Origin: Actinobacteria bacterium UBA4426
GTDB taxonomy: Bacteria > Actinomycetota > Actinomycetes > S36-B12
Direction of reading: 5' to 3'
DNA length: 64,000 nt
NCBI GenBank assembly: GCA_002390705.1
Contig: DGQA01000005.1
Span: 52,623 to 116,622, forward strand
Under the pieces are notes generated by a model. The model was not told the DNA's origin. It saw only the letters and a program-made list of their open reading frames with translations, and did no database searches. This document shows positions 1 to 64,000 of this stretch, one piece after another (positions within the stretch are counted from its first letter, which is position 1; the number at the start of each line of letters is the position of its first letter). The translations under genes were made by a program, and so were the position numbers.

Positions 1-114
1 GGTTACCTTCTTAATGGCCGGCGGCCCTGCAACGGTGTACGGGCCTCGGGCCTACTCTGCATTCTGTGAATTTGCCGAACCCAGCGGATAGCTCCCGATG
101 AAAGGTAATCCCAC

Positions 115-840
115 ATGAGCGGGAAGATCGCCCTCGTTGGCAGTGGGGAGTACCTCCCGGGCATGGGAGAACTGGAATCGTGGTTACTTGAAGATCGCCC
201 GCGTACCTACGTACAAATCGCGACGGCAGCCGCTCCCGAAGGTGAAAGGTCAATTGCCCGATGGCATGAACTCGGGGAGGAAGCTGCCCAGCGGTTGGAT
301 GCCCAACAGGTGGTCATCGACATCCGAAATCGCACAGATGCTGACAACCCGAAAATTGTGGAAGCCATTGCCGGCGCCGGACTGATCTACCTCTCTGGCG
401 GCAACCCGAACTTTCTGGCGCACACCTTGCGCGAAACCCTTGCTTGGAAAAGCATCCTCGAGCAATGGCGCGCTGGCGCATCTATTGCCGGCTGCAGCGC
501 AGGTGCGATGGCTTTGTGTGGCTACGTTCCTAATTTCCGCCACCCGAAAGAAGGTGGTGAATCAGGACTCGGATTGGTTTTTAACGCACGAGTGATTCCA
601 CATTTTGATCGCTATAGCCGCTTTATTCCTGACTTTGCGCTCAAGCCTTTACTTACCGATGGACAACAAATAATTGGCATCGACGAAAATACTGCCCTCA
701 CCAGTAGTGGTCCCGGTGAAAATCACGCTCGCGAATGGGCGTTTCGTAGCGTGGGCCAGGGCTCAAGTTGGCGCATTGAAGCAGATCGTAAACATCGAAT
801 TAATGGTGCCATCCAACTCTTGGTCGACACCCATGGATAA
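115..840 (+). CDS. Peptidase S51 / type-1 glutamine-amidotransferase-like protein (cyanophycinase/peptidase E-like)
   Basis: 241-aa ORF. It has the nucleophile-elbow-like motif AGCSAGAMA typical of S51 enzymes. Its stop overlaps the next start (ATGGATAA). Confidence 0.55.
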   Translation: MSGKIALVGSGEYLPGMGELESWLLEDRPRTYVQIATAAAPEGERSIARWHELGEEAAQRLDAQQVVIDIRNRTDADNPKIVEAIAGAGLIYLSGGNPNFLAHTLRETLAWKSILEQWRAGASIAGCSAGAMALCGYVPNFRHPKEGGESGLGLVFNARVIPHFDRYSRFIPDFALKPLLTDGQQIIGIDENTALTSSGPGENHAREWAFRSVGQGSSWRIEADRKHRINGAIQLLVDTHG

Positions 841-1537
841 ATTAATTACTCAGAATTCCATCTCTGAGTTTCCCCAGACCCAATCTTTGCGCCGCGGGAT
901 TCGAACTTTTAAACCACGCCGCAGCCGGATCACAAAATCTCAGCAATACGCGGTCGACAATTCTCGAGAACTGATCATTGATTTCCAAAACGAATTTCTG
1001 AATTGGCCCCACCAGCCAATACCGCTCTATCTTGACATCGGTTTCGGCAATGGCGTGTCAACCCTTGCCTTCGCCCGCCAAGATCCCGAATCAGCTTTCC
1101 TTGCAATCGACGTTCACACACCCGGTGTAGGGGACCTACTGTCCAAGCTTCATGAACGTGAAATCACCAACGTGAGGGTTATGGAAACCGACGCAATTGC
1201 CGTGTTAGAGAACATGATCAGGCTGAGATCCCTATCGGGTGTTTACACACTATTCCCAGATCCTTGGCAAAAAGCCCGGCATCACAAGCGTCGAATCGTG
1301 CAGCAAGGGATTCTGGACCTCATGCACTCGCGCCTCACACCCGGTGGTTTTTGGCACATTGCAACGGACTGGTCCCACTACGCCGAATCCATTTCTGAAC
1401 TCTTTGCGCAGCCATCCAATACAAAAAAGTGGAGTCGCAGCAATCAGACGAGGCCAGAACGAGCCGTAACCCGTTACGAAGAGCGGGCAATATCTGAGGG
1501 ACGAGCCGTAACCGACTTTCATTTCTTGGTCAACTAG
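833..1537 (+). CDS. trmB: tRNA (guanine-N7)-methyltransferase
   Basis: Contains the TrmB signature FPDPWQKARHHKRR and the SAM-binding DIGFGNG. The start is taken at the in-frame ATG at 833 (MDKLITQ), which overlaps the upstream stop. The longer track ORF from 674 would overlap the previous gene by 167 nt. Confidence 0.85.
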   Translation: MDKLITQNSISEFPQTQSLRRGIRTFKPRRSRITKSQQYAVDNSRELIIDFQNEFLNWPHQPIPLYLDIGFGNGVSTLAFARQDPESAFLAIDVHTPGVGDLLSKLHEREITNVRVMETDAIAVLENMIRLRSLSGVYTLFPDPWQKARHHKRRIVQQGILDLMHSRLTPGGFWHIATDWSHYAESISELFAQPSNTKKWSRSNQTRPERAVTRYEERAISEGRAVTDFHFLVN

Positions 1538-1596
1538 AACATGAACTCCCAAAACCTACTCAATGAATCTGCCCCGGCAATGTTTAGACTGTCGAC

Positions 1597-2496
1597 ATGA
1601 TCGATCTGGAGACTTTGAGCCATCTGTATTCCGCGCACTCGGATTCGTTCGCGAGCGAAGTCGCCCCGTTAATGATCGGGGAAAAGATATTCGACCGACC
1701 CGCTCTGATGGCGACGGTGAACTTGTCTCCGGACTCCACCTACCGGGAGAGCATCGCCCACAGCACCGAATCGGCCGTACGAAAGTCCCGGGTTTATTGG
1801 GCGCAAGGAGCCGATGTGGTCGATCTTGGAGCAGAGTCCAGTACCGCAAAAGCGTCACGTGTGGGCGTGAAGGAACAGATCAGCGCACTGGTCCCGGTCA
1901 TCGAGGAGCTCAACGCGGACGGCATCTCTCTCTCGGTTGAGACGTACGAACCCGAAGTGGTGCGGGCTTGTCTGAGCGCCGGGGCCAATGTGGTTAATTA
2001 CACTGGAACCACTCACCAGGAGGCGATTCTCGATCTTGCCAGCGAGTTCGGGGCCACCGTCATCCTGTGTTTCGTGAAGGGGGCTGATGTGCGTGAAATA
2101 ACTGATGTTGACCTAGATAATGATCCCATTCCTGGAATATTCGACTATTTTTCTCAGCGAATCGACTCAGCTAAGAAGCATGGCGTGGCCAAAATAGTCA
2201 TCGACCCGGGCATGGGCTTTTACTATGGGAACCTCGTGGATCCCATCACGCGTGTGAGACACCAAACCAAGGTAATTCTCAACTCTTTCCGCTTAAAAAG
2301 TTTGGGGTATCCGATCTGCCAAGCACTCCCACATGCTTTCAATCTATTTGAAGATGAATTCCGTACTGCTGAAAGCTTCTTTGCCGTAATCGCCAGCCTG
2401 GGTGGAGTGGACCTGGTGCGGACACATGAAATTTCCAAAGTGAACTCGGTGTTAAAAACAATGCAATTGGAAACGGTTCTTTCCACACGCAACTAG
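1597..2496 (+). CDS. Dihydropteroate synthase family (pterin-binding domain) protein, FolP-like
   Basis: 299 aa. It has the VNLSPDS (NvTPDSF-like) N-terminal motif, VVDLGAESS, and IDPGMGF, in the order typical of DHPS. I cannot tell whether it is catalytic or a FolP2-type paralogue. Confidence 0.6.
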   Translation: MIDLETLSHLYSAHSDSFASEVAPLMIGEKIFDRPALMATVNLSPDSTYRESIAHSTESAVRKSRVYWAQGADVVDLGAESSTAKASRVGVKEQISALVPVIEELNADGISLSVETYEPEVVRACLSAGANVVNYTGTTHQEAILDLASEFGATVILCFVKGADVREITDVDLDNDPIPGIFDYFSQRIDSAKKHGVAKIVIDPGMGFYYGNLVDPITRVRHQTKVILNSFRLKSLGYPICQALPHAFNLFEDEFRTAESFFAVIASLGGVDLVRTHEISKVNSVLKTMQLETVLSTRN

Positions 2497-2529
2497 CGAA
2501 CGCGCATGCACTCCGCGGCGCTGCAGGCT

Positions 2530-2877
2530 CTATCCCCAGAACGCGTCCACAACAATGCTGTCTTGTGTGGATAGTGTGAGACGATCTATTTGGTAATCCA
2601 TTGTGACTACTTGCGCCTCGCCATCGATGAAACCCACCCGCCAGGTGTAGCCGCTGGCCTCGATCAGTGCGCCTGCGTCCTCTAGTGTTATTTCCGAGGC
2701 AACTAGCTCCTGCTGAAATTTTAACTGCTCCGCTGAAAAATCGGTGTTTTCCGGTGCGGTCATGGTCCCGCTCGGCTCGACTTCACCACTCTCGCCGGAG
2801 CCACTGGTGCTGCAGCCGACTAGGCCGACCGTTGTCACAAAAAGTATTGTGCTCAGACGAAGTAAGATTTTTTTCAT
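2530..2877 (-). CDS. Small secreted lipoprotein, peptidase-inhibitor I78-like C-terminus
   Basis: The start at MKKILL is preceded by GGGGAGG. It has a lipobox-type signal peptide (LVGCSTS). The C-terminus (VVTMDYQIDRLTL...D) resembles the I78 inhibitor motif (vTmDYr.dRLni). Confidence 0.45.
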   Translation of the reverse strand: MKKILLRLSTILFVTTVGLVGCSTSGSGESGEVEPSGTMTAPENTDFSAEQLKFQQELVASEITLEDAGALIEASGYTWRVGFIDGEAQVVTMDYQIDRLTLSTQDSIVVDAFWG

Positions 2878-3076
2878 TGAGCCTCCCCAGGTTAATGGAC
2901 AGTTTCGTGCTGGCAACTACAGATTCACACATCACTTTACACCCATCACCATTCCCCAATGAAATGAGTTGTGTAGACCTTCGTGTGAGTGCGGGTCGAT
3001 GCTCTAATTAACCACCGCCGATTGGCCGGCATCTGCCCCGCACCTGCCTTGTTGGTGCTAGTGGCACACTGGGGAC

Positions 3077-3268
3077 ATGAGTGAAGAAGTCAAGAATCCC
3101 CGGTCTGACGCTGACGAACAGCGCGCCAAGTTCAAAGCCGCCCTCGATGCAAAAAATCACAAGCCCGGCCACACTGGTTCGCATCCCCATGCGACCGGCG
3201 CAGCAGCGAAGGACCCTTCCGGCCGGTCAGGTGGCAAACGCGAATTTCGCCGCAAGAGCGGGGGCTGA
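3077..3268 (+). CDS. DUF5302-like small basic protein
   Basis: 63 aa. The N-terminus has a KFKAALDAK motif and the C-terminus has KREFRRKSGG. This pattern is characteristic of the actinobacterial DUF5302 family. Confidence 0.6.
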   Translation: MSEEVKNPRSDADEQRAKFKAALDAKNHKPGHTGSHPHATGAAAKDPSGRSGGKREFRRKSGG

Positions 3269-3421
3269 CCACCTCAGGCTAGGTCCCGAGATTTTTGGCC
3301 ACCGGTCTTCGAATCGTTTACCGAAGTAGATCAATTCGCCACAATTCGCTCGATATCTCTCACGTATGCACAACTAAGAAATGTGTCGTCCGCTTCACAT
3401 GAAGGAGTTGTTCAGTGCGCT

Positions 3422-3459
3422 CCCACGGTGGCATCGTGCGTGGCAGAGTCTGCCGATCA
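3422..3459 (-). repeat. Copy A of a 38-nt structured repeat abutting a stop codon
   Basis: It is 34/38 identical to 7228..7265. On the minus strand it reads TGA-NN-GGCAGACTCTGCC-ACGCACG-NTGNCACCGTGGG. It contains a GGCAG/CTGCC hairpin and an overlapping CCACG/CGTGG hairpin. Confidence 0.8.
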
Positions 3460-5865
3460 CGGAGAAACCCAGCCGAATAGTTCAGAGGGGTTTGTGATCA
3501 GGGCGCCACTAGGCAAAATCTCCGACTCAAAGTACGTCCCCGCCGGGATGCCGCTCGGTAGAGCGAGAGATAGCGTAAATTCACCGTCACCCATTTCGTC
3601 AAATGAGGCATAACCTCTTCTCCCTTCTATATAAACGTGTGGATTCAGTTCAAGAAACTGCTCTTCATATTCCCGGGGTATGTTTTGGTAGACAAACATT
3701 GCCTCAAAACTGGCATCAAGCACATCTTCGGCGGCCCGAATAGTCCAAGTTAACACACCGCCGGCCGGAGCCGCAGCTTGCGCCTGGGTAATACGAGCCG
3801 TCGGGATCGAAACACCAATCGGCAACACGATCAAGCGAGACTCACTGTCCGCGACACTCATCCCTGACAAGGGGTAAAAATTTACTTTTGCCAATGTTGG
3901 GCCAGTGGATGTGAAAGGCATCGACACAGAAACCGGTATCGATGCGAATCGCGAACCAGGAGTTACCGTTCCCACACCAGACTGGGGCTTGACCACATCA
4001 CCTCCGTGAGAAATAACATAGGCGAAAGTGCCACCTTCGCCTGCGGGGGTGTCAAGAGAGACTCGAACCTGGGAAGTGCTCTCACCCGGGCCCTTCGTCA
4101 CGGTCAGATCTGTCAGAGAGGCGGCTGGCAGCAACTTGGTCGACTTTGGCCGATTCGGATTGCGTGCGCTGACATCGAGGAGCCAAGCGTCACCTGGGCC
4201 CGACGCACGTAAACCCACGTGCGTGATCTTTTTTAAATTAAGAGGTCCCGTTTGTGTTAGCTCACTCACGATGCTCTGGGGCCACATGCGAAACGCAAGT
4301 CCGTGGGAAGTGACTGCGTGAGACTTAACAGTTGGTTGCAGTTGCGCCTCACTACCTGATTCGTCGCGAAGAACAAGAACTAGATCGGCGGGAGCTGGCG
4401 AAGAGACAACTACACGAGATGACACGTGTGTCGCGCCCGACAAATCTTTTACTTCATCAAACGAAGCCCAAGCCGTGCCGGCGCCTTCCCATTGCGTTTG
4501 CACTGCGAATCGTGTCGGAAGCAAAAGCGGAGGATAAGCGCCATTGGTCAGCCATGCGGTTGCCTGATTTGCATTGCTAAATTCAACCCCTACATTTGCA
4601 AAGCCTGAGGCACACACTTTCTGTATCGAACTCAAGTTGCTGCCGTTGCATATGAACGTCTTCGCACCTGACGCCTCTAAGTCAGTATCTGGCGTGGGTA
4701 CAAGAATCAAGGAGTCCGGACCACCGAAACTCGATGATCGCATGTCAATACCAAGCTTCTTTGTGGCCGAAGGGACTTTCCCCGACCCGTCAAAGAAGCT
4801 CACGCCAGAATTCTTCCCACCTTGAATCATTCGGTTGAACGCTCGCAGGTAGTCGCGGCCAACAATTCTTTCTTCCCCGGGTGTCAGCCGCAGCTCCGCT
4901 TTACAAGACCCATCGACTGACGGATCGGCGTACACGCGCAGTGCATCATCAGCGCCGGTGTTGGAAATTGATGATCCAGGTGTCCACTCAGTGTTGAGAT
5001 AATTATGGTTGCCGCCGGGCATCCAAACTGCAGACTGCAGCTGCGCCCAATAACCGTATAAATCTCGCGCACGATCCACATAGCTTTGACCAATTTGGTT
5101 GCTTACATCGCCATCACAAGCTGGTAGCAGTGTTGCGACTGGGATATTGCCAACAGCCTGCTGACTGTTATTTACGGGAGCAAAATTAAGCACACCTTTA
5201 ATGCTGAGCCTCGAATCCCGAGAGCCATTTATAGATTGTGCAGCGTGCATCACACCTTCACCTCCGCGACTGTGCCCCATTAAGACAGTACTTCGGGAAT
5301 TAACGTGACCTACAAGTCGTGATCCGTAGCCTTGCTGCGATCCTGAATTAGCCGCCGCCAGCGCACCAAGGTGATACTCGACCAAAGCAGCACGCGCGGT
5401 CATTTCTACGGCATTATTTGCGTTTGCCTGACCATTGATGCCGTTTGCGCTGATGCTAATCACGATGTTCCCCTCGCGGGCGATGTCCTTAGCCAAATAC
5501 TGATACCCCATATGAGACGGCACGGGAGTGAGTTCCGCTGGATCGGAACACCAAGCGGGTACAGGATTGGGTACGAGATTGGGTACATCGCTACTGGCGT
5601 AGCAAAAGTCATGCTGGCCATGCAGCAGAAGAACAACCGGATGGCTCCCAGGTGCCACGCGGCCTTTCTGCGTCGGTACGGTCACGACCGCGACATCTTC
5701 AACCGGCAAAGGCAACCCCACATCCACAGCATTCCAGCCGTTTTCAATTTCAAAAACCATGGTGCCCCACGTTTCCCGTGCGTTGGCGGAAGTTGAAACC
5801 GATCCAAAACCCAGAAGCGCCGCACACAATGTCAGACAGAGAACTTTTCGTAAATTAACGGCCAT
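3457..5865 (-). CDS. Secreted alpha/beta hydrolase (lipase/esterase-like) with a large C-terminal region of unknown function
   Basis: It has a signal peptide (MAVNLRKVLCLTLCAALLGFGSVSTSANA). It has a GHSRGG nucleophile elbow, followed by ACDGD and GGNHNY as candidate Asp/His triad members. About 450 aa at the C-terminus carry no motif I recognise. Confidence 0.6.
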   Translation of the reverse strand: MAVNLRKVLCLTLCAALLGFGSVSTSANARETWGTMVFEIENGWNAVDVGLPLPVEDVAVVTVPTQKGRVAPGSHPVVLLLHGQHDFCYASSDVPNLVPNPVPAWCSDPAELTPVPSHMGYQYLAKDIAREGNIVISISANGINGQANANNAVEMTARAALVEYHLGALAAANSGSQQGYGSRLVGHVNSRSTVLMGHSRGGEGVMHAAQSINGSRDSRLSIKGVLNFAPVNNSQQAVGNIPVATLLPACDGDVSNQIGQSYVDRARDLYGYWAQLQSAVWMPGGNHNYLNTEWTPGSSISNTGADDALRVYADPSVDGSCKAELRLTPGEERIVGRDYLRAFNRMIQGGKNSGVSFFDGSGKVPSATKKLGIDMRSSSFGGPDSLILVPTPDTDLEASGAKTFICNGSNLSSIQKVCASGFANVGVEFSNANQATAWLTNGAYPPLLLPTRFAVQTQWEGAGTAWASFDEVKDLSGATHVSSRVVVSSPAPADLVLVLRDESGSEAQLQPTVKSHAVTSHGLAFRMWPQSIVSELTQTGPLNLKKITHVGLRASGPGDAWLLDVSARNPNRPKSTKLLPAASLTDLTVTKGPGESTSQVRVSLDTPAGEGGTFAYVISHGGDVVKPQSGVGTVTPGSRFASIPVSVSMPFTSTGPTLAKVNFYPLSGMSVADSESRLIVLPIGVSIPTARITQAQAAAPAGGVLTWTIRAAEDVLDASFEAMFVYQNIPREYEEQFLELNPHVYIEGRRGYASFDEMGDGEFTLSLALPSGIPAGTYFESEILPSGALITNPSELFGWVSP

Positions 5866-5975
5866 GATAGGAGAGGTTATCCCAGACGGGCTAGGTCGGC
5901 GAGCCGAACTTGAGCTTGCCAAATTCTTCAGCAGGGGGAATGTGATGCCAAGATAATGTTTCTACTCTGAGCAGC

Positions 5976-5997
5976 CCTTAGTGGAGATGCCGGGAAT
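5976..5997. repeat. att-like direct copy of the tmRNA 3' end
   Basis: ccttAgtggagatgccgggaat matches 7808..7829 (ccttTgtggagatgccgggaat) at 21/22 positions, in the same orientation. Confidence 0.8.
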
Positions 5998-6014
5998 GCA
6001 GTTGCGATAGTGGA

Positions 6015-7061
6015 CTAGATCACGCGACCTACGCCGCTGAATCGCTCTTTGTACCAAGGGCCGAGAAAGTCAATAATCTCCACTCCATCGCTCGGGTTTG
6101 AGGCACTGACCATCTTGCCGCCGCCAATATAAATCGCTACGTGGTGGGCCCCGCGGCCAAAATAGAACACCAAGTCGCCCGGTCGAATGTTGCTTACCGG
6201 AACACGTCTGGTCTGGTCCCACTGAGTGAAACTAAGTGGGGTAAGTCCTACTCCACTTTTACCCCAGGCAGCGGTCGTGAGTTTCGAGCAATCCCAAGAG
6301 TCAGGTGGTCGGGCGCTAAACGAGTAGGGCTCGCCAACCTGTGCCAACGCATACTGCACCGCCAACCGTGCACGTTTACTCCCCGAGGAACCCGCCGAGC
6401 CAGAATTAAGCCGACTGAGTTCTTCTGCTGCAGCACCAATCTGAGACTGGCGACGATCGCCGGCAATTTTGCTCAGCCGTTGTCGTTCCTCGGCCTGGAG
6501 CCCAGAGAGAACATCTTCTGATGCCGACAGTTGTGCATCCACTTCTTTTTGAGCAGATCCCATTTCGCCACGCACTTGCTGAGCTCTCGCTTCACGCTCG
6601 GTTATCTCTGCCTCAGTTTGGGCTATTCGAAGGCGTGCGGTCCGGGCTTGCACTAATTGTGCGAGTTGTGTTTGTTCGAGTTGACCCATCGTCGCGGCTT
6701 GAGCTAAGAATTCATCGGGATCTTCTGCCAAGAGAAGTTGGAGGGTGGAGTCGATACCACCGGAGGTGTACGCCGCTCGGGCAATGTCATTGATCCTAGA
6801 CATAGCGACACGCATTTCGGCGCGCTCACGATCGGCACGTTTCAAAATTGAGTTAAGGTCGGACTGAATTTCTTTCAGTCGCACTTGCGCTCGGTGCACC
6901 AACTCAGCCGCTGCACCCGCCTCCATTTGAAGTTCACGCACTTGCTGCGCCACCTGCTGGAGGTCTTTGCGGGGGGCCGCGACAGATATTGACAAAGAAC
7001 CGAACAGTAGAGCCGAAACGGATACGCATACTCCGAACGGAACAGCGAATCTTTTTTTCAT
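6015..7061 (-). CDS. NlpC/P60 (C40) peptidoglycan endopeptidase with N-terminal coiled coil (RipA-like)
   Basis: The start is at MKKRFAV with a signal peptide. A long Q/E/A/R-rich coiled-coil region follows. The C-terminus has NlpC/P60 motifs (DCSKLT...HVAIYIGGGKMV). Confidence 0.8.
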   Translation of the reverse strand: MKKRFAVPFGVCVSVSALLFGSLSISVAAPRKDLQQVAQQVRELQMEAGAAAELVHRAQVRLKEIQSDLNSILKRADRERAEMRVAMSRINDIARAAYTSGGIDSTLQLLLAEDPDEFLAQAATMGQLEQTQLAQLVQARTARLRIAQTEAEITEREARAQQVRGEMGSAQKEVDAQLSASEDVLSGLQAEERQRLSKIAGDRRQSQIGAAAEELSRLNSGSAGSSGSKRARLAVQYALAQVGEPYSFSARPPDSWDCSKLTTAAWGKSGVGLTPLSFTQWDQTRRVPVSNIRPGDLVFYFGRGAHHVAIYIGGGKMVSASNPSDGVEIIDFLGPWYKERFSGVGRVI

Positions 7062-7227
7062 GCCTGGGAGCGTAACATTCCTGTAAAAATTTGGATGAGA
7101 ACGCCGTGACGGTTGTGTGAGCTTGCTACGGGACGGCATACTCATTCCCATTGTTCCATTTTTATGGATCGAGCTGCATTAATCATTCTGGGCTGCCAAC
7201 AATTGGTTTTCGCTGAGGAAGTCATTA

Positions 7228-7265
7228 CCCACGGTGCCAGCGTGCGTGGCAGAGTCTGCCACTCA
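7228..7265 (-). repeat. Copy B of the 38-nt structured repeat abutting a stop codon
   Basis: See 3422..3459. It lies immediately 3' of the TspO stop codon and within the 5' leader region of the NlpC/P60 gene. Confidence 0.8.
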
Positions 7266-7772
7266 CCCGTTCAGGTGCAGGTATCCCCAGGACAACGACG
7301 CAGCCAGCGCCACCCAGATCTGGTAGGGCAGCAAAAGTGCACCCAACAGCGGGCGGGTCAAGAACGCGATGATCACGATCGGAACAGTGAGAACCGCCGC
7401 GGAGCTGAGGGCGATCGCTGCCGGCGCAAACTCGTGTGGCACGTAGAACAAGTACGCCCACGCGAGCGCCGAAGCGATTGAAGCAGCCAAAAAGAAAATC
7501 AGCACCCCGACGCGTGGCGGCACTGCCCGCCACACCACCACCGATGAGACCACTGCCAGCGCCACGAAGTTGTAGGTCCAGATCAACCCGAACACCGAGG
7601 GTGGCGGCTGCCAAGGTGGTTGTTCAAGACTTCGGTACCAGGATCCGTCGGTACCCACCCACACCCCGGAGAGCACTGCGTAGGTGATTATTGCTGCGAT
7701 AACTACCCCAATGGCAAAAAGCCGCCAAGCGGTGCTGGGACCAGATAATGTTCGCTCAGGCATCTGAACCAT
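7263..7772 (-). CDS. tspO: TspO/MBR family tryptophan-rich sensory protein
   Basis: It has the WYRSLEQPPWQPP and FGLIWTYNF motifs and five predicted TM segments. The track ORF extends to 7916 but would run into the tmRNA. ATG 7772 or ATG 7763 are the plausible starts. Confidence 0.8.
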   Translation of the reverse strand: MVQMPERTLSGPSTAWRLFAIGVVIAAIITYAVLSGVWVGTDGSWYRSLEQPPWQPPPSVFGLIWTYNFVALAVVSSVVVWRAVPPRVGVLIFFLAASIASALAWAYLFYVPHEFAPAAIALSSAAVLTVPIVIIAFLTRPLLGALLLPYQIWVALAASLSWGYLHLNG

Positions 7773-7807
7773 TCTTCCGTGAAGACAACCGAGCGGTTGA
7801 TGGCACA

Positions 7808-7829
7808 CCTTTGTGGAGATGCCGGGAAT
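7808..7829. repeat. att-like core at the tmRNA 3' end (partner of 5976..5997)
   Basis: It covers the last 16 nt of ssrA plus 6 nt beyond it. Confidence 0.8.
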
Positions 7830-8181
7830 CGAACCCGGGTCCGTGCAGGATTTTTCCGTCCTTCTACGTGTGTAGCTGCGCTGTCGCTTTCTCGGCCCCC
7901 GCACTACGTGCAGCACTTTGCGGTGGCAGCCCAGTTACTGTTTGGTTTTCCGCCTGTCTCCGTAACCGAGACGATTGGTGAGTCCCCTAGCGACGTCAGA
8001 CCCCAATTCGAGGACGCATTGGGCTGACGGCTGATTTATCGGTTACGCAGCGAGTGCGTAAGCGTCAGCAGACTGCTTAGTTTTGGCAGTTATTTGTTTT
8101 TAAGGGTGTTTAACGAGATCACCTTAAATTCTCGACACGCTTCTCCGGTTAAACGACTGAACGTCGAAACCTTTCATCCCC
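7814..8181 (-). ncRNA. ssrA: tmRNA (SsrA)
   Basis: On the minus strand the 5' end is GGGGATGAAAGGTTTCGACG. The 3' end is GGTTCGATTCCCGGCATCTCCA, a tRNA-Ala-like acceptor with G3:U. The terminal CCA is not fully encoded (CAA follows). The internal tag frame at 8043..8087 reads GCC AAA ACT AAG CAG TCT GCT GAC GCT TAC GCA CTC GCT GCG TAA, giving AKTKQSADAYALAA*. smpB is adjacent. Confidence 0.95.
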
Positions 8182-8196
8182 TATTTACTTATAGCC

Positions 8197-8673
8197 CTAT
8201 TCTAACCCCTTCGACCGTCTTCCTACTAATCGCTGGGTTTCACGCTTGGATTCACGCTCAGCAATTGCTTGCCGCTTGTCATAGCTCTTGCGCCCACGGG
8301 CGACAGCAATCTCTACTTTCGCATAGCCGTCTTTGAAGTAAAGAGAAAGTGGAACCAGGGTCACACCGGTGTCTTTGGTGGCTTGTTCAATCCGCTTAAT
8401 TTCATCCTTGCGCAGTAGAAGCTTGCGGGCTCGCCGTGGTTCGTGATTAGTCCAGGTGCCCATGGAATATTGCGGAATGTGAATCTGACGCAGCCAAATA
8501 GCACCGTTCTCGTACTGAGCGAAACCATCAACCAAACTCGCTCGGCCTTGCCTCAGAGACTTCACTTCAGTGCCGGTAAGGACCATCCCCGCTTCGTAAA
8601 CGTCCTCGATCGAATAGTCGTAACGAGCCTTTTTATTTTGGGCGATCAACTTTTTGCCGGTTTCACGTGCCAT
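8197..8673 (-). CDS. smpB: SsrA-binding protein SmpB
   Basis: 158 aa. It has the typical N-terminus [34 protein letters not shown]. Confidence 0.95.
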
Positions 8674-8739
8674 AAGCTGCTGCCTCCCATTCGGGTGTGC
8701 TCGGGATCGGGCTCACACCCAGCACCGCATTGGGCACCT

Positions 8740-10020
8740 TCAGCACGGCACCGCTCGCATTGCTGCGCCGTACCACCCCATGGGATCATACGGGGTTCCG
8801 TCGAGGCGGGTTTCAAAATGCAAATGAGGTCCGGTGGACCAGCCTGTTGAACCGACCTTGCCGACTTCTTGCCCGCGGTTGAGGCTCTGACCAACTTTTA
8901 CGCTGGTCGAAGATAGATGGGCGTAAAAAGTTGTTAAGCCACCACTATGAACAACGAGCACCGCATTGCCATAAGGCCCTCCGCGCGTAATTGTCGCCAC
9001 CGAACCTTGATCCGCAGCCTGCACCTTCGTACCGCTTGGCGCCCCAATATCAATTCCAGTGTGACAGGAATTGTGGCCGTAGATCGGGTGAATGCGCGGT
9101 CCCACACCCCCGCCTCGTGAACGACCCGGCAGCGGCCAGACGAGCGATCCACTCGGTGACTGGGCATTTTGCGGCGCCGTACCCTGGGCGGCAGCCTCCC
9201 TCGCGGCCGCGACGGCCTTCCGCGCAGCCAATTTGAGTTTGCGCTCTTCACGCTTAAGTCGCTCGTAACGATTCTTGATCTTCCCCTTGTACTTTTTTGC
9301 CGACTTAACAGCTTGGCGCTTGTCCTTACGCAGCTGCACCACGGCTCGTTGCTGTTTCTTAGCTGCTGTGAGTGCTACCCGAGATTTACGTAACTCGCGA
9401 TCCGCCTGTGCTTGTGCCGTCGTTGCCTTTTCCGAAAGTGCAGTGAGTTTGACTTCTTGCATTTCTGCGTCGGCACTTGACACCAAAATTACCCGCTCCA
9501 TGCTTTGCTGCTCGCGACTGACGTAATTGACAGCTACCATCCGGGCCGTAAAGTCAGCTGGATCTTGCGCAGACATCAAAATGGCAACCTCGTTGAGGGG
9601 TCCCTGTTGGTACACAGCTCGGGCAACATCTTCAATGTCTGCCCTTTGTGCATCCAATTTGCGCTCAAGTCTCGTGAGTGCTCGGGTGCCCAAAATCAGT
9701 GAACTCTTTGCGTATTCGGAGTCGACGCGCGCCGAATCTGCAACAGCAGAAGCTTCTTTCGATTCACGCAAGGCCGCTTTCTTGAGAATTTTGGCTTGCA
9801 CCAACGAACGCTGGGCCTTGGCTGCAGCATTGACTGCCTTTTGCAATTTGGTATTAGCTTTACCCAAAGCTTGGGTCGTCGACTTTAGACTTAATTGAAC
9901 CTGACTCTGCTCACTCTTAATTTCACCAAGGTCCGCGGCATGCGTGGGTGCAACAAGTCCCGCGCTCGCCATGAGGGCGCAGGCAAGTGAGACGGCAATA
10001 CCGGTGCGGGAGGGGACCAC
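8740..10020 (-). CDS. M23 family metallopeptidase with coiled-coil N-terminus (EnvC-like partner of FtsEX)
   Basis: It has a signal peptide and a long coiled coil. The C-terminus has HTGIDIGAP...GPHLHFE, the M23 zinc motifs. It lies directly downstream of ftsEX. Confidence 0.85.
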   Translation of the reverse strand: MVPSRTGIAVSLACALMASAGLVAPTHAADLGEIKSEQSQVQLSLKSTTQALGKANTKLQKAVNAAAKAQRSLVQAKILKKAALRESKEASAVADSARVDSEYAKSSLILGTRALTRLERKLDAQRADIEDVARAVYQQGPLNEVAILMSAQDPADFTARMVAVNYVSREQQSMERVILVSSADAEMQEVKLTALSEKATTAQAQADRELRKSRVALTAAKKQQRAVVQLRKDKRQAVKSAKKYKGKIKNRYERLKREERKLKLAARKAVAAAREAAAQGTAPQNAQSPSGSLVWPLPGRSRGGGVGPRIHPIYGHNSCHTGIDIGAPSGTKVQAADQGSVATITRGGPYGNAVLVVHSGGLTTFYAHLSSTSVKVGQSLNRGQEVGKVGSTGWSTGPHLHFETRLDGTPYDPMGWYGAAMRAVPC

Positions 10021-10079
10021 CTGTTCAGGGTAATCCCAGACGGTCGATTCACTCTGGTGCGGGCTGGCGTGTTGAGCGA

Positions 10080-10988
10080 TTAAACCCTCAAGTACTTCCT
10101 GAGAGTCAAGAAGGCGGCGATACCGGAAAGCCCGATGCCCACGAGGATCAAGATCGGGGCGATTCCTACCACGGCGTCCCAGCCAACGAATGATGTGAAT
10201 TGGAACGAAGGGGCAAGAACCTGGTCAATGATGACTGATTTGGCGAGCACCAGCCCACCCACAGCCAAGATCGCTCCGATCCCAGCGGAAACTGCAGCCT
10301 CCAGCAAGAACGGCAACTGAATATAGAGATTGCTCGCACCGACCAGTCGCATGATGCTAGTTTCGCGTCGCCTACTAAACGCGGCCACTCGCATAGTGTT
10401 GGCTACGAGCAGCACGGTCACAACCAACATAACAACGGCAATAATCAGCGCAATTGCTTGGAGTCCCCCTAAGAGTTGGAAGAATTTGTCAAGCACCTGC
10501 CTTTGATCGTTGACCTGCTCAATCCCTGGCCGACCCGAGAAAGCGGATGCAACCACGTCGTATTGCGTTGGGTCTGCAAGTTTCACCCGAAAAGATTCAG
10601 GTAACGCACTTTCATTGACGCTGTCAGCAATTGGTGAACTGGAAAATTGTTCTTGAAAGCGTACAAAGGCTTCCGCTTGGGATTCGTAATAAATATCCTG
10701 AACGAGCGGACGTAACGACTCAAGGTCAGCCTCGATTTGATCACGCTGCCCGGAGGTAACAGCACCTCCCGCGCACGAAGGAGTGTCGCTCCCTTTGGCA
10801 CACAAGAAAATAGAAACCTCAACCTTGTCGTACCAAAAATCCTTCATGGTGTCGACTTGGGCGCGCACTAGCAAGCTCACACCAAAAAGACTCAGCGACA
10901 CAGCAACGGTGATGATCACAGCCAGAGTCATGGTGAGATTGCGGCGAAGCCCATTGCCCACTTCGCTGGCGACAAATTCGGCGCGCAT
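10080..10988 (-). CDS. ftsX: Cell division permease-like protein FtsX
   Basis: 302 aa with four TM segments and a large extracellular loop. Its start overlaps the ftsE stop. Confidence 0.9.
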   Translation of the reverse strand: MRAEFVASEVGNGLRRNLTMTLAVIITVAVSLSLFGVSLLVRAQVDTMKDFWYDKVEVSIFLCAKGSDTPSCAGGAVTSGQRDQIEADLESLRPLVQDIYYESQAEAFVRFQEQFSSSPIADSVNESALPESFRVKLADPTQYDVVASAFSGRPGIEQVNDQRQVLDKFFQLLGGLQAIALIIAVVMLVVTVLLVANTMRVAAFSRRRETSIMRLVGASNLYIQLPFLLEAAVSAGIGAILAVGGLVLAKSVIIDQVLAPSFQFTSFVGWDAVVGIAPILILVGIGLSGIAAFLTLRKYLRV

Positions 10989-11677
10989 TATCGGACATAC
11001 CCATACACGCCGCGAGATTGATCTCGCACTACATGTCCGTTTTCAAGTTCAATAACTCGACGGCGCATCTGGTCAACTATTTGCGCATCATGGGTGGACA
11101 TGACCACCGTTGTTCCCATTCTGTTGATTCGATCGAGCAATTTCATAATGCCAACAGAGGTTCCAGGGTCAAGGTTTCCGGTTGGTTCGTCGGCGATCAG
11201 CATTTTGGGTCGGTTGACGAATGCGCGGGCAATGGCCACCCGCTGCTGCTCACCGCCGGAGAGTTCATCTGGGCGGCGATGCTCCTTGCCTTCGAGCCCT
11301 ACCACCTCAAGAACTTCAGGCACTACCTTCTTAATAAGGGCCTTAGGCTTACCAATCACTTCAAGGGCAAAAGCTACGTTTTCAAACACACTTTTATTCG
11401 GCAACAACCTAAAGTCCTGAAACACGGTGCCAATTTCACGACGCAAAGTTGGGATCTTCCAGTTAGAAAGCCGGCTAAGGTCTTTACCTAACACCCACAC
11501 ATTTCCCGAAGCTGGTCGCTCTTCGCGAAGCACTAGTCTCAAAAAGGTGGACTTACCCGAACCCGAAGGTCCAACAAGGAATACAAATTCGCCTTTTTCG
11601 ATCTCAAGGGACACGTCTTCGAGTGCGGGGTGGGTTTGACTCGCATAAAGCTTGGTCACGGTATCGAACAGGATCAC
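10988..11677 (-). CDS. ftsE: Cell division ATP-binding protein FtsE
   Basis: It has Walker [10 protein letters not shown], the ABC signature LSGGEQQR and Walker [12 protein letters not shown]. Length is 229 aa. Confidence 0.95.
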
Positions 11678-11755
11678 TGCGCGGTACTCCGTTTCAGTCA
11701 GGAAGCAATCAGGTTAACGACTAGCAGTCTAAGCGGAAAGGGTCACAAATTTTGA

Positions 11756-12868
11756 TTACGGCGTGGCCGAATTGGTCTTTCTCCACCGAATTCCGGCTTG
11801 TACGAGTTCATCAATTTCCCCGTCGAGCACTGCCCCGGTATTGCCCGTTTCTTCATTGGTCCGCAAATCTTTCACCATTTGGTAGGGGTGCAGGACGTAC
11901 GAGCGCATCTGATTGCCCCATGAACCACCGGAGTCATCTTTAAGAGCGTTGAGCTTTGCGCGCTCGGCCTGGCGTTGGGTCTCCAATAATTTTGCTTGCA
12001 AGACCACCATCGCCGTGGCCCTGTTCTGCAGTTGGGATCTTTCATTTTGACAAGAAACCACGATGCCGGTCGGTATATGGGTCAGTCGCACAGCTGAGTC
12101 CGTTGTATTGACACCTTGACCGCCAGGGCCGCTCGAACGAAAGACATCTACCCGCAAATCATCTTCGGGGATGTCAACACTCTCGGACTGCTCCAAGACG
12201 GGAATCACCTCAACGTCCGCAAATGAGGTTTGACGCCGACTCTGGTTATCAAATGGCGAGATGCGCACTAAACGGTGTGTCCCTTGCTCAACCGAAAGAG
12301 TCCCGTAAGCGTAAGGCGCCTTGACGGCAAAGGTTGCAGACTTGATGCCAGCTTCCTCAGCATAAGAGGTGTCGTAAACCTCGTAACTCCAGCCGTGTCG
12401 TTCGCAGTAGCGCGTATACATGCGCAGCAGCATTTCGGCCCAGTCGGCAGCATCCACACCACCGGCGCCCGATCGGATGGTGATCAGGGCTTCGCGCTCG
12501 TCGTATTCTCCTGAGAGAAGTGTTCGGATCTCAAGTTCCCCCACAACTGCTTCAAGTGCCTTTAGTTCCTTCAACGCCTCGTCAAGCGAATCTTGGTCGC
12601 CGGCGTCCTCCGCCAACTCAAAAAGGACCGGCAGATCCGCGTCTCTCATCTGGACAGATTCGAATTTACGCAGGTCACCTTGAATCGTGGACAGTTTTGA
12701 AGTCACTTTCTGAGCGTTTGCTTGGTCATCCCACAAATTTGGGACGGACGCTTCTGCCTCAAGTGCCGAGATCGAATCCTTCATGCGAGGGATGTCAAGC
12801 ACAGTGCCGATACTGCTCACTTTGACCGCAAGTTCATTCAGTCGCTCTTGGATTTCGAGTGAGGGCAC
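11756..12868 (-). CDS. prfB: Peptide chain release factor 2
   Basis: It has the SPF motif (RISPFD) and GGQ (GPGGQGVN). The 370-aa frame is uninterrupted, so there is no programmed +1 frameshift. Confidence 0.95.
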
Positions 12869-12903
12869 ATACGAACTTTACGAGTCGACTATTGACGCAG
12901 TCG

Positions 12904-13320
12904 TTACGGGGCGTAATCCAACCTCGCCGAGGCGCTCACCTCAACGTGATCAAACGCTAACGCGTCAAAAAAGGTCAACCGCAATGGCGCGTTCAGGGTG
13001 ACGAGAACTGACTTACCGTTGGGTTCAACCCTAAGAGCGGTGAGTGTAATTTCTGAACCTTCAGTCATGACCTTTGCGTGCGTTCTAGCGATGTTTTCAA
13101 CTTGTGCTGAATTAAGCCTCGTAGATTGGGTAGCTCCGGTTCGGTAGTACTGCTCAAGGTCTATTCCTTGGGCTCCAGCAAGAGCAATTGAGTCGGCAAC
13201 TGATTGAAGCTCCCGTTGTTGTATGAAAGCACCGGCGCTATCGGTTATTACCGCGAGTGCCAGCAAACACACTCCAATCATGCCAATACCGAGAAGCATG
13301 ATGCTGCCTTCGTCTTTCAC
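12904..13320 (-). CDS. TadG/TadE-like pilus assembly (pseudopilin-like) protein
   Basis: 138 aa with an N-terminal hydrophobic segment after EGS. It is the last gene of the Tad cluster and overlaps the previous gene by 4 nt. Confidence 0.55.
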   Translation of the reverse strand: MKDEGSIMLLGIGMIGVCLLALAVITDSAGAFIQQRELQSVADSIALAGAQGIDLEQYYRTGATQSTRLNSAQVENIARTHAKVMTEGSEITLTALRVEPNGKSVLVTLNAPLRLTFFDALAFDHVEVSASARLDYAP

Positions 13321-13760
13321 GGCCCGCCCGCCTCGCGGTATTGATCAACCAAGAGCGAGGCTTGCGCAGTTACGGGCATAGTAATTACTTCCGAGGACCC
13401 CCAACGGGGCACAAATGGCAGTGGGACTTGGGCCGTGATTTCCATGGAGACTTTTCCACCCGGTGTGAGACAAGAAATGTGATCGCATGTTGTGAAAATT
13501 TCCGGTTCCGCATCTGCGAGGCCGTGGTCCGCAAACGCTTGTTCCACAGCAACGACTGCTCTCTGAGTTCCACTGGAATTGCTTGTGCTGGTAACAAAAG
13601 CTCGAACACTTTCGCGGGCTGCCTGGTGGGTAGCAAACTGCGCCGCATTGAGGGTCAAAACGGTTATTGCGATGTAGATTAGCGGAAGAATAATCGCGAC
13701 CCCAACAACAATAAACTCAATTGAAGCGCTCCCTTGATCGCTGTTACTCCGCCAGTGCAT
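13317..13760 (-). CDS. TadE-like protein
   Basis: It has the N-terminal motif QGSASIEFIVVGVAIILPL, matching the TadE-family xGxxxVEF plus TM pattern. Confidence 0.7.
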   Translation of the reverse strand: MHWRSNSDQGSASIEFIVVGVAIILPLIYIAITVLTLNAAQFATHQAARESVRAFVTSTSNSSGTQRAVVAVEQAFADHGLADAEPEIFTTCDHISCLTPGGKVSMEITAQVPLPFVPRWGSSEVITMPVTAQASLLVDQYREAGGP

Positions 13761-14145
13761 GACCGGTGAGTCTCATTGACGTTGGACCGTAAAAACCAAT
13801 CAAAGGTAATTCAGTCTCGACCACAACTGCGAACATTTTGTTCTCCCCTTCGGTGACCTGTGATGCACGAATGCTTTGCACGGCCGTTCCAGCAAAATTC
13901 CTCTCCAAGATGGACCTGGTGCGTGACTCTGCTCGAGTGAGATCCCCGTCCACCAAAGCAGCGACCCGCGCACCCTCAATTGCAGCGCCCGTGACCACAC
14001 TGCGCACATGGATAGCCAGCATCAACTGAAGTACCGCTAACGCAACAAGCATGAGTAGCGGGGCAACCAGTGCAAATTCAACGCTTGCGTTCCCGCTATC
14101 GCCCTGCAGTCGTGTCCTAACAAAGCTGCATTTATGCGGAGACAC
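13744..14145 (-). CDS. TadE-like protein
   Basis: It has a GTG start and the N-terminal motif DSGNASVEFALVAPLLMLV (TadE family). Confidence 0.7.
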   Translation of the reverse strand: MSPHKCSFVRTRLQGDSGNASVEFALVAPLLMLVALAVLQLMLAIHVRSVVTGAAIEGARVAALVDGDLTRAESRTRSILERNFAGTAVQSIRASQVTEGENKMFAVVVETELPLIGFYGPTSMRLTGHALAE

Positions 14146-14311
14146 TCGAGATCGCTCGATCCAGGATTCCGGTGAGTTGGTCGTCAGCGATGAGCCAGAT
14201 GGCCGTGACCAGTCCCGCCGTCATCACCGCAACAAGCACCCAGCCGGGGACATCGCCACGCTCATTAGCCAACTTGGTGAATAGCTTGCCTAACACTAGT
14301 TCGATATTCAT
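14132..14311 (-). CDS. Small pilin-position protein (Flp/DUF4244-like), not in the supplied ORF track
   Basis: My own translation is MNIELVLGKLFTKLANERGDVPGWVLVAVMTAGLVTAIWLIADDQLTGILDRAISSVSA (59 aa). GGAAAGG lies 6 nt upstream of the ATG. It has a single TM helix. It sits between tadC and the TadE genes, which is where Flp pilin genes are found. Confidence 0.6.
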   Translation of the reverse strand: MNIELVLGKLFTKLANERGDVPGWVLVAVMTAGLVTAIWLIADDQLTGILDRAISSVSA

Positions 14312-14347
14312 ATTTTACCTTTCCTTGATATATGTATTTTGTTGTTG

Positions 14348-15286
14348 TTAGGGGAGAAGAACTTCGAGACCACGCATTGCAGGAAATAACGCAATCACGA
14401 TTACGGTCGGCAGGATCAAGAACACGACCGGGACCAACATGACGACGTCTTTTTTCCCCGCGAGCTCAATTAACTGTTGCCTTTGCTCACTACGAGCGTC
14501 GGCTGCTTGAGCTCGTAGAACGCCGCTCAATGGGGTCCCCCGCTCAATCGCAATCACTAAGCCGGAAACAAAACGCTCCACTGAGCGAGAACCCGTACGT
14601 TCGGACATGGCAACTAGCGCATCGATAAATGCGGAGCCCGCCTTAACATCGGCAACGCAAGTTTCTAATTCATCTGCCAGGTCTCCATGGCCTAAATGTG
14701 CGATTCGAGTGAGTGCGGCAAGGGATGTCTCTCCAGCTGTAACCGAAAAAGCCAGCAGTTCTGCGAGATCAGGGAATTGCGAGTCAATTCGCTCAACCCG
14801 CTTTCTTCCCATTCCGGAAACATGTTTGTCGTGCAGAAGGAAACCAAGTACGATCCCCAGAGCCACCGTGAAGGCAAGTGCAATCGGATTCGAGCCACGC
14901 CTAATGGACCACATACCGATCACAATTCCTGCAACTAGTCCCAGTGCTGCCCACGTAATTTGCTCCCACCGATAGCGGCTCAAATCAGTTGTGCGATCCC
15001 CCGTAGTCTTGCCGGCCTTTTGCAATCTCTCAATCAATTTGTCGGCGCTGCCAAAACGAGTGATCCACCCAGAGTCAGGGCTGAGTAACTCTCGAAGTAC
15101 GGATAGAACCCCCACCTGGTTTTTGATTGGGATCAGCGCAGTTAGCTCCGGGATGCTGCCGTGAGATGCACGCATCACCCTCATTGAAATAGTGATCGGG
15201 GCCAAGGAACGGTACCGGGAAATTACGCTCAAGAAACCAGCGGCGGCAATGAGCCCGATGAGCGCCCCAACAATTGGTGCGTTCAT
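14348..15286 (-). CDS. tadC: Type II secretion system F family protein (TadC-like)
   Basis: 312-aa polytopic membrane protein with a T2SSF-type architecture. It is translationally coupled to tadB. Confidence 0.7.
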   Translation of the reverse strand: MNAPIVGALIGLIAAAGFLSVISRYRSLAPITISMRVMRASHGSIPELTALIPIKNQVGVLSVLRELLSPDSGWITRFGSADKLIERLQKAGKTTGDRTTDLSRYRWEQITWAALGLVAGIVIGMWSIRRGSNPIALAFTVALGIVLGFLLHDKHVSGMGRKRVERIDSQFPDLAELLAFSVTAGETSLAALTRIAHLGHGDLADELETCVADVKAGSAFIDALVAMSERTGSRSVERFVSGLVIAIERGTPLSGVLRAQAADARSEQRQQLIELAGKKDVVMLVPVVFLILPTVIVIALFPAMRGLEVLLP

Positions 15287-16143
15287 GCCGGCACCGCGCA
15301 GACAACCCGAGACTCGATGGGTAAAGCGCCAATGCGCAACATGAGTCGATAGGCGATGAATGAGATCCCTGCGGCACCCAGCAATACAACGGCTCCAAGT
15401 CCAGTTCGAAAGGCTGCAACCGCATCAGGTCTAGTGCACAACATGGCCAAAGTGAGCCACGGGGCTGCGATTGACATCCGGGCAGCAGAAATGGTCCAAC
15501 TTTGCCGAGCTTCAATGTCACCCCTGGTGAGCGCATCACTTCGTAGTAGGCCGCTCAGAGTTCGCAGCACGTGACCCAAATCTGTTCCCCCCACTTCATG
15601 TGCAATGCGCAATGCGGAAATTACTCGATCAGCAACCGGGTCGCTGAGACGTTCTTGTAACGCGTTCAGCGCCTGTGCAAATGACCCGGTTGACCGGTAA
15701 TAATCGGAGAAGTGAGCAAAGGCATAGCGCAACTGAGCGGGCCCATTTTTTGAAAGGTCAGCTACAGCTTCGGGGAGAGACATGCCGGCCCGCACGGAGG
15801 ATGCGAGCGAATCAACTGCGTCAGGCCAACTTGTGCGAAGGGCTTTTGACCGCAATCTGGCGCGACGTTTAACACTAAAAATTGGAATGAAGGCCGTGCC
15901 CACAGCGGCCATTAGAGCCACGATCGGGAGTGAAGTAATAATCAATGAGATGGATCCCGTGGCCAATCCAGCAATTGCCATGGTCGTGTACACCGTTCGA
16001 GCCGTCACATTGGCCAACCCAGCGGATTTCACCAGCGCTCCCACATAACTTTCTTTGGGAGCTCTCGCTGGTCGGTTACTGCTCAGCGCCAATACGATTA
16101 AAAGAGCGGCCACGCCAACACACAGGCCCACGACAGCACCCAT
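15283..16143 (-). CDS. tadB: Type II secretion system F family protein (TadB-like)
   Basis: 286-aa membrane protein located between tadA and tadC. Confidence 0.7.
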   Translation of the reverse strand: MGAVVGLCVGVAALLIVLALSSNRPARAPKESYVGALVKSAGLANVTARTVYTTMAIAGLATGSISLIITSLPIVALMAAVGTAFIPIFSVKRRARLRSKALRTSWPDAVDSLASSVRAGMSLPEAVADLSKNGPAQLRYAFAHFSDYYRSTGSFAQALNALQERLSDPVADRVISALRIAHEVGGTDLGHVLRTLSGLLRSDALTRGDIEARQSWTISAARMSIAAPWLTLAMLCTRPDAVAAFRTGLGAVVLLGAAGISFIAYRLMLRIGALPIESRVVCAVPA

Positions 16144-17366
16144 TAGGCCACTCCACGCAGTGGATTCTGCGCATGCAGAATGCTAGACAATTCAAAGCCA
16201 CGTGCTGCAAATCTTTCCGAGTGAGGTGGGTAACCACTCTTGCGGGTTAGCCCTGACCCGTCATCCGTGAAGATCGTGCTCATCTCGACAATATTGTTCT
16301 CAACGCGACCGGTCAGACCTGAAATTTCAGTGATCCTGCGCTGCCCACTTGGATCACTCGCCGCATGGATCACTAAATCCACCGCACCCGCCACCGTAGG
16401 AACAACGAAGTCACCGGGGATATTGACTCCCGCTAATAATGGGAGCGTGCACAGTTTGGTGACTGCTTCACGAGCGCTGTTTGCGTGCAATGTAGATAGA
16501 GACGGCATTCCAGAGTTCATGGCAATGAGCAAATCAAGGCATTCGCCCTGGCGCACCTCACCAACAATCAATCGAGTGGGGCGCATGCGCAGTGCTTCGC
16601 GCACCAGCCTGCGTAATGGGATCTCCCCTGTCCCCTCCAAACTAGCGTCCCGAGTCTGCATCGCAATCCAGTCAGGATGATCAATCCTGATTTCGAACAC
16701 TTCTTCGCAACTAATCACCCGCTCATGTTTAGGGACACAACCCAAGAGCGCATTAAGCAATGTAGTTTTGCCGGCCTGGGTTCCCCCCGCCACTACTGTG
16801 TTGAGTCCACATTGAACGGCGGCGTCTAGGAATATTGCCGCTTGCTGATTGAGTGTGCCCAATCCGACTAGGTCAAAAATTGATTTTGGCCGGACCACAA
16901 ACCGTCGAATATTTACCGACCAGTGTTTTTGAGTTACCTCTGGAATAACCACGTGGAGCCGGCTGCCGTCGGAAAGAACCGCGTCAACAAATGGTTGCGA
17001 AAGATCTAGCCGTCGACCCGAGGTGCGCAACATCCGTTCAACTAGATCACGCACCTGTTCAGGGGTAAGAACGATCCCGGTCAATTCACTTCTGCCGCCA
17101 CGGGCAATAAAGACTCGGTTAGGTTCATTTATCCAAATTTCCTCAACCGTTGAGTCATCGAAAAATTTTTGCAATGGGCCGTAGCCGGAAATCTGGTGAT
17201 GCACCTCAAGTACCAAAGCGGGTACGTTAATCAGCGATCCACCGGCGAATAGGTCCGATGCGCATTCTTGAATCAGGTGAAGTACCCGCGCACTATCCTG
17301 GACCGGATCAAGGTCAAGGGTCCTAATTTGTTCACGCACGCGCGATTCAACAAGCACTGCATCCAT
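16143..17366 (-). CDS. tadA: CpaF/TadA family secretion ATPase
   Basis: It has Walker A GGTQAGKTT, the Asp box and Walker B (LIVGEVRQGE), and a His box, consistent with the VirB11/CpaF family. Confidence 0.9.
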   Translation of the reverse strand: MDAVLVESRVREQIRTLDLDPVQDSARVLHLIQECASDLFAGGSLINVPALVLEVHHQISGYGPLQKFFDDSTVEEIWINEPNRVFIARGGRSELTGIVLTPEQVRDLVERMLRTSGRRLDLSQPFVDAVLSDGSRLHVVIPEVTQKHWSVNIRRFVVRPKSIFDLVGLGTLNQQAAIFLDAAVQCGLNTVVAGGTQAGKTTLLNALLGCVPKHERVISCEEVFEIRIDHPDWIAMQTRDASLEGTGEIPLRRLVREALRMRPTRLIVGEVRQGECLDLLIAMNSGMPSLSTLHANSAREAVTKLCTLPLLAGVNIPGDFVVPTVAGAVDLVIHAASDPSGQRRITEISGLTGRVENNIVEMSTIFTDDGSGLTRKSGYPPHSERFAARGFELSSILHAQNPLRGVA

Positions 17367-17478
17367 GTGATTCCCCTTTTATCTGCGCGCCGTATTTTGT
17401 GTGAGTTGCGCGCGTTCAGGGTAAGTCGAATCAGGACATTAAATACAGTGGCGATTTTCTCACTGTGGATAACTCCGT

Positions 17479-18393
17479 TCAGAACAAGAATTGGTCCCAG
17501 GCGGCTTTGACGAACTCGGGGTGTTCGGCTTGGGCCATGTGACCAGTGTCAGGCAATACAACGACGTGGGCATTGGGAAATCTTTTTGTTAACCTGTGCG
17601 CCATTTTTGCATTAACTAGTACGTCCTCTCGGCCATAAATTCCCAGGGTCGGCGCACTCACACGTTCCGCCAATTTCCACGGGCGATCTGCCCCCCTGAG
17701 ATCGGTATTTGTCTTGAACAGGCCGCGAAGGGAGCCAAGAAATGCTTCCGTGTTGTAAGTGAAGTGATCACGTTCCTCGGCTTCCTGAACAGCCTCAGCC
17801 ATTCGGATTTGAGAAAACTGATCGGGGTGTGCGGTACAGCCGTCAATAGTTGCTTGCACTCGATCCTGCGCAGAACTCTGAAAATACTTTGGGATCAATT
17901 TTTCACCAATACCTGGAATCGCAATTGCTGGTAAATGAACATTTCCCTTGGTTGCATAAAGGCTCGGCAATGCGGGCGAGATCAAAGTGAGCGAACGCAC
18001 CAGTTCAGGTTTACGTGCGGCAAGTTGCAAGGCAATGGCACCACCGAGTGAGTTACCAAAAAGATCAACTGGGCCGAGGCCTTTGGCCAAGATGAATTCG
18101 GCAACAGCTCGGGCATGACCCGACGGGGTGTAATCACCGTCTCGCGGAGGCGGCGAAATGCCAAACCCTGGAAGATCCACCGCGTAGCCCGTCAATTGGG
18201 TATCGAGGGTCAACATCAGGTCGGTCCAGTTGAGAGAGGACCCACCCAAACCGTGCAGAAAAACACCCACTCGGTCCGGTGACTTTGCCTCTACCGCAGT
18301 TGTTCGATAGGAAATCGTTCGCTTTGGGAGAAATTCAATACTTCGGTCGTAAGCCTGAGCGGCTTCAACTCGTGGGGCGATAGGGGAAAGCAC
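17479..18393 (-). CDS. Alpha/beta hydrolase fold protein
   Basis: It has the oxyanion motif HGLGGSS, the nucleophile elbow GNSLGG and a C-terminal GHMAQ motif. The start is uncertain. GTG 18393 was chosen to avoid overlapping the divergent TetR gene; the track ORF runs to 18489. Confidence 0.7.
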   Translation of the reverse strand: MLSPIAPRVEAAQAYDRSIEFLPKRTISYRTTAVEAKSPDRVGVFLHGLGGSSLNWTDLMLTLDTQLTGYAVDLPGFGISPPPRDGDYTPSGHARAVAEFILAKGLGPVDLFGNSLGGAIALQLAARKPELVRSLTLISPALPSLYATKGNVHLPAIAIPGIGEKLIPKYFQSSAQDRVQATIDGCTAHPDQFSQIRMAEAVQEAEERDHFTYNTEAFLGSLRGLFKTNTDLRGADRPWKLAERVSAPTLGIYGREDVLVNAKMAHRLTKRFPNAHVVVLPDTGHMAQAEHPEFVKAAWDQFLF

Positions 18394-18443
18394 TGTGGCA
18401 GCGTACGGGATAAATGTGCGCCACGGCAAAGTACACTTATGCA

Positions 18444-19097
18444 ATGGCTTTAACGGCATCCATCGACGAATCAAGTTCGCGCTCGGCACGTCTGCCCAAA
18501 GCCGAACGCCGAGAACAACTTATGGCCGTGGCGCGGTCAGTCTTTGCTGAACAGGGATACCACACCACCAGCATGGAAATAATCGCCGAGACCGCCGGGG
18601 TCTCCAAGCCACTGCTCTACCAGCATTTCCCCAGCAAACTTGATTTGTACTTGGCGCTACTCGACGCTGGTATTGACGAATTACTCGACAAGTCAGATGT
18701 TTCCCTGCGCGACATAACCGATAATAAATTGCGCGTAATCGCTACCGTACAAACCTACTTTGAGTTTGTCGACGACCCCCAAGACGCCTATCGGCTCGTT
18801 TTCGAATCTGACCTCACCAACGAACCTGAAGTGCGGGCCCGCCTTGAGCGCCTGGAGCGGGAAGTAATCAAGCGGATTGCTGCAGTCATCAAACAGGACA
18901 CCGGCTTAAGTGAAACTCAAGCAACCCTGCTGGGAGCCGGGCTACACGGTATGGCCCAAGTTGCGGCCACCAATTGGTTGCGGGATCCTTCCCTTCCCAG
19001 AAGCGACGCAGCCGAACTCGTGTCACTTCTCTCATGGCGCGGAATCAGCGGATTCCCGCTCTCGCACCCACCGACCAGCCCACCCTCAGCGCAGTAA
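18444..19097 (+). CDS. TetR family transcriptional regulator
   Basis: It has an N-terminal HTH (RREQLMAVARSVFAEQGYHTTSMEIIAETAGVSKPLLYQHFPSK). It is divergent from the hydrolase gene. Confidence 0.85.
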   Translation: MALTASIDESSSRSARLPKAERREQLMAVARSVFAEQGYHTTSMEIIAETAGVSKPLLYQHFPSKLDLYLALLDAGIDELLDKSDVSLRDITDNKLRVIATVQTYFEFVDDPQDAYRLVFESDLTNEPEVRARLERLEREVIKRIAAVIKQDTGLSETQATLLGAGLHGMAQVAATNWLRDPSLPRSDAAELVSLLSWRGISGFPLSHPPTSPPSAQ

Positions 19098-19128
19098 CAC
19101 AATTACAAAGCAACCGGAAGGACGAATT

Positions 19129-19350
19129 ATGGACATCACAATTGGAGTGCAGCACATTGCACGAGATATCTCACTTGAAACAGAGGAAAGCGCCGAGGCG
19201 ATTTCGCAGAAAGTCACGGAAACAATTGCCGCGGACGGAATGCTTCACTTGACCGACACTAAGGGTCGGATTGTTCTGGTTCCGGCTAGCAAAATTGCCT
19301 ACGTCGAACTAGGACCTGCGACGGGCCGTCGCGTTGGGTTTGGTAAATAG
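19129..19350 (+). CDS. DUF3107 domain protein
   Basis: The 73-aa sequence MDITIGVQHIARDISLE...AYVELGP matches this conserved actinobacterial family. It is usually found next to the DEAD-box helicase. Confidence 0.8.
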   Translation: MDITIGVQHIARDISLETEESAEAISQKVTETIAADGMLHLTDTKGRIVLVPASKIAYVELGPATGRRVGFGK

Positions 19351-19353
19351 CGT

Positions 19354-20049
19354 CTAGGCTGCTAAACCGAGATCGGCCATGCGCCGAGAGTGGTTATCCG
19401 TTAATCGCGCCAGCATTCGACCGATTTCCGCGAGATCAGCTCCTGGCCGATCGACTCCGCCAATAATTAGTGCTGCCAGCGCATCCCGTTCAGCGGCCAC
19501 TCTTTGGGCTTGAGATAACGCCTCACCCACAAGTCGTCGCCCCCACAGCGCCAAACGCCCGGCAACTTTCGGGTCTTCCTCTATCGCTGTGCGAATTCGT
19601 TCAACGACGTAGGCTGCCTGTGAAAGGTCATCACACACTTCATGTACCAGTTCGCGAGTTTTGGGATCAACATAAGAAGAAATCTCGCGGTAAAAATCCA
19701 AGCCAATTCCATCACCCACGAAAGCCTTCATTAATCCCTCGAGCCAGTCCGTTGGCTTGGTCTTCATATGAAAGTCCTCCAGTGTCTGCCGAAATGGCTC
19801 CATCGCCATTTCAGGGTCGGCACCGAGTTCAACAAGTCGATTACGCAGCGCCATGAAGTGCCTAAATTCCGCTGTGGCCAATTCGCCTATGGAGGCCTTG
19901 TCGGCGAACGTTGGCGCCAGCACCGAGTCAGCAGCCATCCGCTCAAAAGCGGTCAGTTCACTCACGGCCAGCACTGCAAGGAGGTCAATGACCGCCGCCC
20001 GATATTGGGGATCATCGTCCAAATCCTGATCAATCGACTCCTGAGTCAT
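19354..20049 (-). CDS. Ferritin-like fold protein
   Basis: 231-aa helical protein. Its position beside DUF3107 and the helicase matches the conserved actinobacterial arrangement. Function is unknown. Confidence 0.5.
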   Translation of the reverse strand: MTQESIDQDLDDDPQYRAAVIDLLAVLAVSELTAFERMAADSVLAPTFADKASIGELATAEFRHFMALRNRLVELGADPEMAMEPFRQTLEDFHMKTKPTDWLEGLMKAFVGDGIGLDFYREISSYVDPKTRELVHEVCDDLSQAAYVVERIRTAIEEDPKVAGRLALWGRRLVGEALSQAQRVAAERDALAALIIGGVDRPGADLAEIGRMLARLTDNHSRRMADLGLAA

Positions 20050-20202
20050 AGGGCCGAATCAACTCCGCTCATATCGGGGGATCGCACTTGGCTAGGGCTA
20101 GCCGAGCCCCATAAGGGTATCGGGGTACCATGAAATCAATGAGCCATTCGCTCAGGATCCCCGAAGCGGGCTGATTCCCGCCTCATTAACACTGGAGTTC
20201 CC

Positions 20203-21675
20203 CTGTCAACCACGACCGAAAACCCGCCTGAAAACCAGGCAGAAAACACGCTAGCACCGGCTAAATCATTTGCCGAACTCGGAGCGCACCCCAAAATTGT
20301 TTCCGCGCTTTCAGCTAAGGGCATTGATTTTGCCTTCCCCATCCAAGAAATGTGCATGTCCATGGCCCTTGATGGACGCGACATTATTGGCCAAGCCAAA
20401 ACCGGAACTGGTAAAACATTAGGTTTCGGGGTGCCCTTGCTTCAGCGCATGGAGATCCCTGGTGGATCAACACCACAGGCACTCGTTGTCTGTCCTACCC
20501 GCGAACTCGCATCCCAAGTTGCATCCGATCTCGAAATTGCTGGCAAAGACCTCCACATTCGTGTCTTGGCCGTGTACGGCGGTCGCGCAATTGAACCCCA
20601 GATCGATGCCCTGAAATCCGGAATCGATGTTGTTGTGGGAACCCCTGGGCGGATACTTGACCTTGCCGGTCGTCGCGATCTCAATTTGAGCAGCGTCCGG
20701 GTACTCGTCATGGACGAAGCCGACGAAATGCTCGACATGGGCTTCCTACCTGACGTGGAGCGAATTGTCGCGATGCTCCCCATCAGCCGACAGACCATGT
20801 TGTTTTCGGCCACAATGCCGGGTCAAATTGTCAACCTGGCTCGCCGCTATATGTCACAACCCACGCATATTCGCGCAAGTGATCCCAGCGATGAAAGTGC
20901 GATGGTTGACGCAATTGAGCAGCATGTATGGCGCGCCCACCCAATGGACAAGTTCGAACTGGTTGCCCGAATCATGCAAGCAGATGGTCGTGGGCTCGCC
21001 ATGATCTTCACTCGGACAAAGAGAAAAGCACAAAAAATTTACGATGATCTCACCGAACGCGGCTTCGCTGTAGGAACTGTCCACGGCGATTTAGGCCAAG
21101 GGGCGCGTGAACAAGCCCTGCGTGCATTCCGCGGGGGCAAGATTGACATCCTTGTGGCAACCGATGTGGCGGCTCGAGGCATTGACGTTGATGGTGTGAC
21201 CCACGTAATCAACTTTGAGTGCCCAGAAGATGAAAAGGCCTACTTGCACCGAGTTGGGCGAACAGGTCGAGCAGGTAACTCTGGGGTTGCGGTGACGCTC
21301 GTTGACTGGGAAGACGTTGCCCGATGGCAAATGATTGATCGTGCACTCAAATTGCCGTTCAAGGATCCACTTGAGACCTATTCAACGAGTGAGCATGTGT
21401 ACACCGGTCTTGGCATCCCAGCTGATGCAAGCGGTCGCCTTACAAAGGGTGAGCGCACCCGCGCTGGTCTTGGCGCTGAGAACCTTGAGGACATCGGCGG
21501 GAAGCAACCACAGCAAAAACCGCCCGCTCGCAAATCATCTGGAGGCAGGCCCCCGGCACGGAAACAGTCCACAGCTAAAGCGCCCACGAGCACCTCTGAT
21601 GGCATTACCCCCAAGAACAAGCCAACAGGCAAAACACGCGAACGTCGCCGGACCCGCAGCGGTGACGGAACCTAA
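20203..21675 (+). CDS. DEAD-box ATP-dependent RNA helicase
   Basis: It has the Q-motif (FAELG...FPIQ), motif I AKTGTGKT, DEAD (MDEADEM), SAT and HRVGRTGRAG, plus a basic C-terminal tail. The 5' end is uncertain because no ATG/GTG/TTG occurs upstream of the Q-motif. The start is placed at CTG 20203, 5 nt downstream of GGAG. Confidence 0.85.
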   Translation: MSTTTENPPENQAENTLAPAKSFAELGAHPKIVSALSAKGIDFAFPIQEMCMSMALDGRDIIGQAKTGTGKTLGFGVPLLQRMEIPGGSTPQALVVCPTRELASQVASDLEIAGKDLHIRVLAVYGGRAIEPQIDALKSGIDVVVGTPGRILDLAGRRDLNLSSVRVLVMDEADEMLDMGFLPDVERIVAMLPISRQTMLFSATMPGQIVNLARRYMSQPTHIRASDPSDESAMVDAIEQHVWRAHPMDKFELVARIMQADGRGLAMIFTRTKRKAQKIYDDLTERGFAVGTVHGDLGQGAREQALRAFRGGKIDILVATDVAARGIDVDGVTHVINFECPEDEKAYLHRVGRTGRAGNSGVAVTLVDWEDVARWQMIDRALKLPFKDPLETYSTSEHVYTGLGIPADASGRLTKGERTRAGLGAENLEDIGGKQPQQKPPARKSSGGRPPARKQSTAKAPTSTSDGITPKNKPTGKTRERRRTRSGDGT

Positions 21676-22048
21676 GTTTTCACGCGAGCTTGCTCGCACC
21701 CGCGAGTGTGCGCGCTTGGCGCGGGATTTTCTTGAACTACATGTGCCCACTTCACCTGCAAGAGACTCCCTAGAACTCGTTACATCTGAGTTGGTCACGA
21801 ATGCCTTTACACACGGGATCGGTGAAATTCAGATCACACTTGAATCTGGGCCGCAATCGGAGTGGACTGTCCGCGTGAGTAGCGATTTCGATGCATCAGC
21901 TGGTCCGCCAGATCTGGGTGTTCAAAAAGTTCGTGACACGCTTGCCGAAAACGGGCGGGGTCTCCAGGTTGTTGATGCAGTGAGTTCACATTGGGGATGG
22001 GATATAGCCGGCCCAACCCTGGTTGTGTGGGCAACAATTTCGCAATAA
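21662..22048 (+). CDS. Histidine-kinase-like ATPase (RsbW/SpoIIAB-type anti-sigma-factor-like) protein
   Basis: It has the N-box-like motif SELVTNAFTHG and the G-box-like motif ENGRGLQVVDAVSSHWGW. The start is placed at GTG 21662. The longer track ORF overlaps the helicase C-terminus out of frame. Confidence 0.55.
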   Translation: MTEPKFSRELARTRECARLARDFLELHVPTSPARDSLELVTSELVTNAFTHGIGEIQITLESGPQSEWTVRVSSDFDASAGPPDLGVQKVRDTLAENGRGLQVVDAVSSHWGWDIAGPTLVVWATISQ

Positions 22049-22059
22049 CTAGTGAATAA

Positions 22060-22815
22060 CTAGAGAGTCGTGTAACTCGCCGAAATAAGTAGTGACGAGA
22101 ACAAAACCACCGCGAAGGTGAACCAGCCGAGCCTCGCCACCTTGACACTCGGCAACTCTTCACGAAAAACTCCCATCAAAACCGCGCCTCCAAGGAATCC
22201 CATGGGAATAGCAACCCACAATTCGTTGGGTGGTGGTGCGATAAATGACAACAGGAGCCCCAACGCGAGGGCGGCCGAGAGCACCCACCTATCTTCTCTG
22301 CGGAAATGCTTCGGGTGAGCCCGCACCATACCCCGATCGATCAGAATGAAATGCAAGCTCATAACCAGGGCGAAAAGAACCGCAAAATCGGCACCTATTT
22401 CAATTCGATCGAAATTCGTGTACGCGAAGATAAGGCTAAGCAGCGCATTCATGCCCAGATGGATCCGGTAGAGCTGCTGTGATCCATTTGGTTTCGACTC
22501 GGCTTTAGCATCCAGAAAATAGAACGTGACCAAGCCGATGAGCGCCACAAAGAACAAGGCTGATTGAATAAATAAATCCGGTAATGCTTCGGCCAGCCCA
22601 GCCCGGTCAAATACTTCTTCACCGTCGGCCAATTCCGGCAGCAAATGCACGAATACGTAGGCGATTGCTACCCCGCCGGCAAATGAGGCGATGGCATCCT
22701 GACGACTCGATGTTCGGTTAAGAAGTGCGCTGTTAAGAATGCGGGGGGCGAAAATGTGCGTCATCGAAACAAACGCTGTGAGCCCTATTGCTAAAACCCA
22801 CGTTGTATTCACCAA
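22060..22815 (-). CDS. Polytopic membrane protein (weak ZIP-like features)
   Basis: 251 aa with about 8 hydrophobic segments. The motif FAGGVAIAYVFVHLLPEL resembles a ZIP transporter TM motif. The canonical HNxPEG/HExPQG motifs are not seen. Confidence 0.3.
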   Translation of the reverse strand: MVNTTWVLAIGLTAFVSMTHIFAPRILNSALLNRTSSRQDAIASFAGGVAIAYVFVHLLPELADGEEVFDRAGLAEALPDLFIQSALFFVALIGLVTFYFLDAKAESKPNGSQQLYRIHLGMNALLSLIFAYTNFDRIEIGADFAVLFALVMSLHFILIDRGMVRAHPKHFRREDRWVLSAALALGLLLSFIAPPPNELWVAIPMGFLGGAVLMGVFREELPSVKVARLGWFTFAVVLFSSLLISASYTTL

Positions 22816-22830
22816 CTCATTCTAGTTGCG

Positions 22831-24036
22831 TTAGCTCTTGAGCTTGTATTCCTCCAGCAGCCGGCGCGAAATGATCATCTTTTGAATATCGGCTGTCCCT
22901 TCACCGATCATGAGCATGGGAGCCTCACGGTAAAGACGTTCAATTTCGTATTCCTTTGAGTAACCGTAACCACCGTGAATCCGAAATGAATCCTCAACAA
23001 CTTCCTTGCAGTATTCGCTGGCTAAAAATTTGGCCATGCCGGACTCAAGGTCGTTGCGAGCGCCGCTGTCTTTAAGGCGTGCTGCCATTACCATCATTTG
23101 GTGGGCTGCTTCCACTTTTGTTGCCATATCAGCCAAGCGGAAAGCAACCGCCTGGTGCTCAATAATTGCTTTTCCAAAAGTGACCCGCAGTTGCGCGTAT
23201 TCGATTCCAAGTTCAAATGCGCGGATGGCGACTCCGCAGGCACGGGCCGCCACATTAACGCGCCCCACTTCAACCCCATCCATCATTTGATAGAAGCCCT
23301 TACCCGCTTCTCCACCCAAAAGGTCCTCAGTGGAAAGCTGGAGGTCATCCATGATTAATTCTGTAGTGTCAACGCCCTTGTAACCCATTTTTTCGATCTT
23401 GCCGGGAATATTAAGCCCGGGCCGTACTTCACCGAATCCCTCCGGTTTTTCAACGAGAAAAGTTGACATGCGCTTGTACACACTTGACTCAGCCGGCGCC
23501 GCATCGTCGGTGCGCACTAAAACCGCCACCAGAGTTGAGGAACCGCCGTTAGTCACCCACATTTTCTGGCCGGTAATGGCATAGCCTTCAGCGTTTTTCA
23601 CACCTTTGGAGGTGATCGCTGCTACGTCGGAGCCACAATTGGGCTCACTCATGCTAAACGCGCCGCGCACTTCACCAGTTGCCATGCGGGGCAAATATCT
23701 CTCTTTTTGTTCTTGTGTTCCGTGGTGCATGATCATGTAGGCAACAATGAAGTGAGTATTGATCACTCCACTGACGCTCATCCAACCGCGGGCAATTTCT
23801 TCCACTACGAGAACATAGGTAAGTAAAGACTCACCCAAGCCGCCATACTCCTCAGGAATCATGAGTCCAAATACCCCGAGTTCCTTTAATCCATCAACGA
23901 TTGCCTGCGGATATTCATCATTATGCTCAAGTTCGTTGGCAACCGGAAGAATCTCATTATTTACGAAGTCGCGAACCGCACTCAGGATTTCAGTCTGAAT
24001 GTCGGTCATTCCTTCGGTATAAGCCAAGCGTGTCAT
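22831..24036 (-). CDS. Acyl-CoA dehydrogenase
   Basis: 401 aa. It shows the ACAD N-terminal, middle and C-terminal pattern, including the catalytic-region motif IGEGTADIQ at the C-terminus. AGGGGA precedes the ATG. Confidence 0.85.
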   Translation of the reverse strand: MTRLAYTEGMTDIQTEILSAVRDFVNNEILPVANELEHNDEYPQAIVDGLKELGVFGLMIPEEYGGLGESLLTYVLVVEEIARGWMSVSGVINTHFIVAYMIMHHGTQEQKERYLPRMATGEVRGAFSMSEPNCGSDVAAITSKGVKNAEGYAITGQKMWVTNGGSSTLVAVLVRTDDAAPAESSVYKRMSTFLVEKPEGFGEVRPGLNIPGKIEKMGYKGVDTTELIMDDLQLSTEDLLGGEAGKGFYQMMDGVEVGRVNVAARACGVAIRAFELGIEYAQLRVTFGKAIIEHQAVAFRLADMATKVEAAHQMMVMAARLKDSGARNDLESGMAKFLASEYCKEVVEDSFRIHGGYGYSKEYEIERLYREAPMLMIGEGTADIQKMIISRRLLEEYKLKS

Positions 24037-24062
24037 GTTTTCCCCTATTCAGATTATTTTGC

Positions 24063-25028
24063 TTACTCAGGTACTACGAATTGTTGGGTGCGAGTCAATC
24101 CGGCTGCCCGGCCTTTGGCTGCCATAACCAAAGCCATTTTGCGTGAAGCTTCGTCGATCATTTCGTCTCCCAACATTGCCGCGCCTTTTGCGCCACCACT
24201 TGCCGAGGTGAAGTAGCCATATGCATCCAGGATCATTTCTGCGTGATCGTAATCTTCTTGGTCCGGTGAATAGATTTCGTTTGCAGCCTCAACCTGACCG
24301 GGGTGAAGTGCCCACTTGCCATCAAAACCAAGTGCCGCTGAGCGCCCCGCAACCCGACGGAACCCCTCCACGTCTTTTATCTGCAGGTAGGGGCCATCAA
24401 TTGCCTGTTTGTTGTAGGCACGCGCCGCCATGAGGATCCGCATCAAGATGTAATGGTAAGCGTCCCCAGTGTCGTATCCGGGGGGCTGCTCGCCAACCAC
24501 GAGCGACTTCATATTAATGCTCGCCATAAAGTCGGCCGGTCCAAAGATGATCGTTTCTACTCGTGGACTCGCCTGAGCAATTGCATCAACGTTGATCAGC
24601 CCGAGTGCATTTTCAATTTGAGCCTCGATACCAATACGGCCCACCTCGAGACCATTTGATTTCTCCAATTGGGTAAGGAGCAGATCCAAAGCAATTATTT
24701 GGTCAGCGGTCTGCGCTTTGGGCAACATTATTGCATCAAGATTCGCACCGGCTCCCTCAACAACTTCAATAACGTCGGAATATGTCCATTGGGTGGTCCA
24801 GTCGTTCACACGAACCGCCCGGATTTTTCCCTCGTATCCACCTTCGTTGAGGGCCGCGACAATGTTCTTGCGGGCCTGCGGTTTAGCAAGTGGAGCAACC
24901 GCATCTTCAATATCCATGAACACTTGGTCAACCGGCAGGGTTCGAGCCTTGTCTAACATTTTCACGCTACTACCCGGGACGGCCAGGTTTGAGCGGCGGG
25001 GACGCAGTTCTCGTGCAGTGATGGACAT
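24063..25028 (-). CDS. HpcH/HpaI aldolase / citrate-lyase beta (CitE)-like CoA-ester lyase
   Basis: 321 aa. It has RRSNLAVPG and DIEDAVAP motifs typical of CitE/malyl-CoA lyase-like enzymes. Confidence 0.75.
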   Translation of the reverse strand: MSITARELRPRRSNLAVPGSSVKMLDKARTLPVDQVFMDIEDAVAPLAKPQARKNIVAALNEGGYEGKIRAVRVNDWTTQWTYSDVIEVVEGAGANLDAIMLPKAQTADQIIALDLLLTQLEKSNGLEVGRIGIEAQIENALGLINVDAIAQASPRVETIIFGPADFMASINMKSLVVGEQPPGYDTGDAYHYILMRILMAARAYNKQAIDGPYLQIKDVEGFRRVAGRSAALGFDGKWALHPGQVEAANEIYSPDQEDYDHAEMILDAYGYFTSASGGAKGAAMLGDEMIDEASRKMALVMAAKGRAAGLTRTQQFVVPE

Positions 25029-25079
25029 GCCATTATATTAGCGAGGCATTTTTCCTCTCGCCCGCGGAAAGCCCCATCG

Positions 25080-26351
25080 GTGACGGTCACACCTATGCTG
25101 TGGTGGGTGTCCAGTCCTGAACTCGGCCGATCCGCCCTTCGGCGGGCCCGCGGGGTCACCATCTACCTTTTCTTTTTCAACGGGATTGCCCTGAGCACTT
25201 TGACCCCTCGCTTGGCCGATCTGCAGGGCAAGCTGAATATGTCAGATTTGGCCCTTGGTCTCGTCCTCAGCGCGGGGGCAGCCGGTGGTTTGTTTTTTGG
25301 CCCATTTGCAGCCATAGGGATGCGTCGATTTGGAAGTGGCCGGTTTTCCATCATCGCACTGGTATTCCTACTACCGCTATTGCCCCTTATGGGCTTGGCC
25401 CCGAGCGTTTTCATTCTGGGCCTGGTTATTTTCGCAATCGGGGCCGTTGACTCGGTACTTGATGCGGCCCAAAATGCCCACGGCCTCAACGTTCAAAAGC
25501 TGTATCGACGCTCGATCATTAATAATATGCATGCTTTTTGGGCTTTGGGGACGGTCGTAGGCGCGTTGATCGGAGCAATCACTCTTGCTCTGAACATCTC
25601 ACTCACTTGGACACTGTCTTTTGTTGCGGCCTTGGGGCTACTCGGCGCATCGGCCACTTTCCGCTGGGTGCTGCCCAAGAACTGGAACAGTGATAGCGGC
25701 AATGTGGATCTGACCCGCGAAATCCACGCCGAACACTTACGCTCAATTGATCCTGGTGCAATTGCCCCGGCGACATCAGCTACTCGATTTGGCATCAGTG
25801 TCCTTCCTCTTGTGCTCACTGCGATTGGGGCACTGACCGTTCTCGCCATCATCGTTGAAGAAGTGCCACAACGTTGGTCATCGATTTACTTCACTGACCT
25901 CGGAGTTGATCCGAGTCGAGTTGGTCTTGGTGTAGTCGCCTTCACCATTTCCCTGACCATTGGACGATTCATTGGTGATATTTTTGTGAATCGCTTCGGC
26001 GAGCGGCTCGTTGCACAAGTCAGCATGGGTATCACCGCTGTAGCGCTTGCCTGCGCACTTGTCGCCGGAAGTTTTTATGCCTACATCGGCGCATGCATTG
26101 TCATTGGACTCGGCGTTGCTACTCTTTTTCCCGCTGCCATGCACGCGGCTACTTTTGTCAAAGGCACCAGTGCCGAAACCGCAATCACTGTCGTTAGCTG
26201 GATTTCTCGCGCCGGATTCGTATTCGCACCATTCATGGTGGGCCTTATTGCCGAACAAGTGGGTGTGAGCTGGGGAATTTCAATTGCCGTCGTTGCAGCA
26301 TTGATTTTGATTCCACTTTCGCGGATATTGCGAGCCAAAACGGAACACTAA
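25080..26351 (+). CDS. MFS transporter
   Basis: 423 aa with about 12 TM segments. It has the MFS loop motif GMRRFGSGR. The start (GTG 25080) is uncertain. Confidence 0.7.
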   Translation: MTVTPMLWWVSSPELGRSALRRARGVTIYLFFFNGIALSTLTPRLADLQGKLNMSDLALGLVLSAGAAGGLFFGPFAAIGMRRFGSGRFSIIALVFLLPLLPLMGLAPSVFILGLVIFAIGAVDSVLDAAQNAHGLNVQKLYRRSIINNMHAFWALGTVVGALIGAITLALNISLTWTLSFVAALGLLGASATFRWVLPKNWNSDSGNVDLTREIHAEHLRSIDPGAIAPATSATRFGISVLPLVLTAIGALTVLAIIVEEVPQRWSSIYFTDLGVDPSRVGLGVVAFTISLTIGRFIGDIFVNRFGERLVAQVSMGITAVALACALVAGSFYAYIGACIVIGLGVATLFPAAMHAATFVKGTSAETAITVVSWISRAGFVFAPFMVGLIAEQVGVSWGISIAVVAALILIPLSRILRAKTEH

Positions 26352-26360
26352 TCACACCTT

Positions 26361-27353
26361 TTAGATCGGCGAAGTCTCCATCGGAGTTTCGCTCTTCGGG
26401 TTTGACTTGATCACGAGAATCACCCCGGCCAGAATTAATGCGGCGGCAGGATAAATCGCAGCCGGTGGGGCTTGACCGAGCCAAATGGCTGCGACGAGAG
26501 CCGCACCAGGCATCTCAAATAAAATCGCAAGTGAAACGAACGTGGCAGAAGAACGAGCTAATACCTTGTTCATTAATGTATGGCCGAGTAGTTGCGCTCC
26601 CAAAGTAATCCCAAGGATCATCAGCCATGCCTCAGGGTCAAACCCTATTAACTCCTGTTCGAACACGAACACCAGTGGCAAGATTGTGAGTGCTGCAACC
26701 GCATAAAGCGGAAACGTCATAGTTGCCGTTGGCACACTCTTTCGCACCTCCGCCCCAACCGACATGTACGCCGCAGCGAAAATTGCGCCGGCTAGCGCTA
26801 ATGCATCACCAATCAAATGATTGGCGTCCATCCGGATATCGACCCCGGTCAACACCAAGACTCCACCGAGTGCAATCCAAATCCCGACCCATGATCCGCG
26901 GCTAATTCGGACGCCGCGAGCTCGGGCAATGAATGCCGCCCAGATTGGTTGGGTGGAAACCAGAGCCGTCGAGGCGGCTACGGAGGTAAACACCAAAGAC
27001 GGAATCCAGGTCGCAAAATGCAGACCCAAAAAAAATCCTGAGACCGCGGTCAGGCGCCACTCTCTGCTGGTTAGGCGTCGGAGGGATTTTCGATCTTTAA
27101 GCCCCACCCACACCCCGGTAAGGCCGCTGCCAATCAGGCAGCGCCAAAATGCGATTGCTAAGACCGGGGCTGCGGTAGCGGCGATAACCGGTCCGCTCAG
27201 AGCGATGAAAAAAATGGCTACCGCGAGGGAAATTAGGTCTCCTACAGGAGGCAGGCCAAGATTCACTGATCCTGATCCTGAACCTGATCCTGGACCCGAT
27301 CCTGAACCTGATCCCTTGTGCGCCTCTGAACTCACGGGTGAAGCAAACACCAT
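26361..27353 (-). CDS. EamA/DMT family transporter with an N-terminal (Gly-Ser)n tract
   Basis: It has 10 TM segments in two EamA-like halves. The start is taken at MVFASP (27353). The track ORF extends to 27548, across the divergent neighbouring gene. Confidence 0.7.
   Translation of the reverse strand: MVFASPVSSEAHKGSGSGSGPGSGSGSGSVNLGLPPVGDLISLAVAIFFIALSGPVIAATAAPVLAIAFWRCLIGSGLTGVWVGLKDRKSLRRLTSREWRLTAVSGFFLGLHFATWIPSLVFTSVAASTALVSTQPIWAAFIARARGVRISRGSWVGIWIALGGVLVLTGVDIRMDANHLIGDALALAGAIFAAAYMSVGAEVRKSVPTATMTFPLYAVAALTILPLVFVFEQELIGFDPEAWLMILGITLGAQLLGHTLMNKVLARSSATFVSLAILFEMPGAALVAAIWLGQAPPAAIYPAAALILAGVILVIKSNPKSETPMETSPI
27268..27315 (-). repeat. Hexanucleotide microsatellite encoding GSGSGSGPGSGSGSGS
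   Basis: Eight tandem 6-nt units of the form gatcct/gaacct/ggaccc lie inside the 5' end of the EamA gene. Confidence 0.85.
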
Positions 27354-27421
27354 TGACCCTCGTCCCCCGTCATCAGCCTGACATGCTTTTCTGGGAACCC
27401 GTGAAGGGGTACCCTTCACCG

Positions 27422-28693
27422 GTGAGCACGAATCCACGCGTCTTTCTTGCGCGCCTGAACAGCCTCGGCGTATTTGACCCAAATGGCGACCAAATGGGCA
27501 AGGTGCGAGACGCAATCGTGGTGCTCCGGACAGGAAATTTGCCGGCACGCCTTACCGGGCTTGTTGTTGAAGTTCCACCGCGTCGCCGAATTTTTGTTCC
27601 CATGACCAAGGTCACCACAATTGACTCCGGGCAAATAATTGTCACGGGCACGGTAAACCTCCGGCGGTTCGAGCAACGCAAAAACGAAACACTCGTCACC
27701 GCAGAGCTGCTCGATCGAACCGTGGAGCTACAAGCTTCGGGTGAGCCGGTAACCGTCATTGATGTTGGCGTTGAGCAGTCGCGAAGTCGCGAGTGGTTTG
27801 TTGACCAACTTTTCGTGCGTCGAGCAACTCAAGGGTTTCGCCGGCGCAGCGAAAAAATGGTGGTCGATTGGAATGACGTCACCAACATGTCACTACCCGT
27901 GCCAGATCAACCAGCCGAACAGCTACTAGCCACCATGGATTCACTGCGGCCCGCTGATGTTGCATCCATGCTTCGCGAGTTGACTCCCACTCGTCGGACT
28001 GAAATCGCCCGCGAACTCGACGATGAACGCTTAGCTGACGTACTCGAAGAGATGACGGACCAGAATCGCGTTGAGATCCTGGAGGCGCTCGAGGCGGAGC
28101 GAGCCGCAGACATCCTCGAAGAAATGGATCCCGACGACGCCGCTGACTTGATTGCTGAATTAGCACCCGAACGCGCTAAGGACCTACTAGAACGAATGGA
28201 GCCAGAAGAGGCCGATGACATTCGACGATTGCTGAGCTACGACGACTTCTCGGCCGGTGGCATGATGACGAGCGAGCCGATTGTCTTGGCCCCTGACGAA
28301 ACTGTCGCTGATGCGCTCGCTCGGATCCGAAACGCCGATCTTTCACCAGCGCTCGCATCACAGGTGTACGTCTGCCGGCAACCCACAGAAACTCCCACCG
28401 GTAAGTATTTAGGTGTGTGCCACTTCCAAAGGCTCTTGCGGGAGCCGCCATCTTCTTTGGTCTCGGCTTTATTAGACACATCTTTAGAACCGATGCGACC
28501 AGATACCCCACTATCCGTCTTGACGCGTAGTTTTGCGGCGTACAACCTGGTCGCGTTGCCCGTTGTTGACGAAACAGGTTCGCTCGTTGGGGCGGTTACT
28601 TTCGATGATTTAGTGGACCACATGTTGCCGCAGGGTTGGCGCGAATTACCCGATGGCTGGGGACACGACGATCCGGTGATGCACCGTGACTAA
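27422..28693 (+). CDS. MgtE N-terminal-domain / CBS-pair protein lacking a membrane domain
   Basis: It has a PRC-barrel-like N-terminus and an acidic MgtE-N helical domain (DVLEEMTDQNRVEILEALE...EEMDPDDAADL). A CBS pair follows and there are no TM segments. The start is placed at GTG 27422 (VSTNPRVFLARL). Confidence 0.7.
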   Translation: MSTNPRVFLARLNSLGVFDPNGDQMGKVRDAIVVLRTGNLPARLTGLVVEVPPRRRIFVPMTKVTTIDSGQIIVTGTVNLRRFEQRKNETLVTAELLDRTVELQASGEPVTVIDVGVEQSRSREWFVDQLFVRRATQGFRRRSEKMVVDWNDVTNMSLPVPDQPAEQLLATMDSLRPADVASMLRELTPTRRTEIARELDDERLADVLEEMTDQNRVEILEALEAERAADILEEMDPDDAADLIAELAPERAKDLLERMEPEEADDIRRLLSYDDFSAGGMMTSEPIVLAPDETVADALARIRNADLSPALASQVYVCRQPTETPTGKYLGVCHFQRLLREPPSSLVSALLDTSLEPMRPDTPLSVLTRSFAAYNLVALPVVDETGSLVGAVTFDDLVDHMLPQGWRELPDGWGHDDPVMHRD

Positions 28694-29249
28694 GTCTGTA
28701 AAACACCCGGGTCGCAAAAGACGCCTCGATCAACCCCTTGAGCGCGGCCGAGCCCGTCGACCGGTGTATGACCCCGAGGTTTTTGGTGCGATGTCTGAGC
28801 GGGTCGCCCGCCGGATCGGATCATGGGCATTTATTGCCTGGATGACGGTTGTAGTCATCACGTGGATTGGCTGGAACGTCTTAGCGCCGGACAATCTTAA
28901 ACCGGATATTTTCCCGTTTATTTTTCTTACCCTGCTGCTGTCCTTGCAGGCCTCCTACGCCGCGCCACTTATTTTGCTCGCGCAAAACCGTCAAACCGAC
29001 CGGGACCGCGTTCAATTCCAAGAAGACCGAAGCCGCAATGAACGCATTCTTGCCGACAGTGATTACCTCGCCCGGGAAATTGCTGATGTCCGAGATGCTA
29101 TGGGCGAGCTCGCCACCCGCGACTATTTGCGTGTCGAATTACGCGACCTACTCGAGGAAATAAGTGCACGCCTTGATCGAATCGAAAGTGCCCAATTGCC
29201 AGATCACACTCCCCCAGTAGCATCGGACCATGGCCTCCACCCCCAATAA
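28686..29249 (+). CDS. DUF1003 family membrane protein
   Basis: It has two TM segments, then the LLAQNRQ..RD motif and a coiled-coil tail. It overlaps the upstream gene by 8 nt. Confidence 0.7.
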   Translation: MTKSVKHPGRKRRLDQPLERGRARRPVYDPEVFGAMSERVARRIGSWAFIAWMTVVVITWIGWNVLAPDNLKPDIFPFIFLTLLLSLQASYAAPLILLAQNRQTDRDRVQFQEDRSRNERILADSDYLAREIADVRDAMGELATRDYLRVELRDLLEEISARLDRIESAQLPDHTPPVASDHGLHPQ

Positions 29250-30411
29250 GTTAAATGAATCCGTCGAATCTAATGGCCCGATTAATCTAGACGCGGTACA
29301 CACTGCACTTGCCAGTGTCGATGACCCTGAGATCCACCGGCCGATTACTGAACTCGGCATGGTCAAGGGAGTCCAGCTGGGCAAAAATGGTGTGGTCGAA
29401 GTGGGGATTTTCTTAACCGTCGCCGGTTGCCCCATGAAGGCCACCATCACAGAGCGTGTGAATCACGCGGTGATGCAAGTTCCGGGAGTAGTTGAAGTAA
29501 AAGTCGATCTAGATGTTATGTCGGAAGAACAACGTGGCCAGATGCGTCAAACCCTCCGCGGCAAGGAAGACAAGGAGATTCCGTTCAACGCACCAGGATC
29601 TCTCACCAAAATCTTCGCCATTGCTTCAGGTAAAGGTGGGGTTGGCAAATCCTCGGTTACCGCTAACCTTGCGGTTGCACTAGTTCAACAAGGTTTCTCA
29701 GTTGGACTACTCGATGCCGATGTGTACGGTCACTCGATTCCTAAAATTCTTAACGCCATGACCCCACCCACCATGGTGGAGGGTTTAATCATGCCGCCGC
29801 AGGGTAACGGCGTCCGAGTAATGTCAATGTTTTCCTTTAAACCCGGCGGAATCGAGCAACCCGTTGCCTTCCGCGGACCAATGCTGCATCGGGCACTTGA
29901 GCAATTCCTCACCGACGTCTGGTGGGGCGACCTAGATTTCTTACTATTGGACTTGCCGCCAGGAACGGGAGACATCGCGCTTTCAACAGCCCAGCTACTG
30001 CCGCAGGCAGAACTGATCGTGGTCACTACCCCCCAACAAGGAGCCGCTGATGTTTCGATTCGCTCGGGCACTCTTGCAGCCCAAACGAATCAAAAAGTAT
30101 TCGGTGTAATTGAAAACATGAGCTCGTTCCCTTGCCCACACTGCGGCGAACCGATCGACCTTTTCGGTGCTGGTGGAGGTAAATCTGTTGCCGACGGCTT
30201 GAGCAAAACATTGGGAACCAGCATTCCGGTTTTGGGAAATATCCCCTTTGATGTTCGGTTGCGCGAAGGTGGAGATACTGGCAAACCCCTCGTCAGCGCT
30301 TTTCCAGACTCTGATGCCGCTGCTGTCATTGCCGCGATTGCCCAGCAACTCAGTGCCAAGCCCCGCGGGCTGGCAGGAATGAACCTCAACATCACCCCGG
30401 CAGGGCGTTAG
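29230..30411 (+). CDS. Mrp/NBP35 family Fe-S cluster carrier ATPase (ApbC-like)
   Basis: It has an N-terminal DUF59-like domain, the deviant Walker A SGKGGVGKSS, and a CPHC motif. Confidence 0.9.
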   Translation: MASTPNKLNESVESNGPINLDAVHTALASVDDPEIHRPITELGMVKGVQLGKNGVVEVGIFLTVAGCPMKATITERVNHAVMQVPGVVEVKVDLDVMSEEQRGQMRQTLRGKEDKEIPFNAPGSLTKIFAIASGKGGVGKSSVTANLAVALVQQGFSVGLLDADVYGHSIPKILNAMTPPTMVEGLIMPPQGNGVRVMSMFSFKPGGIEQPVAFRGPMLHRALEQFLTDVWWGDLDFLLLDLPPGTGDIALSTAQLLPQAELIVVTTPQQGAADVSIRSGTLAAQTNQKVFGVIENMSSFPCPHCGEPIDLFGAGGGKSVADGLSKTLGTSIPVLGNIPFDVRLREGGDTGKPLVSAFPDSDAAAVIAAIAQQLSAKPRGLAGMNLNITPAGR

Positions 30412-30728
30412 GTCGCATCAGGGTCAAATGCTGGTTTCTCTGGTTTCTTTGCGCCGTCGGTTTCTTCCGCAGACACGTCATCTGTGAACAATGAGGTCGC
30501 AAGTTTGCGGGGATGGTATTCGCCGAGGCCTTTGACCGTATTAATCGTGTCTTGTAGGTCTAGACCTGAGGACTCGGACAACTCTTTGCGCGCAGTTGCG
30601 CCCATCTCACGAATTTGCCGCAACCACTTCGCCGCGTCAGCTGCGGCGCGAGGCAATCGCTCTGGGCCGAAAATCAGCAGACCGAGCACCCCGAGTGCGA
30701 TCAGCTCTCCGACTCCAATGTCAAACAC
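30408..30728 (-). CDS. tatB: Sec-independent protein translocase TatB
   Basis: It begins MFDIGVGELIALGVLGLLIFGPERLP followed by an amphipathic helix. Length is 106 aa. Confidence 0.85.
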   Translation of the reverse strand: MFDIGVGELIALGVLGLLIFGPERLPRAAADAAKWLRQIREMGATARKELSESSGLDLQDTINTVKGLGEYHPRKLATSLFTDDVSAEETDGAKKPEKPAFDPDAT

Positions 30729-30773
30729 AACATTAGGTTACGCCGGAGCCACCCTTGTATGCCCCGGCCCCCT

Positions 30774-31931
30774 CTAACCGATAGTGCTGGAAGAGCCCAA
30801 AGTCAACGGAACCGTTGTGGACTGTCCGTTACGCGTGAAGGTGAGCTCTACCCCTTCACCCGGTGCATAACTTCGAATCACCACCACCAGCTCAGTTGAG
30901 TCGGCAACTTGGCGTCCATTAAATCCGGTAATGACATCCCCCACCCGAACCCCAGCCTCCTCAGCCGGCCCACCGGGAGTAATTTCACTAACAGCAGCCC
31001 CATCGCCCGTGTATGCAGTGTTAAGCACCACTCCAATGATCGGGGTTTGCGAGTCGCCTGTGGCGATTAATTCTTCGGCAATTCTTTTCGCGGTGTCAAT
31101 CGGGATCGCAAAACCAAGTCCAATCGACCCCCTCTCCCCGCCAATTGATCCGGCCAAGGTCGCAATTGCCGAGTTAATCCCAATCACCCGCCCAGTGTCA
31201 TCGAGTAATGGACCCCCAGAGTTTCCAGGGTTAATCGCCGCATCAGTTTGAATTGCGTTAATAAAGGCCAGCTCACCGCTTCCGCCAGCGGTAACCGGTC
31301 GATCCAGCGAGCTTATGATGCCTGCCGTAACCGTGCCATTGAGCCCAAGCGGAGCACCAATCGCGATTGCGGCTTCCCCGACCCGCACAGCACTTGAGTC
31401 CCCTAGGACAGCGGCCGGCAAACCATCTCGATCAACTTTGAGCACCGCGAGGTCATAGGAAGTATTGCGACCAACAATTTTGGCAATCGCCTCGCTACCG
31501 TCATCAAAAACAACCGTGAGTTCCCCACCATTTGCTGCCGGTGCTGCCACGTGATTGTTTGTCAGAATATAGCCATCAGACTGCACAATAAAACCTGAAC
31601 CACTGCCGGAATTATTGCCAGCTTCAATCAGAATCGAAACAACACTTGGCAAAACTGACTCAGCGATCGCAGCGACATCACTCGAACTCACGTTGGCAGC
31701 ACCATCAATCTGCGGCAGCTGCACAATATTGTTTGAGACGCTTAAATTTTCATCTCCACTGGATCCGATCACGTATCCACCAAGCCCGGCGATACCCCCA
31801 ACGACCACAGCAGTCACGGCGGAAACACATACTGTTGCCAGCACGCCAAGTCCACGGCGCCGTTCTTTACGCGGTGGAGGTAACGGAATCGGCGGCGGCA
31901 CCACAAAGTTTGTTGGCGGAAAGTCACTCAT
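30774..31931 (-). CDS. HtrA/DegP-type trypsin-like serine protease with PDZ domain
   Basis: It has an N-terminal TM anchor. The catalytic motifs are TNNHV, D(L)AVLKV and GNSGGPL. A C-terminal PDZ domain follows. Confidence 0.9.
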   Translation of the reverse strand: MSDFPPTNFVVPPPIPLPPPRKERRRGLGVLATVCVSAVTAVVVGGIAGLGGYVIGSSGDENLSVSNNIVQLPQIDGAANVSSSDVAAIAESVLPSVVSILIEAGNNSGSGSGFIVQSDGYILTNNHVAAPAANGGELTVVFDDGSEAIAKIVGRNTSYDLAVLKVDRDGLPAAVLGDSSAVRVGEAAIAIGAPLGLNGTVTAGIISSLDRPVTAGGSGELAFINAIQTDAAINPGNSGGPLLDDTGRVIGINSAIATLAGSIGGERGSIGLGFAIPIDTAKRIAEELIATGDSQTPIIGVVLNTAYTGDGAAVSEITPGGPAEEAGVRVGDVITGFNGRQVADSTELVVVIRSYAPGEGVELTFTRNGQSTTVPLTLGSSSTIG

Positions 31932-32030
31932 CTCACAAGCCTAACGCGCGCGCATGTAGGTGTGCGAAGGCTTGCCACTAGGCTCTTGGAAGAACACACC
32001 TTAATAGGTGTTAATCCAGTGAGGAGTGAG

Positions 32031-32687
32031 ATGTCCCATCCAGCGATTACCGAAATAGCCGCCGAGTTCACGGAGAACTACTTGGGCGAATTTGACGCTG
32101 AGCATGCCGGGGAGCTCCGTGATGCCAGGGCACACGCTGCGGACCTGGGAATTGAATGTGTCAGCCATCAAGTTGCTGCCCTACTGAAACTTCTGGCGGC
32201 CTCAACCCAAGCGCAGGCAATCATTGAGGTCGGCACGGGAACCGGTATTTCGGGCGCCGCTCTGCTCGAAGGAATGAAAACCGGTGGGGTGCTCACCAGT
32301 ATCGATCTTGAGGCCGAGTATCAGCGCCATGCGAAGGAACTTTTTACTGGCCTTGGGTGCGAATCTAATCGCACCCGATTAATCGCAGGTCGCGCCCTTG
32401 ATGTACTCCCCCGCCTCTCTGACGCCGCCTACGATCTCATTTTTGTCGATGCCGACGCAGGTGAGTATCCGGCCATTCTTATACAGACGAAGCGGCTGCT
32501 ACGAATTGGCGGATTGGTCATTTTTCACGGCGCATTCGCCACGGGGATTGCTGATGCTTCTGCCCGAGACTACGAAGCAACCGCCATGCGCGAACTGGCC
32601 ACTGAATTGCGCTCTGACAACGACTGGCTGCCCTCGCTTCTCACCGTGGGTGCGGGTCTGTTCTTGGCCTCACGTCGCACCCCGTAG
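32031..32687 (+). CDS. Class I SAM-dependent O-methyltransferase (caffeoyl-CoA OMT-like)
   Basis: It has the motifs IEVGTGTGISG and FVDAD. The start ATG at 32031 is preceded by GAGGAG. Confidence 0.75.
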   Translation: MSHPAITEIAAEFTENYLGEFDAEHAGELRDARAHAADLGIECVSHQVAALLKLLAASTQAQAIIEVGTGTGISGAALLEGMKTGGVLTSIDLEAEYQRHAKELFTGLGCESNRTRLIAGRALDVLPRLSDAAYDLIFVDADAGEYPAILIQTKRLLRIGGLVIFHGAFATGIADASARDYEATAMRELATELRSDNDWLPSLLTVGAGLFLASRRTP

Positions 32688-32700
32688 TAGCCCGCTTCTT

Positions 32701-32868
32701 TTAGGCGAAAACGGCCAGAAGCGTCTCGCCCAGTTCCTTGGCCTCGTCGGCTTTTAATTCCACGACCAACCGCCCGCCGCCCTCTAAAGGGACCCGCATC
32801 ACGTAACTACGGCCCTCTTTGGTGACCTCCATTGGTCCGTCTCCGGTACGTGGCTTCATAGCGGCCAT
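32701..32868 (-). CDS. DUF3117 domain protein
   Basis: The 55-aa sequence MAAMKPRTGDGPMEVTKEGRSYVMRVPLEGGGRLVVEL matches this highly conserved actinobacterial family. Confidence 0.85.
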   Translation of the reverse strand: MAAMKPRTGDGPMEVTKEGRSYVMRVPLEGGGRLVVELKADEAKELGETLLAVFA

Positions 32869-33050
32869 GAGTGTGTCCCCTTCCAGCCAAGTCCTCGTGG
32901 CGCCCATGCGCCCTTGAATTCCCCGGCGTGCCCGGGTCGAAGACCCCATTATTCCGTATCGGCGTTAGGGGAGCCTACTCGCCCTCAGATTGGACCCCCT
33001 TCGCACAAGTGGGCCGCAACTAGATCTGTGAAAGTGGCCGGCGGACCCGA

Positions 33051-34211
33051 TCACAGACCGCGGGTGGGCCGCTTCACATAACGGGCGGTCACGGCTTCCA
33101 GCGGGCCTTGGGAGAAGCGCCGAAGCCACAGGGTCATTGCAAGAACGAGGATCGTCCACGAGAAGATCGCCAAAAGGGTGACCGACGTCGCCCCCAATTG
33201 GCCAAAAAGACCAAGACCCCAGGCACTAAACGCCATGGTAAGCAGCACGGACTCGCCCAAGTACACGGTGAGCGATGCGCGGCCGGCTGGCACTACGGAC
33301 CGCAGCAATGCAGGTGCTCGCACGCTGATCACGGCAACCGCCCCAATGTACCCGACCGTGAGAATTGGGGCGACCAAAATCCCCAGCAGGCCTGCCGCAC
33401 CTGAAAACCCATCTGCCTGCTCTCCTACCGCGCGTCCAGGTCCGAGAACGAACCATGTGGTGGCAAATTGCAAGGGTAAGCCCAGACCAAGACCCCAGAT
33501 GGCAGCTCGACGGAATTGCTTTTCTCGGTCGTGCGGTTCGGCCAGAAACTGGTGCCGGGCCGCGAGCAATCCCAGGCAAAAGGCAACAAAAGCGAAACCC
33601 CACTGGCCCACAACGATCAGCGGCAACACTTCTGGGATCACTTGAATTCGAATCAGGGCTTGATCAAGGAAGTTGCCAGTTGCCATCACTTCGTTGTAGT
33701 TCTGGATCCACGAATTGCTGGAGGGTTGTGGGAAAGCTAAGACTAGAGCAGCGAAGACTAAAAGCATGAAAGACGTGAAAGCACCCACAACGATTGCGAC
33801 CCGAGCAACTACCTGATCTGGGCGTGCGAAAACGAGTAAAAGCCCGAAACCAAGGATCGCATAACTGACCAGGATGTCACCCACGAAAAAAAACACGTAA
33901 TGGACAATGCCAAGCAGTAAGAGCGCCACCAACCTACGCCGATAAATAACCCGACGTATCTTGCCGTCTTCTTTAAGAATAAAAAGTGCGCTATAACCAA
34001 AAAGGAAAGAAAAAATTAGGTAGAATTTCCCTTGGGCCAGCATGGTTACTCCAAAGGCAACCGCTCGATCAAGGGTGGTGTCAATTGCTGAATTGTCGTA
34101 CCCGGACCCGCTAATTCCCAGAAAAGGGGCATTCACCAGCACGATGCCCAGCAACGCCAAGCCACGCAACTGATCCGGCAACCGCTGGCGAGGCCGTGTC
34201 TGCGATTGCAT
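33051..34211 (-). CDS. DUF418 / YeiB-like membrane protein
   Basis: It has the RGLALLGIVLVNAPF N-terminal motif and is polytopic. Length is 386 aa. Confidence 0.7.
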   Translation of the reverse strand: MQSQTRPRQRLPDQLRGLALLGIVLVNAPFLGISGSGYDNSAIDTTLDRAVAFGVTMLAQGKFYLIFSFLFGYSALFILKEDGKIRRVIYRRRLVALLLLGIVHYVFFFVGDILVSYAILGFGLLLVFARPDQVVARVAIVVGAFTSFMLLVFAALVLAFPQPSSNSWIQNYNEVMATGNFLDQALIRIQVIPEVLPLIVVGQWGFAFVAFCLGLLAARHQFLAEPHDREKQFRRAAIWGLGLGLPLQFATTWFVLGPGRAVGEQADGFSGAAGLLGILVAPILTVGYIGAVAVISVRAPALLRSVVPAGRASLTVYLGESVLLTMAFSAWGLGLFGQLGATSVTLLAIFSWTILVLAMTLWLRRFSQGPLEAVTARYVKRPTRGL

Positions 34212-34243
34212 GGAGTGCAGGATATCGGGTTACCCGAAAGTCT

Positions 34244-34720
34244 TTATGCGTGTCCTGAAAAGGAAGCCCCAGATTCAATTTCGCGTTTAAGTGCCGTGAG
34301 AGATCTCTTCACACCCGCGAGCATCGGGTATTTGCCCAGTGGCCAGCCAACAGCTCCCAGAACGCCCAAAGGCAACTCGAAATCCTCGCTCCAAATAAAC
34401 CGGGACGTGTTTTGCGGCAGCGCAACTACCTCCATGGTCCCCGTTCCTTTAACTAACGAGCCGGTATGCAGAACGTCAACACGATAAGGCGCCTCCCAGA
34501 GGGTTATTTCCATTGTGTCCCAGAAACCCAATGGTCCGACCCCGGTCCAGCCCGCGATCACGGAGCCTACGCTTTTGCCGTCACCCGCTCGCACCTCAAC
34601 CCTCGTACCCACCATCCAACGATTCTGCTGGGTCCACGCGGTGAACGCATCAAAGACTTCCTGCACTGGAGCATTAATCACAATGTCCAGATCAAGGCGA
34701 CGAACTCTTTTGGTGCTCAT
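34244..34720 (-). CDS. SRPBCC family protein
   Basis: 158 aa. It has the pattern INAPVQEVFDAFT...W typical of polyketide-cyclase/START-like folds. Confidence 0.6.
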   Translation of the reverse strand: MSTKRVRRLDLDIVINAPVQEVFDAFTAWTQQNRWMVGTRVEVRAGDGKSVGSVIAGWTGVGPLGFWDTMEITLWEAPYRVDVLHTGSLVKGTGTMEVVALPQNTSRFIWSEDFELPLGVLGAVGWPLGKYPMLAGVKRSLTALKREIESGASFSGHA

Positions 34721-34944
34721 CGCTGTCTACTCGCTTCGAGTTCGGTAATTTTGCCTTCAAGCTCGGCGATTTTTTGATCAACCTCATCCATTCGGTAACC
34801 CCGAAGCGTGACATCGAAGCCGACTGACTCAAGTGTGTAGTCACCCGTGTTCTCAATTCCCACACTTGGTACGAATCTACCGGTGATCGCCATTGCAGCC
34901 CCAGCAATCACCAGAATCGCAATAACCACAAAAATTAGCGTCAT
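34717..34944 (-). CDS. Small membrane-anchored DivIVA-domain protein
   Basis: It has an N-terminal TM helix, then FDVTLRGYRMDEVD (the DivIVA signature) and a short coiled coil. Confidence 0.75.
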   Translation of the reverse strand: MTLIFVVIAILVIAGAAMAITGRFVPSVGIENTGDYTLESVGFDVTLRGYRMDEVDQKIAELEGKITELEASRQR

Positions 34945-36053
34945 GCCCCTATTTCATCATGAAAATTGGAACCTTGCTGTGTTAACCAACCGCGCAGGCT
35001 CGCCAACACACTTGCGAGTTCACTCTTACTCACAAATTCGCCCTGGCTATGCGCGATTGCTGGATTTCCAGGGCCATAATTTACCGCCGCAGTTCCCATC
35101 GCTGAAAAACGAGCAACATCGGTCCAACCAAATTTTGGTGCGACCTGCGCACCCGTTGCCTGAACAAATGCTTGGGCGGCAGGTTGAGACAACCCGGGAA
35201 GGGCCCCTGACGCTTGGTCGGTCACCTCAATCTCGAAATCACTAAAAAGATCGTGCAGGTGAGCAATGCCTTGCTCCAGAGATTTATCTGGTGCGAACCG
35301 GTAATTTACGGTAACCGTGCAGACATCAGGGATTACATTGCCAGCCACACCCCCCACAATTCCGACCGCATTGAGCCCTTCCCGAAATGTGAGGCCATCA
35401 ATTACCGGGGTTCGCGGATCGTAAGTTTCAAGGATTTCCAAAATCTCTCGCGCTTGATGAACCGCGTTTTTTCCCATCCACCCTCGAGCACTGTGGGAAC
35501 GCTCGCCGCGAGTCGTAATACGGGCTCGAATCGTTCCTTGACAACCCGCCTCAATTTGCGCATTGCTAGGTTCCATCAGCACCGCAAAGTCAGCTTCCAA
35601 AAACTCTGGCGCGAGGTCAGCTATTTTTTGTAAGCCGTTAAACTCGGAGGCAACTTCTTCAGCTTCATAGAAAATGAATGTGAGATCTCGCACCGGTTCT
35701 CGAACCATTGCCGCAAGTTGTAATGCAACCGCCACCCCACCTTTCATATCGCAGGCCCCTAACCCATAAATCCGATCCGAGTCCACGCGATGTGGAAGGT
35801 TCCCATTGACCGGAACGGTGTCAAGGTGACCTGCGATAATGACGCGGTCACCTCGATCGGCATGATTAGTTGCAATCACCGAGTTTCCAATCCGAGTGAC
35901 ATCTAAGTGTGGGTAACCCTCTAGCGCTTGCTGAACAAGGTTTGCCAGATGTTCTTCTTGGTGCGATTCGCTCTGGATATCGATTAAGCTCGCCGTCAGA
36001 TCTGACAGGTCTGCGTGAAGGGAGAAAGGTGCCGTCGGCCCGGGAATGCTCAC
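34941..36053 (-). CDS. dapE: Succinyl-diaminopimelate desuccinylase
   Basis: It has M20 peptidase motifs ([18 protein letters not shown]) and is divergent from dapD. The start is uncertain. GTG 36053 was chosen because upstream starts would overlap dapD. Confidence 0.85.
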
Positions 36054-36070
36054 GCCACTACGGTAGTGCG

Positions 36071-36997
36071 GTGGACGAAAATTTGCTAAATGGACCAGCA
36101 TGCGCTTTCGGGTTGGCCACCTACAGCGGTGAGACGTTGCTTGACGTGTGGTACCCAGACCCCACCTTGGGTTCAACACCAATTGATATTCCCGGCCTCG
36201 ATGCCGGCGCGGTGCACGACGAATTACGCGGGGTCACCGTTCGCGGGATTCGCACTGAAATCTCTGATCTTTCGTTACCTCCCGTTGATGGTGCAGATGC
36301 CTACTTGCGTTTGCACCTGCTCTCGCACCGACTTGTAACGCCTCGATCAATCAACATGGATGGAATTTTCGGCAAGTTGGAGCTCGTCGCGTGGACAAAC
36401 CTTGGGCCCATTTCAGTGGAGCGGGTAAGTGAAGTGCGTCTACGTACCCGCGCCCGCGGCAATCAATTAACAATCTTCGGCCTGGATCGCTTCCCGCGAA
36501 TGGTGGATTACGTAGCCCCTGGTGACGTTCGTGTCGCTGATGCTGACCGGGTGCGACTTGGTGCCCACCTGGCACCCGGAACCGTAGTCATGCATGAAGG
36601 GTTTGTGAACTTCAATTCAGGAACACTCGGAACGTCCATGGTGGAAGGTCGCATTTCAGCCGGGGTGATAGTGGGAGCCGGCTCAGATATTGGCGGTGGC
36701 GCATCCATCATGGGAACTCTCTCCGGAGGTGGAAAAGAAATGATTTCGGTCGGCAGCGAGTGCCTGATCGGCGCAAATGCCGGAATTGGAATCTCACTCG
36801 GGGACCATTGTGTTGTCGAAGCAGGACTTTATGTGACCGCGGGCAGCAAAGTGCTGCTACCCGATGGTGAAGTGGTTAAAGCGAGCGCACTCTCCGGCGC
36901 CCACGACTTGTTGTTTCGCAGGAACTCCGTGACCGGTGGCATTGAAGCCATGAAGCGCACTGGCTCATGGGGTGGACTCAACTCCGCATTGCATTAA
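36071..36997 (+). CDS. dapD: 2,3,4,5-tetrahydropyridine-2,6-dicarboxylate N-succinyltransferase
   Basis: It has hexapeptide-repeat left-handed beta-helix motifs and an N-terminus like actinobacterial DapD ([17 protein letters not shown]). The start is placed at GTG 36071. Confidence 0.85.
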
Positions 36998-37015
36998 GCA
37001 TTGCTTAATCATTTT

Positions 37016-38290
37016 CTAGCCCGTGGGGTAATTGCGTTCAATTGCACCCGTGTACACCTGGCGGGGGCGACCAATCTTGGTAGTTGGATCCTCGATCATC
37101 TCACGCCATTGGGCGATCCAGCCGGGTAACCGGCCAAGTGCAAAAAGTACCGTAAACATGCGGGTAGGGAATCCCATCGCCTTGTAAATTAAACCCGTGT
37201 AAAAATCAACATTTGGGTACAACTTGCGCTCGATGAAAAAGGGGTCTTCGAGTGCAACTGCTTCGAGTTGAAGTGCAATGTCCAAAAGTGGGTCTTTGAC
37301 ATTGAGAGCCTCGAGAACCTCGTAGGCCGTCTTTTTCACAATCGCCGCCCGGGGGTCATAATTTTTGTACACGCGGTGGCCAAAGCCCATGAGCTTTACG
37401 CCATCCTCGCGCGCTTTCACCCTCTCAATAAATGCGTCGACCCCCTCACCCGAGTCGTGGATCTCGCCGAGCATTTCTAAAACAGCCTGATTAGCTCCGC
37501 CGTGCAGAGGCCCAAAGAGCGCGTTAATTCCGGCAGAGACGCTGGCAAAAAGATTTGCGTGGGATGAGCCAACCAGTCGCACAGTCGACGTGGAACAATT
37601 CTGCTCATGGTCTGCATGTAGAATAAATAACTGATTTAAGGCCCGAACAACCACCGGGTCCGCAACGTATTCCTCAGCGGGTACCCCGAAAGTCATGCGT
37701 AAGAAGTTTTCAACAAACCCGAGAGAATTATCTGGGTAGAGCATCGGCTGACCGACAGACTTCTTGTAAGCGTAGGCCGCGATTGTCGTTACCTTGGCGA
37801 GCAGCCGAATGGTCGAAATCTCTACCTGCTCCTGATCAAATGGATCCAGGGAATCTTGGTAGAAAGTTGAGAGCGCTGAAACGGCCGAAGACAGCACCGG
37901 CATTGGATGGGCGTCCCGCGGGAAGCCGTCAAAGAAGCGTCGTAGATCTTCATGCAACATGGTGTGCTGGGTAATGAGTGATTCGAAGTCAGCTAACTGT
38001 GTCGGAGTGGGCAATTCGCCATAAATCAACAGGTATGAAGTTTCAAGAAATGTGGATTTTTCCGCAAGTTGCTCAATGGGGTAACCACGGTAGCGGAGGA
38101 TTCCTTTTTCACCATTAATGAAAGTAATAGCGGAAGTGCACGACGCCGTGTTCACGAAACCTGGGTCCAAGGTGACGTTACCGGTGGCATTGAGCAGCGA
38201 ACTAATGCCCAAGCCGTTTTCCCCTTCGCTTGAGTCGATGACAGGGAGATCAAGAGTCCCACCAGGAAAATTAAGCACGTTATCGGTCAC
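37016..38290 (-). CDS. gltA: Citrate synthase
   Basis: 424 aa. It has [14 protein letters not shown] and the LHADHEQN catalytic motifs. Confidence 0.95.
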
Positions 38291-38331
38291 AGGCGAAGAC
38301 TATCGGCCTCTTGTCGTTCGCGAAAATCCGC

Positions 38332-39429
38332 CTACACTCCCGCGGCCAGGCGCGAAACCGCCTGTGCAACGGCCAGATCACTCGCAGTGAGTGCCACTCG
38401 AACGAACTTTTGCCCTTTTTCCCCATAGAAAACACCTGGAGTGACCAAGATTCCTAATTTTGCCAGGCCGGCCACGCTCTCCCAACAGTCTTTGTTTTGG
38501 GTTGCCCACAGGTATAACCCGGCTTGACTGTGACAAATCTCAAACCCAAAGGCGCTTAAAGCCCCTTTGAGTGCAGCCCGCCTGGCGCGATATCGCTCCT
38601 TTTGCTCACGGATGTGCTGGATATCTTGATAAGCGGCGACAGCGGCATACTGCACGAATGTGGGGACCATCATGCCTAAGTGTTTGCGGATTCCCAAAAT
38701 CCGATGCACCAATTCCGGATCACCGGCTAGAGTCCCGAAACGGTAACCGGCCATATTGGATCGTTTGGAAAGTGAATGCACCGCGAGTAACCCGGTGAGG
38801 TTTCCGCCATTAACTCGCCGATCCAAAATCGACACGGGCTCGGCTTCCCAACCAAGTTCGAAATAGCACTCGTCGCTCACGATCACAACGTCGTGTGATT
38901 GGCCCCAAGAAACCAAGTCTTGGAGCCTTGCCAGGCTGAGTACTTCACCGGTTGGGTTTGACGGTGAATTAAGCCACACCATGGATACCGGGGCGGACAG
39001 CAATTCGGGTGAGTCCGTAGCGACGACCTCCAGGCCCCCGGCAAGACCGCCCACCTGATAAGTCGGGTAGGCGACTTCAGGAATCACCAATCGGTCATGT
39101 ATTCCCAAGCCAAGCAAATTCGGTAGAGCGGCAATAAGCTCCTTTGAACCGATGGAAGGTAGAACTCCGATGGTGTCTGGGGCTCCCAAAGTTGTACGGG
39201 CCCAGTCGATGAAGGTGGTCGATAGTTGTGCGATGCCGGCCGTAGTGGGGTACCCGGGCGCATTTGATGCTTGGGCAAGTGCTTGCTGAACAGGCAGTGG
39301 GGTTGAGTCCACGGGAGTTCCGACGGACAAGTCAATCATTTTATCGGAATAGTTGCGGGCGATCTCTGCGAAAGGGACAAGCGCATCCCATGGAAAATCA
39401 GGTAATTGCGCCCAACGATCTCCAGTCAC
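38332..39429 (-). CDS. dapC: Succinyldiaminopimelate transaminase (class I/II aminotransferase)
   Basis: It has the PLP-lysine motif SLSKRSNMAGYR. It lies next to fdxA, as in other actinobacteria. Confidence 0.8.
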   Translation of the reverse strand: MTGDRWAQLPDFPWDALVPFAEIARNYSDKMIDLSVGTPVDSTPLPVQQALAQASNAPGYPTTAGIAQLSTTFIDWARTTLGAPDTIGVLPSIGSKELIAALPNLLGLGIHDRLVIPEVAYPTYQVGGLAGGLEVVATDSPELLSAPVSMVWLNSPSNPTGEVLSLARLQDLVSWGQSHDVVIVSDECYFELGWEAEPVSILDRRVNGGNLTGLLAVHSLSKRSNMAGYRFGTLAGDPELVHRILGIRKHLGMMVPTFVQYAAVAAYQDIQHIREQKERYRARRAALKGALSAFGFEICHSQAGLYLWATQNKDCWESVAGLAKLGILVTPGVFYGEKGQKFVRVALTASDLAVAQAVSRLAAGV

Positions 39430-39449
39430 AAAAGCACTCTTTGACCAGA

Positions 39450-39776
39450 TTATTCGTCGTGCGTTTGGGTTTCGATGCTTGCGAGCAGGGGTGCATCGAA
39501 TGTCTGTGGTCCCAACTTCGAGGCTCCGCCCGGCGAACCTAGCTCAACAAAAAAGTCCACATTGGCGGCAGTAAAAGCTTGGTGCTCTGCGGGAACGTCG
39601 TCTTCATAGTAAATAGCCTCAACCGGGCATACCGGCTCACATGCGCCGCAGTCGACGCACTCATCGGCTTGGATATACAACATGCGGTCGCCTTCATAGA
39701 TGCAATCCACCGGGCATTCTTCAATGCAGGACCTGTCCTTGAGGTCTACACAGGGAAGGGTGATCACGTAAGTCAC
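39450..39776 (-). CDS. fdxA: 7Fe ferredoxin (3Fe-4S plus 4Fe-4S)
   Basis: It has the cysteine clusters [17 protein letters not shown] and [15 protein letters not shown] start is preceded by GGAG. Confidence 0.9.
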
Positions 39777-39910
39777 TATCGCTCCAAAAAGTAGGGCGCA
39801 ATGTCATTGCGCCGGGTGAGACAACTATATTCTTTCGGCTGAACCTACCGTCTCCGCATTGTTCATGCACCTACCGTCCCCATAATCTGGCCAACGTCTA
39901 GGCTGCGGGT

Positions 39911-41347
39911 GTGCGGCTGTACAACACGATGACCCGAAAAATTGATCCCGTCGAGACAGCGCACCCCAAAATCGCCCGTATCTACGCGTGCGGGCCCACA
40001 GTCTATCGAGATGCCCATGTGGGAAATATGCGGACTTTCTTGGTAACGGACTTGATCGCACGCACCCTTCGCCACCAAGGATTTCGGACAACCGTTGTCC
40101 AAAACATCACTGATGTGGGACACATGGCCGACGACACGGGATTAGGTGAGGCGCAGTTGGATTCTGCCCCACAGGACAAAATGCTCGCCGAGTCTGAAAA
40201 AACGGGTCAGAGCGCCCTTGAGATCGCCCAGCGTTTTGAACATAGGTTCCACCACGACCTCGCCCAGCTAAACATTTATCCGGCCGATCATTATCCCAAA
40301 GCAAGTGAGTCCATTGATTCAATGCTCGACTTGATTAGAAAGTTAATTGATAGCGGTAACGCATATGTGGGAATTGATAATTCGGTGTACTTTTCGGCCG
40401 AGTCCTTCCCAAGTTACGGGGCATTAAGTGGCAATAAGCTCGATGCCCTGCGGCCCGGTCACAAATTTGATCCGGACGAGAATGAATCCGCCAAGCGGTT
40501 CCACGCCGACTGGGCATTATGGAAATCTGCTGGAGACACTCGTACTCAGCTCACCTGGGAGACACCCTGGGGCCGTGGGTTCCCCGGTTGGCATACCGAA
40601 TGCAGCGCCATGAGCATGGATCTTCTGGGCGAAAGCATCGATATTCATACGGGGGGAATCGACCTTCGATTCCCCCACCATGAAGATGAACGGGCTCAAA
40701 GCAACTCGGCCAGTTCTGGTGACCACGAAGTAGTTCGCCACTGGGTTCATGCCGAACACCTACTTTTCGAGTCACGGAAAATGAGTAAGTCCTCTGGTAA
40801 TGTTGTACTCGTACAAGACATTATCGACCGTGGATATGACCCGCTGGTGATTCGGTTAGCCTTTCTGCAGCACAGGTACCGAAGTCAAATGAACCTCACA
40901 TGGGAAGTCCTGGCTTCCTCGCAAGAACTCCTCGATCGTTGGCGCCGTAAAGTCAACGTGTGGTCTCAAAGCGCGTCCCAAGCAATGGATCAAGGGCTTA
41001 TTGCCGAAATTTCAGGGCATTTCGCCGAGGATCTCAATACGCCCATGGCGATTAATGCCCTGCGAATATTGGAGAAAAGCCCACAGATAAGTGACGGTTC
41101 AAAATTCGAAATGTTTTCTTACCTAGATTCGCTGTTTGGGTTAGATCTCACCCGAGAAGTCGGCCATAACCTGAACTCACTTTCTGAGATTCCCCCTGAT
41201 GTGTCCCAATTGCTGGAACAACGCAATGCCGCTCGCAGCTCACGAGACTGGGCATTAAGTGACCAATTGCGCGACCAAATCGCAGAGCGCGGGTTCACAG
41301 TTGTTGATACCAGTGAAGGCACACAACTCGAAACCACTAAGACCTAG
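39911..41347 (+). CDS. cysS: Cysteine--tRNA ligase
   Basis: It has the class I motifs GPTVY..HVGN and KMSKSSGN, plus GWHTECS and FPHHE. The C-terminal DALR/anticodon-binding tail is like that of E. coli CysS. The C-terminal extension argues against MshC. Confidence 0.85.
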   Translation: MRLYNTMTRKIDPVETAHPKIARIYACGPTVYRDAHVGNMRTFLVTDLIARTLRHQGFRTTVVQNITDVGHMADDTGLGEAQLDSAPQDKMLAESEKTGQSALEIAQRFEHRFHHDLAQLNIYPADHYPKASESIDSMLDLIRKLIDSGNAYVGIDNSVYFSAESFPSYGALSGNKLDALRPGHKFDPDENESAKRFHADWALWKSAGDTRTQLTWETPWGRGFPGWHTECSAMSMDLLGESIDIHTGGIDLRFPHHEDERAQSNSASSGDHEVVRHWVHAEHLLFESRKMSKSSGNVVLVQDIIDRGYDPLVIRLAFLQHRYRSQMNLTWEVLASSQELLDRWRRKVNVWSQSASQAMDQGLIAEISGHFAEDLNTPMAINALRILEKSPQISDGSKFEMFSYLDSLFGLDLTREVGHNLNSLSEIPPDVSQLLEQRNAARSSRDWALSDQLRDQIAERGFTVVDTSEGTQLETTKT

Positions 41348-41352
41348 TTTTC

Positions 41353-43158
41353 TCACACCTCCGGTCTATTTGCTGCAAAAATGCTTTCCGCATCTGCGGG
41401 GGTTGGTACGGCGTCATCTAAATTGACACCCGGTGGATCGAATACTTCCGGCTTGGGTTCTTTCTTTTTCTTCTTGCACACAATATTTGGACCCGCCCTG
41501 TAGATCGTGGTCATCGGCTCGCGTTTCACTTCTTGCCCATCTTTGGTGAAAACTCGATTAACGGTAATGGTGAATCCTTCAATGCCCGACTGAGCTACAC
41601 ATTTCTTGTTCCTCTTGACAATTTTCTTAGATTTATTGACATTGACCCGCTCCCCAAATTCCGCTTCAATCGAGTCGAACTCCTTAGTTCCCCAGAAGGT
41701 AACTTTCATTGAGCTGTTTGTCATTTTCGTTTTGATCAACACAGCACGGGACAAGCTATTTGTGAATTTCATGTCGAAAACTCCCCAAGCCACGGTTGCT
41801 TCCAAGCCTGGTTGGTAACGGGAAATGTAGAGCGAATGAGCTCGAGTGTCGGTTCGTTCCATTCCTGCGAAGAAAGCTCCTGTCCACACTGCCGTTGTTG
41901 CCGCAGAAACGCCTCCACCGAGAGCCTCTTCAAAAACGCCACCAGGGCCAATAATTGTGCCGACCGTGTACCCATTTTCAACAGTGCGTTCTTTAATTGT
42001 GTCATTCATCGAAAAAGTTTCCCCTGGCATCAAGATTGTGTTGTTTATATATTTTGCCGCCTGTCCAATATTGGTAACACGGTAGGCAGCATAGTTAAAA
42101 TCTTGAGTGAACCTAGAAAGTTTCTCATTGATACCGAGCTGCTGTGCCTCTAGGGTTGTTATCTCAGGATCGCGTGTTCCCAGCGCAATGGAAACACTTC
42201 GATCACTGCCAGGGGCAGAGAGAACCCCCAGCACCGAAGTCGCCAGCTGCGCATCTGAGACACCTGCACCCACGACCGAGGGAACTACAACTGGACTCCC
42301 ATTTTCAATTTTGAAACTTGCGTTACGTCCCGGCGTTTCCACCCGCTTGAGTTCATTGGCGATTGATGCGTAGAGCAACGCACCGTTGAGTTCCGGGGAA
42401 AGTTGATTGCCCTGAATAGTAAAAGAAAGCGCCTGGGCAATAGTTTCTGGGTCAATGACCGCTTGTACGTCTTTGACCACGATGTTCACGGGATTGGCAA
42501 CCGCTTGCTTGGCCAAAGTCTCTGCCTTAATTGCATTTGCTGCAGAAACTCTCGGTGGCAGAACTTTTATCGGTGCTTCAATCATTGATTGGGGCTTGGG
42601 AGCCGCCGCCATAATTTGGGAACCCAGCTCCTCGCGATCAACCTCTCGACCATCACTTCCCTGGGTGAGTGAAATATTTTTTTGGGTCACGGACAGTTTC
42701 GGTTCAATTGGTTTCAGCCTGAGTGCGTCGGCGATTAACACTACTGATTGTGAAAGTAAGTCTTGATCAACCAAAATCATCGGTTCAACATCGAGCGAAC
42801 CGGTTAAATTCGAGATCATTTTTAATGGATTAAAGCCACGCATAATGGCTTGATCAACTGTTGCTGCGGCATCAAGGGTGATCCCGGCATCTCGGGGGCG
42901 CACTTGAAAAACTTGATCACCGGCGGCGATCTCAATTTTTCGGTTAAAAGCAGTGCCCAAGGACTCCTCGATCACGTCCACTGCCTGGCCAGTACTCATA
43001 CCGCCAATCGCCACACCGGAGACGGTCGTTCCTGGCCGTACCCCGTCATTGGTCGCGGCGTAAATGCCCAGGAAAAAAGCGAATAAAGCCCCGATTCCAC
43101 CCCCAATCCACAAGAGATTGCGCTTCGAGATCGCGGGCATCTGCTGATGCTCACTCAC
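41353..43158 (-). CDS. VanW family protein (YoaR-like), membrane-anchored
   Basis: It has an N-terminal TM segment. The VanW core contains PGETFSMND...GGGVSAATTAVW...EATVAWG..DMKFTN. Confidence 0.8.
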   Translation of the reverse strand: MSEHQQMPAISKRNLLWIGGGIGALFAFFLGIYAATNDGVRPGTTVSGVAIGGMSTGQAVDVIEESLGTAFNRKIEIAAGDQVFQVRPRDAGITLDAAATVDQAIMRGFNPLKMISNLTGSLDVEPMILVDQDLLSQSVVLIADALRLKPIEPKLSVTQKNISLTQGSDGREVDREELGSQIMAAAPKPQSMIEAPIKVLPPRVSAANAIKAETLAKQAVANPVNIVVKDVQAVIDPETIAQALSFTIQGNQLSPELNGALLYASIANELKRVETPGRNASFKIENGSPVVVPSVVGAGVSDAQLATSVLGVLSAPGSDRSVSIALGTRDPEITTLEAQQLGINEKLSRFTQDFNYAAYRVTNIGQAAKYINNTILMPGETFSMNDTIKERTVENGYTVGTIIGPGGVFEEALGGGVSAATTAVWTGAFFAGMERTDTRAHSLYISRYQPGLEATVAWGVFDMKFTNSLSRAVLIKTKMTNSSMKVTFWGTKEFDSIEAEFGERVNVNKSKKIVKRNKKCVAQSGIEGFTITVNRVFTKDGQEVKREPMTTIYRAGPNIVCKKKKKEPKPEVFDPPGVNLDDAVPTPADAESIFAANRPEV

Positions 43159-43289
43159 AACTTATCTCCGCAACTGTTGACATCAAGGTTATACACGTGA
43201 TTCTATCGTACATACGGCATTGGACGTGCTGGCAGCGAAAGTCAATGTTGAGACAAATCAGGTCAGTTTGTTTCCCGCAACCACATCAA

Positions 43290-43715
43290 TTACTCCGAAA
43301 GGACTGACGGCCGTGGGAGTCGATGGGTTCCCTTTCGTGCCAAAAAATCAACCGGGAGTGTTGCCGCAGACGCACCCAACACAATTCCGCCAAAGAGATA
43401 CACCACTTGACGGGCTCCTGAACTAATTGCCAGGTCACCCGATGGCGAGTCCGCCGCCAGAAAAACTGTCGCCGCCAGCCACCCGGTGAAGAACAGCCAA
43501 GCAGCCCAACGGGTCCCTGTGGCGAGAGTGGCCAAGCGGGTCACCGCCACAATTGCAACCAGCAGCAAGGCCGTGCCCCACGGCAAAATTATTACGAAAT
43601 CACTAATGGAGAAGATTGAGCGATGCGCCTGAATGAAAGCGCCGGCAATCCCGATGGTGGATCCCATGATGACGAACCCCACGAGTAGCAGGCTGCGCCG
43701 AATTGGTTCATGCAA
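43290..43715 (-). CDS. Small polytopic membrane protein (DUF6113-like, downstream of mshB)
   Basis: It has four hydrophobic segments. The TTG start at 43715 overlaps the mshB stop (TTGCATGA). Confidence 0.45.
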   Translation of the reverse strand: MHEPIRRSLLLVGFVIMGSTIGIAGAFIQAHRSIFSISDFVIILPWGTALLLVAIVAVTRLATLATGTRWAAWLFFTGWLAATVFLAADSPSGDLAISSGARQVVYLFGGIVLGASAATLPVDFLARKGTHRLPRPSVLSE

Positions 43716-44589
43716 GATTGAGTCCCTCAAATAGGTCGCTTTCCTGACCCAGACTAGGCAATTTTCCACGAACTAAACGAAAGTGCTCCTCGCTAAAGAT
43801 TTCAAGGCCCAAGTTATTCGACAACGCAAAGAATCCACTATCAGCGGTCACTTGCGTTTTGTGGGCGGTGAGTGCCGAAAATTTTGCCGAAGTGAAAGCC
43901 GCTCCATCAATCACGGTCGTGATCACCGAGTCGTCAACCGCAAACGGGATATCATCCGGATCCATCGATGCAAACTCACTTTCGTCACCAATCTCCTTGA
44001 GTTTGGTAATTCCTTCCACAATTCTGCTCTTGGGAAACGCGGTCCAATAAACCTTGGCCACTGACCAAGTCTCACCCAGTTCCGGCTTAAAGCTTGGGCT
44101 CTCGGCTAGGGCAATTGCATAGGTAGTTACCCGGTGCGCCTGGATGTGATCAGGGTGACCGTACCCACCAAAGTCGTCGTAGGTGGCGACAACTTGTGGT
44201 CGAACTTCTCGAATAATTGTTACTAAGTCTGTGGCGGCTTCCAGCAAGTCCGCACGCCAGAAACAATCCGCGCGCTGATTGCTCTCAACATCCATCATGC
44301 CGGAGTCGCGATATTTACCGGCACCTCCCAAAAACCGGAAGTCAGTAACACCCAAGATCGCCATGGCATCGGTCAGCTCGGTAATCCGATGCTCACCCAA
44401 CAAATCATCGTGCTCAGCCGCCAAGTGTGCTAACTCGGGGATCAGGACTTCTCCCTCTTCACCAAGGGTGCAGGTCACCAAGGTCACCGAGGCGCCTTCC
44501 GCGACATATTTTGCCATAGTTGCCCCCGTTCCAATTGACTCGTCGTCAGGGTGGGCATGGACAATCAAAAGTCGGGCATCAGAAGTCAC
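43708..44589 (-). CDS. mshB: N-acetyl-1-D-myo-inositol-2-amino-2-deoxy-alpha-D-glucopyranoside deacetylase
   Basis: It has the LmbE-family motif VHAHPDDESIGTG, then TLGEEGE and HPDH. Confidence 0.85.
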   Translation of the reverse strand: MTSDARLLIVHAHPDDESIGTGATMAKYVAEGASVTLVTCTLGEEGEVLIPELAHLAAEHDDLLGEHRITELTDAMAILGVTDFRFLGGAGKYRDSGMMDVESNQRADCFWRADLLEAATDLVTIIREVRPQVVATYDDFGGYGHPDHIQAHRVTTYAIALAESPSFKPELGETWSVAKVYWTAFPKSRIVEGITKLKEIGDESEFASMDPDDIPFAVDDSVITTVIDGAAFTSAKFSALTAHKTQVTADSGFFALSNNLGLEIFSEEHFRLVRGKLPSLGQESDLFEGLNLA

Positions 44590-44632
44590 TGGCCTAGGTT
44601 ACCGGCCACACAAGCTAGGGCATGATTCGCAC

Positions 44633-46726
44633 ATGAATGAATCATTTCCCCGACAGAAGGCAGCGACCCGCAGTTTCCGCTTGGGAGTGCCTCGAAACTT
44701 CTCCATTAAACCCAGCGGGGACCTAATCCTGTTCCTACGGACTGCCAGTGGCCGAACCCCTACGACTGATATTTGGGTGGCTGAAAAAACAGAATCCGGA
44801 TGGGTTGAACGCTGCCTGGTCGAATCAGCATCGCTTTCAGTCGGTGGGAAAATCCCGCATGAGGAGCTTGCACGCAGGGAGCGGATGAGAGAAGTCACTC
44901 AGGGGGTAACCGCCTATTCAACTGACACCGAATTCACGAGAATTACTTATGTCCTCGACGGGGAACTCTTCATACACAACTTGCCCCAACGAAAAGGTGA
45001 AGCCATTGGACTCCCTTCGCCCATTGAGACCGGTGGCGGATGCATCGACCCAAGACTCAGCCCCGATGGGAGCCAGGTCGCATTTGTTCACGCCGAGTCA
45101 CTGTTCACCGTTGACACTGACTCACTAAAAGAAACTCGTCTTTGTGGTCCGGCAGAAGCCGAGGAAAACGTCTTTTGGGGACTCGCCGATTTTGCAGCAG
45201 CTGAAGAGTTCGACCGGGTCCGCGGCTACTGGTGGGCTTCGGACTCTGGGAGCTTACTTGTTGAGCGGATTGATGAAACCCCGGTCGATGTCGCCTGGAT
45301 CGCGGATCCGGCGAATCCGCTCACGCCAGCGCGCCCACACCGCTACCCATTTGCAGGAACACCCAACGCGAATGTCTCGTTACATCGCGTCACGCTCACG
45401 GGTGACATTAATGAAATCCTATGGAACAAAAACACGCATCCCTATCTGGTCACTGTGAACCCACGGGGCTCCGCAGCGACTTTCAGCGTGCTGTCTCGGG
45501 ATCAAAAAAGCCTGGAGATATTTCGATTGAACGAATTAGCATCAACATCAATTCACGTCAGGAACGAAGAGCCATGGCACACGGTCGCAACTGGAGTACC
45601 CACGCTCAATGACGCTGGTCAACTGATTGAGATCCGCCCACTCGACAACTCATTTCGTCTCTGTGTTGACGGAGAAGCAGTGAGCCCAGAAGGAATTCAA
45701 GTCGGGGGCGTGCTCATGTGTGACGACGACATCACCTACACCGGACAAAGTGAGACCACCAACCAACACATCTACTCGCTAGGAAAAGGCCAACTTTCTG
45801 CACCCGAAAAAATTCAGTCTATGAACTCTGGAGTGCGTAAGGGTGACCTCCTCTTATTGGCCCACACCGATTTTGAGCACACCAAAGCCACGTACTCGTT
45901 ATATAACGTCAACGATCTTGATGCACCCGAGCATGTGTTTACCAACAATGCGGAATCACCCGTCGTAACTCCCACCGTCACCGTCGCAACCACGGGTCAA
46001 CACAATCTCAAGAGCGCAATTATTTGGCCGGAGAATCACAAACGGGGAACCAAAATCCCAGTGATCTGCGCCCCCTACGGCGGCCCGCGCCACGCACGAG
46101 TAGTCGCATCTGGTCTCTCTTTTTGCTCAGATCAATGGCTCGCTAACCAAGGTTTTGCAGTGGTTGTCACTGATAATCGCGGAACCCCCGGGCACGGACC
46201 AGATTTTGAGTACAGCATTGCGACCGACTTAGCGAAAAAAGTCGTTCACGACCAAGTGGATGCATTAACCACGCTCGGTGCCACATACCCTGACCTTGAT
46301 CTCACCCGAGTGGGTATTCATGGTTGGTCATTCGGCGGATACCTCGCGGCACTGGCAACAATTGAACGACCAGACATTTTCCAGGTGGGTATTGCCGGTG
46401 CTCCGGTCGCCGACTGGGCGCTCTATGACACTGCTTACACTGAACGCTATCTAGGTTTACCCGCTGAACGCCCCGATGGTTATGAGGAAGCTTCACTGTT
46501 AAGCCGGGCACACAAACTGGAACGACCCCTCCTGATTATTCATGGCCTCGCCGACGACAACGTCTTAGTGGCACATTCACTTCGACTCTCAACAGCACTG
46601 CTGTCAGCAGGCAAAACCCACTCGGTTCTGCCACTTTCCGGTGTCACCCATATGACCTCACAAGAAATCGTGGCTGAAAATTTAATGCTGGCAGAGCTGG
46701 AGTTTTTTTACGAACACCTGCGGTGA
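44633..46726 (+). CDS. S9 family peptidase (dipeptidyl-peptidase IV / prolyl oligopeptidase-like)
   Basis: It has an N-terminal beta-propeller region. The C-terminal region has the GWSFGG nucleophile, and GLADDNV and H as triad candidates. The start is at ATG 44633; the upstream part of the track ORF is antisense to mshB. Confidence 0.85.
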   Translation: MNESFPRQKAATRSFRLGVPRNFSIKPSGDLILFLRTASGRTPTTDIWVAEKTESGWVERCLVESASLSVGGKIPHEELARRERMREVTQGVTAYSTDTEFTRITYVLDGELFIHNLPQRKGEAIGLPSPIETGGGCIDPRLSPDGSQVAFVHAESLFTVDTDSLKETRLCGPAEAEENVFWGLADFAAAEEFDRVRGYWWASDSGSLLVERIDETPVDVAWIADPANPLTPARPHRYPFAGTPNANVSLHRVTLTGDINEILWNKNTHPYLVTVNPRGSAATFSVLSRDQKSLEIFRLNELASTSIHVRNEEPWHTVATGVPTLNDAGQLIEIRPLDNSFRLCVDGEAVSPEGIQVGGVLMCDDDITYTGQSETTNQHIYSLGKGQLSAPEKIQSMNSGVRKGDLLLLAHTDFEHTKATYSLYNVNDLDAPEHVFTNNAESPVVTPTVTVATTGQHNLKSAIIWPENHKRGTKIPVICAPYGGPRHARVVASGLSFCSDQWLANQGFAVVVTDNRGTPGHGPDFEYSIATDLAKKVVHDQVDALTTLGATYPDLDLTRVGIHGWSFGGYLAALATIERPDIFQVGIAGAPVADWALYDTAYTERYLGLPAERPDGYEEASLLSRAHKLERPLLIIHGLADDNVLVAHSLRLSTALLSAGKTHSVLPLSGVTHMTSQEIVAENLMLAELEFFYEHLR

Positions 46727-46757
46727 CGAAAAGAGCCCCTGCCCACTGTCGTAGTTA

Positions 46758-48641
46758 CTACGCCTTGGTCTTTCGACCGGAACGTTGGCGCTCGCCAGCG
46801 TCAAGGGTCACTTTGCGGATCCGGACCGCCGCAGGGGCGACCTCAACACATTCGTCCTCCCGGCAGAACTCAAGTGCCTGCTCAAGTGAGAGTTGCTTGT
46901 GGGGGATGAGTGGAACCAAGACGTCTGCTGAAGATTGACGCATATTGGTCAGCTTCTTTTCCTTGGTGGGGTTTACGTCCATGTCATCACTGCGCGAGTT
47001 CTCGCCCACAACCATGCCTTCGTAGACCTCTGTGCCTGGCCCAACAAACAGGGTTCCGCGCTCTTGAAGGTTTGCCAGGGCAAATCCCGTGGTGGGTCCG
47101 GTTCGGTCGGCGACCAGTGCGCCGGTTGGGCGGGTGCGTAAGTCACCAAACCATGGTCCGTAATTGTCAAAGACGTGGTGCAGCAGTCCGGTTCCGCGCG
47201 TTTCGGTGAGGAATTCAGTCCGGAAGCCAATTAACCCTCGGGCAGGGACGAGGTAGTCCATGCGGACCCAGCCAGTCCCGTGGTTGATCATTTGCTCCAT
47301 GCGGCCCTTGCGGAGAGCCATCAGCTGTGTGACGACGCCCAAGTAGTCCTCGGGGATATCAACCGAGAGGCGCTCAACGGGTTCGTGAAGCTTGCCATCA
47401 ATGACTCGGGTGACCACTTGGGGTTTACCCACGGTTAGTTCAAAGCCCTCTCGCTTCATCATTTCGACCAAAATTGCTAGCTGGAGTTCGCCACGGCCTT
47501 GTACTTCCCACGTATCCGGGCGTTCCGTGGGAAGCACTCGAATCGAAACGTTACCGATCGTTTCATCCCGCAAACGCTCCTTCACCATGTTGGCGGTTAA
47601 CTTGGTTCCACCACTACGACCGGCCACAGGCGATGTATTAATTCCGATTGTCATGGAGATCGAGGGTTCATCAACAGTGATCACGGGCAAAGCAATGGAA
47701 TTCTCTGGGTCAGCCAATGTGTCACCAATTGTGATTTCGGGGAAACCCGCGACCGCGATGATGTCACCGGGTCCGGCGCTCTCCGCTGGGACCCGACTCA
47801 ACGCCTCGGTCATGAGGAGTTCTACAACCTTCATGCGGGTAGACGTTCCATCCGCTTGCATCCAGGCAATCTGCTGGCCCTTGGTAATCGTGCCCTGATG
47901 AACGCGGCATAGGGCTAAGCGACCCAAGTATGGGGATGCGTCAAGGTTGGTTACGTGCGCCTGCAGTGGTGCGCCTTCGATGTAGGTCGGAGCCGGCACG
48001 GTCTCGATGAGAGTCTTAAATAATGGCTCAAGATCTTCCTCCTCTGGCATCCCACCGTTCGCGGTGCGAGTCAACGAAGCACGACCCGCTTTCGCGCTGG
48101 TGTACACAATGGGAAAGTCGATTTGAATTTCATTCGCGTCAAGGTCAAGAAAAAGTTCATAGGCTTCGTCTACGACTTCGGCGATCCGCGAGTCTGGCCG
48201 GTCTACCTTATTAATAACAAGAACTACCGGAAGGTTTTTCTGGAGTGCTTTTCGCAGGACAAATCTGGTCTGTGGGAGGGGACCCTCTGAAGCATCGACA
48301 AGCAAAACTACGCCGTCGACCATTTCCAGTCCACGCTCTACCTCGCCACCGAAGTCAGCGTGACCCGGTGTGTCAATAATGTTGAAGGTAATTCCTTCAA
48401 GGGCAGATGGGCCGGTGTAGCGAACGGAGGTGTTTTTGGCCAGGATCGTGATCCCTTTTTCGCGCTCAAGATCCATAGAGTCCATGACTCGCTCATCTAC
48501 ATCCTGATTATCGCGGAATGCACCGGACTGCCAGAGCATGGCATCCACGAGGGTAGTTTTGCCATGGTCGACGTGGGCAATGATGGCAACATTGCGTAAA
48601 TCTGAGCGTAAAGTCACCTGCGAAGAATAGGCCGGTATCAC
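46758..48641 (-). CDS. typA: Translational GTPase TypA/BipA
   Basis: It has the G-domain motifs AHVDHGKTT, DTPGH and NKVD. Length is 627 aa. Confidence 0.95.
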   Translation of the reverse strand: MIPAYSSQVTLRSDLRNVAIIAHVDHGKTTLVDAMLWQSGAFRDNQDVDERVMDSMDLEREKGITILAKNTSVRYTGPSALEGITFNIIDTPGHADFGGEVERGLEMVDGVVLLVDASEGPLPQTRFVLRKALQKNLPVVLVINKVDRPDSRIAEVVDEAYELFLDLDANEIQIDFPIVYTSAKAGRASLTRTANGGMPEEEDLEPLFKTLIETVPAPTYIEGAPLQAHVTNLDASPYLGRLALCRVHQGTITKGQQIAWMQADGTSTRMKVVELLMTEALSRVPAESAGPGDIIAVAGFPEITIGDTLADPENSIALPVITVDEPSISMTIGINTSPVAGRSGGTKLTANMVKERLRDETIGNVSIRVLPTERPDTWEVQGRGELQLAILVEMMKREGFELTVGKPQVVTRVIDGKLHEPVERLSVDIPEDYLGVVTQLMALRKGRMEQMINHGTGWVRMDYLVPARGLIGFRTEFLTETRGTGLLHHVFDNYGPWFGDLRTRPTGALVADRTGPTTGFALANLQERGTLFVGPGTEVYEGMVVGENSRSDDMDVNPTKEKKLTNMRQSSADVLVPLIPHKQLSLEQALEFCREDECVEVAPAAVRIRKVTLDAGERQRSGRKTKA

Positions 48642-48680
48642 ATTTCCATTTCACATGGGTCATAAACGCTACAATTCGGC

Positions 48681-49547
48681 ATGCTTTTGATCCGCCAGCT
48701 TCGCGCCCACTCGGTCTTCGCACTCGACCCACAGGGTCCGATTCCTGCAATTCCTAGGGATACGGACTTCTGGTCGATTACTAAAACCTATGACGAACTT
48801 TCCTTGGTCTGCGTTACTGGTGAGGCACCAAAAGTCGGCGTCATCGAGCGCTCAGATAATTGGTGCGCGTTTCGAGTGGCCGGAACCATGGAGTTCACTC
48901 TTACCGGGATCGTCGCCCAAATCTCACAAGTCCTCGCCGACGCACACCTTGGTGTTTTTGTTATGAGCACATTTGACACCGACTTCATTCTCGTCGCTTC
49001 ACTTGACGTGGACGCTGCCGTAGACAAGTGGCGCGAAGCAGGTATCGAAGTCGTTGAACCACTTCACCAGACAAGTCGCTTGGACTTTATTGATTTTAAT
49101 TATGAACTAGAAGATATCGCCTTTAACAATCGTCAGGGTAAGACCTGGGTTAACGACTACCCCACCAAAGGCGACACCATGATTGCGAACCTTTCGTTAA
49201 ATGCCCAGCTTGACTCTCCACCAGAAGTTCCCCTGTATTTTGCATTGCGATCACGATCAACTGGACTCGCAATCGGCAGTATTGGCTTTAGGGGCGAGCA
49301 CATTAGCGGTGGCACTCATGCATTGGAGATTGGTTACGAGTTGGTCGATAGCGAGCGCTCAAAAGGACTCGGAACTGAGGCAATCGCGGGTCTCATAGAA
49401 ATCGCGCGCGCAAGAGCGGTAACGCAACTATGTGCCAAAACCGATCCACTCAATATCCCGAGTCAAAAAGCTCTTGCACGAAATGGTTTTGTTGAGCTCC
49501 CAGGGACCGGTGCGGAAATCACGTGGGAATTTTCAATCCCAGATTAA
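48681..49547 (+). CDS. ACT-domain / GNAT N-acetyltransferase fusion protein
   Basis: The N-terminal ~125 aa resemble the ACT_7/CASTOR-type ACT fold (FRVAGTMEFTLTGI...FVMSTFDTDFILV). The C-terminal half has a GNAT core (GKGLGTEA). Confidence 0.55.
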   Translation: MLLIRQLRAHSVFALDPQGPIPAIPRDTDFWSITKTYDELSLVCVTGEAPKVGVIERSDNWCAFRVAGTMEFTLTGIVAQISQVLADAHLGVFVMSTFDTDFILVASLDVDAAVDKWREAGIEVVEPLHQTSRLDFIDFNYELEDIAFNNRQGKTWVNDYPTKGDTMIANLSLNAQLDSPPEVPLYFALRSRSTGLAIGSIGFRGEHISGGTHALEIGYELVDSERSKGLGTEAIAGLIEIARARAVTQLCAKTDPLNIPSQKALARNGFVELPGTGAEITWEFSIPD

Positions 49548-49580
49548 CTTTTGGGCCAATTAGCTGAGTAACCTTGGACT

Positions 49581-50522
49581 ATGAGCACCCATGTTTTTGG
49601 AAGCGTATTGGATTCAATTGGAAACACTCCTCTTGTTCATCTCGGGCAAATGTCACCTGTCGGTGGTGCGGCGATCTACCTGAAACTCGAATACATGAAC
49701 CCCACCGGTTCTAAAAAGGACCGCATGGCTCTGGCAATGATTGAAGGGGCCGAGGAACGAGGCCACCTGACACCTGGAATGAGCGTCGTCGAATACTCCG
49801 GAGGAAGTACTGGCACCGCGTTGGCACTAATTTGCAGTGTAAAAGGGTATCGATTTCGCTTGGTGACCTCGGATGCTTTTTCCCAAGAGAAGATCCACAT
49901 GATGCGCGCACTTGGTGCCGAACTGGAAATCATTGAAGCCCATGACGGGGGTATCACCGGAACCTTGATCCAAGCCATGGTGGATCGGGCAGCTGAGATC
50001 GCGCTGGAACCAGGAACTTTTTACACCGATCAACTGAACAACCCTGACATGGTCAATGGGTTCGAGAAACTCGGAACAGAATTCCTCGAGGCGCTCGGCA
50101 CAGATGGGATTACGGCCATGTGTGACACGGTGGGTACCGCAGGCACGTTAATGGGGGCGTCGCAAGCCTTTCGCAAAGCCGGGGCTCAGGTTGAATTAAT
50201 TGCCCTTGAACCGGCGTCTTCTCCGATTCTTAGCAGTGGCGTAAAAGGATCCCATCGGGTGGAAGGTGTCGGATTGGGCTTTGTCCCCGCACAACTTGAC
50301 CCAAAAAATTACGACCGGGTCATGACAATTGACGAGGAAACAGCTCGAGAAACCTCCCGCAAACTTGCCCGTAAAGAGGGAATATTTGCCGGAACGTCCA
50401 CCGGTATGAACGTAGCCGGCGCAATTGCAATCGCTCAGGCATTGGGGCCAAATGACACCGTGGTCGCAGTTGCCTGTGACACTGGGATCAAATATCTCAG
50501 TGAAGGTTTATTTGACGCCTAA
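49581..50522 (+). CDS. PLP-dependent cysteine synthase family protein (CysK/CysM/CBS-like)
   Basis: It has the PLP-lysine region NPTGSKKDR and the GGSTGT and GTAGT loops. Length is 313 aa. Confidence 0.8.
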   Translation: MSTHVFGSVLDSIGNTPLVHLGQMSPVGGAAIYLKLEYMNPTGSKKDRMALAMIEGAEERGHLTPGMSVVEYSGGSTGTALALICSVKGYRFRLVTSDAFSQEKIHMMRALGAELEIIEAHDGGITGTLIQAMVDRAAEIALEPGTFYTDQLNNPDMVNGFEKLGTEFLEALGTDGITAMCDTVGTAGTLMGASQAFRKAGAQVELIALEPASSPILSSGVKGSHRVEGVGLGFVPAQLDPKNYDRVMTIDEETARETSRKLARKEGIFAGTSTGMNVAGAIAIAQALGPNDTVVAVACDTGIKYLSEGLFDA

Positions 50523-50541
50523 CAGACAAACGGATCAATGT

Positions 50542-51615
50542 TTATACGTTGAAGCGGAACTCCACCACATCGCCATCGGCCATGATGTAGTCCTTGCCTT
50601 CAATGCGAACTTTGCCGCGTGACTTTGCCTCACTCATAGATCCGGCCCCCATCAGTTCGTCAAAAGATACAACTTCAGCTTTAATAAAGCCTTTTTGGAA
50701 ATCGGTATGGATAACGCCAGCGGCTTCTGGGGCGGTTGCATTGTGGGGAATTGTCCAGGCGCGCGCTTCCTTTGGGCCGGCCGTGAGATAAGTCTGAAGT
50801 CCTAGAGCGTCAAAGCCCACCCGGGCCAACGCGTTTAGACCCGATTCAGTTTGCCCAACTGATTGCAACAGTTCCAGCGCTTCTTCATCAGATATCTCAA
50901 CTAATTCAGATTCAATTTTTGCGTCCAAGAAAACCACCTCAGCGGGAGCAAGAAGTTCCTTCATTTCTTTCCGAAAATTATCATTGGACAACTCTTCTTC
51001 GTCGGCGTTGACCACGTACACAAATGGTTTGGCTGTGAGCAAGAAAAGTTCACGAATCGGTTCTGAATCGAAACTCACACCAAACAGAGTCTTGCCACTG
51101 TTGAGAATCTCTTGGGCTTTCTCTGCGGCCTCTAACACAACCGCCCTGGACTTATCGAGTCGGAGTTCTTTTTCCAGCCTTGGAATCGCTTTTTCAAGAG
51201 TTTGCATGTCGGCCAGAATCAATTCGGTATTGATAGTTTCCATGTCCTCTTTTGGAGAGACCCGACCTTCCACATGCACAACATCGTCATCAGTGAAAGC
51301 CCGCAGAACCTGGCAGATAGCGTCAGACTCACGGATATTTGCAAGGAACTTGTTGCCAAGACCAGCACCTTCGGATGCACCTTTCACAATGCCAGCAATA
51401 TCAACGAACGTCACACTGGCCGGGATAACTCTTTCAGAACCGAACACTTTGGCTAACTCATTGAGCCTGGGATCGGGCACGCCAACCATGCCCGTGTTGG
51501 GCTCAATAGTTGCGAAGGGGTAATTCGCGGCAAGGACATTGTTCTTTGTCAATGCATTAAACAGTGTTGATTTCCCCACATTGGGCAGTCCGACGATTGC
51601 TAAAGTTAATCCCAC
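50542..51615 (-). CDS. ychF: Redox-regulated ATPase YchF
   Basis: It begins with GLPNVGKSTLFNAL (P-loop) and has a TGS-like C-terminus. The start is placed at GTG 51615, giving 357 aa. The track ORF is 50 aa longer. Confidence 0.9.
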   Translation of the reverse strand: MGLTLAIVGLPNVGKSTLFNALTKNNVLAANYPFATIEPNTGMVGVPDPRLNELAKVFGSERVIPASVTFVDIAGIVKGASEGAGLGNKFLANIRESDAICQVLRAFTDDDVVHVEGRVSPKEDMETINTELILADMQTLEKAIPRLEKELRLDKSRAVVLEAAEKAQEILNSGKTLFGVSFDSEPIRELFLLTAKPFVYVVNADEEELSNDNFRKEMKELLAPAEVVFLDAKIESELVEISDEEALELLQSVGQTESGLNALARVGFDALGLQTYLTAGPKEARAWTIPHNATAPEAAGVIHTDFQKGFIKAEVVSFDELMGAGSMSEAKSRGKVRIEGKDYIMADGDVVEFRFNV

Positions 51616-51679
51616 AGCCGCGAGTCTAGATTGAGCATCAATCAACCTAAATGTCGGTCGTACATGCGAGTATCGGGGT

Positions 51680-52750
51680 GTGGATTCAGTAGTACTAATT
51701 ATCGTGGTAATTGCACTCGTTTTCTCGGGTGTTGGGATGGGATATTTCTTGGGAACCCGTAGCAATCACTCCTCGGGTGTGCCCGAACTGCAATCGGGCT
51801 TGAGTTCACTTTCTGATGCAATCGACCGGATCACATCTTCGGTGTCCGCCCAGCAAGTCTCTTCTGCACAGTCTTCGGCAGCCCTGCGTGCCGAATTAAC
51901 CCAATCACTTGCACATCAGTCCGAAAACTTGCTTCGCTCAGTCTCGGAGGTTAAGTCACAAGCCCAACAGCTCAGTACCGTGCTCAGCCGGTCCGGTGCC
52001 CGCGGGCAGTGGGGTGAAATGGAACTCACCCGGTTGGTTGAGGCAGCCGGCATGATTAACCGGGTTCATTTTCTTGATCAAAACACGATTGACAGTGCTG
52101 AGGGTCGTTTGCGGCCGGACCTACAAGTCATGCTCTCCAATGGCAGGTGCATTTTAATTGATGCGAAGACCCCGATGGATTCATTTCTGCGCACTGCCGG
52201 AAACCAGTCAGAGGAAAACATTGAAGTCCTGATGAACGCACACGCTGAAGCCGTCATCCGACACATCGAACAACTCGGCCGAAAGGGATATAGCGCGGAA
52301 GTTCGTGAGTCGGTTGATTTTGTGGTGATGTTCCTTCCCTCCGAGGCGTTGCTCGAAGCCGCACTGAACCAGCGGCCCGACCTGCTTGACTTCGCATTTA
52401 GTCGCAATATCGTGCCCGCCACACCCACCACTTTGTTTGCACTACTGCGCGCCGTGTCCCTGGGTTGGCAAAACAGTGACATGGTCGAGCAAGCCCAAGA
52501 CATTGTTCGGCTCTCCCAAGACATGTACTCACGCCTTGACACTGTTCTCGCCCACTTCGCCAGCCTCGGCAAATCACTCGGGGCTGCCGTGAGCCACTAC
52601 AACAGTGCCGTGCGTTCAATTGAAACCAGGCTTAGGCCAACCGGTCGGGCATTAACCGATCTCGGTGTTCGGGGCGTCAAGAACGAGAGCGAGCTCACGC
52701 AGACCCCAACCCTAGAAGTGTTAGCATCCGAACTCCCCGAATCGGATTAG
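51680..52750 (+). CDS. rmuC: DNA recombination protein RmuC
   Basis: It has an N-terminal TM segment and coiled coil, followed by the RmuC nuclease-like core (IDAKTPMD...VMFLPSE). Confidence 0.85.
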   Translation: MDSVVLIIVVIALVFSGVGMGYFLGTRSNHSSGVPELQSGLSSLSDAIDRITSSVSAQQVSSAQSSAALRAELTQSLAHQSENLLRSVSEVKSQAQQLSTVLSRSGARGQWGEMELTRLVEAAGMINRVHFLDQNTIDSAEGRLRPDLQVMLSNGRCILIDAKTPMDSFLRTAGNQSEENIEVLMNAHAEAVIRHIEQLGRKGYSAEVRESVDFVVMFLPSEALLEAALNQRPDLLDFAFSRNIVPATPTTLFALLRAVSLGWQNSDMVEQAQDIVRLSQDMYSRLDTVLAHFASLGKSLGAAVSHYNSAVRSIETRLRPTGRALTDLGVRGVKNESELTQTPTLEVLASELPESD

Positions 52751-52763
52751 GTAGCCTATTGCA

Positions 52764-53408
52764 ATGACTGACCAACCCGGCGAAGAATATGAGGCGCTCT
52801 TTCGCCCCGAAGAGCCCGCGGCTGAACCTGTGGTGGCCCAGATCACTGAAACCGGACGCGTTTTCAAAAGCCAAGGCGTACACGAAAATGAAGAAGCATT
52901 ACTCGCCCTTCCCACAAGTAGAGCCAGTAAATTGCGAACACTTGAGCGCGTCAATTCGCCGGCGCTAGAGCAGTCCGGACAAATCCCATCGCCCAAATCC
53001 TCGAGAGATGAGCGTGCCCGCCGATCACGACGCGGTGTCGTTTTCGGAGCGCTCAATGCTCTCTGGATTTACGGAATCACGGTCGGCGCAACCCTGATTT
53101 TTGGTCTGGCCGACGTTCTCATCTTCGGTGGCGAACCTGGAGCTCTCGCTGGGTTTGGACTCTTCGCAGTCTCAGTCTTCGCGAGTCTCGCAGTTCGCTC
53201 ACAGGACGATTCCCAAGCCATATTCGCGCCTGCCATTGCTTTTTTTGTCATGGCGATGACTGTTGGTCAAATCAACGTGACCGATACTTCCCTCATGAAT
53301 CGATTCGTCACCGTGTTTTTCACATTGGGAAATAATTGGCTCTGGGTGATTGGGTCCACTATTGTCGCCCTTGGCGTAGTTGCCTTTCGCCGCCGATCAT
53401 TTCGCTAA
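52764..53408 (+). CDS. Membrane protein with a disordered N-terminus (DUF6542-like)
   Basis: An acidic or disordered stretch of ~95 aa is followed by four TM segments. No enzymatic motif was seen. Confidence 0.4.
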   Translation: MTDQPGEEYEALFRPEEPAAEPVVAQITETGRVFKSQGVHENEEALLALPTSRASKLRTLERVNSPALEQSGQIPSPKSSRDERARRSRRGVVFGALNALWIYGITVGATLIFGLADVLIFGGEPGALAGFGLFAVSVFASLAVRSQDDSQAIFAPAIAFFVMAMTVGQINVTDTSLMNRFVTVFFTLGNNWLWVIGSTIVALGVVAFRRRSFR

Positions 53409-53409
53409 A

Positions 53410-54372
53410 TCACTGAGTCGCAGCTGCTTTAATATCCCGCCGTAACTCTGGTGGAAGGGCAAACATCAACGTCTCTTCAGCGGTATTCACTTCCTCGCAG
53501 TCACTAAAACCCTGCTCGGCCAACCAATCAATAACTTCTTGTACGAGAAGTTCCGGCACTGATGCCCCACTCGTCACCCCAACCGTTAACACGCCTTCAA
53601 CCCACTCGCTTTGCAATTCACGGAAACTGTCTACCCGGTAAGAAGCTTGTGCCCCAGCGTCCAGGGCCACTTCAACCAGGCGTACTGAATTAGACGAGTT
53701 CCCCGAACCGACCACGATTACGAGGTCACAATTTGGAGACATCGCCTTAACCGCAGTTTGCCGATTCTGGGTTGCGTAACAAATATCGTCACTTGGTGGA
53801 CTCGCCATCTCAGGGAACCGCTCTTTGAGTACGTTGACAGTTTGGATAGTTTCATCGACCGAGAGGGTCGTTTGGGACAGCCAAATGAGTTTCTCTGGAT
53901 CTTTAACTTCCAAATGACGAGCTTCTTCGGGGTTCTGGACCAAGGTTATGGACTTCGGGGCTTCCCCCATGGTCCCCTCAACCTCTTCATGTCCTTCGTG
54001 ACCAATCAAAATAATATCGAGCCCCTCACTGGAAAACCGCCTGGCTTCAGCGTGAACTTTGGTCACCAGTGGACAGGTCGCGTCAATCGTCTTTAAGGAG
54101 CGATCGGCGGCCACTTGATGCACACTCGGAGAAACTCCATGTGCGGAAAAAACAACCGTTGAACCTTCCGGTACCACATCAAGTTCATCAACAAAAATTA
54201 CGCCACGGTCCTCGAGCGATTGCACTACGTACCTGTTGTGGACGATTTCTTTGCGAACATAGAGCGGAGCGCCGTACAGATCCAATGATTTCTCGACAGT
54301 GAGGATAGCCCGGTCAACTCCCGCGCAATATCCACGAGGGGCAGCCAAAAGAACTTTTTTTTCTGAAGCCAT
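53410..54372 (-). CDS. ispH: 4-hydroxy-3-methylbut-2-enyl diphosphate reductase
   Basis: It has the conserved motifs [22 protein letters not shown], and HEGHEEVEG. The start is at ATG 54372. Confidence 0.95.
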
Positions 54373-54431
54373 GCCTCTATCGTAGGCCCATATCCTAGGT
54401 AGAGCACCCGCTGTCCGCTTAGGCTGCGCAG

Positions 54432-55577
54432 GTGACCTTGCAGACTTCGGAACAATCACCCGCTCCAGTGCGAGTGATCTCCAACCTGCTGCACGACTAC
54501 ATCAACCGCTTAAGCTCCATTTGGATCGAAGGACAGGTCGCCCAATACCGTGTCCGACCCGGCGCCAATGTCCAGTTCCTTACTCTGCGTGATACCGATG
54601 CTGAGTTTTCACTCAAAATAATGGTTAACTCAGCACTCATCGGAGCAATGGACCCGCCCCTAGCCGAGGGTCAACGAATAGTTATTTTTGGCCGGTGCGA
54701 TTTTTGGCCCAAACAAGGTTCACTGCAAGTCGTCGCACGCGAAATTCGAGCCGTTGGCCTCGGTGAACTACTCGCCCAGTTAGCTGCTTTAAAGGAGAAG
54801 TTAACCGCCGAGGGGCTCTTCGCCCCCGGACGCAAGAAGCCACTGCCTTTTCTCCCTGATCGAATTGGTCTCATTACCGGCCGCCAGAGTGATGCGATGC
54901 ATGACGTGCTCACCCACACGAAGGAACGCTGGCCCCGGGCGGACTTTGAGATCCGCGAAGTTGCCATCCAGGGGGTCAATGCTGTTGGCGAAGTCACCGC
55001 AGCATTACAAGAACTCGACACTCTTGAACTCGACGTGATCGTCATCGCTCGAGGAGGTGGCAGCATGGAAGATCTGCTGCCATTTAGCAACGAAGCTTTG
55101 ATCCGGGCCGTAAGCATTGCCGGCACGCCAGTCGTTAGTGCGATTGGACACGAGCAGGACACTCCATTGCTCGACTTTGTTGCGGACCTGCGGGCTTCCA
55201 CACCCACCGACGCTGCCAAACGGATCGTGCCTTCTGTCGTTGAAGAACGGAGGAATCTCGCCGAACTTCGTGCTCGCAATCTGAGGGCGATCGCAAATTT
55301 ACTTAACATAAATAAATTGAAATTACATGAGTTGCGCAATCGCTTGACCCAGCGGGTTACCCATCGCATTGATGCAGAATTGGCCACCGTCACACACCTT
55401 CGCGCACAGATCCGCGCCCTGTCCCCTGCCGCCACTTTAGAACGTGGTTACGCAATTGTTCAGGGTGTAAAAGGTGAAATTATCCGTAATCAAGCCCAGG
55501 TTGGCGTCGATCAAGAAGTGCAGATCCGGGTCAGCGTCGGCGAATTTTCGGCTACACGAAATGACAACAAGAAGTGA
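54432..55577 (+). CDS. xseA: Exodeoxyribonuclease VII large subunit
   Basis: It has an OB-fold N-terminus (IWIEGQV) and the catalytic-region motif IARGGGS.EDL. Its partner xseB follows. Confidence 0.9.
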
Positions 55578-55586
55578 GGAATTACC

Positions 55587-55778
55587 GTGGAAAAAAATGA
55601 CGAGCTGGGATATGAACAAGCGCGTGACGAATTAGCAAGCATTACGGCGCAACTTGAAGGTGGGGGCCAAAGCCTTGAAGAGTCACTAGCCCTCTGGGAA
55701 AAAGGTGAAGCCTTGGCTCAAGTGTGCGAAAAATGGCTCAACACTGCCAGCGAACGGATTACTCCACCAGAGGAGTAG
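55587..55778 (+). CDS. xseB: Exodeoxyribonuclease VII small subunit
   Basis: 63 aa. It has the motif YEQARDELASITAQLEGG..SLEESLALWEKGEAL. Confidence 0.9.
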   Translation: MEKNDELGYEQARDELASITAQLEGGGQSLEESLALWEKGEALAQVCEKWLNTASERITPPEE

Positions 55779-56331
55779 ACGCCAACGAGGCTACGGCAGC
55801 TTCAAGTTCTGCCGCAGAAACGGTTCCGCTGAGAACCGTTGTCGAATCCGGTGTCACGTGTACAAAAGCCCGCGAATCAGATCCATCAAAGACCAACCAA
55901 TCCTGACCGGCTATTGATTTTTCACCTTCTGCCGTAATCCCTGCGATTTCATTGATCAGATATTCCTCATTTGATGCGGCGGACTGCGTGATTTCCAGGT
56001 ATTCCTCTTCTGCTGTCACGTAGCCCACATGCCACACGGGGTCATTTTGTGAATACTTTGTTGGCTCCCAACGTGCACTCGTTGCTCGTAGTCCAGCAAT
56101 TTGCGGGACCAGAACAGGGAAATCAGCTTGCGAATTAGCAAATGCGAGTAGAGGGATCGGATCAATTTCACGCACTGGATCCGGGGTTGGACGCCAAGTG
56201 ACCAGCATTATTGCGCCGATCACACCCAGCACAATAGCGAGGGAAAGCACCATGTCACTCACGGTTTGACCCATTCGGGCATTTGGCTTTCCGGTGGGAA
56301 TTGGCGCGCTCACCCCCCCATCATGGATCAT
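55759..56331 (-). CDS. DUF4245 domain membrane-anchored protein
   Basis: The motif [19 protein letters not shown] is followed by a periplasmic domain. Its position between xseB and glpX is conserved. An alternative start is ATG 56274. Confidence 0.65.
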
Positions 56332-56372
56332 TTCGCCTGCCGTTGCTCACCCAACACCGCTACGCTACGGCC

Positions 56373-57383
56373 ATGAGCGCAGATCAAGTTGGTGGTACCG
56401 CGGTACCCGAGCGGAATCTGGCCCTTGAATTAGTACGCGCTACGGAGGCCGCCGCCATGGCAGCGGCCCGCTGGGTGGGGCGTGGCGACAAAAACGGGGC
56501 TGACGGAGCCGCCGTAAATGCCATGCGAACCCTGGTCAGCGGTGTTTCCATGAACGGAATCGTTGTCATTGGTGAAGGCGAAAAGGACAAAGCCCCCATG
56601 CTGTTCAACGGCGAAAGCATCGGCGATGGTAGCGGCGCGGCCGCCGACGTTGCCGTGGACCCCATCGACGGCACCACCTTAGCCGCTAAGGGGATGCCCA
56701 ACGCAATTTCTGTTATTGCGGTCGCCGAACGTGGGACCATGTTCGACCCGAGTGCTGTCTTCTACATGGAAAAACTAGTGGTGGGACCTGAAGCGGCGGG
56801 ATCAATCGACATTGAAGCACCGACCGCTTGGAATCTTGAGAAAATTGCCAAAGCTAAAGGTGAGTCGGTTTCTGAATTGACCGTGTGTCTGTTGGATCGA
56901 CCACGGCACGAAGGTCTCGCTCGTGAGATCCGCGAAGCCGGTGCCCGCATTAAATTCATAGTCGATGGTGACGTGGCCGGCGCCGTGATGGCTGCGCGGC
57001 CCGATACTGGAATTGACGTTCTCATGGGGATTGGCGGAACGCCCGAAGGGATCATTGCCGCTTGCGCCATGACCGCTCTGGGTGGGGAAATCCAAGGGAA
57101 ACTGTGGCCGACCAATGATCAAGAGCGCGATCGCGCAATTAATGCGGGACATGACCTGAGCAGAATCCTTGGTACTCGAGATCTCGTCACTGGGAACAAC
57201 AACTTCTTCTGCGCTACCGGGATTACTGACGGTGAACTTCTGCAAGGGGTTCGGTACAGCCCCCAAGGTCCCACCACGAATTCGATTGTAATGCGGAGCG
57301 CGAGCAAAACAATCCGTGAAATCAAAAGCGAGCACCATTACGCGCCTAACTCCCAATACTCAACTGTGAACACTCAATTCTGA
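56373..57383 (+). CDS. glpX: Class II fructose-1,6-bisphosphatase
   Basis: It has [28 protein letters not shown] and DPIDGT motifs. The start is at ATG 56373. Confidence 0.95.
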
Positions 57384-57426
57384 GCACTCAACTGTGAACA
57401 CTCAATTCTGAGCACTCAACTGTGGA
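57357..57426. repeat. Tandem repeat (14-nt unit x5, equivalently 28-nt unit x2.5) spanning the glpX stop codon
   Basis: The sequence reads (t/c)actcaactgtgaa cactcaattctgag cactcaactgtgaa cactcaattctgag cactcaactgtgga. The first copy encodes the last 8 residues of GlpX and its TGA. Confidence 0.9.
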
Positions 57427-57483
57427 CTGTTGATTCCTATGCCTGCGAGAGTTCCCTAGCCCCCACGGGCCTAGGCTGTTGCC

Positions 57484-59142
57484 GTGAGCGAATTCGTCCA
57501 TACCGACCAGTTGCCACTTGGTCCTGACTCAACCCAGTATCGCCTTCTCACGACCGAAGGGGTAAGCGTTGAGCGTCTGGGGAATTACGATTTCCTCCGC
57601 GTTGAATCCAGTGCGTTGACGGCACTCACATTTGCCGCCATGCGGGACATCTCGCATTTACTTCGCAGTGACCATCTTGCGCAGCTAAAAAAAATTCTCG
57701 ATGACCCTGAATCCAGTCCGAATGATCGCTTTGTCGCCCTCGACCTACTCAAAAATGCAAACATTGCCGCCGGGGGTGTCCTACCGATGTGCCAAGACAC
57801 TGGGACCGCGATCATTATGGGCAGGCGCGGCCAGCACGTCCTCACGGCCGGCCAAGACAATGCGGACATTTCTCGCGGGGTGTTTGATGCATTTGCCGAA
57901 CTCAACCTGCGCTATTCCCAACTTTCTCCCATAAGTATGTGGGAGGAACGTAATACCGGCACCAATCTGCCGGCACAAATTGAGTTGTATTCCGACCCTC
58001 ACAAGAACCAGTCATATGAATTCCTATTTATGGCTAAAGGCGGAGGCAGCGCAAACAAGAGTTTCCTGTATCAAGAGACCGCGGCTCTATTGAATCCGGC
58101 CAAGTTCACTTCTTTTCTCGATGAAAAACTGCGTGCCATTGGAACTGCTGCCTGCCCGCCCTATCATCTGGCAATTGTCGTCGGAGGAACTAGTGCCGAA
58201 TTCGCTCTTAAAACCGCAAAGCTCGCATCGGCCCATTACTTGGATGGACTTCCCGTTCACGGCTCACCCGATGGCCACGGATACCGCGATCTAGAAATGG
58301 AACATGAGGTTTTCCTGCAAACCCAGGAATTCGGAATTGGAGCACAGTTCGGTGGAAAATATTTCTGCCACGACGTGAGAGTTATTCGATTACCTCGGCA
58401 CGGCGCTTCGTGCCCGGTCGCGATCGCTGTTTCCTGCTCGGCTGACCGGCAAGCGAAAGCAAAAATTACACCCGAAGGGGTATTCCTTGAGCAACTTGAG
58501 ACGGAACCAGCTCATTTCTTGCCCGAAATAGAGGACTCGCACTTGGATGACACCGCGGTGCACATTGATCTCAATGCGCCCATGAACCAAATAAGAGAAG
58601 AACTGAGCAAACTTCCCATTCGCACTCGCGTCTCACTCACCGGATCGCTCGTTGTCGCGCGCGATCTGGCACACGCCCGGATCAAAGCAATGCTTGATCG
58701 TGGGGAACCGATGCCCAGTTATCTCAAAAATCATGCGGTGTACTACGCAGGGCCAGCAAAAACTCCCGGCGGCATGGCATCTGGATCATTTGGCCCGACG
58801 ACCGCGGGCCGTATGGATTCTTATGTTGACCAGTTCCAAAAGGCGGGGGGCTCAATGGTCATGTTGGCCAAAGGAAATCGCAGTGGCGAAGTCACTCGCG
58901 CATGCAAAGAAAACGGCGGCTTTTACTTAGGTTCTATTGGTGGCCCGGCAGCAAAGCTGGCCCAGGACAATATCAAAAAAGTGGAAGTCCTCGATTTTTC
59001 TGAGCTCGGCATGGAAGCGGTCTGGAAGATTGATGTTGTTGACTTCCCGGCTTTTGTGGTGGTTGACGACAAAGGTAATGATTTCTTTGCCGAGACCTTG
59101 CGCCCGATTGCGACCAATATTGCGGTTGGGCCGCCCCAATAG
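57484..59142 (+). CDS. fumA: Class I (Fe-S) fumarate hydratase
   Basis: 552 aa, collinear with E. coli FumA. Shared motifs include [26 protein letters not shown] and [21 protein letters not shown]. Confidence 0.9.
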
Positions 59143-59161
59143 CGTTCAGCAGACCCACTTG

Positions 59162-59794
59162 TCAGCACATTTTTCTTGTGGGCCAGTGTTTCTTACCCGT
59201 CCCTTTTGCCCAAATGGTCCAGAATGCTCGGTCCTGCCAGTAGCGATTCCATTTATTCATGGGCTTTTTCCGTAATTTTTTGATCAGGCGCACCCCGTCC
59301 TTACCCATCTCTTTTCTGACCTCCGGTTGCATCATCCACGTTACGCCGCGCGCGAGCGCCGGGGAAAACTGATACGCGCCGCGGTAGAAGCCGCCTCGTC
59401 CGGCTCTGTAATGATGGCGGGATTCAGCCTTGGAGATACATTTGCGTAATTTCTCACGTTTGGGCATATGCCACTTGCCCTGATAAAGGCTTGGTTCATA
59501 TCCCATCAGGTCATTGGATTTGCGGGAGCCAAAAGCGTGTACGGTCTCTGCCGCGATTCGATCCTGACGGCTTAACGCGGAGTTAGCGGCCGGATCGTTG
59601 CCTTCATCTCCCACTGGGATTGCGGCATCCCCATCAACCACGGCCGGCTCGGCGACTGGCTCAGCGACTGGCTCAGCGGCCGGTACCGGTGCCGCCTCTT
59701 CGGCCAGTGCCGCAGTGGTGGGAAGAATTAAGGCCAGAATGAGGGTTGGCAGGACGCCAACTGTGCCAAAACTTCCCATCTTTCGCACGCGCAC
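59162..59794 (-). CDS. Secreted transglycosylase-like (Rpf-like) domain protein
   Basis: It has a signal peptide (RVRKMGSFGTVGVLPTLILALILPTTAALA) and an AEPV repeat linker. The C-terminal pattern CISKAESRHHYRAGRGGFYRGAYQFSPALARG fits the C-x3-ES...G-x-Y-x-G-x2-QF-S transglycosylase-like motif. The start is GTG 59794, after GAGGAAAGG; alternatives are 59779 and 59818. Confidence 0.55.
   Translation of the reverse strand: MRVRKMGSFGTVGVLPTLILALILPTTAALAEEAAPVPAAEPVAEPVAEPAVVDGDAAIPVGDEGNDPAANSALSRQDRIAAETVHAFGSRKSNDLMGYEPSLYQGKWHMPKREKLRKCISKAESRHHYRAGRGGFYRGAYQFSPALARGVTWMMQPEVRKEMGKDGVRLIKKLRKKPMNKWNRYWQDRAFWTIWAKGTGKKHWPTRKMC
59646..59681 (-). repeat. 12-nt x3 in-frame tandem repeat (encodes AEPVAEPVAEPA)
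   Basis: The units are ggctcggcgact ggctcagcgact ggctcagcggcc. Confidence 0.85.
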
Positions 59795-59935
59795 ATTCCT
59801 TTCCTCATCAAGTGACATCAACGGTGTCGCACGGATTCACACTAGAAGTTGTGCAATTCGCCTTTTTCCCCAGAACCATTAAGCCACAGGGTGCCCCCGC
59901 GGACAATTCAGATTCGGGGTCGGCTCCCAGTAAAT
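59795..59935 (-). promoter_or_regulatory. Candidate ydaO-yuaA class (cyclic-di-AMP) riboswitch in the 5' leader of the Rpf-like gene
   Basis: The minus-strand RNA contains four blocks in order: CCCGAAUCUGAA-N7-CGGGGGCACCC, then UGGGG..CGAAU, then GUGAAUCCGU, ending at the RBS. The first block closely parallels B. subtilis ydaO (AAUCUGAA-N7-CGGGGGACCC). A closing P1 helix could not be identified by eye. Confidence 0.45.
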
Positions 59936-60161
59936 AATGTGATCTACGTCACGATCTACTTGATTAATCGTTTAGTTCACCTCTCGGGAGCCGGTCGAGC
60001 AGGCAAACAGTTAACAACCATGGACACAAAAGTGCGCAGAAAGTTGCCAAGATCTCACGATCCAGTGGAACACATAAGGCAATGGCGGCTCCCAGTTACC
60101 CGTTCGATCTATCAGGGCAGCAACAGCAGAGCGGATTCTTCACCTGTTCTGCTGCACGTGT

Positions 60162-60929
60162 TCACGTGCCGAAACGACGATTGCGTTCGGCGTATGCACG
60201 AACTGCTCGCAGGAAATCAATTCGCCTGAAGTCTGGCCAAAAAGCTTCACAGAAATAAAACTCCGAGTGAGCGCTTTGCCACAGAAGAAACCCCGACAAG
60301 CGCTGCTCACCGGATGTGCGAATCACTAGATCAGGATCCGGTTGACCTTTTGTGTAAAGGTGTTCAGCAATGTGGTCAACGTCAATCAGTTGGGCCAGTT
60401 CGTCAAGACTTGTTCCTTGACTTGCATGGTCAGCAAGTAGGGACCGCACCGCGTCGACCACTTCACGACGCCCGCCGTATCCCACCGCAACGTTGACCAG
60501 CGATCCATCAATCTCAGCAGTTGCTTCGGCTGATTCCTTGAGAAGATTTGCTGTGTGTGCCGGCAGCAGATCAAGTGCTCCCACAGGATGAATCCGCCAA
60601 CGACCTTCAGTAACCAGATTGCTCACAGTTGATTCAATAATCGTCATTAGCTTCTCAAGCTCAACTTCAGGCCGACTCAAATTATCGGTGGAAAGCAGCC
60701 ACAGAGTGACAACTTCAACCCCTGACTCATCGCACCAGCCAAGGAAATCCACAATCTTAGCGGCGCCGGCCGCATGACCATGTGCCGAAGATGAGCCTTG
60801 AGCATTGGCCCACCGTCGATTCCCATCAAGGATCACACCCACGTGCCGCGGAATTCGATCTACCGGAACTTGAGCTGCCAGGTTACGTTCATAGACGCCA
60901 TAGACGAGATCTTTGAGACCCACCTTCAC
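60162..60929 (-). CDS. uppS: Isoprenyl transferase (cis-prenyl diphosphate synthase, UppS family; possibly a short-chain Z-FPP synthase type)
   Basis: It has the HVGVILDGNRRWA and RTSGEQRLSGFLLWQ motifs. It is adjacent to the thioredoxin-domain YyaL-like gene, as the mycobacterial Z-FPP synthase is. Confidence 0.85.
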   Translation of the reverse strand: MKVGLKDLVYGVYERNLAAQVPVDRIPRHVGVILDGNRRWANAQGSSSAHGHAAGAAKIVDFLGWCDESGVEVVTLWLLSTDNLSRPEVELEKLMTIIESTVSNLVTEGRWRIHPVGALDLLPAHTANLLKESAEATAEIDGSLVNVAVGYGGRREVVDAVRSLLADHASQGTSLDELAQLIDVDHIAEHLYTKGQPDPDLVIRTSGEQRLSGFLLWQSAHSEFYFCEAFWPDFRRIDFLRAVRAYAERNRRFGT

Positions 60930-60977
60930 CCAGCCCTTTCATCCTTGAACAGTTCCGCTGCCTACCGACCCCTGAGG

Positions 60978-62993
60978 CTACTCCTCTGCGGCAATCAGAT
61001 CTCGCAGATGTGGTCTTAGACTAATAAATTCACCCAATTCCTTGGGGTCGCTCGTCGGAAGCTCACAGATCGTGAATCTACAGACTTGAGCGTGGTTCGC
61101 TTCGCCATGCACCCAACGGATTTCCGGGCATAAGGGTGAGAGCAGAGCCAGTCGAGCAAACTTGGCGCTTTCGGGGCCACTCACCACGACCTCCCAAGGA
61201 CCCTGGGCCAGCGACCACATGGCTACGAGACCCCAACCCACTGCCCTTGGGGATCTCAGCGCCAACTGGGGAACTACTCCCAGGGCCTGCTCAGCCCTGA
61301 TTCTCAATTGCAAGAAATCACTCGGAGCAAGCGCACTAAAGCGAACCAGGAGATTCGCCATGGAAAACCATCCTGATGGCTCTGCATTGTCTGCAAAGTC
61401 ACGCGGCCTACGAATCAGTTTTTCAGAATCTCGCGCAGTGTCGAAGAAACCACCATTACCGTCGTCAAAAAACTCAAGGGCGGTGTCCATCAAGGTACGA
61501 GCCAGACTCAGCCACTCTGGCGCCCCGGTCACTTCATAGAGAGTCAATAGCCCCTCTGCCAAATTCGAGTAGTCATCAAGCACTCCCGAATTTTTGCCAG
61601 GGACACCATTGCGCGAAGTTCGTGACAGGCTGCTCGGGCGCGAGCCAGCTCCCAAGTGGACACTGACGACGCAATCGGCAGCGGCTTCTGCCGCTTGGAT
61701 CCATTCAGGTTTATCAAAAATCGAGCCTGCCTCCGCCAGGGCGGAAATAGTTAATCCATTCCATGCGGCAACTACTTTGTCGTCTTGCCCGGGACGGATT
61801 CGCTTGCTTCGCGCTTGGAATAACTCCTGCCGAACCCGGGACCACAAGTTCGGGTCTTGCGGATCAGTGAGCAACTGCAATGTTGACTTTCCGTGTTCGA
61901 AAGTTCCATCTGTGGTGACTTCAAAAAGTTCACACGCCGTATCTGCGAATTCAGCACCAACAGCTTCCGCAATTTCGCTCGGTGTCCAGGCATAAAACTT
62001 TCCTTCTTCACCTTCGCTATCCGCATCAAGAGCAGAGGCAAAAGCGCCCTCAGGCGTGCGCATCTCACGCAAGAGGAATTCAATGCTTTCCCGGACCACC
62101 CGCTCTGCAAGTGGGTTTCCGGTGAGGCGCCACCAGTGGGCATAAGCCCGAATAAGCAGTGCGTTGTCGTACAACATTTTTTCAAAATGTGGAACAACCC
62201 AAGCCTCATCAACGCTGTAGCGGGCAAACCCTCCACCGATTTGGTCGTAAATCCCGCCACGAGCCATGCCCTCAAGGGATGCGAACGCCATGAGCCCGGC
62301 CTGCTGACCCGACTGGGTATCAGTGGTCATGCGTAAAAGAAACTCCAGAACCATCGATGGCGGGAATTTCGGAGCGGCACCAAATCCCGCGTTCTCGCTA
62401 TCAAATGACTCCTGCAATCCGTTTACTGCTCCACGCAAAAACTCCAAGTACTGCTCGTCGTCCAGTGCCGTCAAATCAGTCGCATCAAATTCTTGGGTCC
62501 GATTATCCAATGCGCTGATGATCCGTTTTCCTACCTGCAAGATCTCTTGCTTTCGCTCAACCCAAGTATCGGAAATTGATTGGATCAATTGGCCAAAACT
62601 AGGAAGCCCATGATGCGAGGTCGGTGGGAAATAGGTTCCGGCATAAAACGGCCGGCCTTCATGGTCAATAAACACCGACATGGGCCAACCACCGTGACCG
62701 GTCATGGCAACCGTTGCTTCCATATAGATGGAATCAATATCAGGACGCTCTTCACGATCTACCTTGATATTGACAAAATGCTCGTTAAGAAATTTCGCCA
62801 CATCTGGATTCTCGAATGACTCATGGGCCATGACATGGCACCAATGGCAGGCTGAATACCCAATGCTGAGAAAAATAGGGACATCACGTGCGCGAGCATG
62901 TTCGAAAGCTTCTTCGGACCATTCCCACCAGTCGACTGGGTTATCTGCGTGCTGCAGCAGGTACGGCGAAGTGGAGTGGGACAGGCGATTCAC
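60978..62993 (-). CDS. Thioredoxin-domain (DUF255) / six-hairpin-glycosidase-like protein (YyaL family)
   Basis: Its N-terminus is [20 protein letters not shown]...[12 protein letters not shown]. Length is 671 aa. Confidence 0.85.
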
Positions 62994-63059
62994 ATGCGGT
63001 AGCGTAACTTGTACGGTCTAAAAGGGAAACATACACGGACGTAACAGCGAAGGAGTTGC

Positions 63060-63233
63060 ATGTTCGAAAAAGCAAAAAAAGAATATGATGAAGCAATAGA
63101 TCGAAACATCACATTAGGTGAGTTAGCCAATCAAAAAACAAGTACCGCAGAACCCAAGTCTCACCGGGTGCTCAGCAAGGTCATTATTTTCTCTGCCATG
63201 GCAATTGCTATTGCATTGCTGATTATTCTTTAA
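63060..63233 (+). CDS. Small tail-anchored membrane protein (hypothetical), not in the supplied ORF track
   Basis: My translation is MFEKAKKEYDEAIDRNITLGELANQKTSTAEPKSHRVLSKVIIFSAMAIAIALLIIL (57 aa). GAAGGAG lies 4 nt upstream of the ATG. It sits in a locally AT-rich patch. Its 3' end overlaps the convergent SPFH gene by 11 nt. Confidence 0.4.
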   Translation: MFEKAKKEYDEAIDRNITLGELANQKTSTAEPKSHRVLSKVIIFSAMAIAIALLIIL

Positions 63234-64000
63234 CGAATCCCTTTTTTAACACTTCCATTGCTCCCGTGAGTTCACTGGGGATCACCCACACTTTATTCGC
63301 ATCTCCTTGTGCGATTCCTGGCAGAGTTTCTAAATAGCGGTGTGCCAAAGCCGAAGCAGACGGGTTGGCCTCGTGGATCGCCCCGTAAACTTTCTCCAGC
63401 GCAGCAGCCTCACCTTGAGCTCTTACTACTGCGGCTTCTGCCTCCGCGTTCGCTCGGACAACCTCAGATTCGGCAAAGCCTTGAGCCATGAGAATTGCAC
63501 TTTGCTTCTCACCCTCCGCCGTAAGGATCGCGCTTTGCTTTTCTCCTTCTGCAATCAAAATGGCGGCGCGGCGCTCCCGCTCAGCTTTGAGTTGCTTCTC
63601 CATGGATTCTTGTACCGACTTAGGTGGGTCAATTGCCTTAAGCTCAACCCGGTTGACCCGAATACCCCACTTACCAGTTGCTTCGTCAAGGACCCCTCGC
63701 AGCTGGCCATTGATTTCATCACGGGAAGTCAAGGTTTGCTCAAGGTCCATGGAACCGATCACATTTCGCAATGTGGTTACCGTGAGTTGCTCAATTCCCA
63801 CCAGGAAACTCGAAATCTCGTAGGTCGCTGCTTTAGGGTCGGTGACCTGGAAGTACACCACAGAGTCAATAGAAACTACCAAGTTGTCTTCAGTGATTAC
63901 CGGTTGTGGTGGGAAAGATGCAACCTGCTCCCGCATGTCTACTCGGTCACGAATTCGGTCAACAAACGGAATCAGAATTGTAAGGCCCGGTGTTAGGGTG
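63223..64000 (-). CDS. SPFH/Band-7 (stomatin/HflK/C-like) protein, 5'-partial at the window edge
   Basis: It has an SPFH core (DNLVVSIDSVVYFQVTDP...) and an Ala/Glu-rich coiled coil with an internal repeat (AEGEKQSAIL x2). The frame stays open upstream of the first Met to position 64000. Confidence 0.85.
   Translation of the reverse strand, partial: TLTPGLTILIPFVDRIRDRVDMREQVASFPPQPVITEDNLVVSIDSVVYFQVTDPKAATYEISSFLVGIEQLTVTTLRNVIGSMDLEQTLTSRDEINGQLRGVLDEATGKWGIRVNRVELKAIDPPKSVQESMEKQLKAERERRAAILIAEGEKQSAILTAEGEKQSAILMAQGFAESEVVRANAEAEAAVVRAQGEAAALEKVYGAIHEANPSASALAHRYLETLPGIAQGDANKVWVIPSELTGAMEVLKKGFVKE

Follow-up and report, generated by a model that had tools for sequence, protein, structure and literature searches.

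How did the 3' end of a tmRNA gene come to be repeated 1.8 kb downstream of that gene, and does the DNA between the two copies represent an integrated element? In the 64,000-nucleotide stretch analyzed here (the window), the tmRNA gene ssrA, at whose end the insertions occur, was called by ARAGORN at 7813..8181 on the minus strand with the tag peptide AKTKQSADAYALAA, and by Rfam model RF00023 at 7811-8181 on the same strand (145.6 bits). Its last 17 nt, GTGGAGATGCCGGGAAT, occur exactly at 5981-5997 and 7813-7829 only, and no third copy was present elsewhere in the window with 2 mismatches allowed. A preliminary description reported a 22-mer shared by 5976-5997 and 7808-7829 at 21/22 positions, a count that sequence comparison upheld. 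It also assigned 16 nt of the repeat to ssrA; the duplication of the gene end stands, but the number becomes 17-19 according to where the 3' end is placed. Extended to 5971-5997 and 7803-7829, the repeat is identical at 24/27 positions. The proximal copy (7803..7829, minus strand) comprises the last 17 nt of ssrA (7813-7829) and 10 nt of flank. The distal copy (5971..5997, minus strand) is a displaced ssrA 3' end that is exact over the 17 nt. Written as RNA-strand sequence, the repeat is ATTCCCGGCATCTCCAC, with its first base inside the T-loop, between TTCG and ATT, and its end ~10 nt beyond the ssrA 3' end. Such an identity block from T-loop to 3' end is expected of integrative islands in tRNA and tmRNA genes, and so is an intact target gene adjoined by the island with a 3'-end direct repeat at the far boundary; both were found here. 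Sublocation classes of integrase identity blocks were reportedly set out by Williams in 2002.

A chance match or an assembly artifact has nothing beyond the short length of the repeat in its favor, and we regard its probability as negligible. GTGGAGATGCCGGGAAT was matched in 0/100 shuffled sequences, in line with the earlier view that the repeat is not accidental, and the best score from shuffled windows was 20/27, versus the 24/27 observed. The distal copy was found at the identical place in at least nine contigs from different samples and assemblers (L082, L083, L090, L116-L119, and L122, and L089 with 1 mismatch). Among ~57 more distant Actinomycetota loci (~10 kb, ≤2 mismatches), 0 contained a second copy of their own ssrA 17-mer. 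Together, the shuffles, independent contigs, and control loci refuted this reading. The repeat is a genuine displaced copy of the tmRNA gene 3' end.

The DNA between the copies had been described as a single cassette encoding a TspO/MBR protein and an NlpC/P60 endopeptidase, with no integrase. Pfam searches agreed on both genes and found no integrase in the bracketed cassette. Its unity was not borne out. The bracketed 1.8 kb is a composite of a tspO-bearing element of 620 bp (7190..7809, minus strand), which has inverted-repeat ends and no transposase, and a separate nlpC segment of 1.2 kb (5998..7189, minus strand). The tspO gene (7263..7763, minus strand, alternative start 7772) encodes a 166-aa TspO/MBR membrane protein (TspO_MBR, E = 1.6e-17). 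It starts 40-50 nt downstream of the tmRNA end, and no promoter-like or terminator-like site was present between the ssrA end and tspO. The left end of the element (7809-7793) is a degenerate inverted repeat, GGTGTGCCATCAACCGC, which matches the element's own right end (7218-7190) at 11/17 positions. The right end, recognized by sequence match, holds a terminal inverted repeat and a subterminal block (GGGCTGCCAACAATTGG ttttcgctgagg; 7190..7218, plus strand). At 27/29 positions it agrees with the corresponding end of a 260-bp miniature element in another contig (L132), the one match found, against 0 in shuffles. Terminal inverted repeats are thus common to the tspO element and to copies elsewhere, the left one in degenerate form. 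No target-site duplication surrounds the element in the window, where ACAAA on the left is paired with AGAAT on the right instead of the expected ACAAA. Judged by its ends, the tspO element appears to belong with a transposon family that targets the tmRNA 3' end, although it encodes no transposase itself, and it would have arrived by transposition.

The nlpC segment has no recognizable ends of its own. Its gene (6015-7061, minus strand) encodes an NlpC/P60 endopeptidase (NLPC_P60, E = 1.3e-17) whose long N-terminal region had no Pfam match. The nlpC stop codon and a further 17 nt precede the distal repeat copy and bear at most a faint resemblance to element ends. Directly after the distal repeat lies a putative decayed transposon left end, GGGCTGCTCAGAGTAGA (5961..5977, minus strand), with its first 8 nt equal to the repeat tip of the family and 12/17 matching overall. 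A promoter-like site (5923..5951, minus strand), a consensus match only, stands before the gene for a large secreted protein of 802 aa (3457..5865, minus strand) with a weak PETase-like alpha/beta-hydrolase match. This gene lies inside the variable stretch and is absent from the sister species and from contigs L121 and L087. The earlier suggestion that it is older agrees with its distal position, since stacking order places older modules farther from ssrA. A 39-nt hairpin repeat directly follows the tspO stop codon (copy a, 7228..7266, minus strand) and the stop codon of the 802-aa protein gene (copy b, 3422..3460, minus strand); its RNA folding was no better than that of shuffles. L121 and L087 have jointly lost nlpC, the distal repeat, and the 802-aa protein gene. 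This 3.8-kb loss is best read as recombination between copies a and b. The loss of nlpC by way of the 39-nt repeat and the separate inverted-repeat ends of tspO argue against the bracket as one cassette.

Variability at the locus was assessed entirely with metagenome contigs and MAGs. Strains and two sister species (SmpB identity of 94% and 92%) have both flanks in common and differ completely between ssrA and the DUF5302 gene (3269-7812). The conserved left flank consists of smpB (8197..8673, minus strand) with an M23 peptidase gene, ftsX, ftsE, and prfB up to 12868, and the conserved right flank begins with the DUF5302 gene (3077..3268, plus strand), also present in the sister species. The sister species kept prfB-ftsEX-M23-smpB-ssrA on the left and DUF5302/folP-like/trmB/S51/PEPCK on the right, and carried toxin-antitoxin, AbiE, and glycosyltransferase genes in between. 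Strains with identical SmpB differed solely downstream of ssrA. Their arrangements included the window type, ssrA-tspO-nlpC-big802 (big802 being the 802-aa protein gene), as well as ssrA-B1(ABC/two-component)-B2(esterase)-tspO, B1 alone, and B2 alone, with all module joints at the tmRNA end. B1 (7.1 kb) and B2 (2.4 kb) were present or absent exactly at the ssrA 3' end. Contigs L101-L104 carried two extra ssrA-end copies, for which L105 provided the empty site. Close relatives lacked the genes of the window's island at this locus, as expected for an integrative island. The ssrA 3' end is a live insertion hotspot in the population.

Excision of the bracketed DNA would leave an ssrA-big802 joint reading ...GGTTCGATTCCCGGCATCTCCAC(A/T)AAGGGCTGCTCAGAG and a circle joint reading ...CTATCGCAACTGC-ATTCCCGGCATCTCCAC-AAAGGTGTGCC. 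Relatives with ssrA joined to the sequence left of 5976, proposed in the preliminary description as a check, were not found in JGI metagenome contigs with the exact pattern GTTCGATTCCCGGCATCTCCNNNAAGGGCTGCTCA, nor among ~45 contigs that were read individually. Empty-site polymorphism at repeat boundaries was seen for B2 and the L101 islands and not for the bracket. Since no contig carried the joint at 5976, arrival of the bracketed DNA in one piece could only be inferred.

Five elements from four lineages share the family's 17-nt inverted repeats, GGG(T/C)TGCTAACAATTGC. Their insertion position, judged on loci that had been collected for containing ssrA, was fixed at the tmRNA 3' end, with the discriminator A and 4 nt duplicated (5 bp). 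The B1 element (L117 and L081) was flanked by the duplication ACAAA, and so was the 260-bp miniature element (L132), which was followed by the native flank of the 92% sister. A 771-bp HTH element (L101) had duplicated ACCAC, and a 1.4-kb element (L011), with empty sites in L015 and L016, had duplicated ACGAC. The duplication was 5 nt in all four clean insertions, not 17-20 nt; therefore, the transposons alone do not explain the repeat that was first noticed. Searching metagenomes with the conserved left end of the family returned 3 loci only, with no integrase.

A 555-aa ORF, in the fifth element (L134), lies next to a family left end, and the sequence covered ran only up to its start codon. 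This DDE-type gene is borne by one sister-species contig, FLOH01000187.1. Its matches were weak only (IS5, E = 3.5e-4; DDE_Tnp_1_6, E = 0.033), it contains the motif R-x2-V-E-x2-Y-x2-I-K, and no PDB, plasmid, or viral relatives of the protein were found. The 555-aa protein is a candidate transposase of the family. A 115/142-aa ORF at the island left end matched nothing in Pfam or among plasmids and phages and turned out to be a C-terminal remnant of this ORF. Tentatively, these elements could form a so far undescribed DDE-type family of Nanopelagicales-like Actinomycetota that targets the terminal bases of the tmRNA gene, always at one position and in one orientation, and duplicates 5 bp regardless of their sequence. 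Its transposase-less miniatures, bearing single genes or small operons (tspO, an HTH gene, or an ABC transporter with a two-component system), would serve as island building blocks, and a second end type may make the 17-20-nt copies. We consider this proposal plausible but somewhat short of probable.

The preliminary description had explained insertion at this site by a classic integrase attB. A hotspot does exist at the ssrA 3' end, where modules are present or absent, but the integrase mechanism found no support: the sole mobile-element enzyme found at the site in this clade is the candidate DDE-type transposase. No recombinase family was matched among ORFs of ≥150 aa in the window (Pfam), and no integrase was present in ~12 island variants from three species (precomputed Pfam). 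A 429/464-aa ORF at the far end of a large island, suspected to be an integrase, proved to be an esterase-like secreted protein. No attP matching the repeat core was found in viral contigs. In IMG/VR, the core followed by AAGG matched only two AT-rich phages, which have tmRNA genes of their own, and neither the distal junction nor the 39-nt repeat returned a match as a query in the attP search. A 23-nt viral-contig match of the element left end had no extension past 23 nt. An integron cassette array was also rejected, with no IntI, no attC, and the tmRNA 3' end as the repeated unit. The closest NlpC-like (71-80% identity) and TspO-like (78% identity) sequences sat in unrelated loci, so no donor for nlpC or tspO emerged. 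Composition, suggested earlier as a further check, was not deviant: GC was 0.56 vs 0.535, at the 95th percentile owing to tspO alone, and the tetranucleotide distance of the bracketed DNA was at the 83rd percentile. There was no compositional sign of foreign origin. Flanks resembling attL/attR around DNA without recombination or transfer genes are a feature of cis-mobilizable elements (CIMEs) and were observed here. No integrase-bearing relative was found at the same att site, and accretion was seen with integrase-less modules only.

Our preferred explanation builds on the repeat and its hotspot, on polymorphism among strains and species, on inverted repeats with 5-bp duplications, and on a window in which no recombinase genes were seen: this is probably an additive flexible island at ssrA, assembled in part by insertions of tmRNA-homing transposons, with the repeat as the scar of one layer. 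The island would have grown by repeated position-specific insertions at the ssrA end, with newcomers pushing older modules outward. The DNA between the repeat copies would then be a 620-bp tspO miniature element plus a 1.2-kb nlpC segment, and the distal repeat an old junction of ssrA end and element left end that now stands before the large secreted protein. These layers would be decayed and mostly fixed in the species. Present change would come from new insertions at ssrA and from deletions across pairs of short repeats, probably supplemented by homologous exchange for which the highly conserved ssrA provides the anchor. The order of the insertion events is our inference, and any assignment of an enzyme to the 17-20-nt duplications would be one as well.

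Two other accounts assign the 17-20-nt copies to a site-specific enzyme or to the transposons themselves. The tspO and nlpC genes could be one integrase-less attL/attR cassette, derived from a tyrosine- or serine-integrase element without its integration module and perhaps mobilizable in trans (CIME). The repeat does run from the T-loop start to the gene end, as expected for integrase identity blocks, and all six 17-20-nt copies in the clade share one starting base, a regularity that speaks for a site-specific enzyme. Other modules were also observed stacked in tandem at the site, and integration modules are missing from 15/31 ssrA islands of Dehalococcoides, for which CIME status was proposed (PMC3146451). 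We nevertheless find this account unlikely: separate transposon ends enclose tspO within the bracket, the observed polymorphism crosses the bracket at the 39-nt repeat, neither the ~12 island variants (three species) nor the 64-kb window contained an integrase, and no empty-site junction or matching attP in viral contigs was found. The copies could also be products of the DDE family, through long target duplications or a target-carrying second end type, with no integrase ever involved. Esterase module B2 has a family left end and a right end homologous to the family right end over at least 35 nt, with ATTCCCGGCATCTCCACAAA immediately after it, and these 20 nt also stand before the B2 left end; the right end of L101 island-2 and the L131 junction are alike. 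Long, variable duplications are reported for some IS4-related families (IS1634, IS1182). This origin is nonetheless doubtful, as the four clean insertions have duplications of 5 bp rather than 20, the B2-type right end departs from the canonical tip over its final ~12 nt, and the nlpC stop and 17 nt before the window's distal copy are only faintly like element ends.

Finally, the distal copy could have arrived as part of foreign DNA, with ssrA as the anchor for homologous or homology-facilitated illegitimate recombination and no site-specific enzyme in the lineage. In its favor, only ~4/369 nt of ssrA differ between species whose flanks are ~90% identical. L121 switches inside ssrA from sister-species-like (98.9%) to window-like (99.9%), and the right flank of L087 is 92% identical compared with 98% for its left flank. 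L121 could be a chimeric contig, however, and random illegitimate joints would not share the T-loop boundary in six junctions. Import also moves scars between genomes and does not create them. We regard it as a quite improbable origin of the repeat, and an additive island at ssrA remains our preferred reading.

Islands adjacent to tRNA and tmRNA genes are a known seat of most strain differences in genome-streamlined plankton. This locus offers an unusually legible small example from a freshwater or estuarine actinobacterial lineage, in which scars allow layers of 0.26-7 kb to be put in order. Some of its traffic appears to be carried by a transposon that recognizes the tmRNA end, not by integrases, including miniature derivatives with ordinary-looking cargo such as tspO. 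If confirmed, this would constitute a new growth route for such islands and a naturally occurring DDE insertion system with positional specificity for a single-copy gene that is universally conserved. Integrase-based island finders would overlook the whole island.

An island at ssrA is of an already known kind; a tmRNA-homing transposon is less ordinary. In Dehalococcoides, where 16/31 ssrA islands carry the serine-recombinase module DsiB (McMurdie et al. 2011, PMC3146451), tandem islands likewise lie downstream of a single-copy tmRNA gene in a streamlined genome, are delimited by ~20-bp direct repeats of the ssrA 3' end, lack an integration module in about half the cases, and are a major source of strain differences. 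In contrast, no recombinase was found here, the modules are much smaller (0.26-7 kb), and part of the traffic is a DDE-type inverted-repeat transposon with 5-bp duplications. Methylophilaceae fGI-2 (PMC10872708) and the Prochlorococcus islands with their tycheposons (10.1101/2020.12.28.424599) also show ~20 nt of a tRNA-type gene end recurring in a variable island, newcomers beside the gene that displace older ones outward, and degenerate remnants with partial tRNA copies that mark old events. The host here is a Nanopelagicales-like actinobacterium and the target is ssrA, and the tyrosine/serine recombinases and replication modules of tycheposons were not seen. Islander-type tDNA islands (Hudson, Lau & Williams 2015, PMC4383910) similarly end in an intact target gene and a displaced 3' fragment, but their definition includes a tyrosine integrase gene inside the island (PMC4383910), and none was found here. 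CIMEs and accretion products (ICEberg 2.0, PMC6323972; PMC3146451) share the att-like flanks, the lack of recombination or transfer genes, and the stacking at one site. Unlike for CIMEs, no integrase-bearing partner or excision product was found here.

Site- and orientation-specific insertion is also known from Tn7 at attTn7. Among DDE elements, the IS1202 family at dif/pdif (PMC10132070) resembles the elements described here in its fixed distance and orientation, inverted repeats, and 5-bp duplication. The present elements differ in their target, the tmRNA gene 3' end, and in a candidate transposase that is weakly IS5/IS4-superfamily-like. Unlike in the IS1202 family, most copies here are miniature or cargo-bearing, with tspO, an HTH gene, or an ABC transporter and two-component system as their load.

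The tmRNA gene ssrA was located on the minus strand at 7813-8181 (ARAGORN; Rfam: 7811-8181, 145.6 bits). The last 17 nt of ssrA on the RNA strand, ATTCCCGGCATCTCCAC, recurred exactly at 5997-5981. No further copy was found in the 64 kb at up to two mismatches, and 100 shuffles gave 0 matches. The preliminary description had reported a duplicated 22-mer at 5976-5997 and 7808-7829, which our analysis reproduced with 21/22 identical positions and extended to 24/27 (5971-5997 against 7803-7829; shuffled windows, at most 20/27). The repeat starts within the T-loop, between TTCG and ATT, and ends about 10 nt beyond ssrA. The two copies enclose tspO (7763-7263) and an NlpC/P60 gene, nlpC (7061-6015), both on the minus strand. 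Two AT-rich phage contigs from IMG/VR (L091, 5457-5753; L092, 4512-4957) each carry their own permuted tmRNA gene, and the 3' ends of these genes have the 22-mer ATTCCCGGCATCTCCACNAAGG in common.

The 3' end of ssrA is a live insertion hotspot. Contigs with identical SmpB fell into several types: the window type, ssrA-B1-B2-tspO, B1 alone (L117, L087, and L088, whose contig stops within B1) and B2 alone (L089, L122). Module B1 (7.1 kb) encodes a MacB-type ABC transporter, an HlyD-like protein, a response regulator and a kinase, and module B2 (2.4 kb) encodes an esterase-like secreted protein. Because the window's own ssrA flank (aaaggtgtgccatcaacc...) succeeds the last module in all contig types, the window represents the empty site for both. 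Two sister species (SmpB 94% and 92%) have both flanks in common with the window but carry toxin-antitoxin, AbiE, glycosyltransferase and other genes between ssrA and DUF5302, which delimits a variable stretch at about 3269-7812. This stretch includes the large secreted 802-aa protein (3457-5865, minus strand), as had been suspected. Loci L101-L104 hold two additional ssrA-end copies with one mismatch each, and L105 is the corresponding empty site. In two different assemblies (L001 and L106) the contig ends at the final base of ssrA, consistent with strain or population heterogeneity at that point.

The closest SmpB matches came from MAGs carrying the label Candidatus Nanopelagicales or Actinomycetota. 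On the left side, the gene order prfB-ftsE-ftsX-M23 peptidase-smpB-ssrA was kept down to about 70% SmpB identity. Over the same range, none of the more distant loci carried tspO, nlpC or the 802-aa protein gene downstream of ssrA, and 0 of about 57 had a second copy of their own ssrA 3' 17-mer. In both sister species a DUF4436 gene (318 aa) separates the M23 peptidase gene from smpB, where the window has only 66 nt (8674-8739). Near ftsEX, smpB-ssrA is flanked by two cell-wall hydrolase genes, the M23 peptidase (8740-10020) and the NlpC/P60 endopeptidase (6015-7061), each with a long N-terminal region without a Pfam match. Hydrolases built like this pair are FtsEX partners in other bacteria. 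A tad/flp pilus cluster at about 13000-17409 (CpaF-like ATPase, two TadB/C-like proteins, Flp, TadE-like proteins) is missing from strains L081 and L084-L087, where both sides meet at a 13-nt overlap.

A 39-nt hairpin repeat (35/39 identical) lies directly behind the stop codon of tspO (7266-7228) and again behind that of the 802-aa protein gene (3460-3422); the window has just these two copies, and the sister species have none. In L121 and L087, a hybrid of both 39-nt copies comes after tspO, with DUF5302 next, and the 3.8 kb containing nlpC, the distal copy of the ssrA end and the gene for the 802-aa protein is jointly missing. The crossover points lie at different places in these two contigs. 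The 3.8-kb loss is a product of recombination between the two 39-nt copies. Neither contig keeps a copy of the ssrA end beyond tspO, which makes deletion from a window-like ancestor the simpler interpretation. The preliminary description of the bracketed 1.8 kb as a decayed island was right in spirit, but the single cassette did not hold, as nlpC was lost together with the distal copy and the 802-aa protein gene, without tspO. In L131 (TspO 83% identical), tspO stands by itself between two ssrA-end copies. A 78% TspO homolog occupies a core context adjoining enolase, and NlpC homologs of 71-80% identity occur at unrelated loci.

A transposon family, known here from metagenome contigs, inserts at the tmRNA end. 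A C-terminal remnant of a 555-aa ORF lies in the 504-bp left end common to B1 and B2; the ORF is intact in the sister-species contig L134 (SmpB 96%). Its protein gave weak model matches (IS5-family, E = 3.5e-4; DDE_Tnp_1_6, E = 0.033) and contains the motif R-x2-V-E-x2-Y-x2-I-K, typical of the IS5/DDE_Tnp_1_6 superfamily. Each element is bounded by 17-nt inverted repeats, GGG(T/C)TGCTAACAATTGC, and insertion duplicates the discriminator A and the following four bases. The 5-bp duplication is ACAAA for B1 (L117, L081; empty site, the window) and for a 260-bp miniature element in L132, after which the native flank of the 92% sister comes next. It is ACCAC for a 771-bp HTH element (L101; no supporting context found) and ACGAC for a 1.4-kb element (L011; empty sites, L015 and L016). 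Because the position is constant and the duplicated bases differ, recognition by the enzyme must rest on the tmRNA gene and not on the bases that are duplicated. Comparable left ends lie behind ssrA in L008 and perhaps L013. These features suggest, with a weak family assignment, DDE transposons homing to the tmRNA end together with gene-carrying miniatures, the less ordinary part of the locus; no description of such a family was found in the literature searched. The 7-kb ABC/two-component module has two endings, the right inverted repeat plus ACAAA (L081, 17893-17986) versus 33 nt of the ssrA 3' end (L087, 17828-17915); its final 90 nt or so differ between the two despite homology on both sides.

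The sole strong match to a family end in the 64 kb was at 7190-7218 (27/29 identical to the L132 right end; shuffles, 0); on one side of it is the tspO terminator region and on the other nlpC, towards which its tip points. Directly behind the tmRNA end, 7809-7793 (GGTGTGCCATCAACCGC) is a degenerate left end (11/17 against the element's own right end), and these two ends place tspO within a miniature element of 620 bp. AGAAT, the right flank of this element, shows no clean duplication, so the adjoining DNA has been altered since. Behind the distal ssrA copy come TAA and then GGGCTGCT..., the exact 8-nt tip of the family repeat (12/17 overall). This tip marks the distal copy as an old joint between an ssrA end and an element left end, ahead of the 802-aa protein gene. 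From the tmRNA end to the tspO start codon (7764-7812) there is no promoter-like or terminator-like site, so tspO may be transcribed by read-through from ssrA. A promoter-like site is present at 5923-5951, behind the distal repeat and ahead of the 802-aa protein gene.

Clean insertions duplicate 5 nt, but the duplication is 17-20 nt long in the window's repeat and in five more from the clade. Except for a 33-nt copy in L087, these copies all begin at the same T-loop base, which favours a site-specific enzyme. They could have been made by the integrase of elements since lost or decayed, as in the Dehalococcoides and tycheposon model (PMC3146451; 10.1101/2020.12.28.424599). No integrase was found: neither tspO nor the NlpC/P60 gene matched a recombinase family, none was on record among the island variants in three species, and all ORFs of at least 150 aa in the 64-kb window were housekeeping genes. 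The copies could equally have arisen via a transposon end of a second type; the B2 right end is homologous to the family right end, has a different tip and is then followed by a 20-nt copy. Homologous exchange anchored in ssrA probably also shifts whole layers between lineages, as L121 (JGI 3300025880) goes from sister-like to window-like within ssrA. As far as the 5' part of ssrA, this contig matches the sister species L107 at 98.9% identity; from the 39-nt repeat on, it matches the window at 99.9%. It has a few private SNPs in ssrA and represents either a recombinant between species or a chimeric assembly.

A 429/464-aa ORF considered as an integrase was rejected, being an esterase. In L123 (2696-3884), from a higher-GC relative, a 79% NlpC homolog is followed by a tyrosine recombinase gene of 297-321 aa enclosed by 32-nt inverted repeats; it looks like an invertible or mobile unit and is unrelated to ssrA.

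Unlike Islander-type islands (PMC4383910), for which an integrase is a criterion, the window island carries none. Its structure matches the ssrA islands of Dehalococcoides (PMC3146451), the additive flexible islands of Methylophilaceae with recurring tRNA-end repeats (PMC10872708) and the Prochlorococcus islands with partial tRNA copies (10.1101/2020.12.28.424599), so the repeat is an ordinary scar of a known kind.
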